From positions 6,202,001-6,266,000 of the forward strand of contig CM075992.1 of the NCBI GenBank assembly GCA_038087875.1: a stretch of 64,000 nucleotides of DNA, given 5' to 3'. Positions within the stretch are counted from its first letter, which is position 1. Every line of letters begins with the position of its first letter. Source of the stretch: Malacoraja senta. Taxonomy: Eukaryota. This document shows positions 1-64,000 of the stretch, piece by piece. The notes beneath the pieces are model-generated. The model saw nothing but the letters and a program-made list of their open reading frames with translations. It was not told the DNA's origin and searched no databases. The position numbers and the translations under genes are program-made.

Positions 1-137
1 GATGGGTGACGTTTCGGGTCGGAACCCTTCTTCAGACTCCATCAGTTTAGTTTAGTTTATTATTATCATCACATGTACCGAGGTACCGTGAAAACCTCGT
101 TATTGCACGCTATCCAGTCAGCAGATAGACTATACAT

Positions 138-494
138 CAGGGGTTCTCAACCAGGGGGGGGGATTCCCCCCAGGGGGGGATTTCAGGTTTTCAGGGGGGG
201 GAATTGGGACCACAGATTAGCAAACTCAAACTGTTAGAATGTTGATCTTTTTATTGCCTTTGAGCTCCCCAGGGCAGCACAAAATTCAGTATGCATCGGT
301 TAGCTGCTATAAAAATAATCCATGTAAAATTGTAAATGTATATGTACTAATATGGAAAAAATAAAGGATTTTCAGTTATGCATATTATTTGGAATGCACT
401 TTTTGAGGCAGACAATCTTGGAAAGGAGGGGGGGAATGACATTCTGACATATGGTGAAAGGGGTGCATGGGGCAAACAAGGTTGAGAACCACTG
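138..494. mobile_element. Non-autonomous hAT (Charlie-like) MITE
   Basis: TIRs CAGGGGTTCTCAACC / GGTTGAGAACCACTG; 8-bp TSD CTATACAT (130-137) / CTATACAC (495-502). Confidence 0.85.
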
Positions 495-514
495 CTATAC
501 ACGATTACAATCAA

Positions 515-690
515 TGTTTAAGAAGGAACTGCAGGTGCTGGAAAATCGAAGGTAGGCAAAAATGCTCGAGAAACTCAGCGGGTGAGGCAGCATCTATGGA
601 GCGAAGGAAATAGGCAACGTTTCAGGCCGAAACGTTGCCTATTTCCTTCGCTCCATAGACGCTGCCTCACCCGCTGAGTTTCTCCTGTAT
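515..690. mobile_element. Penelope 3'-tail insertion forming an inverted repeat
   Basis: Starts TGTTTAAGAAGGAACTGCAG, the reverse complement of the tail end. Arms fold back around ~625. Flanked by the 12-bp direct repeat GATTACAATCAA (503-514, 691-702). Confidence 0.75.
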
Positions 691-1077
691 GATTACAATC
701 AAGCCGTCCACACTGTACAGATACAGGATAAAGGGAATAACATTTAGTGCAAAATAAAGTCCAGTAAAGTCCAACTAAAGATAGCTCGAAGTTCTCCAAT
801 CGGATAGATAGGAGGTCAGAAATACTCTCTGGTTAGTAATAGGATGGTTCAGTTGCCTGATAACAGCTGGGAAGAAACTGTCCCTGAATCTGGAGGTGTG
901 TGTGTTCACCTTTTATTTTAGATTTGTTCAGCTTAGATAGACACAAAATGCTGGAGTAACTCAGCGGGACAGGCAGCATCTCTGGAGAGAAGGAATAGGT
1001 GACGTTTCAGGTTGAGACCCTTCTTCAGACTGAACTAAACTAAACTAAACGCTTTGTGTCGGGTCTTTTCTCATTCA

Positions 1078-1497
1078 TAGAAACATAGAAACATAGAAAA
1101 TAGGTGCAGGAGGAGGCCATTCGGCCCTTCGAGCCAGCACCGCCATTCAATGTAATCATGGCTGATCGTCCCCAATCAATAACCCGTGCCTGCGGATCCC
1201 CATATCCCTTGACTCCACTAGACCCTAGAGCTCTATCTAACTCTCTCTTAAATCCATCCCGTGATTTGGCCTCCAGTGCCCTCTGTGGCAGGGAATTCCA
1301 CAAATTCACAACTCTCTGGGTGAAAAAGTTTTTTCTCACCTCAGTCTTAAATGGCCTCCCCTTTATTCTAAGACTGTGGCCCCCTGGTTCTGGACTCGCC
1401 CAACATTGGGAAAAATTTTCCTGCATCCAGCTTGTCCAGTCCTTTTATAATTTTATATGTTTCTATAAGATCCCCCTCATCCTTCTAAACTCCAGTA
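1078..1497 (-). mobile_element. CR1 LINE 3' fragment
   Basis: ORF 1040-1426 contains KNFFTQRVVNLWNSLP, typical of the CR1 ORF2 C-terminus; (TTTCTATG)n tail. Confidence 0.9.
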
Positions 1498-1979
1498 AAT
1501 TCAGTCTGAAGAAGGGCCCAGACCCGAAGCGTCACCTGCCCATTTGCTACTTGATCCTCTGTTGCAATAGTGTTTTGTGTTTTGCTAAAGGCAACTGTAT
1601 ATTGAGCAGAGGGAAAATATTCACTGGGTGGGGCACATAAGCCCCAGGACATGTTCACTCAGGAACCAGGTGGATGGGAAACAGCAAAAACCATTGTTCT
1701 CACAGAGTTGACTGGTTGGAAACTGACTGAGAATGCATGCCATTTGAATAGAACCCTCCAGGTGCAGGTCTATTTCAGAAGCGTTTTGACATGCGTTGCC
1801 TAATCTCAGATTATTTACTGGGGTTTGATGTCTCAATAACTATTTCACTGTGTCTGAAGCAAACATGAAGCATTATTTGTATATGAGGTCATTGTGCTGT
1901 GGTTGCGTTTTTGGTCACCTTATGTGGGTCTGCTTGGGCACTTGTGTTTGGGTGTGACCTTATGCTTTGACATTTTTAC

Positions 1980-2320
1980 TGCATATGTATGCGTGCGCAC
2001 ATGTATGTGCGTGTGTGTGTGTGTGTGTGTGCGCATGTATGTATGTATGCATGTGTGTTCAGGTCAGTGTTTGTGTGTGCGAGGATGTGTGTGTATGTGT
2101 GTATGTGTGTGCGTGCATGTGTGTGTTCAGGTCAATATTTGCGTGTACGTTTGTTTGTACGTGTGTGTGTTTTTTGTGTGCATGCATGTGTGTGCGTATG
2201 TGCCTGTGAGTGTGCATGAGCGTGTATGCTTGCATGTGTGAGCTTAAGTGTGTGTGCGCATGTGTGCTCCGTGTGTGTGTATGCGCGCATGTGTGCTCTG
2301 TGTGTGTGTATTTACGCATA
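1980..2320. repeat. Degenerate (TG)n microsatellite; similar tracts at 2765-2950, 7440-7770, 11220-11580, 15705-15845, 17020-17250, 38805-39060, 39911-40190, 55203-55660
   Basis: Directly visible alternating TG/CA runs. Confidence 0.95.
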
Positions 2321-2329
2321 GTTTTAGTT

Positions 2330-2762
2330 TCAATTTTAGATTCAGTTTAGTTTATTGTCGCCTGTACCAAGGTACAGTGAAAAGCTTTTGTTGCGTGCTA
2401 ACCAGTCAGTGGAAAGACAATACATGATTACAATCGAGCCATTTACAGTGTATAGATACATGATAAGGGAATAACATTTAGTGCAAGGTAAAGCCAGTAA
2501 AGTCCGATCAAAGTGTTTAAGAAGGAACTGCAGATGCTGGAAAATCGAAGGTACACAAAAATGCTGGAGAAACTCAGCGGGTGCAGCAGCATCTATGGAT
2601 CGAAGGAAATAGGCAATGTTTCATCCGATCAAAGATAGTCAGAGGGTCACCAATGAGGTAGATAGTAGTTCAGGATAGCTCTCTAGTTGTGGTAGGATGG
2701 TTCAGTTGCCTGATAACAGCTGGGAAGAAACTGTCCCTGAATCTGGAGGTGTGCGTTTTCAT
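2330..2762 (-). mobile_element. Rex1/Babar 3' tail with a nested Penelope tail (2514-2623)
   Basis: Same sequence as 45-905. The nested insert is bounded by the direct repeat TCCGATCAAAG. Confidence 0.75.
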
Positions 2763-3119
2763 ACCGTGTGTGTGTTTCGTGTGTGATATGCATGTGTGTT
2801 ATGTGTATTATGTGTGCGTGTTATATGTGTGTGTGCATGTGTGTGTGTGCATGTGTGTGCGTGGGTGTTATATATGTGTGTGTGCATATGTGTGCGTGGG
2901 TGTTATATATATGTGTGTGTGTGTGTGTGTGTTATATATGTGTGTGTGTGTTTGGTTGAATGTGTAAATGAGAAGGTGATACTCATACACCCTCATTATA
3001 TCTTGCTACCATTGGTTTTAAGTGGGATGTAAGTGTTCTACCGAAGATAGACACAAAATGCTGGGGTAATTTAAGTAACCCAGCAGGTCAGGCAGCATCC
3101 CTGTAGAAAAAGTATTGGT

Positions 3120-3792
3120 GATGCAGGTTCAGCAGGCAGTGAAGAAAGCAAATGGCATGTTGGCCTTTATAACCAGAGGAGTTGAGTATAAGAGCTAAGA
3201 GGTCCTTCTGCAGTTGTGCAGGGCCATAGTGAGACCACACCTGGAGTATTGTGTACAGTTTTGTTCCCCTAATTTGAGGAAGGACATTTTTGCTATTGAG
3301 GAAGTGCAGCGTAGTTTTACAAGGTTAATTCCCGGGATGGGGGGACTGTCATATGCTGAGAGAATAGAGCGGCTGGGCTTGTATACTCTGGAGTATAGAA
3401 GAGGGGATCTTATTGAAACATATAAGATTATTAAGGGTTTGGACATGCTAGAAGCAGGAAACATGTTCCCGATGTTGGGGGAGTCCAGAACCAGGGCCAT
3501 AGTTTAAGAATAAGGAGTAAGCCATTTAGGAGACGAGGAAACACTTTTTCTCACAGAGAGTTGTGAGTCTGTGGAATTCTCTGCCTCAGAGGGTGGAGGC
3601 CGGTTCTCTGGATACTTTCAAGAGAGAGCTAGATAGGGCTCTTAAAGATAGCAGAGTCAGGGGATATGGGGAGAAGGCAGGAACGGGGTATTGATTGGAG
3701 ATGATCAGCCATGATCACATTGAATGGCAGTGCTGGCTCGAAGGGCCAAATGGCCTACTCCTGCACCTATTGTCTATTGTCTATTGTCTATT
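3120..3792 (+). mobile_element. CR1 LINE 3' fragment
   Basis: ORF 3214-3507 reads VRPHLEYCVQF...RGDLIETYKI; (CTATTGT)n tail. Confidence 0.9.
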
Positions 3793-4412
3793 GACGTTTC
3801 AGGTCAGAACCTTTCTTCAGACTGAAAGTAGAAAGAAGGGAGGAAATAAACTGGAGGAACTAAGTATTCTATATTCTATTAATCAAAAAGTATTCTACTT
3901 GCAGCAAACAGTCTAATTTAGGATTGTGTGATTAGTGGGAGGGAGAGAGGGGTTACATGCTTTATTTTGCTGCTGAACAGGGCTGTTAGAAATAAGTTCT
4001 CATGTTCTCCTTAAACATATGAGACCAAGTATGCAGGGAAGCGTTTGTTGAGAGTCTGAATACGGGTCTCGACCTGAAAAGTCACCCATTCCTTCTCTCC
4101 AGAAGATGCTGCCTATCCCGCTGAGTTATGGGCCTGTCCCACTTAGGCGATTTTTTTAGGCAACTACAGGCGACTAGTTTGTCGCCACATGTTCGTCGGT
4201 GGTCGCCGGGAGTCGTCTCCTCAGTCGCGCAAAAAGTCGTAGCGTCTTTCTGGTCATCGCTAAATTTTCAACATGCTGAAATTTTTCGCCGACAGTGGGT
4301 TTGAAGCCAATGAGCGTAGCTTGACTTCTCCTGACGTAGGGCTGTCGGAGGTTGTCGCCAGGATGACATAGGTTGTCGCCGGTTTTTCGGCGAACTGCTA
4401 CGACTATGACAG

Positions 4413-5577
4413 TAGTTCAAGGTCCTTCTTTTTGTTTACAAAAGCCCTTAACGGGCTTGCCCCCACCTACATGGTGGGGGCAAGCCCGTCAGTCATTGAA
4501 AAGTAGGCATGCCACCCACCAGTCATTGAAAGTAGGCATGCAGGTGCAGCAGGCAGTGAAGGAAAGCGAATGGTATGTTAGCTTTCATAGCAAAAGGATT
4601 TGAGTATAGGAGCAGGGAGGTTCTACTGCAGTTGTACAGGGTCTTGGTGAGACCACACCTGGTGTATTGCGTACAGTTTTGGTCTCAAATCTGAGGAAGG
4701 ACATTATTGCCATAGAGGGAGTGCAGAGAAGGTTCACCAGACTGATTCCTGGGATGTCAGGACTGTCTTATGAAGAAAGACTGATAGACTTGGTTTATAC
4801 TCTCTAGAATTTAGGAGATTGAGAGGGGATCTTATAGAAATTCTTAAGGGGTTGACAGGCTAGATGCAGAAGATTGCTCCCGATGTTGGGGAAGTCCAGG
4901 ACAAGGGTTCACAGCTTAAGGATAAGGGGGAAATCCTTTAAAACCGAGATGAGAAGAACTTTTTTCACACAGAGAGTGGTAAATCTCTGGAACTCTCTGC
5001 CACAGAGGGTAGTCGAGGCCAGTTCATTGGCTATATTTAAGAGGGAGTTAGATGTGCCCTTGTGGCTAAAGGGATCAGAGGTTATGGAGAGAAGGCAGGT
5101 ACGGGATACTGAGTTGGATGATCAGCCATGATCATATTGAATGGCGGTGCAGGCTCGAAGGGCCGAATGGCCTACTCCTGCACCTAATTTCTATGTTTCT
5201 ATGTTTACATCAAAAATCTGCTTTCCCACCACACCACCAGGTCCCTCAGATCGGCCGACTTGGGGTTACTGAACATCCCGCGGTCTAGGCATAAGCTCAG
5301 GGGTGACCGCGCCTTTGCGGTTGCAGCTCCTAGACTGTGGAACAGCATCCCTCTTCCCATCAGAACTGCCCCCTCCATCGAGTCCTTTAAGTCGAGACTT
5401 AAAACTTATTTCTACTCTCAAGCCTTTCTTGAGGTCCTCTGAGGGAGCGCTGTATGTATGTATTTATGTATGTAGTGTTGATCTATGTACCACTGTATGT
5501 AGCATGTTAGTACCTGCACTGATGTAAAGCACTTTGGTCAACGAGAGTTGTTTTTCAATGTGCTATAGAAATAAAAT
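4413..5577 (+). mobile_element. L2 LINE 3' end (4413-4472 and 5206-5577), split by a CR1 insertion
   Basis: The two parts join to FKVLLFVYK.LNGLAPTYI|KNLL...RSLRSADLGLLNIPRSRHKLRGDRAFAVAAPRLWNSIP...FKSRLKTYF. TACAT is duplicated at 4468-4472 and 5206-5210. Confidence 0.85.
4516..5205 (+). mobile_element. CR1 LINE 3' fragment (young subfamily, near-identical to 10181-10887)
   Basis: Visible near-identity to the copy at 10105-10887; FFTQRVVNLWNSLP motif. Confidence 0.9.
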
Positions 5578-6034
5578 TGCCTAGTTGCCTTAAAAAATCG
5601 CCAAGTGGGGCAGGCATTTTGTGTCTATCTTAGGTTCCCATGGACAATGGGCTGCTGAACAAGTTCTGAATGAAGATAGAAGCGTTGTATGCAAGCCAGC
5701 AAGGTGAACAGGTGAGATGCCACAGGGCTCAGACCTGGGATGGCGGTTAGCTGTAATCTGCCTCCACGAGTTACCTGAAGAAACTAAGTGTAACCCATTC
5801 CAGTTTGCAGGTGAGACAAAGAGAGGTGGGGTAACAGGTTAGGCAAAAACGCAAAGAATGTGCAAAAACTAAGATGGGTTTAAGCAAATTGACAAACAGA
5901 TGGCAGATAAGATGTGTTGCGGGAAAAGCAGGGAACAGGATCTGAAGGATAAGCTTCATTGCACAGAGAGTATTTGATATTTGGAACATGCTACCAGGCA
6001 GGTAATGATTCAGATACAATCACTGTGTTTAAGA

Positions 6035-6250
6035 CACATTTTTATTTTATTAGCGAATGCAAATTCCTTTAGCCAAGCAGTTGCCTCTTGATCTGCTGTA
6101 TGAAGGGTGACAAGTCCTCCTTTAAGTCTTTTTTGAGGGCATGCTTCAATGATGTGTTGCATTGTTTGCTGCTCTCCACAAGCACACCGTGGGGTTGGCT
6201 GCCTGCCCCATTTGTGAAGGCTGGCCAAGCAGGGGCACATTGAAGCAGAC
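6035..6250 (-). mobile_element. Vingi/Ingi-like non-LTR retrotransposon ORF C-terminus
   Basis: ORF 6010-6306 contains LASLHKWG...CACGEQQTMQHIIEACP...GGLVTLH...AWL, a CCHC-type C-terminal motif. It is followed by an A-rich tail. Confidence 0.6.
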
Positions 6251-6479
6251 ACATGAATAAGGGGCGGTAGAGTTGCTGCCTTACAGCGCCAGGGACCCAG
6301 GTTCAATCCTGACTACGGGTGCTGTCTGTACAGAGTTTGTACATTCTCTCTGTGACCTGTGTGAGTTTTCTCCCGAGATATTCGGTTTCCTCAACCTCAG
6401 ATGTTATCTATTCTTCCTTTCTCCACACATGCTGGCTAACAGCTGAGTATCAGTGAGGAGGTTCTCCCTTTTTTCAGAC

Positions 6480-6778
6480 TGTAGAGATACAGCAGCAAAC
6501 AGGCCCTTCGCCCCACTGAGTCAGCCTCGACCGACAATCACCCGTACACTAGCACTATCCTACACACACTAGGGACAATTTACGATTCCACAAGCCAAAT
6601 AACCTACGAACCTGTACGTCTTTTGGAGTGTTGGAGGAAACCGGAGCACCCGGAGGAAACCCACGCAGGTCCACTCGGAGAACGTACGGACGAACGAACA
6701 TACAGATCATACCCATAGTCGGGATGGAACCCGGATTTCTAGGGCTAAGGCAGCAACTCTACCACTGCGCCACCATGC
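6480..6778 (-). mobile_element. V-SINE (HE1-like)
   Basis: tRNA-like head with A/B boxes, V-domain core and CR1-like tail GGGCCTGTTT. Confidence 0.85.
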
Positions 6779-7084
6779 TGTCAAGTGTCCAAGTGTCTAG
6801 ATAACTGACCAAGAGATAGTCCACCCTGTGCAAGTGCGGTTCTATCTCTCTCCGATACAAATATGTGGTGACATTGGAGCTTTGTTTAACCATGGGGTCA
6901 TGCGTGTAAAGAGGGTAGAGCCAGAGGGGCAGACATGCAGCCCTGAAATGCACCTGCGTGAATGGTCAGGGACGAGACGCTCAGTGTGCAGAAGTGTCTC
7001 GACCCTAAACGCCTCCCATTCCTTCTCCCCAGAGATGCTGCCCTGTCCCGCTGAGCTACTCCAGCACTTGGCGCCTATCTTCAA

Positions 7085-7220
7085 GAAGATGTTCCTGATC
7101 CCCGGTTACTGAGGTCTGTCGATGGGGAGGTTGGAGGATCCAGTTGCCCAGGGAGGTATCGAGGTCCAGGTCCTGGTGATGAGTTTGGAGGGGGTGATGG
7201 TGAACAACAGCCTGACTGAT
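7085..7220 (-). mobile_element. Rex1/Babar RT fragment (degenerate)
   Basis: Minus-strand frames give ITPSKLIT and LDTSLGNWIL...DRPQ, motifs that follow RT domain 3. Confidence 0.55.
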
Positions 7221-7657
7221 GGCATGTGGGCCCTGTATCTGTCCCTCGCCGGTCCCGAGCAGAGAGAGGAGCCAGTGAGACAGCGTCTGTTGTTGCCCTG
7301 AGTCGCCACAGGGAAGCTGAATCAACAAGGTCATGCCTGAGGCAAGATTTGTTTCCCCCTCAACCACTCTCTTGAGGTATTGCATTATGGTGGGGTTTAA
7401 TTGCCACAGGATGGTAGTCACTGAGGGAGGTGATTTAGGTGTACGAGTGTGCTTGTATGTGTACATGTGTAAGTTGGGATGTATGGGTGGGTGACAAGGT
7501 GTGTGGGCATGAGGGAGATATCTATATGTGGGTGTGTGTGGATGTGTCTGTGTGTGTGTGTGTGTTGTATTTGTGTGTGTGTGTGCATGTGTGTAAGCGT
7601 GTGTGGGGTTTTGTGTGTGTGTGTGTGTGTGTCTCCGTGTGTGTGTGTGTGTGTGTC

Positions 7658-7771
<114 letters not shown>

Positions 7772-8278
7772 GTGGAGGTGTCTGTGTGATGTTCCCATGC
7801 TTTGTGGATTCACACCCTCAGCAGGAATCGACACGTTTCAGGAGACTAGCCAGGAGGGAGAGTTGACTATATTTTTGTTTGTTATTCTTGCCGTCCCACC
7901 CAGCACTGGGAGGAAGGAATGCAGAAGCCTGTCAGCACATCTTCCAACTCACCACAGACGCTGACTCACATATCGATCACATCTGTGCAGACAGCACACT
8001 CACCCACTGCCACCCCGGACACAATAGACCCTCCCACAGACCACGGCAGGGGTCAGGAACACCCGCTGCCCCCCCCCCCCCCCACCACGTCCCACCAGAA
8101 CCAACTCAGCCAACGGTCCAGGCTGCCGCGAACAAAGAGGACTCTTTGACCGAAGAAGGGTCTCGACCCGAAACGTCACCCAATCCTTCTCTCCAGAGAT
8201 GCTGCCAGTTCCCGCTGAGTTACTCCAGCATTTTGTGACTGTCTTTGAGAACAAAGAGGCGTAAATAAAATTCTTTAG

Positions 8279-8588
8279 GGGCGGCACAGTGGCGCAGCGG
8301 TAGAGTTGCTGCCTTACTGAGCAAGAGACCAGGGTTCGATCCTGACTAAGGGCGCTGTCTGTACGGAGTTTGAACGTTCTCTCCGTGACCGAGTGGCTTT
8401 TCTCCGGGTGCTCCAGTTTCCTCCCGCATTCCAAAGACGTGCAGGTTTGTAGGCTAATTGGTTTCGGTGAATTGTAAATTGTCCCGGGTGGGTAGGATAG
8501 TGATAGTGTACGGCATCGCTGGTCGGCACGGACTCGGTGGGCCGAAGGGCCTGTTTCCGTGCTGTATCTCTAAACTAAACTAAACTAA
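8279..8588 (+). mobile_element. Full-length V-SINE (HE1-like)
   Basis: A box GGCGGCACAGTGGCGCAGCGG, B box GGTTCGATCC, core GTTCTCTCCGTGACC...GTTTCCTCCC, tail GGTGGGCCGAAGGGCCTGTTTCC and (TAAAC)n. About 30 copies or fragments occur in the window. Confidence 0.9.
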
Positions 8589-9071
8589 GAGGCACATGGC
8601 GTGGTGGGGCCCACTGAGAACAAAGAGAGACCATTGGGGACTAGAAAGAACATTTTGTAACTTTGTCAGCATCCTTTATGTGGCGACCCTTTGCATACCT
8701 TGGGTATGGTACGCAGAACAATCGACAATCATAAAGAGATCAATCAATCAATTGATCGATCGATCATTCGATCAATCAATCGATCGATCAATCGCCAGTT
8801 TATAAGCCCACCTCTATCAGATTCTTGCATGGATGTAGTGCATCGGTCCTTACTCCAAGGCACAGAGCATTGGGTTGTAGTGGCTCAGGCTCATTTGCAG
8901 CCTTTGCCCTGGAGTGTATCTGTCAAACCAGTAATACGAGTATGTGGGCAGGGAAACAAATAGTTAGAACCATACCGGGTGCAAGAGAGGGACAGGAGAG
9001 TCCCATTGGACATTTCGTAGAACAGTACAGGACAGGAACGGGCCTTACTGTTTGTGCCAAAGATGTTACCT

Positions 9072-9590
9072 GGCTGAAGCTCGGTGCAGCCAACGCCAAG
9101 GCTCGACTGGGAAGGATCACAGTCTAGGTTCATTCCGCTGCTGAACATGGGGGGCAGAGTGTGGTGGAGACGCCCCTCAAAATAAGTAAGTAAGTAAGTA
9201 AGTTTATTGGCCAAGTATTTCTGAAGAAGGGTTTTGGCCCGAAACGTTACCTATTTCCTTCGCTCCATAGATGCTGCTGCACCCGCTGAGTTTCTCCAGC
9301 ATTTTTGTGTACCTTCACATACAAGGAATTTGCCTTGGTGCTCCGCCCACAAGTAACAACATGACATACAGTGACAGTTACGAATGACAGAAACCACTAA
9401 ACAGTAAGGGAAGGGATCCCATGCCAGTGGGCCACATGAGTGGCAAGGGTATGGGGTAAAATTGTGATTTGGGGAAACTGTATTGAATGTATGTATAGCC
9501 TCCGAGAATGTTGGATGGAGTTTTGTAAGGATCATGTATTGTATATAATTATTTCTCAAATAAAGTATATTTTGAAATATATATTTTTTT
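9072..9590 (+). mobile_element. Tx1 (L1-clade) 3' end with a nested LINE tail and Penelope tail (9187-9403)
   Basis: Matches 12465-12756. The insertion is bounded by TAAG repeats. Confidence 0.8.
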
Positions 9591-10104
9591 AAACTGCTCT
9601 CATCTGCCTGCATGTGATCCACATCCCTCAGTTCCCCACCCAAACGCTTCTGTTTCTAGTGTTGTGCAGTGTTCAAGAGACAGGAGGTTGCTGGGAAGAA
9701 GCTGCCCTTGAACCTGGTGGTCAGGGTGTCCATTCTCCCGTACCTTCTTCCCGATGGTGGGCGGGAGGTTCCGCGGATCCCATCCTGCCGGGTTTCCCAA
9801 ATGCAGAACAACTTTGCTTCCCATCCCCCCCTCCCCACCTCCATTCCTCTACCATCCAAACACAGGCCCACACTGCGGGAACAGAGTTGGTTAAAAAAGC
9901 CAGCAAGCTACCCCAAGGGCTACGTGCTTCCATGTTATAGGAAAGATGTTGTCAAGCTGGAAAGGATGCAGAGAATATTCACAAGGATTTTTCCAGGCCT
10001 CGGGGGCCTGAGCTATAGAGAGAGGGTGAGCAGGCTAGGACTCTAATCCTTGGAGCGCAGGAGGATGAGGTATGATCTTATATAGGTGTACAAAATCATG
10101 AAAG

Positions 10105-10887
10105 CAGGAAAGCAGACTATTTTCTAAATGGTGGCCGACTAGGAAAAGGGGAGATGCAGCGAGACCTGGGTGTCATGGTACACCAGTCATTGAAAGTAGG
10201 CATGCAGGTGCAGCAGGCAGTGAAGAAAGCGAATGGTATGTTAGCCTTCATAGCAAAAGGATTTGAGTATAGGAGCAGGGAGGTTCTACTGCAGTTGTAC
10301 AGGGTCTTGGTGAGACCACACCTGGAGTATTGCGTACAGTTTTGGTCTCCAAATCTGAGGAAGGACATTATTGCCATAGAGGGAGTGCAGAGAAGGTTCA
10401 CCAGACTGATTCCTGGGATGTCAGGACTGTCTTATGAAGAAAGACTGGATAGACTTGGTTTATACTCTCTAGAATTTAGGAGATTGAGAGGGGATCTTAT
10501 AGAAACTTACAAAATTCTTAAGGGGTTGGACAGGCTAGATGCAGGAAGATTGCTCCCGATGTTGGGGAAGTCCAGGACAAGGGGTCACAGCTTAAGGATA
10601 AGGGGGAAATCCTTTAAAACCGAGATGAGAATAACTTTTTTCACACAGAGAGTGGTGAATCTCTGGAACTCTCTGCCACAGAGGGTAGTCGAGGCCAGTT
10701 CATTGGCTATATTTAAGAGGGAGCTAGATGTGGCCCTTGTGGCTAAAGGGATCAGAGGGTATGGAGAGAAGGCAGGTACGGGATACTGAGTTGGATGATC
10801 AGCCATGATCATATTGAATGGCGGTGCAGGCTCGAAGGGCCGAATGGCCTACTCCTGCACCTAATTTCTATGTTTCTATGTTTCTAT
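10105..10887 (+). mobile_element. CR1 LINE 3' part with an uninterrupted 211-aa ORF2 C-terminus, inserted inside an older CR1 (9915-10104, 10888-11205)
   Basis: ORF 10154-10789 reads RDLGV...VRPHLEYCVQFWSP...LYSLEFRRLRGDLIETYKI...RVVNLWNSLP; (TTTCTATG)n tail. Confidence 0.92.
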
Positions 10888-11892
10888 GAAAGGACCAGAT
10901 CAGGAAAATACACACTCTTGCCCAGAGGAGGTGAATCGAGAACCAGGAGACATAGGTTTAAGGTGAAGAGGGAAAGATTTAATAGGAATCTGAGGGTAAC
11001 TTTTTCACGCAAAGGGTGGTAGGTGTATGGAACAAGCTGCCGGAGCAGGTAGTTTAAGAAACATTTAGACAGGTACATGGATAGGACAGATTTACAGGGA
11101 TATGGACCAAATGCAGGCACGGACCAGTATAGATGGGACATGTTGGCTGGTGTGGACAAGTTGGGCTGAAGGGCCTGTTTCTACACTGTATGACTCTATG
11201 TCTATGACCATTGTGTATTTATGTGTGCGTGTGCATGTGGATATGTGTGGACAAGTTGCATGTGGATAGGTGTGGACAAGGTGTGGACAAGTGTGCATGT
11301 GGATAGGTGTGGACAAGTTGGGCTGAAGGGCCTGTTTCTACACTGTATGACTCTATGTCTATGACCATTGTGTATTTATGTGTGCGTGTGCATGTGGATA
11401 TGTGTGTGTGTGTACGTGTGTGTGGATATGTGTGTGTGTACGTGTATGTGTGTATGTGTGCGTGTATGTGTGTGTGGATATGTGTGCGTGTGAACATGTG
11501 TGTGTGCGTGTGTGTGCGTGTGCGTGTGTGTGTACATGTGTGAACATGTGTGTGTACGTGTGTGTGTATGTGTGTGTGGGCAGAGCTGTGATCTGCTTGA
11601 GAGTCAGGTGATATGACACAAGGAACTGCAAATGTCGGTTTACAAAAAAAATGACACAATGTGCTGGAGTAACCCAACGGGTCAGGCAGCATCTCTGGAG
11701 AGCATGGATATGCATAGCACTAAGCTCTCCTGGTTATTTCTCAGCTAGTTCCTCCAGCATTTTCCACCATATGGTGACCCAGCCTATTCGAAGGGGAGTG
11801 CCTCCACCATGTACTGCTGTCAGGTTCTGAGCTTGTCCAGTGCGTGGGAATCATGGACGAGCCTCAGGCCTTGAGATAATGGCTGCTGTCCA

Positions 11893-12756
11893 CCCACACC
11901 TTTGACCACAAGTCCATCGGGCAGTGGTCAGCACGGAACGTCCTGCAGGCACTGCAGGGAAATGGCTCGCTGGATCCTGTGGCGTGGTTCCCAGAGCAGA
12001 CTGCCCAGCTTGTCTGGCGAAATGCCTCATCGCCAGAACTCACCAACAAGCACCAAGACCTGGCTTGGCTGGCGGTGAGGGGAGCCCTCCCAGTCAAATC
12101 CTTCCTGCACCGTCAGAACCTCACTACCAGCGCACGCTGCCCTCGGGACGGCTGCTATGGAGAGAGACGGTTGCCCACCTCTTTGCAGAGTGTGGATTTG
12201 CAAAGAGAGTCTGGAGAGGTCGGCAAGGGTCCCTGTCACAGTTTATTCTGAACAGCTCCGTCACAGAGGACTGTGATTTACGGACTGTTCCCAGGGACAC
12301 ATTCAGAGACTGACATCGAGTGCTGCTGGAGGGTCATCAACTCGGTGAAAGACGCTCTTTGGTCTGCCCGAGCGTTGTTGACCACCCAGCGGAGCGAGAT
12401 GTCCGTCGGGGAATGTTGCCGACTGGCCCGCTGCAGACTGCAGGAGTACATGCTGAGGGACGCACTGAAGCTCGGTGCAGCCAACACCAAGGCTCGGTGG
12501 GGGAGGGCCACAGTCTAGGGTCCTTCCGCTGCTGGACATGGGGGGCAGGGTGTGGTGGAGACGCCCCTCAAAATAAGGGAAGGGATTCCACGCCAGTGGG
12601 CCACATGAATGGCAAGGGTATGGGGTAAAATTGTGATTTGGGGAAACTGTATTGTATTTATGTATAGCCTCCGAGAATGTCGGATGGAGTTTTGTAAGGA
12701 TCATGTATTGTATATATTTATTTCTCGAATAAAGTCTATTTTGAAATTTTAAAAAT
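11893..12756 (+). mobile_element. Tx1 (L1-clade) retrotransposon 3' end, zf-RVT region plus 3' UTR, frameshifted
   Basis: Frames give WRNASSPELTNKHQDLAWLAVRGALPV...CPRDGC / ETVAHLFAECGFAKRVW / IYGLFPG...KDALWSAR. Ends with AATAAA and an A-rich tail. Confidence 0.85.
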
Positions 12757-13504
12757 GAATGGCTGGTGTCCACTGTCTCTCTCGGCTGGACCTGCTCTTC
12801 TCTGATCGTCCCGGCACTTTCATGCGCTTTTGACGGCTATGTGGGACAGATCACATCTGCTGCCACTGCTTCCATGTTTGGGCATTGGGTCACGTTTGAA
12901 TACCCAAAGCCAAAGAACATCAAGTCTAATCACGCCCTGACTCAGTGCAGAATGCAACTATGAGCTAATGCACAGAAGCAAAATCAGCAACTGAAGCACT
13001 ACCTTTACTTCAAAGCATGGCCACCCAACCAATCCTCCCCCACCCAAGTAGGACCAGCTTCAAAGTCATCTTGTGTGGCTCAATGTCTGCGCTCGTTCTC
13101 ACCATCTCTCTTCGTTTTAAGCCAGCGTCTGCAGCTCCTTCCTACACCCAAATAACTGATCGATTGAATGGATTAAAAGGTACAACATGAGCATTGGGCA
13201 TGAAAGCATGAGACTCGGTGGGCCGAAGGGCCTGTTTCCCCACGCTCTATCTCGAACGTCTAAAGTCCCACTTCTCAAACATCATGGCAACGACTGTAGA
13301 GGTGTTGAGGGAGCTCACTCCGTGTCCGATGAGCAACGCGCTAAGATTGATCTCAGTTCCTCTCTGGAGGGTCAACCCTTGATGAAGATGGTTGCTCCGG
13401 ACTGGATCTGATCTTGTGCCCTGATGATCAAGAGGTGTGAGTGTGACTTACAGTATAGAGCTAGAACTCCCCACCATGAGGTAAACGCCACCCTGCCCAA
13501 CAAA

Positions 13505-13707
13505 GGCCAAGTTTTCCCGAGACCGCTGGGCACCGCGGGAGGAGGAATGCATCCTTAATAAGGATGGTGATATAGTCGTATAATTAGTATATATCGTATT
13601 GAAGAATATTTGTTTGACCTGTATTATGGTGGTGGGTTTGTTTTGATTCATTTCGTACTGTACATATTATTGTAAATAATCGAAAAATTATTTTGGTTAA
13701 AAAAAAA
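13505..13707 (+). mobile_element. Second Tx1-type family 3' tail; related ORF fragment at ~30905-30960
   Basis: RDRWAPR..ECIL-like terminal codons, an AT-rich UTR and a poly(A) end. Confidence 0.5.
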
Positions 13708-14953
13708 TCTTCAAACAAAGGCCAAGTTACAACAGACACAAGGGATAGTTCATTGCAGATCTACCCTGGTGGCGTTCAGAGGGACAATTCCCTAGGAAGG
13801 AACTGCAGATGCTGGTTTAAACCGAAGATAGACACAAAAAGCGGGGAGCAACTCAGTAGGTCAGACAGAATCCATAGAGGAAAGGAATAGGTGATGTTTT
13901 GGGTTGAGGCCCTTCTTCAGTCTGAAGTATCTTGACCCCAAACATCACCTATTCGTTTTCTCCAGAGATGCTGCCTGACTCGCTGAGTTACTCCAGCTTT
14001 TGGCGTCTATCTTCTATAAGACTTCAAAGTCTGAAGAAGGGTCCCAATAGACAATAGACAATAGGTGCAGGAGTAGGCCATTCTGCCCTTCGAGCGAGCA
14101 CCGCCATTCAATGTGATCATGGCTGATCATCCACAATCAGTACCCCGTTCCTGCCTTCTCTCCATATCCCTTAACTCCGCTATCTCTAAGAGCTCTATCT
14201 AACTCTCTCTTGAAAGCATCACCTATTAGTCCCGACCCGAAACGTCACCTATTTATATTCTCCAGAGTTGTTGTCTGACCCGCTGAGTTACTCCAGCAAT
14301 TTGTGTCTTTTTTTTCATGACTTTGGTAAGAGGGTTTGATTGATTGATTGAAAGATACAGCGTGGCAACAGGCCCTTCGGCCCACCAGGACCATGCTGAC
14401 CATCGATCACCCGTTCAAACTAGTTCTGTGTTATCCCACTCTCTCATCCACTCCCTACACACTAGGGGCGATGCACAGAGGGCCAATGAACCTGCATTCC
14501 CGCACGTCTTTGGGGATGTGAGAGGAAACACACGTGGTCACAGGGAGGACATGCAAATTCCACACATAGAGGTCGGGATCTGTGGCGCTGTGAGGCAGCG
14601 GTTCTACCCGCTGCACCACCGCGCCGTTCTGGAAACAGAAGGGTTAATCATTTCAAGTGTGAGTACAGTTTTGAATGTTTTTTTTTACCATGACAGCAAA
14701 CTGCTGCTGGAACTTGTCGAAAAGTCGAGTCTTAGCTTACTAGGGGAATGCATAGTGTGAATGTTTACACACTGAATCAGACAGAGGGAGGTCTCCTCAG
14801 CTCTTCATGCCTGCACTCGCTCTGTGAATGAGTCTCACTAGTTCTGCTCCTTATCTTGTTCCTCTCAGGCCCACAAAACTTTCTCTTCTAAAGTATATAT
14901 TCAATTCCCTTTTCAAAGTGTTCCAATGAATCCTCATCCGAAGCACATTCGCT

Positions 14954-15257
14954 GTTTAGTTTAGATTCGAGATACAGCGCGGAAACAGGCCCTTTGGCCC
15001 ATCGAGTCAGCGCTGACCAGCGATCCCCGCACGCTAACACTGCCCGACACACACTTGGGGCAACTTTACATTTACACCAAGGCAATTAGCCTACAAACCT
15101 GTACGTCTTTGGAGCGTGGGAGGAAACCAGAGCACCCGGAGAAAACCCACATGGTCACAGGGAGAACGTACAAACTCCGTACAGACAGCACCCGTAGTCA
15201 GGGTGGAACCCGGGTCCCTGGCGCTGTAAAGCAGCAACTCTACCGCTGCACCACCGA
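14954..15257 (-). mobile_element. V-SINE; further copies at 14340-14627(-), 15423-15700(+), 18422-18680(-), 23188-23495(+), 30620-30898(+), 31070-31322(+), 33126-33440(-)
   Basis: Same head/core/tail as 8279-8588. Confidence 0.88.
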
Positions 15258-18200
15258 GCTGGCCTGTGAGCGTTGTGATCCTATTAATGTCCACGGGTTT
15301 GGACTTGGAGTGATTAGTGGACTAGTGATTTGGAGACATAAATAAAGAAACAAAGTGATATGTTGGGGGCTATTTGTTTTCAGTTGGTTAATTGAATAGG
15401 GCTGACATTTAAAAACTATCAAGGGCAGCACAGCGGCACAGCTGGTAGAGCTGCTGCCCCCCAGCGTCAGAGTCCCAGGTTCGATCCTAACCTCGGGTGC
15501 TGTCTGCGTGGAGTTTGCACGTTTGCTAGGTTCTTTCAGTCACTCCGTGGGTTTCCTCCGGGTGCCCCGGTTTCCTCCCACATCCCAAAGACGAGCGGGT
15601 TTGCAGGTTAATTAGCCCCTAGTGTGCAGGGAGTGGATGAGCAAGTGGGATTACGCAGAATGGGTGATCGATGGTTGGCGTGGACTCAGTGGGCTGAAGG
15701 GCAAACACTCACGTACATGCGCCTACACACACACACATACAAGTATGTGCAAGCATGTATACACATGTACATACACACAAATATGTGCACACACATGCAC
15801 ACACATACATGCACAAATGCACACGCAAACATGCACACAATGTATTTCTAAACATTTAAACATTAGTAATGGAGGTTCCAATTCTAATGAATAGGCATAA
15901 ACTAAACCTAGTTCACTGTAGTACTTCAAGGATCTTGTACATGCCTGGTCTGGTATTCACTTGATTATAGACCACGATACAGTGGCTGACTCTACAGTGG
16001 CAGATAAACCCACTCTGTTGAACCAAACCACCACAAGGTAGTTGAAGGTTACCCACAACTATTCACAAGATAGAACAGGCCCTTCGGCCCACAATGTCCG
16101 TGCTGAACATGATGCCAAGATCAACTAATCTCCTCTGCCTGCATTTGATCCATATCCCTCCATTCCCTGCATATCCACGTGCCTATCCAAAAGCCTTTTA
16201 ATAGACAATAGACAATAGACAATAGGTGCAGGAGTAGGCCATTTGGCCCTTCGAGCCAGCACCGCCATTCAATGTGATCATGGTTGATCATCCCCAATCA
16301 GTACCCCGTTCCTGCCTTCTCCCCATATCCCCTGACCCCGCTATCTTTAAGAGCCCTATCTAGCTCTCTCTTTAAAGTATCCAGAGAACCGGCCTCCACC
16401 GCCCTCTGAGACAGAGAATTCCACAGACAAGATAACAGGACAAGGAGGAAATGATACCATTCCCAGGGCGGAGATATCAAAGACTACTACATGGCGGAGC
16501 TTTAAGTTGAGAGGAGCAAAGTTTCCACGCTGTATCACCACGTGGTCACAGGGAGAATATACATGGCAGCACCCATGGTCAGGATCGAACCCAGGACCCT
16601 GGCTCTGTGAGGCAGCAACAATACCGCTGCGCCACTATGCTGTCCCTATAAACGCCACTATCGTATCTGCCTCCACCACCACCCCTGACAGCGCGCACCC
16701 TCTGTGTATAAAAACTTGCCGCGCACATCCCCTTTCATCTTGGCCCCTCTCAACATAAAGCTGAGCACTCTAATGAGAGAGGACAACAAACACAGCACAG
16801 AGAGAGAGAGAGGGGGGGGGGCACAATAACTGCTGAGATGCTGAAAGGCGTGGCATTAGGGAGAGACAGTGACTGAGAAGTGTGAGCTGTGCAGATAAAA
16901 GAAGAGAGAAAATTGGATGAAACATGAAGATAATGAGCAGCAACTGGAGAAAATAAAAAATCAAAGGAGGGAGAGAGAGTGACAGAATGAGAAAGTGAGA
17001 GAGAGAGAGTCACAGAGAGGCATATATACATGGACACATGCACACATGCACACACCCATATGCACATATGCACACACACAAGCACTCACACATACATGCA
17101 CCTACACACCTATACACACATAAACATGTGCACACATGCACATACATACACATGCACATGCACGCACAAACATGCACACAAACACGTACGCACAGACAGA
17201 CATGCACAAACGCATACACACATGCGCGCACACACACACACACGCACAGAAGGAGAGAGTGAGAGGGGGAGAAAGAGACTGAAAATGATGCAAACTGGAA
17301 GAAAGAGACAGAGAGAAAAAGCATATGGAGATAAAGAGCGTGCAGACAGAGAGAAACAGAATGCAGACACCTGAAGGACTGGGATAAAAGACCCTGAGTT
17401 GTGGGAGGGAGAGAGGCTGTGTAGATGCAACAAGCAGAGGCAGAGATGGGTGAAGACTCTGTTTGATGACAAGACGCAGAGTTCTTTCAGAATTCCAGGA
17501 GTAATCTGCAATAAGTGCTGAGTCCAATTGCACGCTTCAAGCTGGGGCCTAGACCAATTGGCATGGTGTCTACTTGCCTTAATGACACCTGGTTGCTGTT
17601 GTGTGTGGAGGCGTCAGGCTCAGGTTAAACCGGTGTCAACTTGCCCAAAGTGAAATGGATCAACTTTCATTACCTGCTGTCAATGAACATAATCTGCCAT
17701 GACGCTGCGAAACAATGAGCACAATACATAAAAGGGCACAACGAGCCAGAGTAACTCAACGTTTAAGAAGGAACTGCAGATGCTGGAAAAATCAAAGGTA
17801 GACTAAAATGCTGGAGAAACTCAGCGGGTGAGGCAGCATCTATGGAGCGAAGGAATAGGTGACGTTTCGGGTCAAGACCCTTCTTCAGACTGTTGCGTCC
17901 CCCCACCCCACATCAGTCTGAAGAAGGGTCTCGACCCGAAACGTCACCCCTCCATGGATTCTGTCTGACCTGCTGAATTACTCCCAGCTTTTTGTGTCTA
18001 TCTTCGGTTTAAACCGGCATCTGCAGTTCCTTCCTACGCAGAATCGAGGATCGTAGTCTCAAATTAAGGGGTCAGTCGTTACAGGTAGAGGTGAGAAAAA
18101 ATGTCCACTCAGGCTGGTGGGTCTTTAGAATTCCCCACCTATGACAGTGTAGGCTGAGTAGCCGAGTTTATTCAAAAACTTTGATGGAAAGATTAAAAAA

Positions 18201-19369
18201 TATTAATCAAGGTAAATGTGGGTCAGTAGAAAGTGGCGCTGTGGTGGAACCATCTTACTGAGAGGAGAAACTGGTGTGAGCAGTCCTTGTGTGCCAAGGC
18301 CCCCCCTAGATCTCGAGGCCTTAGGCTTAAGCCTATGAAGCCAATACGTAAATCCGGCCCTGCTTACGATGGGGCCTCAGATCAACATCTCATCTAACCA
18401 GAGGCACTTCCCTCAGTACTAGTTTTAGTTCAGAGTTTAGTTTGGAGATACATCGCCGAAACAGGCCCTTCGGCCCACCAAGTCCGCGCCGACCAGCGAG
18501 ATCTATCCTGCACACGCCAGGGACAATTTACAATCTTTACCGAAGCCCATTAACCTACAAACCTGCACGTCTTGGGAGTGTGGGGGGAAGCCAGGGGCTC
18601 CCGGGGAAAACCCACGCAGTCACAGGGAGAACGTGCAAACTCCGTACAGACAGCGGCCATAGTCAGGATTGAACCCTGTTTTCAGGAGAGAGTTAGATTT
18701 AGCTCTCAGGGCTAAGGGAATCAAGGGATATGGGGGGAAAAACAAAACGGGGTACTGATTTTGGATGACCAGCCATGATCATATTAAATGGTGGTGCTGG
18801 CTCGAAGGGCCGAATGGGCTACTCCTGCACCTATTTTCTATTTTTCCATGTTTTCCACTGTAATACAGAAGCTCTAGCACTGCGCCAGTCTGGTGCCTTA
18901 AACTACAGCAGAGGAGAGCGAAGGATTTGAAGCAGGGATCTGTGAAAGGCGTCTGGACCATCCAGAACTTTCACTTAATTGGATGAGGATATAATCTAAA
19001 CCTGGCAAGCTAAAGAGCCCGAGGGAAACGTTTTAAATTGGCGCGGGCAGCTCCCAACTCATTGCATAGCATCTCAATTAGTGTGAGAGTGTCGGCGCAC
19101 AGCAAATGGCAGGATATGGAGAATTGGCGTTGATTCAAACAGTGATTCAAATGATTGAAAGTTCGGCTCAGGATCCCAATGTTGCTCTGGTAGCTGGAGA
19201 CAGGAAACACAGGGAAAAGCATCGAGGACCAGAGCCCCCAGGAGCTGGAGGGTCTTTAATGCAGGAGGAGGTTCAGATAGAGACAAGTCGTAGTCATACA
19301 GCACTTCAGCCCAACTCATCCATGCTAACCAAGATGCCCCATCAACGCCAGTCCAATTTGCAAACATTT

Positions 19370-19845
19370 AAAGTCAAGTCAAGTCAAGTTTATTTGTCAC
19401 ATACACATACAAGATGTGCAGTGAAATGGAAGTGATAATGCCTGCGGATTGTGCAAAACTACAGAACAGAATAGAACAGAACCAATATTTACATTTTGGG
19501 GAAAAAAAAGACACAACAGAAAATTAGTCCCTGGTGAGATTAGAGTTTACAGTCCTAATGGCCTGTGGGTAGAAACTCCGTCTCATCCTCTCTGTTTTCA
19601 CGGCATGGCAACGGAGGCGTTTGCCTGACCGTAGCAGCTGGAACAGTCCGTTGCTGGGGTGGTAGGGGTCCTTCATTCTCTTGCTGGCTCTGGATCTGCA
19701 CCTGCTGGTGTATAGGTCCTGCAGGGGGGGGGCGAGTGTAGTTTGCATAGTGCGTTCGGCCGAATGCACTACTCTCTGCAGAGCCTTCCTGTCCTGGGCA
19801 GAGCTGTTCCCAAACCAGATCGAGATGTTACCGGACAAGATGTTA
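19370..19845 (-). mobile_element. Rex1/Babar LINE 3' end
   Basis: ORF 19524-19838 reads ISIWFGN...LQRVV...HPSNGLFQLLRSGKR...SFYPQAIR; (GACTT)n tail. Confidence 0.85.
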
Positions 19846-20279
19846 CCAGTACATTTCTAGTTAGTGTACCAATTGATGAGAAGGCACCAAATGCTGGCCT
19901 AACTCATGGACCTATCCATGTTCTCCATGGGATGCTGTTGTGTTACTCCAGCACTTGGTAAATCAGCATCTGCAGTTCTTTGTTTCCACATTTTGATAGC
20001 TCTATGATTATCATCTTTGAGTCAGAGAGTGGAGGCTACAAATCGTACTCAGGCACCAGATCCAAGGTGTGATAAGCAGTGCCATGCTGAAGGTTTTGTG
20101 TAGTTAGTTTAATTCATTGTCACGTGTACTGAGGTATAGTAAAAAGCGTTTTGTTTCATGTGAACTAGTCAGCGGAAAGTCTACACATGATTACAATCGA
20201 TCCATCTACAGTGTACAAACACATGATAATGGGAATAACGATCAGTGCGAGGTAAAGTCCAATTAAAGGTAGTCTGAGG

Positions 20280-20688
20280 CAAAGATCCTATAGCGGAGCA
20301 AGATAGACCACTCCTGCTAAATGCAATGGGCTGACGTGTAGTACGCAACGGAGTGGAACGTGGGCCTTTTTTTCATCCATTTCAGTAACCCGACCCAACC
20401 CGACCCGACTCGCAGTGTAATCAACGTTGCGGGGGAACAGTTTGTGTTAATAAATTAAAATTCTGAAAATGAGGAGAAGATTTTTACCAATGAATTTTTA
20501 TTTTTACGAGGATGTTTCCGTAACCGGCTTCCGTCTCCGCACTAGTATCTTTGCTCCGCTGTGGGATCTTTGGTGCGGAGACGGAAGCCGGTTACGGAAA
20601 TGGGGCCGAAGATTACCCATGAATCTGCCCATGACCGTACTACGTCTTTTTCGTCGAGTGGGCTATCTTGCTCGCTATAGGATCTTTG
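20280..20688. mobile_element. MITE with 8-bp TSD (hAT or P superfamily)
   Basis: TIRs CAAAGATCCTATAGCGGAGCAAGATAG / CTATCTTGCTCGCTATAGGATCTTTG; TSD GTCTGAGG at 20272-20279 and 20689-20696. Confidence 0.88.
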
Positions 20689-21317
20689 GTCTGAGGGTCT
20701 CCAATGAGGTAGATGGGAGATCAGGACTGCTCTTTAGTTGGTGATAGGATGGTTCAGTTGCCTGATAACAGCTGGGCGGAAACTGTCCCTGAATCAGGAG
20801 ATGTGCGTTTGGAGATGTGAATCAGGAGATGTGCCTCTTGCCTGATGGGTGAGGGGGGAAGAGGGAGTGGCCGGGGAGAGACTCATAGGTGGACTGAATT
20901 GTCCCAGTGTGGGATTGGGATGCCCATCCAAGATCCCGCTAGTATTCCCGGTGGATTTAAACATCCCACCAGCAACATGAATGAGGGAGCGGAAACAGTC
21001 TCCCAATGTCCTGGGTGGCATTTAGCCAACAACCAGCCTCATTAAAATGTTAGAGAGGAAATCACAGTCTGAAGAAGAGTCCCAACCCAAAACGTCACCT
21101 ATCCATGTTCTCCAGAGATGCTGCCTGACCCGCTGAATTACTCCAGCACTTTGTGTCTTTGTTTTCACAAAGATAGTGCGGGAGCTATCTGTGCATGTAC
21201 GGTTGCTCCACTTACACACTTGTTCAACATTTCCACTGGCTCAGAATTACTGACTGGTTAGCACGCAACAACAAGTATTTCACTGTACCTCGGTACATGT
21301 GACAATAAACTAATCTC

Positions 21318-21661
21318 GGAGAGGGAGAGGGGAAGAGGGAGGGAGAGAGGGAGCTGGAGAGGGAGAGGGAGAGAGGGGGAGAGAGGGAGGGAGGGGGAGG
21401 GGGAGGGGGAGGGAGAGGGAGAGGGAGAGGGGGAAAGGGAGAGGGGAGAGGGAGAGAGGGAGAGGGAGAGGGAGAGGGAGAGGAGAGGGAGAGGGAGAGG
21501 GAGAGGGAGAGGGAGAGGGAGAGGGAGAGGGAGAGGGAGAGGGAGAGGGAGAGGGAGAGGGAGAGGGAGAGGGAGAGGGAGAGGGAGAGGGAGAGGGAGA
21601 GGGAGAGGGAGAGGGAGAGGGAGAGAGGGAGAGAGGGAGAGGGAGATAGGGAGAGAGAGAG
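21318..21661. repeat. (GAGAGG)n polypurine tract; (GA)n at 49264-49610; polypyrimidine tract at 56068-56430
   Basis: Directly visible. Confidence 0.95.
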
Positions 21662-24574
21662 CCACAACCACGGCACTCCTGGATATGATTTATGGGTGAA
21701 TGAGGTGGCAAGTGCCTCCAGCTATTTCCCTGGACACGAAGACAGCTGCAATTGTAAACTCCCAGCTTGTCACAACCTGCTCTGCACAAACTGGCTAGTG
21801 CATGCTTACATTTAAAGATTATTTCACAATACTCCAACCCACTCAACTTACCTGAAGTCAACTCTTTATGAAGTTATTATACGGCCAAAAGACACAGCCA
21901 GGCACATGGATAGGAAGGTTTAGAGGGATATGGGGCAAATATGGGGCATGTGGGACCAGTGTAGAATGGGGCATTGTGGTCAGCATGGGCAAGTTGACCG
22001 AATGGCATTTTTTTATACTTTACTTTACTAAGACTATTCTGGTGGTCTAATAACACTTGTCTCACCACACGCTACATCTTATGGTCAAACTCTGTCCGAG
22101 TTTCAACATCCTCTGAGATCATGGATTCGCTGCCACAGAATGCCAATTCACTGGAAGTATTCAAGTGAGAGTTATTTAGCTCTTAAGGCTAACGGAATCA
22201 AAGGATATGGGGGAAAAAGTGGGAATGGGGTACTGATTTTGGATGATCAGCCATGATCATATTGAATGGCGGTGCTGGCTTGAAGGGCCAAATGGCCTAC
22301 TACTCCTGCACCTATTTTCTATGTTTATGTTTACACCTGTCTAAATGTCTCTTAAATATTGCCTCAACTACCTCCTCCAGCAGCTCATTCCATACACCTA
22401 ACACCCTTTGTGTTAAAATGTTGCCCCTCAGGTTCCTATTAAATCTTTCCCCCCTCACCTTAAACCTATTGCCTCTGGTTCTTGATTCCCATACTCCGTG
22501 AAAAATACTCCTTTTCTGTGGGGCACTGAGGAGAGGGGTAGGAAGTGAGGGGGATTTCGGAGAGAAATGGGAGGAGGATGGAGGGGCTGTTAGAAGTTAC
22601 CTAAAATTGAGGAATTCATTTGGAATGGCAAGATCTTCATGCAGTGCCTGATGAAACCACAGGTGGTGATCTGTATGACTGCTGGCTGCCTCACAGCATA
22701 GAACATAGAACCACATAGGAACAATGTGCAGGAAGGAACTGCAGGTGCTGCTTTAAACCGTAGACACAAAAAGCTGGAGTAACTCAGCAGGACAGGCAGC
22801 ATCTCTGGATAGAAGGAATAGGTGACGTTTCGACACGAGACCCTTCTTCAGACTGATGGAGAACCACATAGGAACAAGATGCTTAACTGAGACACCAACA
22901 CCTGTCATAAGGAATTCAAGGACATCTCACACCTACTTTGTTGCTTGATAAGATGGTCTCACCAGATTTGCCTTCATATTTGTTTTAACTTTTTGACGCA
23001 AAGCCGTGGAGTGTGTTCATAAGTTCGTAAGTCTTACGGGGGCAGAATTAGGCCATTCGGCCCATCGAGTCTACTTTGCCATTCAATCATAGCTGATCTA
23101 TTTTTTCCTTTCAATCCCATTATCCTCCATAACCCTTGACACCCTTACTAATCAAGAATCTGTCAAACTCCGCTTTAAAACTATCCAAAGTGGCGCAGCG
23201 GTAGAATTGCAGCCTTACAGCACGCAGCACTGGAGACCCGGGTTCCATGCTGACTACGGGCGCTGTCTGTACGGAGTTTTCCATTCTCCCCGTAACCGTG
23301 TGGGTTTTCTCCGAGATCTTCAGTTTCCTCCCACACTCCAAAGACGTGCAGGTACGTAGGTAAATTGGCTTGGTAAATGTAAAAATTCTCCTTAGTGTGT
23401 GTAGGATAGTGTTAACATGCGGGGGTTGCGGATCGGCACCGACCCGGTGGGCCGAAGGGCCTGTTTCCGCGCTGTATCTCCAAACTAAACTAAACAGAGA
23501 CTTGGCCAAAGTATTGAATAACTCAGCGGGTCATGCAGCATCTCTGGAGAACATGGAAAGGTGGCATTACAGTTCGGGAATCATCTCCAGTTTGAATGTA
23601 GGGGTGGGAGGGAGGGGGGGAGAAGAAACTGGGAAAGAGGAGAGGCAAGGAGCATGGCAGGTAATAGGTCGACATGGACAATGTTTGCGCCAAACATGAT
23701 GCCAAGTTAAACCAATCTCCTTTGCCTGCACTTGATCCATATCCCTCAATTCCCTGCATGTCCATGTGCCTATCTAAAAAAGCTTTTAAAAAGCCACTAT
23801 CATATCTGCCTCCATCATTAACACTGGCAACTCGTTCAAGGCCCCCACTACTCTCTGTGTAAAAATACTTGTCCAACATTTTTTTAAATTTTTTTTTTAA
23901 AAAAAATTAAATTTTTTTTATTTTTATTTTTTAATTTTTTTTATTTAATTTATTCCGATTATGTGTTTTTTTTTGTTTTGTTGTGATTCTATGCATTGTA
24001 AGGTGTCCTTGGGTTTTAGAAAGGCGCCAGTAAATAAAATGATTATTATTATTATTATTATTATTATATCTCTATTAAACTTTCCCCCTCACCTTATAGC
24101 TACGCCCTCTAGTGGGCATTTCCACTTTGCCCTATAGCGGCCGCTCAATATTTTATATACCCTACTTCTATCAGGTCTCCCCTCAACCTCTGGACATATG
24201 TTCTTGAAAAGCAACGAGAATCTCCAAAACATAAATTAAACATGTACAGTACCTTGTCAGGCATCTCATGTGACTACACTGCGTGCCGTAAATTTGAGCC
24301 CATTATTTAATAAAATACAGCAACATAAATTATGCTTGGTCATTAATTACACAAGCGCTTTATTCAAAAAACGTATAAATCACACATGTAAAACACAAAG
24401 TGGCTGTACGTCAAAGCGCAAGTGTAAGATTATAGGAGCAGAATTAGGCCATTTGGCCCATCAAGTCTACTCCACCATTCAATCATGGCTGATCTATCTC
24501 TCCCTCCTAACCCCATTCTCCTGCCTTCTCCCCATAACCCCGACACCCATACTAATGAGGAATCAATCTATCTC

Positions 24575-24774
24575 NNNNNNNNNNNNNNNNNNNNNNNNNN
24601 NNNNNNNNNNNNNNNNNNNNNNNNNNNNNNNNNNNNNNNNNNNNNNNNNNNNNNNNNNNNNNNNNNNNNNNNNNNNNNNNNNNNNNNNNNNNNNNNNNNN
24701 NNNNNNNNNNNNNNNNNNNNNNNNNNNNNNNNNNNNNNNNNNNNNNNNNNNNNNNNNNNNNNNNNNNNNNNNNN
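24575..24774. other. Assembly gap (200 N)
   Basis: Run of N. Confidence 1.
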
Positions 24775-26096
24775 CTGCCTCCTAATTAACACCTTCCCCT
24801 CTGACACATCTCTCTGCACTATCATCTCTCCCTCAGTAGTGACAGTGTCACATTCCCACAGTAGTGGCTGTCCCTCACTATCAAAGTAGTCAGACTCACT
24901 ATTGAAGTCACACGTGCTCACTACTGATTTTATCACACTCACTACTCACTTCTAATTCACACCGTCCCCTCTGTCATCTTTCTCTGTTCTATCACCTCCC
25001 CCCAGTAGTGACAGTGTCACACTCCCTCAGTAGTGGCAGTGTTTCACTCCCTCAGTAGTGACAGTGTCACACTCCCTCAGTAGTGACAGTGTCACACTCC
25101 CTCAGTAGTGGCAGTGTCACACTCCCTCAGTAGTGACAGTGTCACACTCCCTCAGTAGTGACAGTGTCACACTCCCTCAGTAGTGACAGTGTCACACTCC
25201 CTCAGTAGTGGCAGTGTTTCACTCCATCAGTAGTGAGAGTATCTCACTACTGAAGAAACACACATGCTCACTACTGATAGTGTCACACTCCCTCACTACT
25301 GATAGTGTCACACTCCCTCACTACTGATAGTATCACACTCCCTCACTACTGGTAGTGTCACACTCCCTCACTACTGATAGTATCACACTCGCTCACTACA
25401 GACAGTGTCACATCTGATCACTACTAAGTGTCACACTGTGTGCTGCCTCTATTTTAACACCTTACACACTAACATCCTTCTCTGTACTGTCACCTCCCTA
25501 ATTTCTGACAGTCTCTCTCCCCCAGTAGTGACAGTGTCTGCACCCCTCTATCTCCTGACGGTTTCTCACTACTGACAGAGTAACACGTGCTCACTACGGA
25601 CAATGTCACACTTCCCCAGAACTCACCCTGTGCACTCTCACAATTAACACCTTCCCCTCTGATATCTTTCTCTGAACTGACATCTCTCCCTCAGTGGTGA
25701 CAGTCTCACTCACTCAGTAGTGACAGTGTCTCACTCCCCCAGTAGTGACAATGTCACACTCCCCCAGTAGTGACAGTGTCTCACTCACTCAGTAGTGACA
25801 GTGTCTCACTCACTCAGTAGTGACAGTGTCTCACTCCCCCAGTAGTGACAGTACCTCACTACTGAAGAAACACACATGTGCAAGTGGGGGCGCTGCCCAA
25901 GCAGCCTCGCCTCGCCTGCAGTCCGTCTGTCTTTTCCTTTTTATTTGTTTTCTTTTGTCTTGTTAGATGTATGTTTTAGTTTATTTTTAGTTGTGTATGT
26001 GTGGGGGGTGGGGGAAACTTGTTTTAACCTCTTCCGTCGACACCCTTCTTCACCCTGCAGAGATGTTGCCCGACCCAACCTGGTTTGGACTGGCAG

Positions 26097-26231
26097 GTAA
26101 AGTTATGGTGCAAGAGATTTAATTCAGCTGGTTCAAGAGGGCCAGCAGATTCAGGCGATCACGGTGGCGAACACTCGTTGTTCTTGCGGGTTCCGTTCAC
26201 GGCTGTGCTCGGTTTGACAACCCTCTACATG
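26097..26231 (+). other. Candidate orphan exon (135 bp, phase 0/0)
   Basis: CAG|GTAAAG...TACATG|GTGAGT. Open frame VKLWCKRFNSAGSRGPADSGDHGGEHSLFLRVPFTAVLGLTTLYM. Non-repetitive island; product not recognised. Confidence 0.3.
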
Positions 26232-27840
26232 GTGAGTGGCTGGGCGCATTTCCCATCCATTGCCGGGGAGTTCACCGACACACCCTACAGATAATCCACA
26301 TCCCTCACCACAGACTTAAGAATAAGGTGCAGGCCATTCAGGACAGACATCATGTGATAATATCTCTCTCCCTCAGTAGTGACAATATCTCAGTCCCTCA
26401 CTACAGACAGTGTCACATCTGATCACTACTAAGTGTCACACTGTGCGCTGCCTCTATTTTAACACCTTACACACTAACATCCTTCTCTGTACTGTCACCT
26501 CTCCCTGATTTCTGACGGTCTCTCTCCCTCAGTAGTGAGAGTACCTCACTATTGAAGAAACACACATGCTCACTACTGATAATATCACACTCCCTCACTA
26601 CTGATAGTATCACACTCATTCACCACAGACAGTGTCACATCTGTGACACTACGATCACACGACCTCACAGAGTAACACGTGCTCACGATATCACAAGCCC
26701 TCACTACTACTAGTATCACGTTCCCTCACTACAGATAGTGTCACAGTGAAACACGTTGCACTTCCTCCTAATTAACACCTTCCCCTCTGACACATCTCTC
26801 TGCACTATCATCTCTCCCTCAGTAGTGACAGTGTCACATTCCCACAGTAGTAGCTGTCCCACACTACCAAAGTAGTCAGACTCAGTATTGAAGTCACACG
26901 TGCTCACTACTGATATTATCACACTCACTACTCACTTCTAATTCACACCGTCCCCTCTGTCATCTTTCTCTGTTCTATCATCTCCCCCCAGTAGTGATAA
27001 TGTCACACTCCCTCAGTAGTGACAGTGTCACACTCCCTCAGTAGTGACAGTGTCACACTCCCTCAGTAGTGACAGTGTCACACTCCCTCAGTAGTGGCAG
27101 TGTCACACTCCCTCAGTAGTGACAGTCACACTCCCTCAGTAGTGACAGTGTCACACTCCCTCAGTAGTGGCAGTGTTTCACTCCATCAGTAGTGAGAGTA
27201 TCTCACTACTGAAGAAACACACATGCTCACTACTGATAGTGTCACACTCCCTCACTACTGATAGTATCACACTCCCTCACTACTGATAGTATCACACTCC
27301 CTCACTACTGATAGTATCACACTCCCTCACTACTGGTAGTGTCACACTCCCTCACTACTGATAGTATCACACTCGCTCACTACAGACAGTGTCACATCTG
27401 ATCACTACTAAGTGTCACACTGTGTGCTGCCTCTATTTTAACACCTTACACACTAACATCCTTCTCTGTACTGTCACCTCCCTAATTTCTGACAGTCTCT
27501 CTCCCGCAGTAGTGACAGTGTCTGCACCCCTCTATCTCCTGACGGTTTCTCACTACTGACAGAGTAACACGTGCTCACTACGGACAATGTCACACTTCCC
27601 CAGAACTCACCCTGTGCACTGTCTCACAATTAACACCTTCCCCTCTGATATCTTTCTCTGAACTGACATCTCTCCCCCAGTGGTGACAGTGTCTCACTCA
27701 CTCAGTAGTGACAATGTCACACTCCCCCAGTAGTGACAATGTCACACTCACTCAGTAGTGACAATGTCTCACTCCATCAGTAGTGACAGTGTCTCACTCC
27801 CCCAGTAGTGACAGTACCTCACTACTGAAGAAACACACAT

Positions 27841-28404
27841 GTGGAAGTGGGGGTGCTGCCCAAGCAGCTCCGCCTCGCCTGCAGTCCGTCTGTCTTTTCC
27901 TTTTTATTTGTTTTCTTTTGTCTTGTTAGATGTATGTTTTAGTTTATTTTTAGTTGTGTATGTGTGGGGGGGCGGGGGAAACTTGTTTTAACCTCTTCCT
28001 TCAGGGGGATGTGACCTTTTCTTTGTCGTATCTCCGTCTCTGTCTGCGCTGAGGCCTAATCGTGGAGCTGGCGGCCTCCAACTGGGACCGACCCCAAGGC
28101 ACCGGAGGCAGAGCCTGTGGACTCACCATCGCGGGGCTGGCCGACCTCGGGGCTGTGGTGGCGCTGCGGCTGCGACCCGACTTCGGAGCCTCGGAGGCTT
28201 TGGCCGCGGACCCAGTGGACGACAACATCGGGAGCTCGCAGGTTGCAGGTTGGTGACCTGTTCTCCGGAGCTCCCGCAACGACAGCTTCGTCCGCCCCGG
28301 GCCGCGGAGCTTGAATTCGGCCGCGGGACTTGCCATCACCCGACGGAGGGCCCAACATCGAAAGCCTGGATCGCCTCAACGTAGAGGGAGAACAAGGAAG
28401 GAAG
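27841..28404 (+). mobile_element. GC-rich non-autonomous retroposon (5' part), same family as 39061-39910
   Basis: GGAAGTGG...CTCGCCTGCAGTCCGTCTGT head and CpG-rich body align with the reverse complement of 39240-39900. Confidence 0.75.
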
Positions 28405-31400
28405 AGTCTCTCTCCCCCAGTAGTGACAGTGTCTCACTCCCCCAGTAGTGACAGTGCTTCACTACTGACAGTGTCACACATGCTCACTACTGATAACATC
28501 ACACGACCTCACTACTGCTAGTATCACGTTCCCTCACTACAGATAGTGTCACAGAGAAACACTGTGCACTGCCTCCTAATTAACACCTTCCCCTCTGACA
28601 CACCTCTCTGCACTATCATCTCTCCCTCAGTAGTGACAGTGTCACACCCTGTCAGTAGTGACAGTACCTCACTATTGAAGAAACACACATGCTCACTACT
28701 GATAGTGTCACACTCCCTCACTACTGATAGTATCACACTCCCTCACTACTGACAGTGTCACACATCACTATTGAGTGTCACACTGTGCGCCGCTTCCATT
28801 TTAACTCCTTACACACTAACATCCTTCTCTGTACTGTCATCTCTCCCTCAGTAGCGACAGTCTCACACTTCCTCACTAGTGACAGTCACACGTGCTCACT
28901 ACTGATAGTATCATACTGCGTCACAGCTGAGAGCCACACACCCCATCACCACAGGAGGTATCACACTCACTCACTACTGACAGTATCACACTCACTCACT
29001 ACTGATAGTGTCACACTCACTCACTACTGACAGTATCACACTCACTCACTACTGACAGTATCACACTCACTCACTATTGACACTACCACACTCACTCACT
29101 ACTGATAGTATCACACTCTCTCACTACCGACAGTGTCACACTCACTCACTATTGACACTACCACACTCCCTCACCACTGATAGTGTCACATCTCTATCAC
29201 TACCGACACTACACTCCCTCAGTACTATCAGTGACCCCTGCCAACTCACCCTGACTGAAGGCTGTGATTCTGTGACCTTGGTTTGCCTTCTGAACCCTGG
29301 GCGTTCCAACCCCTCCCTGCCCGCTCCTGGTGATCTGTCCTTTAACTCTGCACTGTTGGCAGTTGTATTGTCGACAGCCTTGACTTCTGAATGACTTCAT
29401 CACGTAACGAATAGACTTGTCCTGAGGATATGAGTAACCGCCTAAACTCTCTCACCCTGGAAACTGGACACCGCCACATAAAAGAAAATATTGTTGTCTA
29501 AGCGTTTGAAGTCAGCACTGATCTCATCTTGTCCAAGCGGGATGAGATCGTTTCTCAGTCTACACCCACCCCTATATGCTGCATTGACAGTTCACCTTGA
29601 AGGCCATGATACCTCTGCAGGTGCTTCACACGAGTATTACTGACAGATATTGACAGTGTCGAGAAGCTCAACATGTGACGCAGCGGGTAGAGCTGCTGCC
29701 TCGGAGTGCCAGAAGTGTGAAGACGCACACCTCCAGAGTCAGGGACAGTTTCTTCCCAGCAGTGATCGGGCCACTAAACCATCCTATCAACAACTAGAGA
29801 GCAGTCCGTAGCTACTATGTACCGTCAGAGAAGGAATTGGTGACATTCCGGGTCGAGACCCTTCTTCAGAAGTCTGAGGAAGGGCCTCGACCCGAAATGT
29901 CACCCATTCCTTCTCATCAGAGTTACTCCACTGAGTTACTCCAGCATTTTGTGTCTACCTTCGGTGTAAACCAGCATCTGCAGTTCCTTCCTAAGCCACT
30001 ATCTGCCTCATTGGAGACCATCGGATCATCTCTAATTGCTCCTTCCTGGATTTGATCTTGCACTAAACGTCAATCCCTTTATCTTGTAGCTGTACACTGT
30101 GGATGGCTCGATTATAATCATGTGTCAAAAGGAACTGCAGATGCTGGTTTAAACCGAAGATTGACACAAAACGGTGGAGTAACTCAGCGGGTCAGGCAGC
30201 ATCACTGGAGAGAAGGATCAGGTGACGTTTCGGGTCGAGACCCTTCTTCAGTTTGAAACTAAAAAAAGTTATGGTGTCAGCAGGGGAGCTATCAATCTGA
30301 AAAAGGTTCTCGACCCAAAATATCACCCATCCTCTTTCTCCAGAGATGCTGCCTGACCCTCTGAGTTACTCCAGCACCTTGTGTCCATCTTCAGCTTATA
30401 GTGTTACATGAACTGATGTATGTCCTGGCTTTTGGCAACTAAAAAATCACTGACATATGTATGGATTTTGATTGTAGTCATGCATAGATATTATATTTTA
30501 CCTGGAATTTAAAATAGTGTTTACGCTGTAACTTGTACCCCTGACACTACACCAGACTAGGGCGTGGGTAGAGGCTCCTGGTCGCTGGGATCTCTAGATA
30601 TCTGGTGCGTGAAGGACGGTTATGGTGGCGCAGCGCCGGTGTCCCGGGTTCGATCCCGACTACGGATTCTGTCTGTACGGAGTTTGTACTTCCTCCCCGT
30701 GACCTGCGTGGGTTTTCTCCGAGATCTTCGGTTTCCTCCCACACTCCAAAGACGTTCAGGGTTGTAGGTTAATTGGCTTGGTAAATGTAAAAATTGTCCC
30801 TAGTGGGTGTAGGATAGTGTTAGTGTGCGGGGATCGCTGGTCGGCGCGGACCCGGTGGGCCGAAGGGCCTGTTTCCACGCTGCATCTCTAAACTAAACCT
30901 TCTCCTTCATCTGCTCCTGGGCCTGCCCAAGGAGGCCATTCGCAGGTCCAGGCAGTGGGATATCAGGACCCTACCGTCTGCCCCTCTGCCCGAAGATACA
31001 TCCAGACCTGGGAGTCCCTGTCTTTCTGGACAAAGCATCCCAGGCAAGAATGATAGGTTTAGTTTGTAAACGGTGTAGGGTTCCATCCTAACTCTGGGTG
31101 CTTGACTGAATAGAGTTTGTACCTTCTCCCCGTGACCTGCGTGGGTTTTCTCAGAGATCTTCGGTTTCCTCCCACACTCCAAAGACGTACAGGTTTGTAG
31201 GTTAATTGGCTTGGTATAAATGTAAAAACTGTCCCTAGTGGGTGTAGGATAGTGTTAATGTGCGGGGATCGCTGGGCCGAAGGGCCTGTTTCCGTGCTGT
31301 CTCTCTAAACTAAACTAAACTACTGTAAATATGTAAACAAAGCTTTTCACTGTTTCTCGGTACACTGACTATACAATAATAAACCAATACCAGTAAAAAG

Positions 31401-31871
31401 ATCAAACTGAATGATTAGAGTCTAAAGATCTATTACAAGATTATAAGCAAACATTTCATCAGCCAGACAGCAGTCCACAGTGTGCATTCAATTTAGAATG
31501 AATGTGGGTGGAGCCGCTACCTCACAGCGCCAGAGAGCCGGGTTCGATCCTGACTTCTGCCACTGTCTGTGTGGAGTTTGCATGTTCTCCCTGTGAAGCG
31601 TGGGTTTTCTCAGGGTGCTCGGGTTTCCTCCCACATCCCAAAGACGTGCGGGTTTGTCGATTAAAAGGCCTCTGTAAATTGCCCCCAGTGTGTAGGGAGT
31701 GGAATAACTGTGGGTGGCTTGGGTGTCATCATGTCTGGTCTTCCTGCTGACTGCATGCAATGATTAAAGCTTTTCATTGTACCTCGGTTCACCTGACAAT
31801 AACTAATTAAATTAAACTAAACTAAAATAGTGTGAATGGGTGGTCGATGGTTGGCGTGGACTCGGTGGTCC

Positions 31872-32750
31872 CAGGGGCGGAAATCCCGGGGGGGGGGGGG
31901 ACAGGTGGGGCATATCCCCCCTGTTTTGGGAGGTGCGGGACGATCCCCCCTATTTTTTGTAATCCGGATTTAAAAACTCCTTGAAAAAAAAGCTATCAAA
32001 AATCTCCGCTTTCCGCGAGACAGTGGGGGTGGGACTGATGATCGAGGGCGTCGATTGGACGAGAGGGACGTCGGTCAGCAGGCATTGGGGTTGGGACATG
32101 ATGATTCAGCGCGATGATTGGAGGAGGGAGGTGTCGGTCAGACGCGGAAGTAGGGGGGTGGGACTGAGGGTAAAGCGCGGTGATTGGAGGAGGGAGACGT
32201 CCTGGTGGAGCAAAGATCATAGAATAGCTTGACTCGGCCCGTTCGCGGGGCCTTTCATCGCCCGGCCCGGGGCGGCTCGGCTTAAAATCGACCTCGGGAT
32301 CTTCCACCGCCCCGCGGTCAAATTCCTGCATCGAGGCGATCGAGGCTCCCGTGTTGAAGCCCCCACGAACGAGCCGACTGAAGCCCCCACGATTCGGGGC
32401 GGACGAAGCTGCTGTTGCCAGAGTTCGGAGTCGGTCACCAACCAGGTCAGCTCCCGATGTTACCGGCCATAGGGCCCATGGCCGAAAACCTCGCGTGTGT
32501 GCGCCAAATTCAAGTGCAGTTTCATGCCACTTCAAGCAGGGTGCAAGTCAACCAAACTCAAGTGCAGTTTCATACCACTTCAAGCAGGGTGCAAGTCCAC
32601 CAAACTCAAGTGCAGTTTCATACCACTTCAAGCAGGGTGCAAGGCCACAAAACTCAAGTGCAGTTTCACAGTGCGTGTGTGCGGCCGCAAGAAATTGTCC
32701 ACCCCCCTCCCCCCCCCCCCCGCATGTTTTGACACCGATTTCCTTGCCTG
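31872..32750. mobile_element. Non-autonomous hAT-like element inserted in a SINE tail; contains a 48-bp tandem repeat (32505-32670)
   Basis: Termini CAGGGGCGGAAATC / GATTTCCTTGCCTG; 8-bp TSD GGTGGTCC / GGTGGGCC. Confidence 0.75.
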
Positions 32751-33539
32751 GGTGGGCCTAAGGGACTGGTTTCCTGTTGTCTCTCGAAACTAAACTGAAA
32801 CTACATAACACAAGGAACAGTAGATGCTGGAATCACTCAATTCAATGATCAATGATACCTTAGTATTGCATGTACCTAGGTCCAGTGAAATGCTTTGTTT
32901 GGCAGACAACTTGGTAAGATCATGCAGCAGACTCACCCAGGCCGTACACAAGTGTCGCCATGTCTCTGGCACCAACAATGTTTCCAAAGTTTACCGAACA
33001 GTCATATCTTCCCTCTCTATCTTCTGCCTGTCGCTGCAGGTAAAAGCATTTGCATAGAACACTAGGTGTTGGAGTAATTCAGCTTCTGCAAGAGCTTCCT
33101 CTCCACTGGAAACATTTCAGGCAGGTGTTTAGAGATACAGGCGGAAACAGGCCCTCCGGCCCACCGAGTCCGCACCGACCAGCGATCCCCGCACACAAAT
33201 ACTATCCTACACACACACACTAGGGGACAATTTACAATTTTACACTTATACCAGCCAATTAACCGACAAACCTGTACATCTTTGGAGTGTGGGAGGAAAC
33301 CAAAGATCTAGGAGAAAGTTCTCACAGGTGATGGGGAGAACGTGCAAACTCCGTACAGACAGCACCCGTAGTTGGGATCGAACCTGGATCTCGGGCACTG
33401 CAAGGCAGCAACTCTCCTGCCGCTCCACCGAGCCGTCCACAAATGTATTGGATAAGGCAATGTAAAGAAGTTTTAAATTTATATATGTATGTATAAGCAC
33501 ATTTGCTATATTTATATAGCAAATTATAATATACACACA

Positions 33540-35047
33540 TGACGGTGTTGATGGTAGATATGCAATGGAAGGCATTGAAAGACTGCATGGATGAACTACA
33601 ACAATTGTTCATCCCAGTTTGGCAAAAGAATAAATCAGGGAAGGTAGTGCATCCGTGGATAACGAGGGAAATCAGGGATAGTATCAAAACAAAAGATGAA
33701 GCATACAAATTAGCCAGAAAAAGCAGCCTACCAGGGGACTGGGAGAAATTCAGAGTCCAGCAGAGGAGGACAAAGGGCTTAATTAGGAAAGGGAAAATAG
33801 ATTATGAAAGAAAACTGGCAGGGAACATAAAAACTGACTGCTAAAGTTTTTATAGATATGTGAAGAGAAAAAGATTAGTTAAAACAAATGTAGGTCCCTT
33901 GCAGTCAGAAACAGGCGAATTGATCATGGGGAACAAGGACATGGCAGACCAATTGAATAACTACTTTGGTTCTGTCTTCACTAAGGATGACATAAATAAT
34001 CTGCCGGAAATAGCAGGGGACCGGGGGTCAAATGAGATGGGGGAACTGAGTGAAATCCAGGTTAGCCGAGAAGTGGTGTTAGGTAAATTGAATGGATTTA
34101 AGGCCGATAAATCCCCAGGGCCAGATAAGTTGCATCCCAGAGTACTTAGGGAAGTAGCCCCAGAAATAGTGGATGCATTAGTGATAATTTTTCAAAACTC
34201 TTTAGATTCTGGAGTAGTTCCTGAGGATTGGAGGGTAGCTAATGTAACCCCACTCTTTAAAAAGGGAGGTAGAGAGAAAACGGGGAATTACAGACCAGTT
34301 AGTCTAACATCGGTAGTGGGGAAAATGTTAGAGTCAGTTATTAAAGATGGGATAGCAGCACATTTGGAAAGTGGTGAATTCATTGGACAAAGTCAGCATG
34401 GATTTATGAAAGGTAAATCATGTCTGACGATTCTTATAGAATTTTTCGAGGATGTAACTAGTAGAGTGGATAAGGGAGAACCAGTGGATGTGTTATATCT
34501 GGACTTTCAGAAGGCTTTCGACAAGGTCCCACATAAAGATTAGTATGCAAACTTAAAGCACACGGTATTGGGGGTTCAGTATTGACGTGGATAGAGAACT
34601 GGCTGGCAGACAGGAAGCAAAGAGTAGGAGTAAACGGGTCCTTTTCACAATGGCAGGCAGTGACTAGTGGGGTACTCGCAAGGCTCAGTGCTGGGACCCC
34701 AGCTATTTACAATATATATTAATGATCTGGATGAGGGAATTGAATGCAACATCTCCAAGTTTGCGGATGACACGAGGCTGGGTGGCAGTGTTAGCTGTGA
34801 GGAGGATGCTAGGAGGCTGCAAGGTGACTTGGATAGGTTGGGTGAGTGGGCAAATGCATGGCAGATGCAGTATAATGTGGATAAATGTGAGGTTATCCAC
34901 TTTGGTGGCAAAAACAGGAAAGTAGACTATTATCTGAATGGTGGCCGATTAGGAAAAGGGGAGATGCAACGAGATCTGGGTGTCATGGTACACCAGTCAT
35001 TGAAAGTAGGCATGCAGGTGCAGCAGGCAGTGAAGAAAGTGAATGGG
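33540..35047 (+). mobile_element. CR1 LINE ORF2 reverse-transcriptase region, disrupted
   Basis: ORFs 33539-33844, 33860-34543 and 34667-35077 carry KSPGPD, NYRPVSLTS, QHGF, YLDFQKAFDKVPH, QGSVLGP and FADD. One stop and two frameshifts interrupt them. Confidence 0.95.
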
Positions 35048-35674
35048 ACAGGCCCTCCAGAAAATGCAGACAGATAAGGAAGGGTGGAATGTAAGAGAGA
35101 GAATGATGATTTAGAGATAATTGCAACATGAATGAGGGAAATTATTGTAAACATGAACTGCTTGGAATAATGCCCCTGTGGTTGCCAGGACAACCAACTC
35201 TACCCAGACCACAGCCATTTACTTTCCCACAACACACCATGCAGGGAGTTTCCATTCCAGACAAGTTCGGTGGATGGGGCAATATCTACACAGCTCCGAT
35301 CATCACCGATCCCTTTAGACACTGCCCTGGAGGACTTGAACATCAGGCCGTCCGTAGCGGCCACTACGGAGGGTCAGGGCCCCGACCACGGGTGAACAAG
35401 AGAGAAGGAGGACTCTCTGAACTGTATTGCCTATCGTGTTCTGTGCTCTTTTTTATTGGTATGGTTGTATGGTGCCCACAAATGTCACTGTACCAACTGG
35501 TACATGTGACAATAAATGTCTCTTGCCTTGTCTTGCCTTGCCTTCCACCACAGTGAAGAATGTCTGTGTTGAATTATGTTGTGTATTATGTCCTTTTTTA
35601 ATTGTAACACTGCATGGTAAATTCATTTCACTGTACCTTATGGTGAATGTGAATCCTGGACAAGGATTGTTTAA

Positions 35675-35989
35675 GGGCCTGTCCCACTGTACGAGCTAAT
35701 TCAAGAGTTCTCCCGAGTTTCCCCTGATTCAAACTCGGAGAATTACGGTAATGGCCGCTCGTAGGTACTCGGGGCTCTCGTGGACATTTTTCAAGATGTT
35801 GAAAAATCTTCACGAGTCTTCCCGAGCTTACCGCGTTTCCCGAGTACCTGCCGTTAGTGTTACGAGCCGCTAAGAGACGTCCCGAGCTCCGAAGTACCTG
35901 CTACGTACATTCTACGTACTTACCACAAGTTTGATTTTTTTTTAAACTCGGGAGAGCTCTTGAATTACCTCGTACAGTGGGACAGGCCC
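35675..35989. mobile_element. MITE, GGGCCTGTCCCAC-TIR family
   Basis: ~45-bp TIRs GGGCCTGTCCCACTGTACGAGCTAATTCAAGAGTTCTCCCGAGTTT / AAACTCGGGAGAGCTCTTGAATTACCTCGTACAGTGGGACAGGCCC; flanks TTAA / ATAA. Confidence 0.88.
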
Positions 35990-36165
35990 ATAACTTGGCA
36001 TATTTGTTTTGTCCTGTACTATGGTGGTGCGTTCTGTTTTGTTTTATTGTGTTGCAAATACTATTTTAATATTTGAATAAATATATTTGATTATAAAAAA
36101 AATGGTGCATGAGACAAATAAATTTGAACTTGAACTTGAACTCTTGACTAAGAACACAGTTCCCA

Positions 36166-36610
36166 GGGCGGAGCAGTGGTGCAGCGGGTAGAGCAGCTGC
36201 CTCACAGTGCCAGAGTCCCGGGTTCGATCCTGACCTCGGCTGCTGTCTGTGTGTGAGTGGAGTTTGGACGTTCTCCCCGTGACCGCGTGGGTTTCCTCCG
36301 GGTGTACTGGTTTCCTCCCACATCCCAAAGACGCGCAGTTTGTAGGTTAACTGGGTCCAGAAATTGCCCCTTGCGTGTAGGATGAGAAAGTGGGATAACA
36401 TAGAACTGGTGACTGCGTGGGGCTCCTCCGGGTGCTCCGGTTTCCTCCCACATCCCAAACACCTGCAGGCTTGAAGGTTAATTGGTCCTCTGCAAATTGC
36501 CCCTAGATAACATAGCTCTAGTGTGAAGGGGTGATCAATGGTCGGTGTGGGCTGAAGGGCCTGTTTCCATGCTGTGTCTTTAAACTAAACTAAACTAAAC
36601 TAAACTAAAC
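36166..36610 (+). mobile_element. V-SINE with a duplicated core; further copies at 36780-37050(-), 37940-38252(-), 43275-43532(+), 44400-44550(-), 44795-45087(-), 47008-47302(-), 47810-48185
   Basis: Head, core and tail motifs as above. Confidence 0.85.
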
Positions 36611-37233
36611 TTCTGTGGGGGGAATGGGCAGATGATGTTTCTGGTCGGGACCCTTCTTCATTCCAACATTGTTGTTTGTGGGCTCCAGTGTTTAAAGATT
36701 AGACATCATTTAAACCCAGCTTGACATTGTCATTCTCATCACTAGAGATGTGGTGTCCGCCCTCAAGGTCAGAGGTCGTACGGCGCGGAAACAGGCCCCT
36801 TCGGCCCACCGAGTCCACGCTGACCAATGATCCCCGTACACTAGCACTATCCTACACATACATTTACAATTTTACCACAGCCAATGAACGTACAAACCCG
36901 TGCGACTTTGGAGTGTGGGAGGAAACCGGACCACCCAGAAAAACCCCACGCGGGTCACAGGGAGAGCGTACAAACTCCACACAGGCAGCACCCGTAGTCA
37001 GGATGGAACCTGGATCTCTGCCGCTGTAAGGCAGCAACTCTACCCACTTTGGCAATTGACACTTCTCCCCCTAGAGGCATAATTGGACCTCGAGTACTTT
37101 CGATTTTACTTTAGAAACTTTAGAGATACAGCTCAGAAGTAGACTCTTCGGCCCACCAAGTCCGCACCAACCAGCGATCACCCTGTACTATACACACTAG
37201 GGACAATTTACAATTTTACCGAAGCCAATTAAC

Positions 37234-37612
37234 ATAGAAACATAGAAACATAGAAAATAGGTGCAGGAGTAGGCCATTCGGCCCTTCGAGCCTGCACCGC
37301 CATTCAATATGATCATGGCTGATCATCCAACTCAGTATCCCGTACCTGCCTTCTCTCCATACCCCCTGATCCCTTTAGCCACAAGGGCCACATCTAACTC
37401 CCTCTTAAATATAGCCAATGAACTGGCCTCAACTACCCTCTGTGGCAGAGAGTTCCAGAGATTCACCACTCTCTGTGTGAAAAAGTTTTTCCTCATCTCG
37501 GTCTTAAAGGATTTCCCCCTTATCCTTAAGCTGTGACCCGTTGTCCTGGACTTCCCCAACATCAGGAACAATCTTCCTGCATCTAGCCTGTCCAACCCCA
37601 TAAGAATTTTGT
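37234..37612 (-). mobile_element. CR1 3' end inserted in a V-SINE
   Basis: ORF 37332-37685 matches the C-terminus of the 10154 ORF. SINE sequence resumes at ~37615. Confidence 0.9.
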
Positions 37613-39060
37613 ACGTAAGCCACAAACTTGTACGTCTTTGGAGTGTGGGAAGAACCCGGAACAGCCGGAGAATGAGGCTGGCCATCAGATCCCTTTTTCC
37701 TTCACTACATCCATTGCCATCTCTGCCTTCAAGTTTATCCTGCTTTTAAAACATTAAACCTAGTGACCCACGCATCACTCCTCAGAACAATCTGTGTAGG
37801 AGGTAAAAGCGTGTCAGATAGAGAATGAGGAAGTCGAATGAAATGTGACACTGGAGGGAAGGATTATGTGAATAAAGGGGAGAGGAGGGAGGGGAGAAGG
37901 GGGTGATAAAAGAGAAATCTAGGAGACAGGGATGGGAGATTTTTAGTTCAGTTTTGAGATGCAGCGCGGAAACAGGCCCTTCAGCCCGCCGAGTCCACAC
38001 CGCCCAGCGATCCCCGCACACTGACACTATCCTACAGACATTAGGGACAATTTACACTTATACCAAGACGATTAACCTACAAACCTGTAGGTCTTTGGAG
38101 TGTAGGAGGAAACTGTCGATCCCGGAGAAAACCCACGCAGGTCACGGGGAGAAGGTACAAACTCAGTACAGACAAGCGTCCGTGGTCAGGATCGAACCCG
38201 GGTCTCTGGCGCTGTAAGGCAGCAACTCTACCGCTGCGCCACTGTGCCGCCCTAACCAAGACGCGGAGATGAGCGTGCAGAGGAGGGGAATGGAGCAGAC
38301 CAACTGGGTATGTGGAACTGGGTACGTGGAACTGCAGGTGATGGGATCTTGAGTAAAAAACGCAAAGTGCTGGAGGAACTCAGCAGGTCAGGCAGCATCC
38401 GTGGAGGGAATGGACAGACAAAATTTCTAGTTGGGTTCCTTCTTCAGACTGAACCTTATTCAGACTGAAGCAGAGCCCTGACCCGAAACGTTGCCTAACC
38501 TGGTCCTCCAGAGATGCTGCCTGACCCGCTGAGTTACTCCAGCACTTAGGGTGATTGGGGGAGGGGGCGGAAGATGGTGGGAGAAATCTGTGCTCTCTAG
38601 GATGGGGGAGCAGGGAAAGAGAGAGGGGGTTTAGCAGGGGTATTACATGAAATAGGAGAATTCATTATTCATATTGGGTTAGTTGTCAGCTACCCAAGCG
38701 GAATATCAGAGCGAGTGGGAATGTGTCACACCCACTCCACCTTGTGGACATGCTGGGTATGGCAACCTGTTCAGCTGAGATACAGAGACAACTCCCAGTT
38801 TGGCCCACACATGCATAAACACACACATGCGCACATACCAACATGTACACATGCACACACACATGTAAGTACATGCATGTGCACATGCACTCGTACACAT
38901 GCGCACAAGTACACACACACGTAAGCACACACCGACGTGTGCATGCTCACACGCGCAAACATACACTCACACACACATGTAAACACACACCCAGGCACAT
39001 ATGTGCACACACACACACACACACGTGCACCCACATGTAAACAAACACCCACACACACAT

Positions 39061-39910
39061 TAGAGAGATTAGAGATTCCTTTATTTGTCATTCAGACCTT
39101 TTGGTCTGAACGAAATTTCGTTGCCTGCAGTCATACATATAATAATAAATGACAAAACACACAATAAACACAAATTAACATCCACCACAGTGAGTTCACC
39201 AGGCACCTCCTCACTGTGATGGAGGTAAAAGTCTTAAAGTCTCTGTCTCTTCCCGCTTTGTTCTCCCTCTGCGCTGAGGCGATCCAGGCTTCTGATGCTG
39301 TGACCCCGCCGGGTGATGGTAAGCCAGTCCAGCGGCCGAATCCGTGCTCCGCGACGGGCCGGCTCAAACTCCGCGGCCCGGGGTGGTCGAAGCTGCCGAA
39401 GCTGCCGCCCTCCAGTCCAGCAGACGCAGCTGTAGTTGCGGGAGCCCCAGAAAAACAGGTCACCCCCCTGTGACCTGCGCGCTCCCGACGATGTCGTCCA
39501 CTGGGCCCGCGGCCGAGCCTCCGGATTCAGGTCGCCACCAGTGTCCTCGGTCGCCACCGCCGGAACGCCACCGCAGCCCCGAAGTTGGCCAGCCTCGCGC
39601 TGGTAAGTCCTGGCTCTGCCTCCGGAGCCTCGAGGTCGGTCGCTCGCAGTTGGAGTTGGAGGCCGGCAGCTCCGCCATTAGGCCTCAGCGCAGACGGAGG
39701 CAGAGAAGGGGGATACGACAAGAAAAAGTCGCATTCCCCCGAAGGAAGAGACAAAAGTCATGTTTCACCCCCCCACCCCACACATACACAACCCAATAAA
39801 CTAAAATTTAACTGAAACAGGACAAAAGAAAACAACAAAAAAGTAAAAACAGACGGACTGCAGGCGAGCCGCTGCTGTACGACAGCGCCGCCACTTCCGG
39901 AGACATGTGG
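39061..39910 (-). mobile_element. Apparently full-length GC-rich non-autonomous retroposon (~850 bp)
   Basis: Minus strand has a CCGGAAGTGGCGGCG head, a CpG-rich body, a 3' hairpin (TTCAGACC-AAAA-GGTCTGAA), AATAAA and an (AATCTCT)n tail. Possible TSD ACACACACAT (39051-60, 39911-20). Confidence 0.7.
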
Positions 39911-41068
39911 ACACACACATAAACACGCACCCATGTACACATGCGCACACACACATGCACCCACACGTAAACATGCACCCACATACACAAGCACACACAC
40001 ACACACACGTACACCCTCATGTAAACACGCACCCATACACATGTGCACCAACATGTAAACATGCACCCACATACACATGCACACACACACACACACGTAA
40101 ACACACACCCATGTACACACACACACACATGTGCACCAACATGTAAACACGCACCCACATACACACACACACATGTAAACACACACCCATTGTCAAGTCT
40201 TCTAATGTTTTTGTGCAGATTCCCCGCTTGAAAGGGATCTGATTCATCCACCCCGAGATGATCAACTGGATTTCACTCAATGACCAAACCACTTCTTTTC
40301 CATTTTTTTTTCTCCTTTTATTTTGGCAGATTCAGCAATTAATTGACAGTTTCACTTGATTTATTGCTTCAGCCATTACTTTGAAGGCATTTGGATGTTG
40401 TAGGTCTTAAGGTATTTAAGTTTAGTCTTTTAGCAGGTGAAAAACTGGCTGCCAATCGGGTGCTGTAGATAATCAGTCCTGCATGCCTTCGCTGGCGATC
40501 GCGGCAGTTTTTAGGACAGTCTCTTAGATTATACTGTTCAAGTTTTTAGCCGCAAGTCAACTTCCGTCTTTTCCTCGCTTCCGGTGCTGTGTGCCCTTTT
40601 TTAAAGCCCCGGGCGGAACTCAGCCTATCTCCGCTTCTCTGTTCACGGTCGGGCTGACTCTGCTCCCGACCGGGCTTTCTCTGCTTTCTCCCCCCACCGG
40701 GCTGACTGTTCCCAGTTGGGCCGAAGACTCAGCCTCTTGTCGGTGGCTTTTCTGGACCTGTCCGTGGCCTTCACGGTACTAGGCCCCCACCCGACGTCTG
40801 TGGCTGCTGCTTGGGCTTGGCTGTGGGCTGCACAGCCCTGGATACATTCCAGGTAAGCTGACACCCTGCTTGGTGACCCTTACTGCCCCTGCTTGATTTC
40901 CTAGCTCTTCCCTGAGCTATTGCTTCCCGTTCCTACCTGTTTTCTTTTTGGCGCCAATTCAAAACCCATTTGGCTTGGTGCTGTTCCACTTGTTTCCTAA
41001 TACTACTTCTATTTTTAACTTTTGTTTTCGATTCTTCTTGCTGGCCTTGTTCTTATCTTCGTTCTTTT

Positions 41069-41081
41069 ATCCTCGTCGCCA
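41069..41081 (-). promoter_or_regulatory. Primer-binding site complementary to the tRNA-Ser(GCU) 3' end
   Basis: Minus strand TGGCGACGAGGAT is the complement of ATCCTCGTCG-CCA. It lies 2 nt after an ...ACAACA LTR end. Confidence 0.8.
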
Positions 41082-41083
41082 AT

Positions 41084-41251
41084 TGTTGTGTATTCGGATG
41101 CTTTGAACAGTCTTGAATAAAGGCTCGGACACGGGAGGACTCATACAAGCTTCTTTACTGCAGGACGCCACCTTGTCTTTTTTGCTCCTGCGTACTTGCC
41201 CCAGACATCACAAGACACCAATTACTTATCCTAATCATCCCATACCTAACA
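41084..41251 (-). mobile_element. 168-bp Gypsy-like mini-LTR preceded by a polypurine tract (41252-41267)
   Basis: Minus strand reads TTAAAGGGGGGAGGAG|TGTTAGGTAT...AGTAAAG...ATACACAACA|AT-PBS. The termini match 8/10 as inverted repeats. Confidence 0.75.
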
Positions 41252-42489
41252 CTCCTCCCCCCTTTAACTTGGAGCCCGGTAACACCAATTATATTACATA
41301 CATAATACTCCTCCCCCTTTAACTTGGAGGCAGGTAATACCTTTCATTACAGTTTGACTTGACACCCATGTACACATGCACACACACACATGCAAGCATA
41401 CACACAGAGACATGTACACACACATGTGCATGTGCGCACACACACACACTCACTTGTACACACAACCCACACAGAACGAAGAGGGAATGTTCAGAGGTCT
41501 CTATGGCCGTCCAGTTCCTGAGAGGTTTAGAACTTTAAAGAAAGAGACCACATTGTTGATATTTGAATGACAGCAACGTAGGCAGCTGGCTAATATGAAA
41601 CCAAACAGAATTAAAGAAGGAGCAGTTTTAATTGGTGGGGTCGGCAGCAGGGAGAGTTTGCAGCTTTTAATTCCTTGCCGTTAACATCGGGAATGATGTG
41701 TCCTGGACTCACCACAGATGTGCTCCCACACGAGTCTCACCAGTGCCTCTACTCTCTTGGAAAATAGACATAGAATATAGAACAGTACAGCACAAGAACA
41801 GGCCCTTCAGCCCGCAATGTCATGATCATAAGTGCTCGGAGCAGAATTAGGCCATTCGGCCCATCAAGTCTATTCCGCCATTCAATCATGGCTGATCTAT
41901 CTCTCCCTCCTAACCCCATTCTCCTGATTTCTTCCCAAAATCCCTGACACTCATACAAATGAAGAATCTATCTATCTCCGCCTTAAAATATCCATTGACC
42001 TGGCCTCCACAGCCTTCTGTGGCAAAGAATTCCACAGATTCACCACCCTCTGACTTCCTGAAATTCCTCCTCATGTCTGTGGTGAATTTGATGCCAACCC
42101 CATCTGATGGGGTTTGGAGGGAGAGATAAATCAGCCATGATTGAATGGCGGAGTAGACTTGATGGGCCGAATGGTCTAATTCTTCTCCTATCACATATGA
42201 CCTTATGAACCTACACCAGTCTAACCCAATTATACTGCTGTCCTTGACGAGGCAGCTTGAGATACATAGAATCAATAGAAGGGAGGTTAGTTTGTGTGAT
42301 AGGCGCATGGATGTGCAGGGAATGGAGGGATATGGATTATGCTCAGGTAGATAAGAGATGGTTTTGGCATCATGTTCAGCACAAACATTGTGGGCCGAAG
42401 GGCCTGTTCATGAGCTGTACTAAGCCTCATCTGTACCCTCTCACAGCTCTTCACATCCTTCCTGTAATGACGTGACCAGAACACTGGTG

Positions 42490-43105
42490 CATTCATAAAG
42501 CAAGCACATCAGCGCCTCTACTTCCTGAGAAGATTACGGAGAGTCGGTTTGTCAAGGAGGACTCTCTCTAACTTCTACAGGTGCACAGTAGAGAGCATGC
42601 TGACCGGTTGCATGGTGGCTTGGTTCGGCAACTTGAGCGCCCTGGAGCGGAAAAGACTACAAAGAGTAGTAAACACTGCCCAGTCCATCATCGGCTCTGA
42701 CCTCCCTTCCATCGAGGGGATCTATCACAGTCCCTGCCTCAAAAAGGCTGGCAGCATCATCAAGGACCCACACCATCCTGGCCACACACTCATCTCCCTA
42801 CTACCTTCAGGTAGAAGGTACAGGAGCCTGAAGACTGCAACGACCAGGTTCAGGAATAGCTACTTCCCCACAGCCATCAGGCTATTAAACTTGGCTCGGA
42901 CAAAACTCTGAACATTAATAGCCCATTATTTGTTTATTTGCAATTTATCAGTTTATTTATTCATGTGTGTATATACGTATATAATGGTATATGGACACAC
43001 TGATCTGTTCTGTAGTCAATGCCTACTATGTTCTGTTGTGCTGAAGCAAAGCAAGAATTTCAGTCCTATCTGGGACACATGACAATAAACTCACTTGACT
43101 TGACT
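42490..43105 (+). mobile_element. Rex1/Babar LINE 3' end
   Basis: ORF 42549-42911 reads FYRCTVES...WFGN...LLPSGRRYRS...RFRNSYFPTAIRLLN; 3' UTR with AATAAA and (CTTGA)n. Confidence 0.88.
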
Positions 43106-46003
43106 ATACTCTAAATGTGGGCCGAACCGAAGTCCTCTCATGCAGCAAGATGACTTCCTGACTCTTGCACCCAGTGCCCCGACTGATGAAGGCACGAGTC
43201 CCATAAATCTTCTTCACTATCCTATGTCCTTGTGCTGCCACCAATACAGAGCTATGAACTTGAACTCCAACTGCGTTACAGCGCCAGAGACCCGGCTTCG
43301 ATCCTGACTACGGGTGCTGTCTGTATGGAGTTTGCACGTTCGCCCCCGTGACCTGAACGGGTTTCCTCCCACACTCCGAAGACGTACAGGATTGTAGGCT
43401 AATTGGCTTGGTAAAATTCTAAATAGTTCCCCAGTGTGTGTAGGATAGTGTAAATGTGTGGGGATCGCTGGTCAGCGCGGACTCGGTGGGCCGAAGGGCC
43501 TGTTTCCGCGCTGTATCTCTAAACTAAACTAAAATGTGACCTCCTGAGGGGCAACACCTTCTGTAGTTGATCTTTCTGTGCAGAGTAACCTCTTCGCCTG
43601 AGGGATCTCCGAGTTCAGGCGTGTGGTTGGTGATAGATTGACCGAGCGACCACAATCTGACTCTGCGCACCTTTTACTTCCCATTTTCCTCTTTCAGTTG
43701 TACAGACTGCGTAGAGAATCAGTCGTGACAATGTTAGCAGTGTGGGCACGGCTTATCAGATGGAAGGTCGACAAGGACTGAGGTTGGGCAGACAGCAGAC
43801 TGCAATGATTGCGAGCCTGGTCTGTGCCCACAACCTTCACACCCCGAGACCCACCGCTGAACATGTCCCTGCATTTTTCCAGAGGTGGACACCTCCTGTA
43901 CCATCTCACAAAGACAGACAGCTTGGCCAATGTCAAGGAGATTACAAACTCACCAAATTATTCAGACACAAAATTTCCAAACCACTGTGTTACAAATATA
44001 CTATCTAACCACTGTACAATTGTGTCAATAGACAATAGGTTCAGTAATAGGCCATTCGGCCCTTCGAGCCAGCACCGCCATTCAATGTGATCATGGCCGA
44101 TCATCCCCAATCAGTACCCCGTTCCTGCCTTCTCCCCATATCCCCTGACTCCGCTATCTTTAACCCTATCTAGTTCTCTCTTGAAAGTATCCAGAGAACC
44201 AGCCTCCACCGCCCTCTGAGGCAGAGAATTCCACAGACTCACAACTCTCTGTGAGAAAAAATGTCCCTCTCTAACTCCACCCGGGCGCGGGCGTAACCCC
44301 AGTAAAGGGGCAGACAGCCGGCTCGGGCAAAGCCCTCTTCCGCCTGGCGCCGTGACCCGCGGGTGGCCAGTTTAGCCAGGCCCCACTCTTGACTCTTGAG
44401 TCAACCTACAAACCTGCGTGTCTTTGGTGTGTGGGAGGAAACCCACGCAGGTCACGGGGAGAACGTACCAACTCCGTACAGGCAGCACCCGCAGTCGGGA
44501 TGGAACCCGGGTCTCTGGCGCTGCGAGGCAGCAACTCTACCGCTGCGCCACCTATCTGGAACAAAAACAGAACACTGGAAGAACACGTGGTGGGTGTATG
44601 GAACGAGCTGCCAGAGGAGATAGTTGAGGCGGGTACTGTAACAACATTTAAAAGACATGTGGACAGGTACATGGATTGGAAAGGTTTAGAGGATATGGGC
44701 CAAACGCAGGCAGGTGGGACTAGCTTGGATGGAGCATCTTGGTTAGCATGGACGAGTTGGGCCGAAGGGCCTGCTTCTGTGCTTTAGACTTTTATCCAGA
44801 TACAGCGTGGAAACTGGCCCTTCGGCCCACCTCGCCCATGCTAGGCCAGCGACCTCCTACACACTACATACTAACGCTATCCTACACACTAGGGGCAATT
44901 TAACAATTTTACTGAAGGCAATGAACCTACAAACCTGGACGTCTTTGGAATGTGGGAAGAAACCAGAGCACCTGGAGAAAACGCACAGGTCACGGGGAGA
45001 ACATACAAACTCCACACAGACAGCACCCGTAGTCAGGATGGAAGCTGGGTCTCTGGCGCTGTAAGGCAGCAACTCTACCGCTGTGCCTGTTCTCTTTGAT
45101 TCTGACTCTAAATGACGATCAGCTGAACATGCAGCTGTGTGTTTGAATGAGTGCAGGCAGATAGCACAGACACATCCTCTTCTATGTGGAGTGAACTCTG
45201 GGCCGTGATCGACATCAAGATCGATTGCGTATCGAAGACAATCTCGGGTAACGCACCTGTTCCCTGACACGGGCAGTCGACGCAAGTCTCACCCCTTGAG
45301 CACAAGCAGAGACGCATTCTTTTGAGATTACAAGATTCAATTGTGATCTGATGGGGGTGTTTAAGTGATTTGATAAAGTCGATGGGGCTGCCATTCCTTC
45401 TCTCCAGAGATGCTGCCTGTCCCGCTGAGCTTTTTGTATCCATCTTCGGTCCCAACTTCTATACTATCGGTCAAAAGAAGGGTCCTGACACGAAACATCA
45501 CCTGTTCATGTTCTCCAGAGATGCTGTCAGACCCACTGAGTTACACCAGCACTTTATGTCCTTGTCCATTCACTCGGTACCCTGACTAATGGAGGCCACT
45601 GTACCAATAGCCTTCTTTACCACCCTATTGACTGATTGATTGCTTGATACATTATTGTCATGTGTACTTGGTACAGCGAGATTCTTTCTTCTGCATACAA
45701 TAAACAGGTATGCAAAGAGTTGCTACCTAAAGGGCACTGATAAAGTTACAAAAGTATTCAAGAAATTCTTCCTTCTGCCCCACCTCCACCCCCCAGTCCC
45801 TCTTTACTCTTGGATCGCCCCCCCCCCCACCCCCCATGCCGAGTCCCTCTTTGTTCTCAGCCTGCGACGCCACTCTCAGGGAAACGCTATCAATCTTTGA
45901 CTCTATGAGGAACCACTGACCATAATTCACCTCCCCACCGGGTTCACAAAGATAGTGTTCGTGAGCTTCTGAAAGCCTACGAGAATGATCCCAGGAATGA
46001 GTG

Positions 46004-46227
46004 GGGCCCGTCCCACTTGGGCGTCATTTGCGCGTAATTTACGCGACATCATTTACGCGTCATGACGCACGACTCGCGCGTCGTGTCACTCACGTGATGT
46101 GCACATGGTGCGTGGTGACGTAGGCAGTGATGCACGGTCGCGCGCGGTGCCCCAGGATTTTGGGATGTTCAAAATCTTCGCGCGCCATCTGCGTGACGTG
46201 CAAATGACGCCCAAGTGGGGCAGGCCC
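46004..46227. mobile_element. CpG-rich MITE, GGGCC(C/T)GTCCCAC-TIR family, inserted in a CR1 (45980-46650)
   Basis: GGGCCCGTCCCACTTGGGCGTCATTTGC / GCAAATGACGCCCAAGTGGGGCAGGCCC, followed by TTAA. Confidence 0.85.
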
Positions 46228-46661
46228 TTAACATACGATGAGCGTTTGATGGCACTGGGCCTGTACTCGCTGGAGTTTAGAAGGATGAGGGGGGAACCTC
46301 ATTGAAACTTACTGGATAGTGAAAGGCCTGGATAGAGTGGATGTGGGGAGGATGTTTCCACCAGTGCAAGAGTCTTGGACCAGAGGGCAATAATAGGACG
46401 TACCATTAGAAATGTGATGAGGAAAAATGTCTTTAGTCAGAGGGTGGAGAATCTGTGGAATTCATTGCCACAGGCGGCTGTGGAGGCCAAGTCGATGGAT
46501 ATTTTTAAGGTGGAGATTGATAGGTTCTTGATTAGTAAGGGTGTCAAGGGTTATGAGCAGAAGTCAGGAGAATGGGGTTGAGAGGGAAAGATAGATCAGC
46601 CATGATTGATGGCAGAATTGACTTGATGGGCCGAATGGCCTAATTCTACTCTTTGTTCAGT

Positions 46662-47010
46662 TTAAGGGATTGGACAGGCTAGATGCAGGAAAAATGTTCC
46701 CGCTTTTGGGGGAGTCCAGAACCAGGGGTCACTGTTTAAGAATAATGGGTAGGTCATTTAGGACTGAGATGAGGAAAAAGTCTTTCACAGTTGTGAATCT
46801 GTGGAAATTTCTGACACGGAAGGCAGTGGAGGTCATTTCACTGGATATATTCAGGAGAGAGTAAGATTTAGCTCTTAGGGCTAACAAAATCAATGGGGAG
46901 AAAGCCGGAATGGGGTACTGATTTTGGATGATCAGCCATGATCATATTGAATGGCATTGCTGGATCGATGGGCTGAATGGCCTACTCCTCCTGCACCTGT
47001 TTTCTATGTT
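46662..47010 (+). mobile_element. CR1 3' fragment; others at 16202-16425(-), 41825-42075(-), 44028-44262(-), 48485-48735(+), 52865-53180(-), 53387-53620(+), 62005-62485(-), 63843-64000(-)
   Basis: CR1 3' motifs GTGAATCTGTGGAATTC and GATCAGCCATGAT...GAAGGGCCGAATGGCCTACTCCTG. Confidence 0.85.
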
Positions 47011-49264
47011 TAGTTTAGTTTAGAGATAGAGCCAAGAATCAGGCCCTTCGGCTCACTGAGTCCACACTCACCCTATACACTATCCTACACACTAGGAACA
47101 ATTTACAATGATACCAGGCCAATTAATAACCTATAAACCTGTGTGTCCTTGAAGTGTGGGAGGAAACCGGAGCAGCCAGAGAAAACCCACGCGGGTCACG
47201 GGGAGAACGTACAAGCTCCGTACAGACAGCACACGCAGTCGGGATGGAACCGGGGTCTCTGGCGCTGTGAGGCAGCAACTCTACTGCTGCGCCACCGTGC
47301 CCTTATGACTGATGAACTTATGAAGGGTCCTCTGGAGGTCAGGGCTGTGGAAAAGAAGTCGGTTGTGATACTGCCCATGCGATGTTTCCATCCACTGTTT
47401 GGAGCCTCAATGCTGACAGCTGCAGCCAAGGCCCAACGGCAGAGATTTGCAGTCGCTTTGGTGCGAGATGCGTATCTTTTTATAACTAGCTATTTGCACC
47501 CGTGTACCGGAGCAGGAGATGGGAGAGGTTCTTGCTCAGAACTGCTGGATGTGGTCAATGGCAGTTTAACTGGTGGTTATGGGCATCGAGGTTTGTGGTG
47601 AGCATCTGTTAACTTTTCGCTGGATGGAAACAATAAGACGTTCTCTATATTTAGTGTGCCTTATTGAAACCTGTCCCGATGATCAGGGGGGGGGGGGGGT
47701 GGTGGAGGCGGATGGTGTGGTGGGGGTGGGGAAGATTTTGCTCACATTCATCCAGGACTTTATCAAGGGGCTAGCAAACAACATAGGAGCCATCATTGGC
47801 ATCTGGCGTGGTTGTGGTGGTGCAGCGGGTAGAACTGCTGCCTTACAAAGTCAGAGACCCTGGTTCGTTCCTGACTACGGGCGCTTGTCCCCGTGACCTG
47901 CGTGGGATTTCTCCGAGACCTTTGGTTTCCTCCCACGTTCCAAAGAAGAGGTGTAAATCTCTAAGTGTAAAATTGTCCCTAGTGTGCGTAGGGTAGTGTT
48001 AATGTGCGGGGATTGCTGGTCGGTGTGGACTCGGTGGGCCAAAGGCCCTGTTTCGGAACACCCGGAGAAAAGCCACGTGGTCATAGGGAGAAGGAACAAA
48101 CTCCGTACAGACAGCACCCGTAGTCAGGATCGAACCCGGGTCTCTGGTGCTGTGAGGCAGCAACTCTACCGCTGCGCCGCCGTGCCGCACGATGTGTTGC
48201 GCCATCTTGGACGCCATCTTGTACCCTTCAAGTTCAAGTTTTAAAAAAATGTTGGTCATAGTTTAAATGCCTGCTGTCCTGGCGGCGGAGGCCGCAAACA
48301 CGTTGGGGATGTGGGAGGAAACCGGAGCACCAGGAGGAGACCCACACGGAAACTGAGAAAAATGAGTCCACGGTAGTGCAAGAGGTGGTTTATTTTCTGT
48401 TGCCGAGGTCGGATTTGAGTCCCTTCAAGGACCTGATGGTTGTAGGAAGATAGCTGCTCCTGGCCAGGATGGCCCCTGCAACCCCACAGCCTCAGAATAA
48501 AAGGACGTACCATTTAGAAAGGAGATGAGGAGGAATTTCTTTAGCCAGAGGGTGGTGATTCTGTGGAATTCACTGCCACAGACGGCTGTGGTGGCAAAGT
48601 CAATGGATATGTTTAGAGTGGACGTTGAGAGATGACTGCAGAATGGGTTGAGGGGAAAGATAGATCAGCCATGATTGAATGGAGTCGAGTTGATGGGCCA
48701 AATGGCCTAATTCTGATCTATAATTTATGAATTTATGATTAGACACCAAGTGCTGGAGTGATCAGGCAGCATCTCTGGAGAACATGGATAGATGACGTCT
48801 GGTCGGGACTCTTCTTTCGACCCGAAATGTAACCCATCCATGTTCTACAGAGACCCGCTGGGTTACTCCAGCACTTTGTGTGTGCTTTTTTTTGTAACCA
48901 GCATCTGCAGTTCCTTGTGCTAACCTTTTGAGGCTCGATAATCAATCTTCGTTAATCTGCTCTTTGTCAGGACGCGCTGGGTATTTCCCTCTATTTTCTC
49001 ACGTTGACTTTTTTTGTGATTAATGGTGTGCTTTGTTTAAATAAAGGTTTGCACCTGAGCTGGAGCTGGCCTGCTGGTGGCACGGGGCTCCCCCCCTGCC
49101 ACAGTGACTCGCGTTGTGGGGTGAGGCTGCACACCTCGTGTGGGACGGGGTCAGGCCAGGAATGTAACCACGCATTGAACAACACAAGCCACAGTCCTCA
49201 GGGATGCTCTGTAAATGGTTTCAGGTGCAAGATGGTGGAAAGGAAGAAAGTCTCCACCGAAATT

Positions 49265-49359
<95 letters not shown>

Positions 49360-49372
49360 AGGAGAGAGAGAG

Positions 49373-49451
<79 letters not shown>

Positions 49452-49506
49452 AGGGAGAGGAGAGGGAGAGGGAGAGGGAGAGGGAGAGACAGAGAGACAG
49501 AGAGAC

Positions 49507-49537
<31 letters not shown>

Positions 49538-49538
49538 C

Positions 49539-49571
<33 letters not shown>

Positions 49572-49814
49572 CAGAAAGAGAGAGAAAGAAAGAGAGAGAG
49601 AGAGAGAGAGTGTGAAAGAAAGGAACAAGCAGAAAGCAGATTGGACGAATATAGAACCTTCCAATAATAGATTATATATTTTGACATAAGAATGTAACTG
49701 GTTTTCTGGATTCAGACAGTAGTCATTCGTTTAATTTGGCTAGATGAGTTTCATTTAGTTATTTAGTTTAATTTAATATAGTTTAGTTTCATTCCATTTA
49801 GTTTAATTTAGTTG

Positions 49815-50120
49815 ATTAGTTTAGTTTAGTTTAGTTTAGAGATACAGCATGGAAACAGGCCCTTCGGCCCACCGAGTCAGCGCCAACCCGCGATCCCCAC
49901 ACACTAGTTCTATCCTACAACCTAGTGACAATTTACAGAGGGCCAATTAACTTACAAACCTCCACATCCTTGGAAAGTGGGAGGAAACCGGAGCACCCGG
50001 AGGAAACCCATGCAGTCACGGGGAGAACGTACAAACTCCGTACAGACAGCACCCGTAGTCAGGATGGAACCCGGGTCTGGCGCTGTGAGGCAGCAACTCT
50101 ACCGCTGCACCACCCTGCCC
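49815..50120 (-). mobile_element. V-SINE; further copies at 50400-50705(-), 51000-51230(+), 56895-57212(+), 58030-58318(-), 58820-59180(+), 59760-59890(+), 62490-62880(-), 62895-63212(+)
   Basis: Head, core and tail motifs as above. Confidence 0.88.
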
Positions 50121-51554
50121 TCTCTATCTGCAGTCAGTGTGGACTCAGTGGGCCGTAGGACCTGTTTCCATGCTGTATCTTTCAGTCAATTCAATCAAAA
50201 ACTGATTAAGCAAAGTATCATAATAACATAGAACATTCTTTTGTATAACATCCTGTTATTTTACCTTTTTTTAAACAGTGTGGGGGTTAATCTCATATTC
50301 TCGGAGACAGATGCTGTCCCTCTGATTCTGGTGGAGTTGGAGGGATGACAGTTCTGAGCAGCTGATTCTCCTGGCGTTCCTGATCTGAAAGAACGCTCTT
50401 AGTTCCGTTTATTTCGTTTAGAGATGCAACGCGGAAACAGGCCCTTCGGCCCACCGAGTCCGCACCGATCAGCGATCCCACACAAACTACACACTCTAAG
50501 GGCAATTTTGCATTTATACCCGGGCCAATTAACCTGCAAACCTGTACTTCTTTGAAGTGTGGGAGGAAATTGGAGATCCCGGAGAAAACCCACGCAGGTC
50601 ACGGGGAGAAGGTAGAAATACTGTACAGACAGCACCCGTGGTCAGGATTGAGCCTGGGTCTCTGGCGCTGTGAGGCAGCAACTCTACCACTGCTCCACCG
50701 TGCCTCCCAACTCAAACATCTCACTGAGAACTTTCTCTTTCTGCTGATGATCTGATCACCCATATCCTGTGCATCAAATGATTCTCTTGACTACTTTCCA
50801 CCTCGAGACATCAGCGTTCAAATCTTTGCAGCACCTGCAAAACAGAAGTCTTTGTGGGTGGCTCGTACATTTTCCGTTTATCTATCTCTCTCTATCTTTC
50901 CTGCTATCTCGTCCCCTCTCACCTTCTGAACCTGCCTGTCTCTCTCAAGCAAAACACAAAGTGCTGGGGTAACTCCAACAGGCTAACAGGCTTGTAGGAG
51001 TCTGTATTGAGTTTGTACCTTCTCCCCGTGGCCTGCGATGGCTTTCGCCTGGTGCTCCCGGTTTCCTCCCGCCACTCCAAAGATGTGCAGGTCTGCGGCT
51101 TAGTTGGCTTCGGTAAAAATTGTAAACTGTCCCTGGTGGGTAGGATAGTGCAAGTGTACGGGGTGATCGATGGACGGCGCAGACTCAGTGGGCAGAAGGG
51201 CCCATTTGCAAGCTGTATCTCTAGTCTAAGTTCTAAATGTAACGGTCAGGCAGCATCTTGGGAGGGAGATGGCCGTGTGGTATTTTGGGTCAGGATACTT
51301 ATTCACTAATTATAGTTGCGGGGGGGGGGGGGGAAGAGTTGGCAAAGAGAAGTGGGGGGGGGGTGAAAATGCCTGGCGAGTAATAGGTGGATACAGGTGA
51401 GGAGAGAGGTGGATTGGCAGAGGGGTGGACAAAGGCTAGAGGTGAAAAGGGGGCCAAAGTGTGTTGGATAATGGACTAGTGAAATGTAAAGCTAGAGGGA
51501 GGTGGTATGGGTGGAAGGGGATGACGGGAGGGGGAATATTGGGAGAAATATTCT

Positions 51555-52765
51555 GTGCCACCTCACCACACACAACTGACTGACTTCATCCACTTCACCA
51601 CTAACTTCCATCTGGCACTCAAATACACCTGGACCATTTCCGACACTTCACTACCATTCCTTGACCTCACTATCTCCATCGCAGGTGATAGACTTCTGAC
51701 CGACATCCACTATAAACCTACCGACTCCCATGGCTATCTGGACTACACTTCTTCCCACCCGGCTTCCTGTAAGGACTCCAGCCCCTACTCCCAATTCCTC
51801 CGTCTACGCCGCATCTGCTCCCAGGATGAGGCGTTCCACACCAGGGCATCCGAAATGTCCTCATTCTTCAGGGAACGGGGGTTCCCCTCCTCCACCATAG
51901 ATGAGGCTCGCACCAGGGTCTCTTCCATACCCGCAACACTGCTCTCTCTCCCCATCCCCCCCACTCGCGACAAGGGAAGAGTCCCCCTAGTCCTCACCTT
52001 TCACCCCACCAGCCGTCACATACAACAAGTAATCCTCCGTCAGTTTCGCCACCTCTAACGTGACCCCACCACTCGCCACATCTTCCCATCTGCCCCCATG
52101 TCTGCCTTCCGCAAAGACCGCTCCCTCCATAACTCCCTTGTCAATTCTTCCCTTCCTCCCGTACCACCCGCTCCCCAGGCACTTTCCCTTGCAACCGCAA
52201 GAGATGCAACACTTGTCCCTTCACCTCCCCCCTCGACTCCATTCAAGGACCCAAGCAGTCGTTCCAGGTGCGACAGAGGTTCACCTGCATCTCCTCCAAC
52301 CTCATCTATTGCATCCGCTGCTCTAGATGTCAGCTGATCTACATCGGTGAGACCAAGCGGAGGCTTGGCGATCGTTTCGCCGAACACCTCCGCTTGGTCT
52401 GCAATAACCAAACCTGACCTCCCGGTGGCTCAGCACTTCAACTCCCCCTCCCATTCCATATCCGACCTCTCTGTCCTGGGTCTCCTCCATGGCCACAGCG
52501 AGCAACACCGGAAATTGGAGAACAGCACCTCATATTCAGCTTGGGTAGTCTGCATCCTGGGGGCATGACAATGAATTCTCCCATTTTTGCTAGCCCTTGC
52601 TGTCCCCTCCCCTTCCTCAGCCCTCGGGCTCCTCCTCCGCCTTTTTCCTTTCTTCTCCCCACCCCCCATCAGTCTGAAGAAGGGTTTCAGCCGAAACGTT
52701 GCCTATTTCCTTCGCTCCATAGATGCTGCTGCACCCGCTGAGTTTCTCCAGCATTTTTGTGTATC
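51555..52765 (+). mobile_element. Penelope-like element 3' half: RT thumb, GIY-YIG endonuclease and tail; frameshifted
   Basis: LPFLDLTI...YKPTDSHGYLDYTSSHP...SQFLRLRRICS...VPLVLTFHP, then NLIYCIRCSRCQLIYIGETKRRLGDRFAEH (~52298-52390). Its tail matches the dispersed short repeat. Confidence 0.92.
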
Positions 52766-53186
52766 TTGGAGAAATTAATGTGCGCCAAGTTTAGGGCTGG
52801 GGGGGTCTCAGGAAGGTGGGGGGATATTACAAAGACATGCGGATTTGCAGATTAATTGGCCCTCTGGAAATAAGTTCATAGGAGCAGAATTAGGCCATTC
52901 GGCCTCTGGAGTTCACTCTGCCATTCAATCATGGCTAATCTATCTTTCACTCTCAACCCCATTCTCCTGCCTCTCCCCATGACCTTTGACATCCATACTA
53001 ATCTGTCCCCGCTTTAAAAAATACCCAATAGCCATCTGTGGCAATGAATTCCACAGATTCACCACCCCTCTGACTAAAGAACTTCCTCCTCATACTCTTC
53101 TCTAACAGTACGTCCTTTTATTCTGAGCCCTGTGGCCTGCTGACTGTCCAGACAGACGGACTTCTGCTGGAAACACTCAGATCCGG

Positions 53187-53386
53187 NNNNNNNNNNNNNN
53201 NNNNNNNNNNNNNNNNNNNNNNNNNNNNNNNNNNNNNNNNNNNNNNNNNNNNNNNNNNNNNNNNNNNNNNNNNNNNNNNNNNNNNNNNNNNNNNNNNNNN
53301 NNNNNNNNNNNNNNNNNNNNNNNNNNNNNNNNNNNNNNNNNNNNNNNNNNNNNNNNNNNNNNNNNNNNNNNNNNNNNNNNNNNNNN
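53187..53386. other. Assembly gap (200 N)
   Basis: Run of N. Confidence 1.
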
Positions 53387-56300
53387 GGACTGAGATGTGG
53401 GAAAAAAAATTCACCCAGAGTTGTGAATCTCGAATTCTCTGCTACAGAAGGCAGTGGAGGCCAATTCACTGGATGTTTTCAAGAGAGAGTTAGATTTAGC
53501 TCTTTGTGCTAACGGAATCAAGGGAGACGGGGAGAAAGCAGGAACGGGGAACTGATTGTGGATGATCAGCCATGATCACATTGAAGGGCCAAATGGCCTA
53601 CTCCTGCCCCTATTTGCCATGTTTCTAGCTGACCCGCTGAGTTACACCAGCAGTTTGAGTTCTACGCCTCTTTTAATGTGCATTGCTCATCCTCACCATT
53701 GCCCCATCCAGATCCTCTTACGTCCAAACATCAACGCTCTGGATAATAATAGAAATGTACTGAAGATGCGGCAAAAATATTAGCATTTATATAGCATTTT
53801 CTCCCATCCCCAAAGCCTCCTACTGTTGGAGACCGGACATTGTACCCATGCAGTTATGACCCTGTGTGGTATCGGGAAAATCACCAAATTAATCCTTCTG
53901 ATGTGAAGTAAATGTAGAAAGCTTACTTTACCATTGGTTGTGGTTGAGAATGTTGATGAAAGCGATAAAAGTAATAATCTAATGATAAAATAGTTTAATG
54001 ATAAATTCAATGACAAATTGAAATAATAAATGTAACAATTTAAATGATGGTTAAAATAATTTAAATGATAAATGTAGTAATTAAATGATAATAGAAAATA
54101 ATTTAAATGATAAATTTAATACTAATTTAAATGATAAATGTAATAATAATTTAATGATACATTTAATGAAAAAAGTAATAATTTAATAAATAATCTAATG
54201 ATAAAAGTCAGAATTTGATCATTTAGCTGGCTGCATTGATTTGACTAAGGACCATCAATATATTTGTAATATTTAGAATATGGATAATATTTTTATCTTT
54301 AAAGTAATTTTCTGATACAGAAAGAAATGACCAGTTCAGATTATTCCTATCTTTAATTTTTAAATTTTTCACATAGCCCGTGTTTACATTCTAATCATTT
54401 TAAAACTGATTTATCTTGACTGTAGACACAAAAGCTGGAGTAACTCAGCGGGACAGGCAGTATCTCTGGAGAGAAGGAATGGGTGATGTTTTGGGTTGAG
54501 AGCCTTCTTCAGACCTAGTCTGTAGAGGACTCTGGCAGCTGTAAATGGTTTGTTTTATGGGGAGGGTTTTTCCCTGCTGGAAAATAATTTGATTTGCATG
54601 GCTCCCAGAGGAAGGGAAGATTGCGAGTCAGACAAAGAGATGGGATTGGGGGGTAAGGAAGCGTGGAGAGGTGGTGGTGGGGTGAGGGGGAGATATCACA
54701 GGAGGGAACCCTGAGGATGCTACAAATGAAAGGGGAGGAGGGGGGAAGAGAAACAGGGAGACGGACAAAATGAAAAGCCGGGAGGCAAATTAAGTGGGAA
54801 TAACTAAACACAAAGACCACGCGGTCATGATGCTGCAGGCACGGGGGAAGATGCACGGGAATTGTGAGCAGACTGAAAAATGACGTGAGAGAGAGAGAGG
54901 AGGGGGAAGGAGAGACACAGAGGGCGAGGAAGGAGATACTGAGATGAAGGAAGATACAGATGGGGAGAGAGAGAGAGAGAGAGGGAGATGAAGGAAGATA
55001 CAGATGGGGAGAGAGAGAGAGAGAGAGGGGAGGAGAGAGGGGGAATGAGAGAGAAAGAGGGGGGGAGGGTAAGAGAGAGGGGGAAAGGAGAGAAAGAGAG
55101 GGGGTGGAAGGAGAGAGAGGAAAAGAGTCCACACATGGAGGGAGATGAACGGACTGAGAAAGGGATAAAAGAATGGGAGGGAGGTGGGGGGAAGAAAGGA
55201 GTTCACACACACACACACGCACGCGCACGCACACGCACAGACACACACACACGGACACACACACTCGGACACACGCGGACACACACACACACGCGCACAC
55301 GCACACACGAGGGAGAAACTATGAACAGAGTGAGAACGGGAGAGAACAAGAAAGGGGTGGAAAAGAGTACACACACGGTCGGAGAGGAAGAATGAACAGT
55401 GATGAAAGGGTGAAAGAACAAGAGGGAGGAAAGGAGAGAACACACACGGACACGCACACACGGACACGCACACACGGACACACACACACACACACTCGGA
55501 CACACACACATAGACACACACACGGACACACACAGACACACACACACAGTCACAGACACACACGGACACAGACACGGACACATACACACACGGAGACACG
55601 GACACACACGCAGACACACGGACACGGACACAAACAGACACAGACACACATAGACACAGATAAAGAAAGAGCGAACTGTAAAAAGGATACAAGAACAAGA
55701 GAGGGATGAGTTGAAGGTACAGAGAGAGGGAGAATGATCAGTCTGATAGAGATAAAAGAACGAGGGGGGAGGAAAGGAGAGAGAGAGAGAGAGAAAGAAT
55801 GTATAGACTGCAAAAAGGATAAAAGAACGAGGGGGGGGGGGGGCAAGAAAAGAGTGCACACACGGACAGAGAGGAAGAATGAACAGGTGTCGAGGCAAAT
55901 AATCCCCAGGAGCCGTCTAGACGCTTTTAATGCCTTATTATCCAGCAACGTTGCTGAGGATGGACCTTTAACCTAGCTTCCCCCTTCCCCTTCCCTCCCG
56001 GCAGCCGCAGGTGCCGGCTCCTGCCCTCCCTCCCTCCACTCTGGGACACAGATGAGAGAGTAGATCTGTTCCCCTTCCTCCCCTTCCTCCCCTCCCTCTC
56101 CCCTCCCCCTCCCCCTCCGCCTCCGCCTCCGCCTCCGCCTCCCCCTTCCCTCTTCCCTCTTCCCTTCCCCTCTCCCTCTCCCTCCATCCCTCTCTCCCCT
56201 CCCCTCCCCCCGTCCTACCCCCCCCACTCTCCCCCTCCATCCCTCTCTCCCCTCCCCTCCCCCTCCATCCTCCACCTCTCCCTCCATCCCTCTCTCCTCT

Positions 56301-56747
56301 CCCCTCCCCCCCTCTACCTACCTCCCCTTCTCCCCCTCTCCCTCCATCCCTCTCTCCCCTCCCCTCCCCCCCTTCCTACCCCCCCCCCCCACTCTCCCCC
56401 TCTCTCCCTCTCCCCCTCTCCCTCGCTCTCTTTGCCAACCCATGATCTCCAAAGATGCTGCCTGACCGACAAAGAAGTGTATTTGGTGCTTGATTAACAG
56501 GACCTGGTTCAGGGCAGTCTGCGTGATGGGACGGTGTGTGCCTGCCCCCCCCCCCCCCTCCCGATAAACGAGCACTGATCTCGGTGGGCTGTGATTGTGA
56601 ACCATAGTGTGGTGCATTGTGGTGCAGGGCCACTGGGGCTGCGTTGCTGTTGCTGACTGCCCACGGCTACCGCAGCTCGTGCATTGGCCGTCCTTCACTG
56701 AATGCGCTGGCTGCTCCCTAAACTGACTCGCCCCTTTGCCTCTGCAG

Positions 56748-56829
56748 CGCCTCCCATCCCGAAATCCCCCGGGTCTGTGTGGACGCGGAAAGACTCCAGC
56801 TCCTCCTCCTCCTTACGCCGGCCATGGCG
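56748..56829 (+). CDS. Candidate first coding exon of an unidentified host gene (5' UTR plus ATG GCG at 56824-56829)
   Basis: Branch-like CTGAC (56723), acceptor CCCCTTTGCCTCTGCAG, Kozak GCCGGCCATGG and donor GCG|GTGAGT, in a CpG-richer unique island. Confidence 0.5.
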
Positions 56830-59800
56830 GTGAGTGAGACCACAGCCTGTTCACCATACATGGCGTCGCAGCCTAACCAGATGTTGCACATCACGGTTGG
56901 CACGGCGGCGCAGCGGTAGAGTTGGTGCCTCACAGCGCCAGAGACCCGGGTTCCATCCTGACTACGGCTGCTGTCTGTACGGAGTTTGTACGTTCTCACC
57001 GTGACCTGCCTGGCTTTTCTCTGGAAGCTGCAGTTTCTTCCCACACACCAAAGACTACAGGTTTGTAGGCTAATTGGCTCGGTAAAATTGTAAAAGTGTC
57101 CCTAGTGTGTGTGGGATAGTGTTAGCGTTCAGGAATCGCTGGTGGGCGCAGACTCGGTGGGCCGAAGGGCCTGTTTCTGCACTGTATCTCTAAACTAAAC
57201 CAAACTAAACTAAAAATCGGAATGAGGAGGAGACATGAAATGCCGGAGTAACTAAGCGGGTGAGGCAGCATCTGCGAAGGAAAGAAGGATTGGCGGCGTT
57301 TCGGGTCAAGACCCTTCATCAGACTTTTTCGGTCTCTCAGTCTGAACAAGGGTCTCGACCCGAAACGTCGCCAATTCCTTCTCTCCATAGACGCTTCCTC
57401 ACCCGCTGAGTTACTCCAGCATTTTGCGTCTACCTAAAAATCGGAATGGTGTCTGGATTGGAAGGTAATAGCTATAAGGTTAGGGTGGACAAACTTAGTT
57501 AGTTGAGTTTAGTTGATTGTCACTTGTACCGAGGTACAGTGAAAAGCTTTTCTTGCATGGTAACCAGTCAGCGGAAAGACAATACGTGATTACAATCGAG
57601 CCGTCCACAGTGTACATATGCATCTTAAAGGGAATAGTGCAAGGTAAAGTCCAGCAAAGCCCAGCTAGAGACAGTCTGAGGGAGCCCAACATCTGCATTT
57701 CCCCTTCACTGCATTCCTCTAGTACCGTGGTGACCCCCACACTTCCCAAACCCAATGAGTTGCTGCTGTTCATGTGTAGGGTCTAGAGGTGGGCGGCATT
57801 TTGCGCAAAGAATATCAAATGAACTGCCCTGGGACAAATGATGTGTGGCTCATCAATGACGTTGATCACTCTGGAGATTGTCCCTGCCATTCTGAGTACG
57901 TGGTGCCAGAAGTCCCGTCTGAAGAAGGGTCTCGACCCGAAATGTCACCCATTCCTTCTCTCCAGAGATGCTGCCTGTCCTGCTGAGTTACTCCACCATT
58001 TTGTGTCTACCTAGTTTACTTGAGAAATTCAGCGCACATAAAGGCCCTTCGGCCTCTGAATCTGTGCCGACCAGTGATCACCTGTACACCAGGGGTAGTT
58101 TACCCCTGGTGTGTGGTTCTATCCTACATACGTGGAGTAAAGAAACCAATTAACCTACAAACCCGCAGGTCTTTGGAGTGTGGGGGGAAACCGGAGCACC
58201 CGGAGAAAACCCACGTGGTCACTGGGTGAACACGCAAACTCCACACAGACAGTGCCTGTGGTCAGGATGGAACCCGGGTCTCTGGCGCTGTGAGGCAGCA
58301 ACTCTGCCGCCGTGCCGCCATCTTGACGCTTGGGCCCTGCAAATCTTTCCTGTGTCCCATTGGCTGGCCGCGCAAACATCTGTCACACCGCTGTTTCTCC
58401 TCCGTTTCCATGAACGAACAAATCATCGTGGAAAGGGAAATAAAAGGTAATTTCATTCACATTTCCCCAGAGGCGCTTCTCAATCAGTGGTAGCCGAGGA
58501 AGGCTGAACTGCGGGGCCAATGCTGTGGGGTTTGTGGCCCGGTAGTGATTTCAATGTTGCGTTTGGCTTGCACGTCAGGTTGGATTGTCAGGACCCAGTG
58601 CCCACGTCAACCCCCTCTCCTCGTCCCCACTGCCCTTGGAATAAAACGTGAAGGCACGTCGCCAGCCTTGCAGCCATCCCTGCCCTTCCGTGATATTAAG
58701 TCTACACGCACGCTGCCTCTTGTCACAAAGGATCTGCCGAGACGTGATGTCGCCAAAGGCTCAACAGTGCCACGCAGTCTGGAAGAGTGTTGAGCCATAA
58801 TATTTCCCCAGCCTCCATTGGAGGTGGTGCAGTGGTAGAGTTGCTGCCTTACAGCGCCAGAGATCCATGTTCCATCCTGCCTACGGGTGCTGTCTGTGCA
58901 GAGTTTGCACGTTCCCCTTGCTACTGTACCTTAACTGGTACATGTGACAATTAAATTGAATCTTGAATCTTGACCACGTGGGTTTTCTCCGGGTGCTCCG
59001 GTTTCATCCCGCACCTCAAAGACGTACAGGTTTGAAGGTTAATTGGCTTCAGTAACTTTGTCAATTGTCCCTGGTGGGCCATAGGGCCTTATCCCGCTCT
59101 GTATCTCTAGACCTACAGGGTTGGGTGGCGTGGACTCGGAGGGCCGAAGGGGCAGTTTGCATTCTGTACAACTTTAAACCAAACCAAATGAAGACTTGCC
59201 CAAGTGTTTAAGAAGGAACTGCAGATGCTGGAAAAATCGAAGGTAGACAAAAAACTGCTGGAGGAACTCAGCGGGTGCAGCAGCATCTATGGAGCGAAGG
59301 AAATAGGCAACGTTTCGGCCCGAAACGTTGCCTATTTCCTTCGCTCCATAGATGCTGCTGCACCCGCTGAGTTTCTCCAGTACTTTTGTCTACCTCCGAA
59401 GACTTTTGCAAGCCTTGCGATTGTTGAGTTGGCCTGGAACATTTCCTCATCGCTGCCCTTTGGATGCAACTCTCATTCCCTATCTCATGTTACCTCCCCT
59501 GGCATTCAAAACCGCCTCTGTGAAACCAGTCATTGGCAGGGATTATTGCTGCCGTTTCCTTTGCAACCCTGCTTTCAAAAACTTCGCCAGGTCACCTTGA
59601 ACTCTTGCAGCTTTCCAAAGCAAACGAGTGCATTTCCTTTCAGCCAAGGCTGCACAGTTAAATCACTGTCAAGTGGCGTTTGTGAGCAGAACCAAGCCAT
59701 CCAGAGTATAAACCCAGTACTGGGTAAAATGCACTTAGACGGCAGTACTTGTAGCTGGCAGAAGCTGTTCCCTCACAGCGCCCGAGACCCAGGTTCCACC

Positions 59801-59936
59801 CTGACCTCGGCTGCTGCCCGTGTGTGGAGTTTGCACGTTCTCCCTGTGACTGTGTGGGTTTCCTCCGGGTGCTCAGGTTTCCTCCCACATTCTATTGATA
59901 ATCTGGGCTTCCTCTCTCGTCAAATGGTAGGCGCAT

Positions 59937-61460
59937 TTCTTTTTTTTAAATGTTTTTTTTTTTTTTTGAAAATATTTTTTATTGGAGATAAGTACACAAC
60001 CTATTAACATCATTACAGTCTTACATTTTTAAATTGATAATATTATCAATTATTATTACATTGTCTCCAATACCTTTTGCCTTTTTTTTAAATTTTAAAC
60101 TAGATAGAACTAAAAAGATAGATGAAGTAAAGAAAGAAAAGAAAGAGAAGTAAAAGAGAGAAAAAAAAAAAAAAAAAACACAAAAAAAAACACACAAAAA
60201 AAATTAAAAATAAATAAAAAGAGAAAGATAGTTAAAGAAGAGTGGAAAAATTTATTAAAATAAAAAACTTCATTCGAGATATATTCGTACATTTTTTTAA
60301 AATGTTTTAATATTTTTTTATTAGAAGCAAGTACATAATAACATTTCATATATATCAATCATACATTACAAATATTATCAATTATTTAATAACTCTGCTT
60401 CCATTTTTTTTTTTTATATAGATAGAAAATAATAAAGAGAAAGAGAAAAAAAAGCATGGTAAAAAAGAATGGAATCATTTACTAATACTACAACATTGGA
60501 GATAGGTTTACAGATTATTAAGTATAACTTATCTAATCCTGAGCTCGAGCTTCAGTCAGTTTTCCGTGCCGAACCATTCTACCCCTTCAAATAGTCGATA
60601 AATGGAGACCATATTCTGACACAAAAGTTCTTGTTTGTCCATTAAGACAAGTCTAATTCTTTTCAAATGTAATGTCTCCGACATTTCCATAATCCACATT
60701 TTAATTGTGGGAGTTATAGGGCCTTTCCAAAATTTTAATATTGATTTTTTCCCCCAGTTATAATACTATAGTCGAGAAAGTTTCATTGGCTTGTAGTAAG
60801 TGTAAAAGGCCTGTCTCACGAGTCTGCGGTCTATGGCGGCGAAACGGGAAGAATCTGCCGCCATAGACCGCGCACTCGTGAGAAGGTACAATTCCCGGGC
60901 CGTGCAGCAGTGTTCCCAACACCGCGCGGTGCTAAAATAAAATCGACAATGTCCAAAACTAAATACTCACCGCACAACCTCCACCAGTGATGAACGAGTG
61001 CAGCACGGCCGCTCGCACGGGCCGCCGCCAGTGTGGCTCGAGCGCCGTGCGTCAAACCTCCACTGCCACAGCCAGTGAGGCACGTGCCGCCGCCAGTGAG
61101 GCACGGCCGCTCACACGGGCCGCCGCCAGTATGGCTCGAGCGCCGTGCGTCAAACCTCCACCGCCACAGCTGCCGCTGGTGAGTCACGTGCGGCGGGCCG
61201 ACGTCATCGCAGTCAGACCGCCCTTTTATTTACTTACCGCAAGCACGTGGGACCCGCCGTGTTTGAATTAACTCGGCCCCCGCACAGCATCCGTGCGGCG
61301 CTCCGGTGGATAGGCTCGACGCTCTCGCCGTTGCCGCGCGGTCCTCGCTACCGGCGACGCCGCGCTTCACCGCCGATGACCGCAGACAGGTAAGACAGAG
61401 CCTTTAGGCTTTGTTCTGATATTCCTAATATTATTAGTTTTGAGTCGGGATCCAATTGGG
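59937..61460 (-). mobile_element. L1 LINE 3' end with AT-rich UTR, split by a MITE
   Basis: Minus strand gives LDPDSKLIILGISE ... KKSILKFWKGPITPTIKMWIMEM...; poly(T) on the + strand at ~59937-59970. Confidence 0.7.
60807..61403. mobile_element. CpG-rich MITE with ~35-bp imperfect TIRs and an internal ~70-bp direct repeat
   Basis: AGGCCTGTCTCACGAGTCTGCGGTCTATGGCGGCGAA / TTCACCGCCGATGACCGCAGACAGGTAAGACAGAGCCT. L1 sequence continues on both sides. Confidence 0.78.
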
Positions 61461-64000
61461 TGTTGACAACTTCCGAAAGACCGGTAGACGCATTTCAAAG
61501 TCATCGGTCATTACCTCAATATGCAGCAATCTTGGGAAAGTCTGGGCTTGTCTTTCTGTACCAATCTAGCCCAGAAATCCATTTAATATATTTCTTATAT
61601 TATTAACATAATATAGCCTTATCAAATTGGCCCTCTGTAAACTGACCCCTAGTGTGCTGGGAGTGGTTGGGAAAGTGTAATATCAGGCAACTGATTCCAA
61701 TCCTTTCATCGGCAAGAGTGCGATCCTGAACTCCCACCTAAGCTCATTGGAGAGCTTTGAACTCTTTAATTAGTCTTCATTGGACTTCAATGGTATATTT
61801 TTGCACTAAATGTTACACCCTTTATCTCTGCACTGTGAACAGCTTGATTCCGTTCATGTACAGTTTTTGTCTTTCACTGGATGGCCCACAAACAAAATCT
61901 TTCCACTGTACCTCGATACATGTGACAATAATAAACCAAACATGGAACTTGTGTGTGAAAGGGTGATCGATGGTCAGCGTGGACCCGCTGGGCTGAAGGG
62001 TCTGTTAATAAGTTCTAGGAGGAGAATTAGGCCACTACCCCGCCATTCAATCAAGGCCGATCTATCTTCCCCTCTCAAACTCATTTTCCTGCCTTTTCCC
62101 CATAACCCTTGACGCCTGCACTAATGAAGGTAGACAAAAATGCTGGAGAAACTCAGCGGGTGAGGCAGCATCTATGGAGCGAAGGAAATAGGCAACGTTT
62201 CAGGTCGAAACCCTTCTTCAGACTCAATGTACTCAATTGTACTAATGAAGAATCTGCCAATCTCTGCTTTAAAAATATCCATTGACTTCACAGCCGTCTG
62301 TGGCAATGAGTTCCACAGATTCACCACTCTGTGACTAAAGAAATTCCTCTTCATCTCCTTTTATTCTGAGGCTGTGCCTTCTGGTCCTAGACTCTCCCAC
62401 CAGTGGAAACATCCTCTCCACAACCACTCTATCTATGCCTTTCATTATTCTGTAAGTTTCAATGAGGTCCCCCCTCAACCTTCTAAACAGTTTAGTTTCG
62501 AGATACAGAGTGGAAACAGGCCCTTCGACCCACCGAGTTCGCACTGACCAGCGATCCCCTACACACACTATGGACATTTGTTTTTACATTTATGCATTTA
62601 CACCAAGCCAATTGACCTACAAACCGGTTTAAGAAAGAACTGCAGATGCTGGTAAAATCGAAGGTAGACACAAAATGCTGGAGTATCTCAACGGGTGAGG
62701 CAGCTTCTATGGAGAACCTATAAACCTCTCCGTTTTTGGAGTGTGGGAGGAAACGGAAGGTCTCGGAGAAAACCCACTCGGGTCACGGGGAGAAAGTACA
62801 AACTCCGTACAGACGAGTAGCCGTAGTGAGAATGGAACCCGGGTCTCTGGTGCTGTGAGGCAGCAACTCCATCGCAGCTCCTGTCGCTATGCTTAAGGGC
62901 GGTCACGGTGGCGCAGCGGTAGAGTTCCTGCCTTACAGCGAATGCAGCGCTGGAGACCCGGGTTCGATCCCGACTACGGGCGCTGTCTTCACGGAGTTTG
63001 TACGTTCTCTCCCGTGACCTGCGTGGGTTTTCTCCGAGATCTACGGTTTCCTCCCGCACTCCAAAGACGTACAGGTTTGTAGGTAAATTGGCTTGGTAAA
63101 TGTAAAAATTGTCCCTAGTGTGTGTAGGATAGAGTTAATATGCGGGGATCTGTGGTCGGCACGGACCCGGTGGGCCGAAGGGCCTGTTTCCGAGCTGTAT
63201 CTCTAAACTAAACCTCCAAACTATATTTTTATTTTGTTCTACTCCCCCCTCCTCCTCCTCCTCCTCCTCCCTGCTCGCACATCCACTCCTAATCTGCACA
63301 GACATCCATTAGAGAGGGGCAAGGATTAGGCTAAACGTGTGTGTAGTCAAGCCTGTACATTTTCCCTGCTGCCAGCCTCTCGTACAGAACTGGGTCACCA
63401 CACATCAGAACAGTTGTTCACCCGTGTGCATCCTATCTCCGTAAGCACAACTATCCCCCTTGTTATTTTTATTCCCTGATTAAAATATTCATGAACCATG
63501 TCCATTTTAACCATTATTCCAATTTACCAGCTCAATTTTTCTAAAGTAACATTAATCTTTTACAAACGCTACCCGGATTCTGCGAAAGCCGTCTATAGTT
63601 CATTCATGGTGATGCGATGCGTGCTTGTATGGTGAAATGCAGCGCATAGAAGCTCAGGATCATAAATCGGGGGTAATGAGGAGAAGGCAGGAGAATTGGG
63701 TTAAGAGGGGGAGATAGATCAGCCGTGATTGAATGGCGGAACAGACTCGACGGGCCGAATGGCCTAATTCTGCCCCTGTCACTTATGAAGACCAAAGGAC
63801 GTTTGAGCAGAATAAGGCCATTCTGCCCATCGAGTCTGTTCCATAGATACATAGATACATAGAAAATAGGTGCAGGAGTAGGCCATTCGGCCCTTCGAGC
63901 CTGCACCGCCATTCAATACGATCATGGCTGATCATCCAACTCAGTATCCCGTACCTGCCTTCTCTCCATACCCCCTGATCCCTTTAGCCACAAGGGCCAC

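What the first reader, a model, noticed from the sequence alone, without database searches (positions are those of the whole stretch)
40191..41364. Element within an element: TGT...ACA insertion enclosing an inside-out PPT-LTR-PBS cassette
Seen: a 1174-bp non-coding insert with perfect 9-bp inverted ends and a CCCAT duplication; the uninterrupted target CACACCCATGTACAC occurs nearby at ~40103. On the minus strand it holds a partial duplicate PPT/LTR-start (41297-41340), a PPT (41252-41267), a 168-bp TG..CA mini-LTR (41084-41251), a 13-nt tRNA-Ser(GCU) PBS (41069-41081), an A-rich leader, a TATA-like TTTAAAAAAGG (~40595-40605) and AATAAA (~40360, ~40318). Known: LTR retrotransposons run LTR-PBS...PPT-LTR, so one LTR with a PPT before it and a PBS after it arises only in tandem arrays or 1-LTR circles; Ser PBSs, short LTRs and 5-bp TSDs are typical of Mag-clade Gypsy elements. 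Inference: this is either a large solo LTR whose U3 was built from a Gypsy/TRIM junction, or a circularly permuted non-autonomous element that gained new integrase attachment ends and moves as a single unit.
Basis: partly seen in the sequence, partly recalled or inferred. Interest (0 to 1): 0.75.

Follow-up and report, generated by a model that had tools for sequence, protein, structure and literature searches.

The report
Retrotransposon end carrying another retrotransposon's piece
The stretch is the leftover end repeat of an ordinary BEL/Pao jumping gene whose end repeats carry a 720-base piece of an unrelated Gypsy jumping gene, likely picked up by a copying slip and carried along as a passenger, so it is not a new self-contained mobile element.

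Summary
The 1174-bp insert is a solo LTR of a Suzu-like BEL/Pao retrotransposon: of the 30 best genomic matches 17 are 5' LTRs, 8 are 3' LTRs, 4 are solo LTRs with 5-bp duplications and 1 is rearranged; pairs flank a gag-pol with the Pao peptidase domain. The inner PPT-LTR-PBS-leader (about 720 bp) comes from a separate short-LTR Gypsy family that is common in the same genome. It replaced about 67 bp of the BEL U3 between two microhomologies; sister BEL copies have the LTR without it (35 empty versus 118 filled LTR starts). The repeated PPT is native to the donor, which makes PPT-LTR-PBS ends itself (3 of 3 testable copies have perfect duplications). The inner signals are not used as ends, and the donor's poly(A) signal is altered in 61 of 62 filled LTRs. 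Side lead: the BEL family has no 3'-end tRNA primer site and may prime on the anticodon arm of tRNA-Glu. A tidy cross-superfamily capture of modest interest.

The parts
40191..41364 (-). Solo LTR of a Suzu-like BEL/Pao retrotransposon (filled type)
   Evidence: 95-98% matches elsewhere are 5' or 3' LTRs of gag-pol elements
40186..40190 (+). 5-bp target-site duplication, left copy (CCCAT)
41365..41369 (+). 5-bp target-site duplication, right copy (CCCAT)
41341..41364 (-). Native BEL LTR start (24 bp); its last 11 bp overlap the donor repeat (left microhomology TGTAAT..GAAA)
   Evidence: identical to the start of empty LTR L223
40625..41340 (-). Captured Gypsy piece: PPT repeats, LTR, PBS, 5' leader
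   Evidence: about 80-87% identical to the nearest donor copies L101/L102; absent from empty LTRs
41308..41322 (-). Donor PPT repeat 1 (followed by TA, not TG, in most filled LTRs)
41252..41267 (-). Donor PPT repeat 2
41084..41251 (-). Donor Gypsy LTR (168 bp); donor family LTRs are about 158-179 bp
41154..41159 (-). Donor poly(A) signal position, AGTAAA here
   Evidence: AATAAA in 31 of 31 donor LTRs, AGTAAA in 61 of 62 filled LTRs
41069..41081 (-). Donor PBS, complementary to the 3' end of tRNA-Ser(GCT)
40619..40624 (-). Right junction microhomology (GCCGAG in donor L102, empty LTR L223 and filled copy L002; GCTGAG in the window copy)
40191..40624 (-). Native BEL LTR remainder (rest of U3, R, U5)
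   Evidence: 79-86% identical over the aligned blocks to empty LTRs of 435-446 and about 820 bp
40317..40322 (-). AATAAA shared with the empty LTR; likely the BEL poly(A) signal
   Evidence: function inferred

Best explanation
This is a solo long terminal repeat of a Suzu-like BEL/Pao retrotransposon whose U3 holds a piece of an unrelated Gypsy retrotransposon, likely captured by reverse-transcriptase template switching and likely carried since as a passenger. Shown: the LTR pairs around a BEL/Pao gag-pol; sister copies lack the piece; the piece matches a short-LTR Gypsy family of the same genome; it replaces about 67 bp of BEL U3 with short shared words at both joins and no duplication; all ends stay at the outer BEL termini. 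Inferred: during minus-strand synthesis the BEL enzyme left its own U3 for the leader of a co-packaged Gypsy RNA, copied leader, PBS, U5 and R, made the ordinary R-to-R jump to that RNA's 3' end (or copied a read-through RNA of a donor copy with an extended 5' LTR), copied U3 and two PPT repeats, and switched back 24 bp from the BEL LTR start. Once in U3 the piece is copied into both LTRs at every round. The window copy arose later, by recombination between the two LTRs of one insertion (inferred from one LTR between a perfect 5-bp duplication).
For: Internal region: DUF1759, Peptidase_A17, DUF5641, integrase zinc finger; 76% to a sole protein, 65% to a Takifugu protein whose third zinc knuckle has the spacing given for Suzu in PMC554778. 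Donor: 22 of 30 PBS loci looked at; 9 of 14 scorable copies have perfect 5-bp duplications; PR-RT-RH-IN order, K02A2.6-like relatives. Empty LTRs; 35 versus 118 starts; filled and empty types fall on two sides of one branch in a tree of the 5' internal 1.3 kb (1 change, support 93/74, shuffled mean 12). Microhomologies and replacement rather than insertion match the pattern reported in PMC5131818 (passages). Two PPT repeats in the order GTATTACC then GTGTTACC are also the order at the 3' end of donor L102. No use of inner ends: 112 mini-LTR ends, 0 followed by a base other than A, 1 preceded by a base other than G, and that one is a point change inside a whole BEL LTR.
Against: The capture step is inferred from one event; the join words are short (6 exact bases each) and I ran no chance test for them. 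The nearest donor copies sampled are only about 80-87% identical, so the true donor subfamily was not found. The native parts of filled and empty LTRs differ more (about 15-20%) than their internal regions (about 2-6%), which means later recombination or fast LTR change blurs the history; the first tree needed 3 changes until 3 rearranged rows were dropped (versus 78). One copy (L012) starts with a donor-like TGTTATG instead of the BEL start, without a duplication. Filled LTRs outnumber empty ones about 3 to 1, which could mean the piece does something. Co-packaging across superfamilies was not observed.
Confidence: 0.8

Rival explanations
1. Same solo BEL LTR, but the piece came in at the DNA level: a Gypsy copy with an extended 5' LTR, a tandem junction or a 1-LTR circle inserted into or recombined with a BEL LTR, and deletions between short repeats then trimmed it.
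For: Donor copies with PPT-LTR-PBS exist as DNA: 5 found, 4 with a 5' LTR extended by one repeat and 1 a 3' LTR followed by a PBS. Microhomology also marks deletion joins (established knowledge).
Against: No duplication and no donor TG terminus at the left join; 67 bp of BEL are lost; the piece has two PPT repeats while the 4 extended donors have one; two separate deletions would be needed; no intermediate among the LTRs examined.
Confidence: 0.15
2. The captured piece is not a passenger: its Gypsy promoter or enhancer (or its Ser PBS) helps the BEL element and explains why filled LTRs dominate.
For: 118 filled versus 35 empty LTR starts; PBS and second PPT are intact; donor poly(A) signal altered as expected for a piece kept upstream of R.
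Against: Ends never move to the inner signals, so PBS and PPT are not priming; empty copies transposed over a similar period (LTR-pair divergence 1.8% for one empty copy, 1.4-3.5% for filled copies); some filled copies have lost 270-430 bp of the piece; a 3-to-1 ratio from one founder can be drift; the poly(A) change is a single inherited event. Not exclusive of the best explanation.
Confidence: 0.15
3. A circularly permuted, non-autonomous element that moves as one 1174-bp unit.
For: Many near-identical dispersed copies with the same ends; 10 of 70 held copies stand alone between 5-bp duplications.
Against: 25 of the top 30 copies are LTRs of longer elements; paired copies share one duplication around the whole element (5 filled elements, two of them copies of one insertion); empty LTRs have the same ends; solo LTRs are the expected by-product.
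Confidence: 0.01

Closest known systems
Suzu clade of BEL/Pao LTR retrotransposons (Takifugu Suzu; PMC554778, PMC3118150, PMC2774666, passages read)
   Same: Single gag-pol frame with Pao peptidase A17, triple zinc knuckle, TG..CA LTRs, 5-bp duplications; 59% (gag) and 65% (pol) identity to the Takifugu protein P0050, which has the CX4CX6HHX3C knuckle given for Suzu.
   Different: Third knuckle here is CX4CX7HHX3C; about three quarters of the LTRs carry a Gypsy piece. That P0050's cluster mate AAN15112 is the Suzu product is recalled, not shown.
LTR-mediated retroposition by microsimilarity-dependent template switching (Tan et al. 2016, PMC5131818, passages read)
   Same: Part of the element is replaced by foreign sequence, short shared words at both joins, the chimera keeps transposing; the paper includes a Pao element.
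   Different: There host mRNA replaces internal coding sequence and gives non-autonomous copies; here the captured sequence is another superfamily's LTR region, sits in U3, is permuted (3' end before 5' end) and leaves gag-pol untouched.
Ty3/Gypsy elements with K02A2.6-like polyprotein (Mag lineage; the link between that label and Mag is recalled)
   Same: Donor has short LTRs, tRNA-Ser PBS, 5-bp duplications, PR-RT-RH-IN order.
   Different: This donor has 1-4 tandem PPT repeats that serve as alternative LTR starts; many copies lack pol and carry IQ-motif coding sequence.
Anticodon-loop (half-tRNA) priming of Ty5, copia and fungal Copia families (PMC10886601, passages read)
   Same: BEL family lacks a TGG primer site; the bases after its 5' LTR pair with tRNA-Glu(TTC) up to about position 38-39.
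   Different: That paper names only Copia-superfamily elements for this mode; here it is a BEL/Pao element, the perfect match is only 7-10 bases, and it is untested.

Membership tests
BEL/Pao LTR retrotransposon (parent element) | Two LTRs around gag-pol, one duplication around the whole | tested here: met
   (L031, L032, L037, L205, L206 with perfect 5-bp duplications)
BEL/Pao LTR retrotransposon (parent element) | Pao peptidase A17, DUF1759, DUF5641; RT with YVDD before RNase H and integrase | tested here: met
BEL/Pao LTR retrotransposon (parent element) | Triple Cys-His box in gag | tested here: met
BEL/Pao LTR retrotransposon (parent element) | PPT before the 3' LTR | tested here: met
   GAGTGGGAGG
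BEL/Pao LTR retrotransposon (parent element) | PBS for a tRNA 3' end after the 5' LTR | tested here: not met
   GTGAAAAAC follows directly in filled and empty types; two distant relatives lack it too, so it looks like a clade trait, not damage
Suzu clade | Groups with Suzu in an RT tree with all seven clades | not tested
   only pairwise identity (59-65%) and the knuckle motif; no named Dan, Sinbad or Flow references were at hand
Ty3/Gypsy (donor) | PR-RT-RH-IN order, RVT_1 and RT_RNaseH domains | tested here: met
   L103
Mag lineage (donor) | Groups with Mag, SURL or Gulliver in an RT tree | not tested
   relatives are labelled K02A2.6-like; assignment to Mag is recalled
TRIM or other self-contained non-autonomous LTR element | LTR-PBS-internal-PPT-LTR with its own duplication, no coding region | tested here: not met
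   one mini-LTR only; no copy bounded by its ends
Solo LTR | One LTR between a perfect duplication, no PPT before and no internal sequence after | tested here: met

The most novel reading that the evidence does not exclude
A BEL/Pao particle packaged a Gypsy RNA, and the BEL reverse transcriptase ran the Gypsy's own R-to-R strand transfer in the middle of its synthesis, leaving a fossil of cross-superfamily co-packaging in U3; the host Suzu clade itself primes on a tRNA-Glu half cut in the anticodon arm, a mode I found described only for Copia elements.
Probability: 0.35. Interest if true: 0.55.

Novelty: new variant of a known kind. Interest (0 to 1): 0.33.

Why it matters
If the reading holds, it is a clean natural case, with both parents still in the genome, of one LTR superfamily taking regulatory DNA from another, and it shows that a PPT-LTR-PBS join can come from ordinary linear copying without circles or tandem arrays. 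It matters for repeat annotation: about 120 or more BEL LTRs would be mis-called as nested Gypsy insertions. The side lead, half-tRNA priming in Suzu-clade elements, would explain their missing primer site and is testable. It does not reveal a new kind of mobile element.

Tried and rejected
Mini-LTR similarity search returned only BEL LTRs (30 of 30 loci); the donor appeared only through the PBS pattern. Tandem array or circle as the needed source: 4 of 5 donor junction loci are single elements. L012 as proof that the inner PPT is used: no duplication, no internal sequence on either side, left unexplained. First tree (3' integrase region) kept only 1 empty row of 25 after 17 rows were dropped for low cover; second tree had 3 changes with 3 rearranged rows, rerun without them. 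Expression: no RNA holder listed; of the RNA reads laid, most were only 90-95% alike (309 of 425, 53 of 74, 82 of 117, 48 of 78), so they largely come from relatives and give no start site or level. Duplex energy of tRNA-Glu half with the BEL leader was only borderline against shuffles (fraction 0.05-0.31 for 6 variants); one distant relative (L244) matches at 9 of 10 and scored under 6 in the perfect-match test; the tRNA panel covered only 13 anticodon types. Searches for more Suzu relatives: none in viral contigs or in the first metagenome scan, 11 loci in the second, of which 2 showed the LTR end; no second Suzu family stood out in this genome. Literature: ten searches listed no paper on a Gypsy piece inside a BEL LTR or on the Suzu primer; the original Suzu paper and Repbase could not be searched, and no supplements were opened, so either point may already be catalogued.

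Full report
Observation. The insert sits in a CA-rich tandem array and has no second copy in the window. The PBS is the exact complement of the 3' end plus CCA of a tRNA-Ser(GCT) gene of this genome (1 such gene and 1 anticodon variant among 8 loci scanned).

The insert is an LTR. The genome (G000, 1.94 Gb) gave 827 candidates, 40 scored, most full length at 95-98%. Of the top 30, 17 are followed by one shared internal start (5' LTRs), 8 are preceded by one shared PPT, GAGTGGGAGG (3' LTRs), 4 including the window copy stand alone between 5-bp duplications, and 1 (L012) is rearranged. Pairs enclose 6.2-7.3 kb and one duplication surrounds the whole element; LTR pairs differ by 1.4-3.5%. The internal region of L031 is one gag-pol frame broken by two stops, with DUF1759, Peptidase_A17, DUF5641 and an integrase zinc finger. 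Its nearest named relatives are teleost proteins (76% sole, 70% zebrafish) and a Takifugu protein at 65% that has the third-knuckle spacing reported for Suzu in PMC554778 (passages); its cluster holds a Takifugu 'gag-pol fusion polyprotein'. I call the element Suzu-like; no tree with all BEL/Pao clades was made.

The donor of the inner piece. The LTR-end-plus-PBS pattern has 206 exact hits, control 0. Of the first 30, 7 are the BEL LTR, 22 belong to a second family whose short LTR starts at unrelated flanks (two of these loci lie in one element), and 1 has another LTR. Longer stretches show LTRs of about 158-179 bp, lengths of 3.8-8.2 kb and perfect 5-bp duplications in 9 of 14 scorable copies (20 fetched). 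L103 encodes protease, RT, RNase H and integrase in Gypsy order, with K02A2.6-like relatives; placing these in the Mag lineage is recalled. Positions about 14-740 of the window LTR match the donor's 3' end, LTR, PBS and leader at about 80-87% for the nearest copies.

The donor makes PPT-LTR-PBS ends by itself. Its 3' end carries 1-4 tandem repeats of about 54 bp, each ending in a PPT. Five donor copies have PPT-LTR-PBS in a row; 4 begin with TG one repeat further upstream at an unrelated flank, and 1 is a 3' LTR followed by a PBS. All 3 whose far end was reached have a perfect duplication (GCCAG, GGGTC, TCTTT). So priming at an upstream repeat lengthens the LTR and puts a PPT inside it (inferred from structure).

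The empty site. Among 30 3'-LTR starts, 8 continue with BEL sequence without the piece; empty LTRs are 435-446 bp or about 820 bp, with the same ends, the same PPT and the same internal start. Exact 25-base starts number 35 empty and 118 filled. The piece replaces about 67 bp of U3; there is no duplication; TGTAAT..GAAA is shared at the left join and GCCGAG at the right. In a tree of the 5' internal 1.3 kb, 29 filled and 14 empty rows need 1 change (support 93/74, 92% of bootstrap trees, shuffled mean 12) after 3 rearranged rows were dropped; with them it was 3 (9 of 55 rows dropped there for low cover). The tree is unrooted and does not by itself show direction; direction comes from the piece being an intact part of another family. 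Most filled LTRs have two PPT repeats; forms with one or three have crossovers at different places, so two is likely the first state.

The inner signals are not used. The filled mini-LTR end has 112 exact hits; 0 are followed by a base other than A and 1 is preceded by a base other than G, a point change inside a whole BEL LTR; a random flank would show in three of four cases. All 70 distinct filled LTRs with intact ends held are 5', 3' or solo LTRs. The donor's AATAAA is kept in 31 of 31 donor LTRs and reads AGTAAA in 61 of 62 filled ones, as would be needed for BEL RNA to run through U3, but this is one inherited change.

Mechanism. Replacement with short shared words at both joins is the pattern that PMC5131818 (passages) ascribes to template switching in the particle. 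A linear donor RNA is enough: switch onto its leader, copy to its 5' end, jump R to R, copy U3 and two PPT repeats, switch back. Copying a read-through RNA of an extended donor copy gives the same product. DNA-level insertion followed by trimming is the rival; it needs two deletions and the donor's terminus is missing. None of these steps was observed.

Other species and RNA. No RNA holder was listed. Reads and contigs laid on the LTR are mostly from relatives. They show the empty form as a joint skipping 740 bases (2 reads in X14, 4 in X18, one contig in X5) and a filled form with a different right join (4 reads in X11, one contig in X1), so the chimera occurs under other organism labels; nothing on start sites or level can be drawn.

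Side lead: how the BEL primes. Neither LTR type has a TGG site after the 5' LTR. The bases there pair with the anticodon arm of tRNA-Glu(TTC) genes of this genome: 7 bases for the common form, 9 for a variant, best of 13 anticodon types (46 distinct genes). I chose this tRNA after seeing the sequence. Two distant relatives fetched afterwards (57-58% protein identity) also lack TGG and match at 10 of 10 and 9 of 10 bases. Duplex energies were borderline. PMC10886601 (passages) names this priming mode for Copia-superfamily elements only. It is a hint, perhaps even odds.

Verdict. Real feature, largely explained: a solo BEL/Pao LTR with a captured Gypsy piece. Ten literature searches (listings only, plus passages of PMC3118150, PMC6238403, PMC554778, PMC2774666, PMC5131818, PMC10886601) showed no such case, but Repbase and the original Suzu paper were out of reach. 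New variant of a known kind; interest 0.33.

Noticed in passing
L011, L201, L244, L245: first 12 bases after the 5' LTR; tRNA genes L241, L243: Suzu-like elements lack a 3'-end tRNA primer site; 7-10 bases pair with the anticodon arm of tRNA-Glu(TTC), hinting at half-tRNA priming.
   Followed up: partly
L106+L107, L214, L215 (donor Gypsy copies): Tandem 54-bp PPT repeats act as alternative LTR starts: copies with a 5' LTR longer by one repeat have perfect target duplications.
   Followed up: yes
L113:2615-3502, L115:2149-3096 and other donor copies: Many pol-less donor copies carry IQ calmodulin-binding-motif coding sequence (Pfam IQ), apparently a captured host mRNA; resemblance to ASPM is recalled, not tested.
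   Followed up: partly
L012 (G000:C6:66059545-66060718): A filled LTR that starts with a donor-like TGTTATG instead of the BEL start, with no duplication and no internal sequence.
   Followed up: partly
L213, L220, L222: Elements with an empty 5' LTR and a filled 3' LTR and unmatched flanks, repeated on unplaced contigs; likely recombinants.
   Followed up: no
runs X1, X11 on window 40564-40630: A filled LTR with a different right join (longer donor part, TATA-like word missing) under other organism labels.
   Followed up: no
L103 RT: The donor RT is 77% identical to a sea-urchin protein but about 50% to fish proteins; possible horizontal transfer.
   Followed up: no
window 24999-29208: Long array of a 25-bp satellite in several blocks.
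   Followed up: no
window 32504-32668: 48-bp tandem repeat at 95% match; similar sequence flanks BEL copy L013 and donor copy L090.
   Followed up: no
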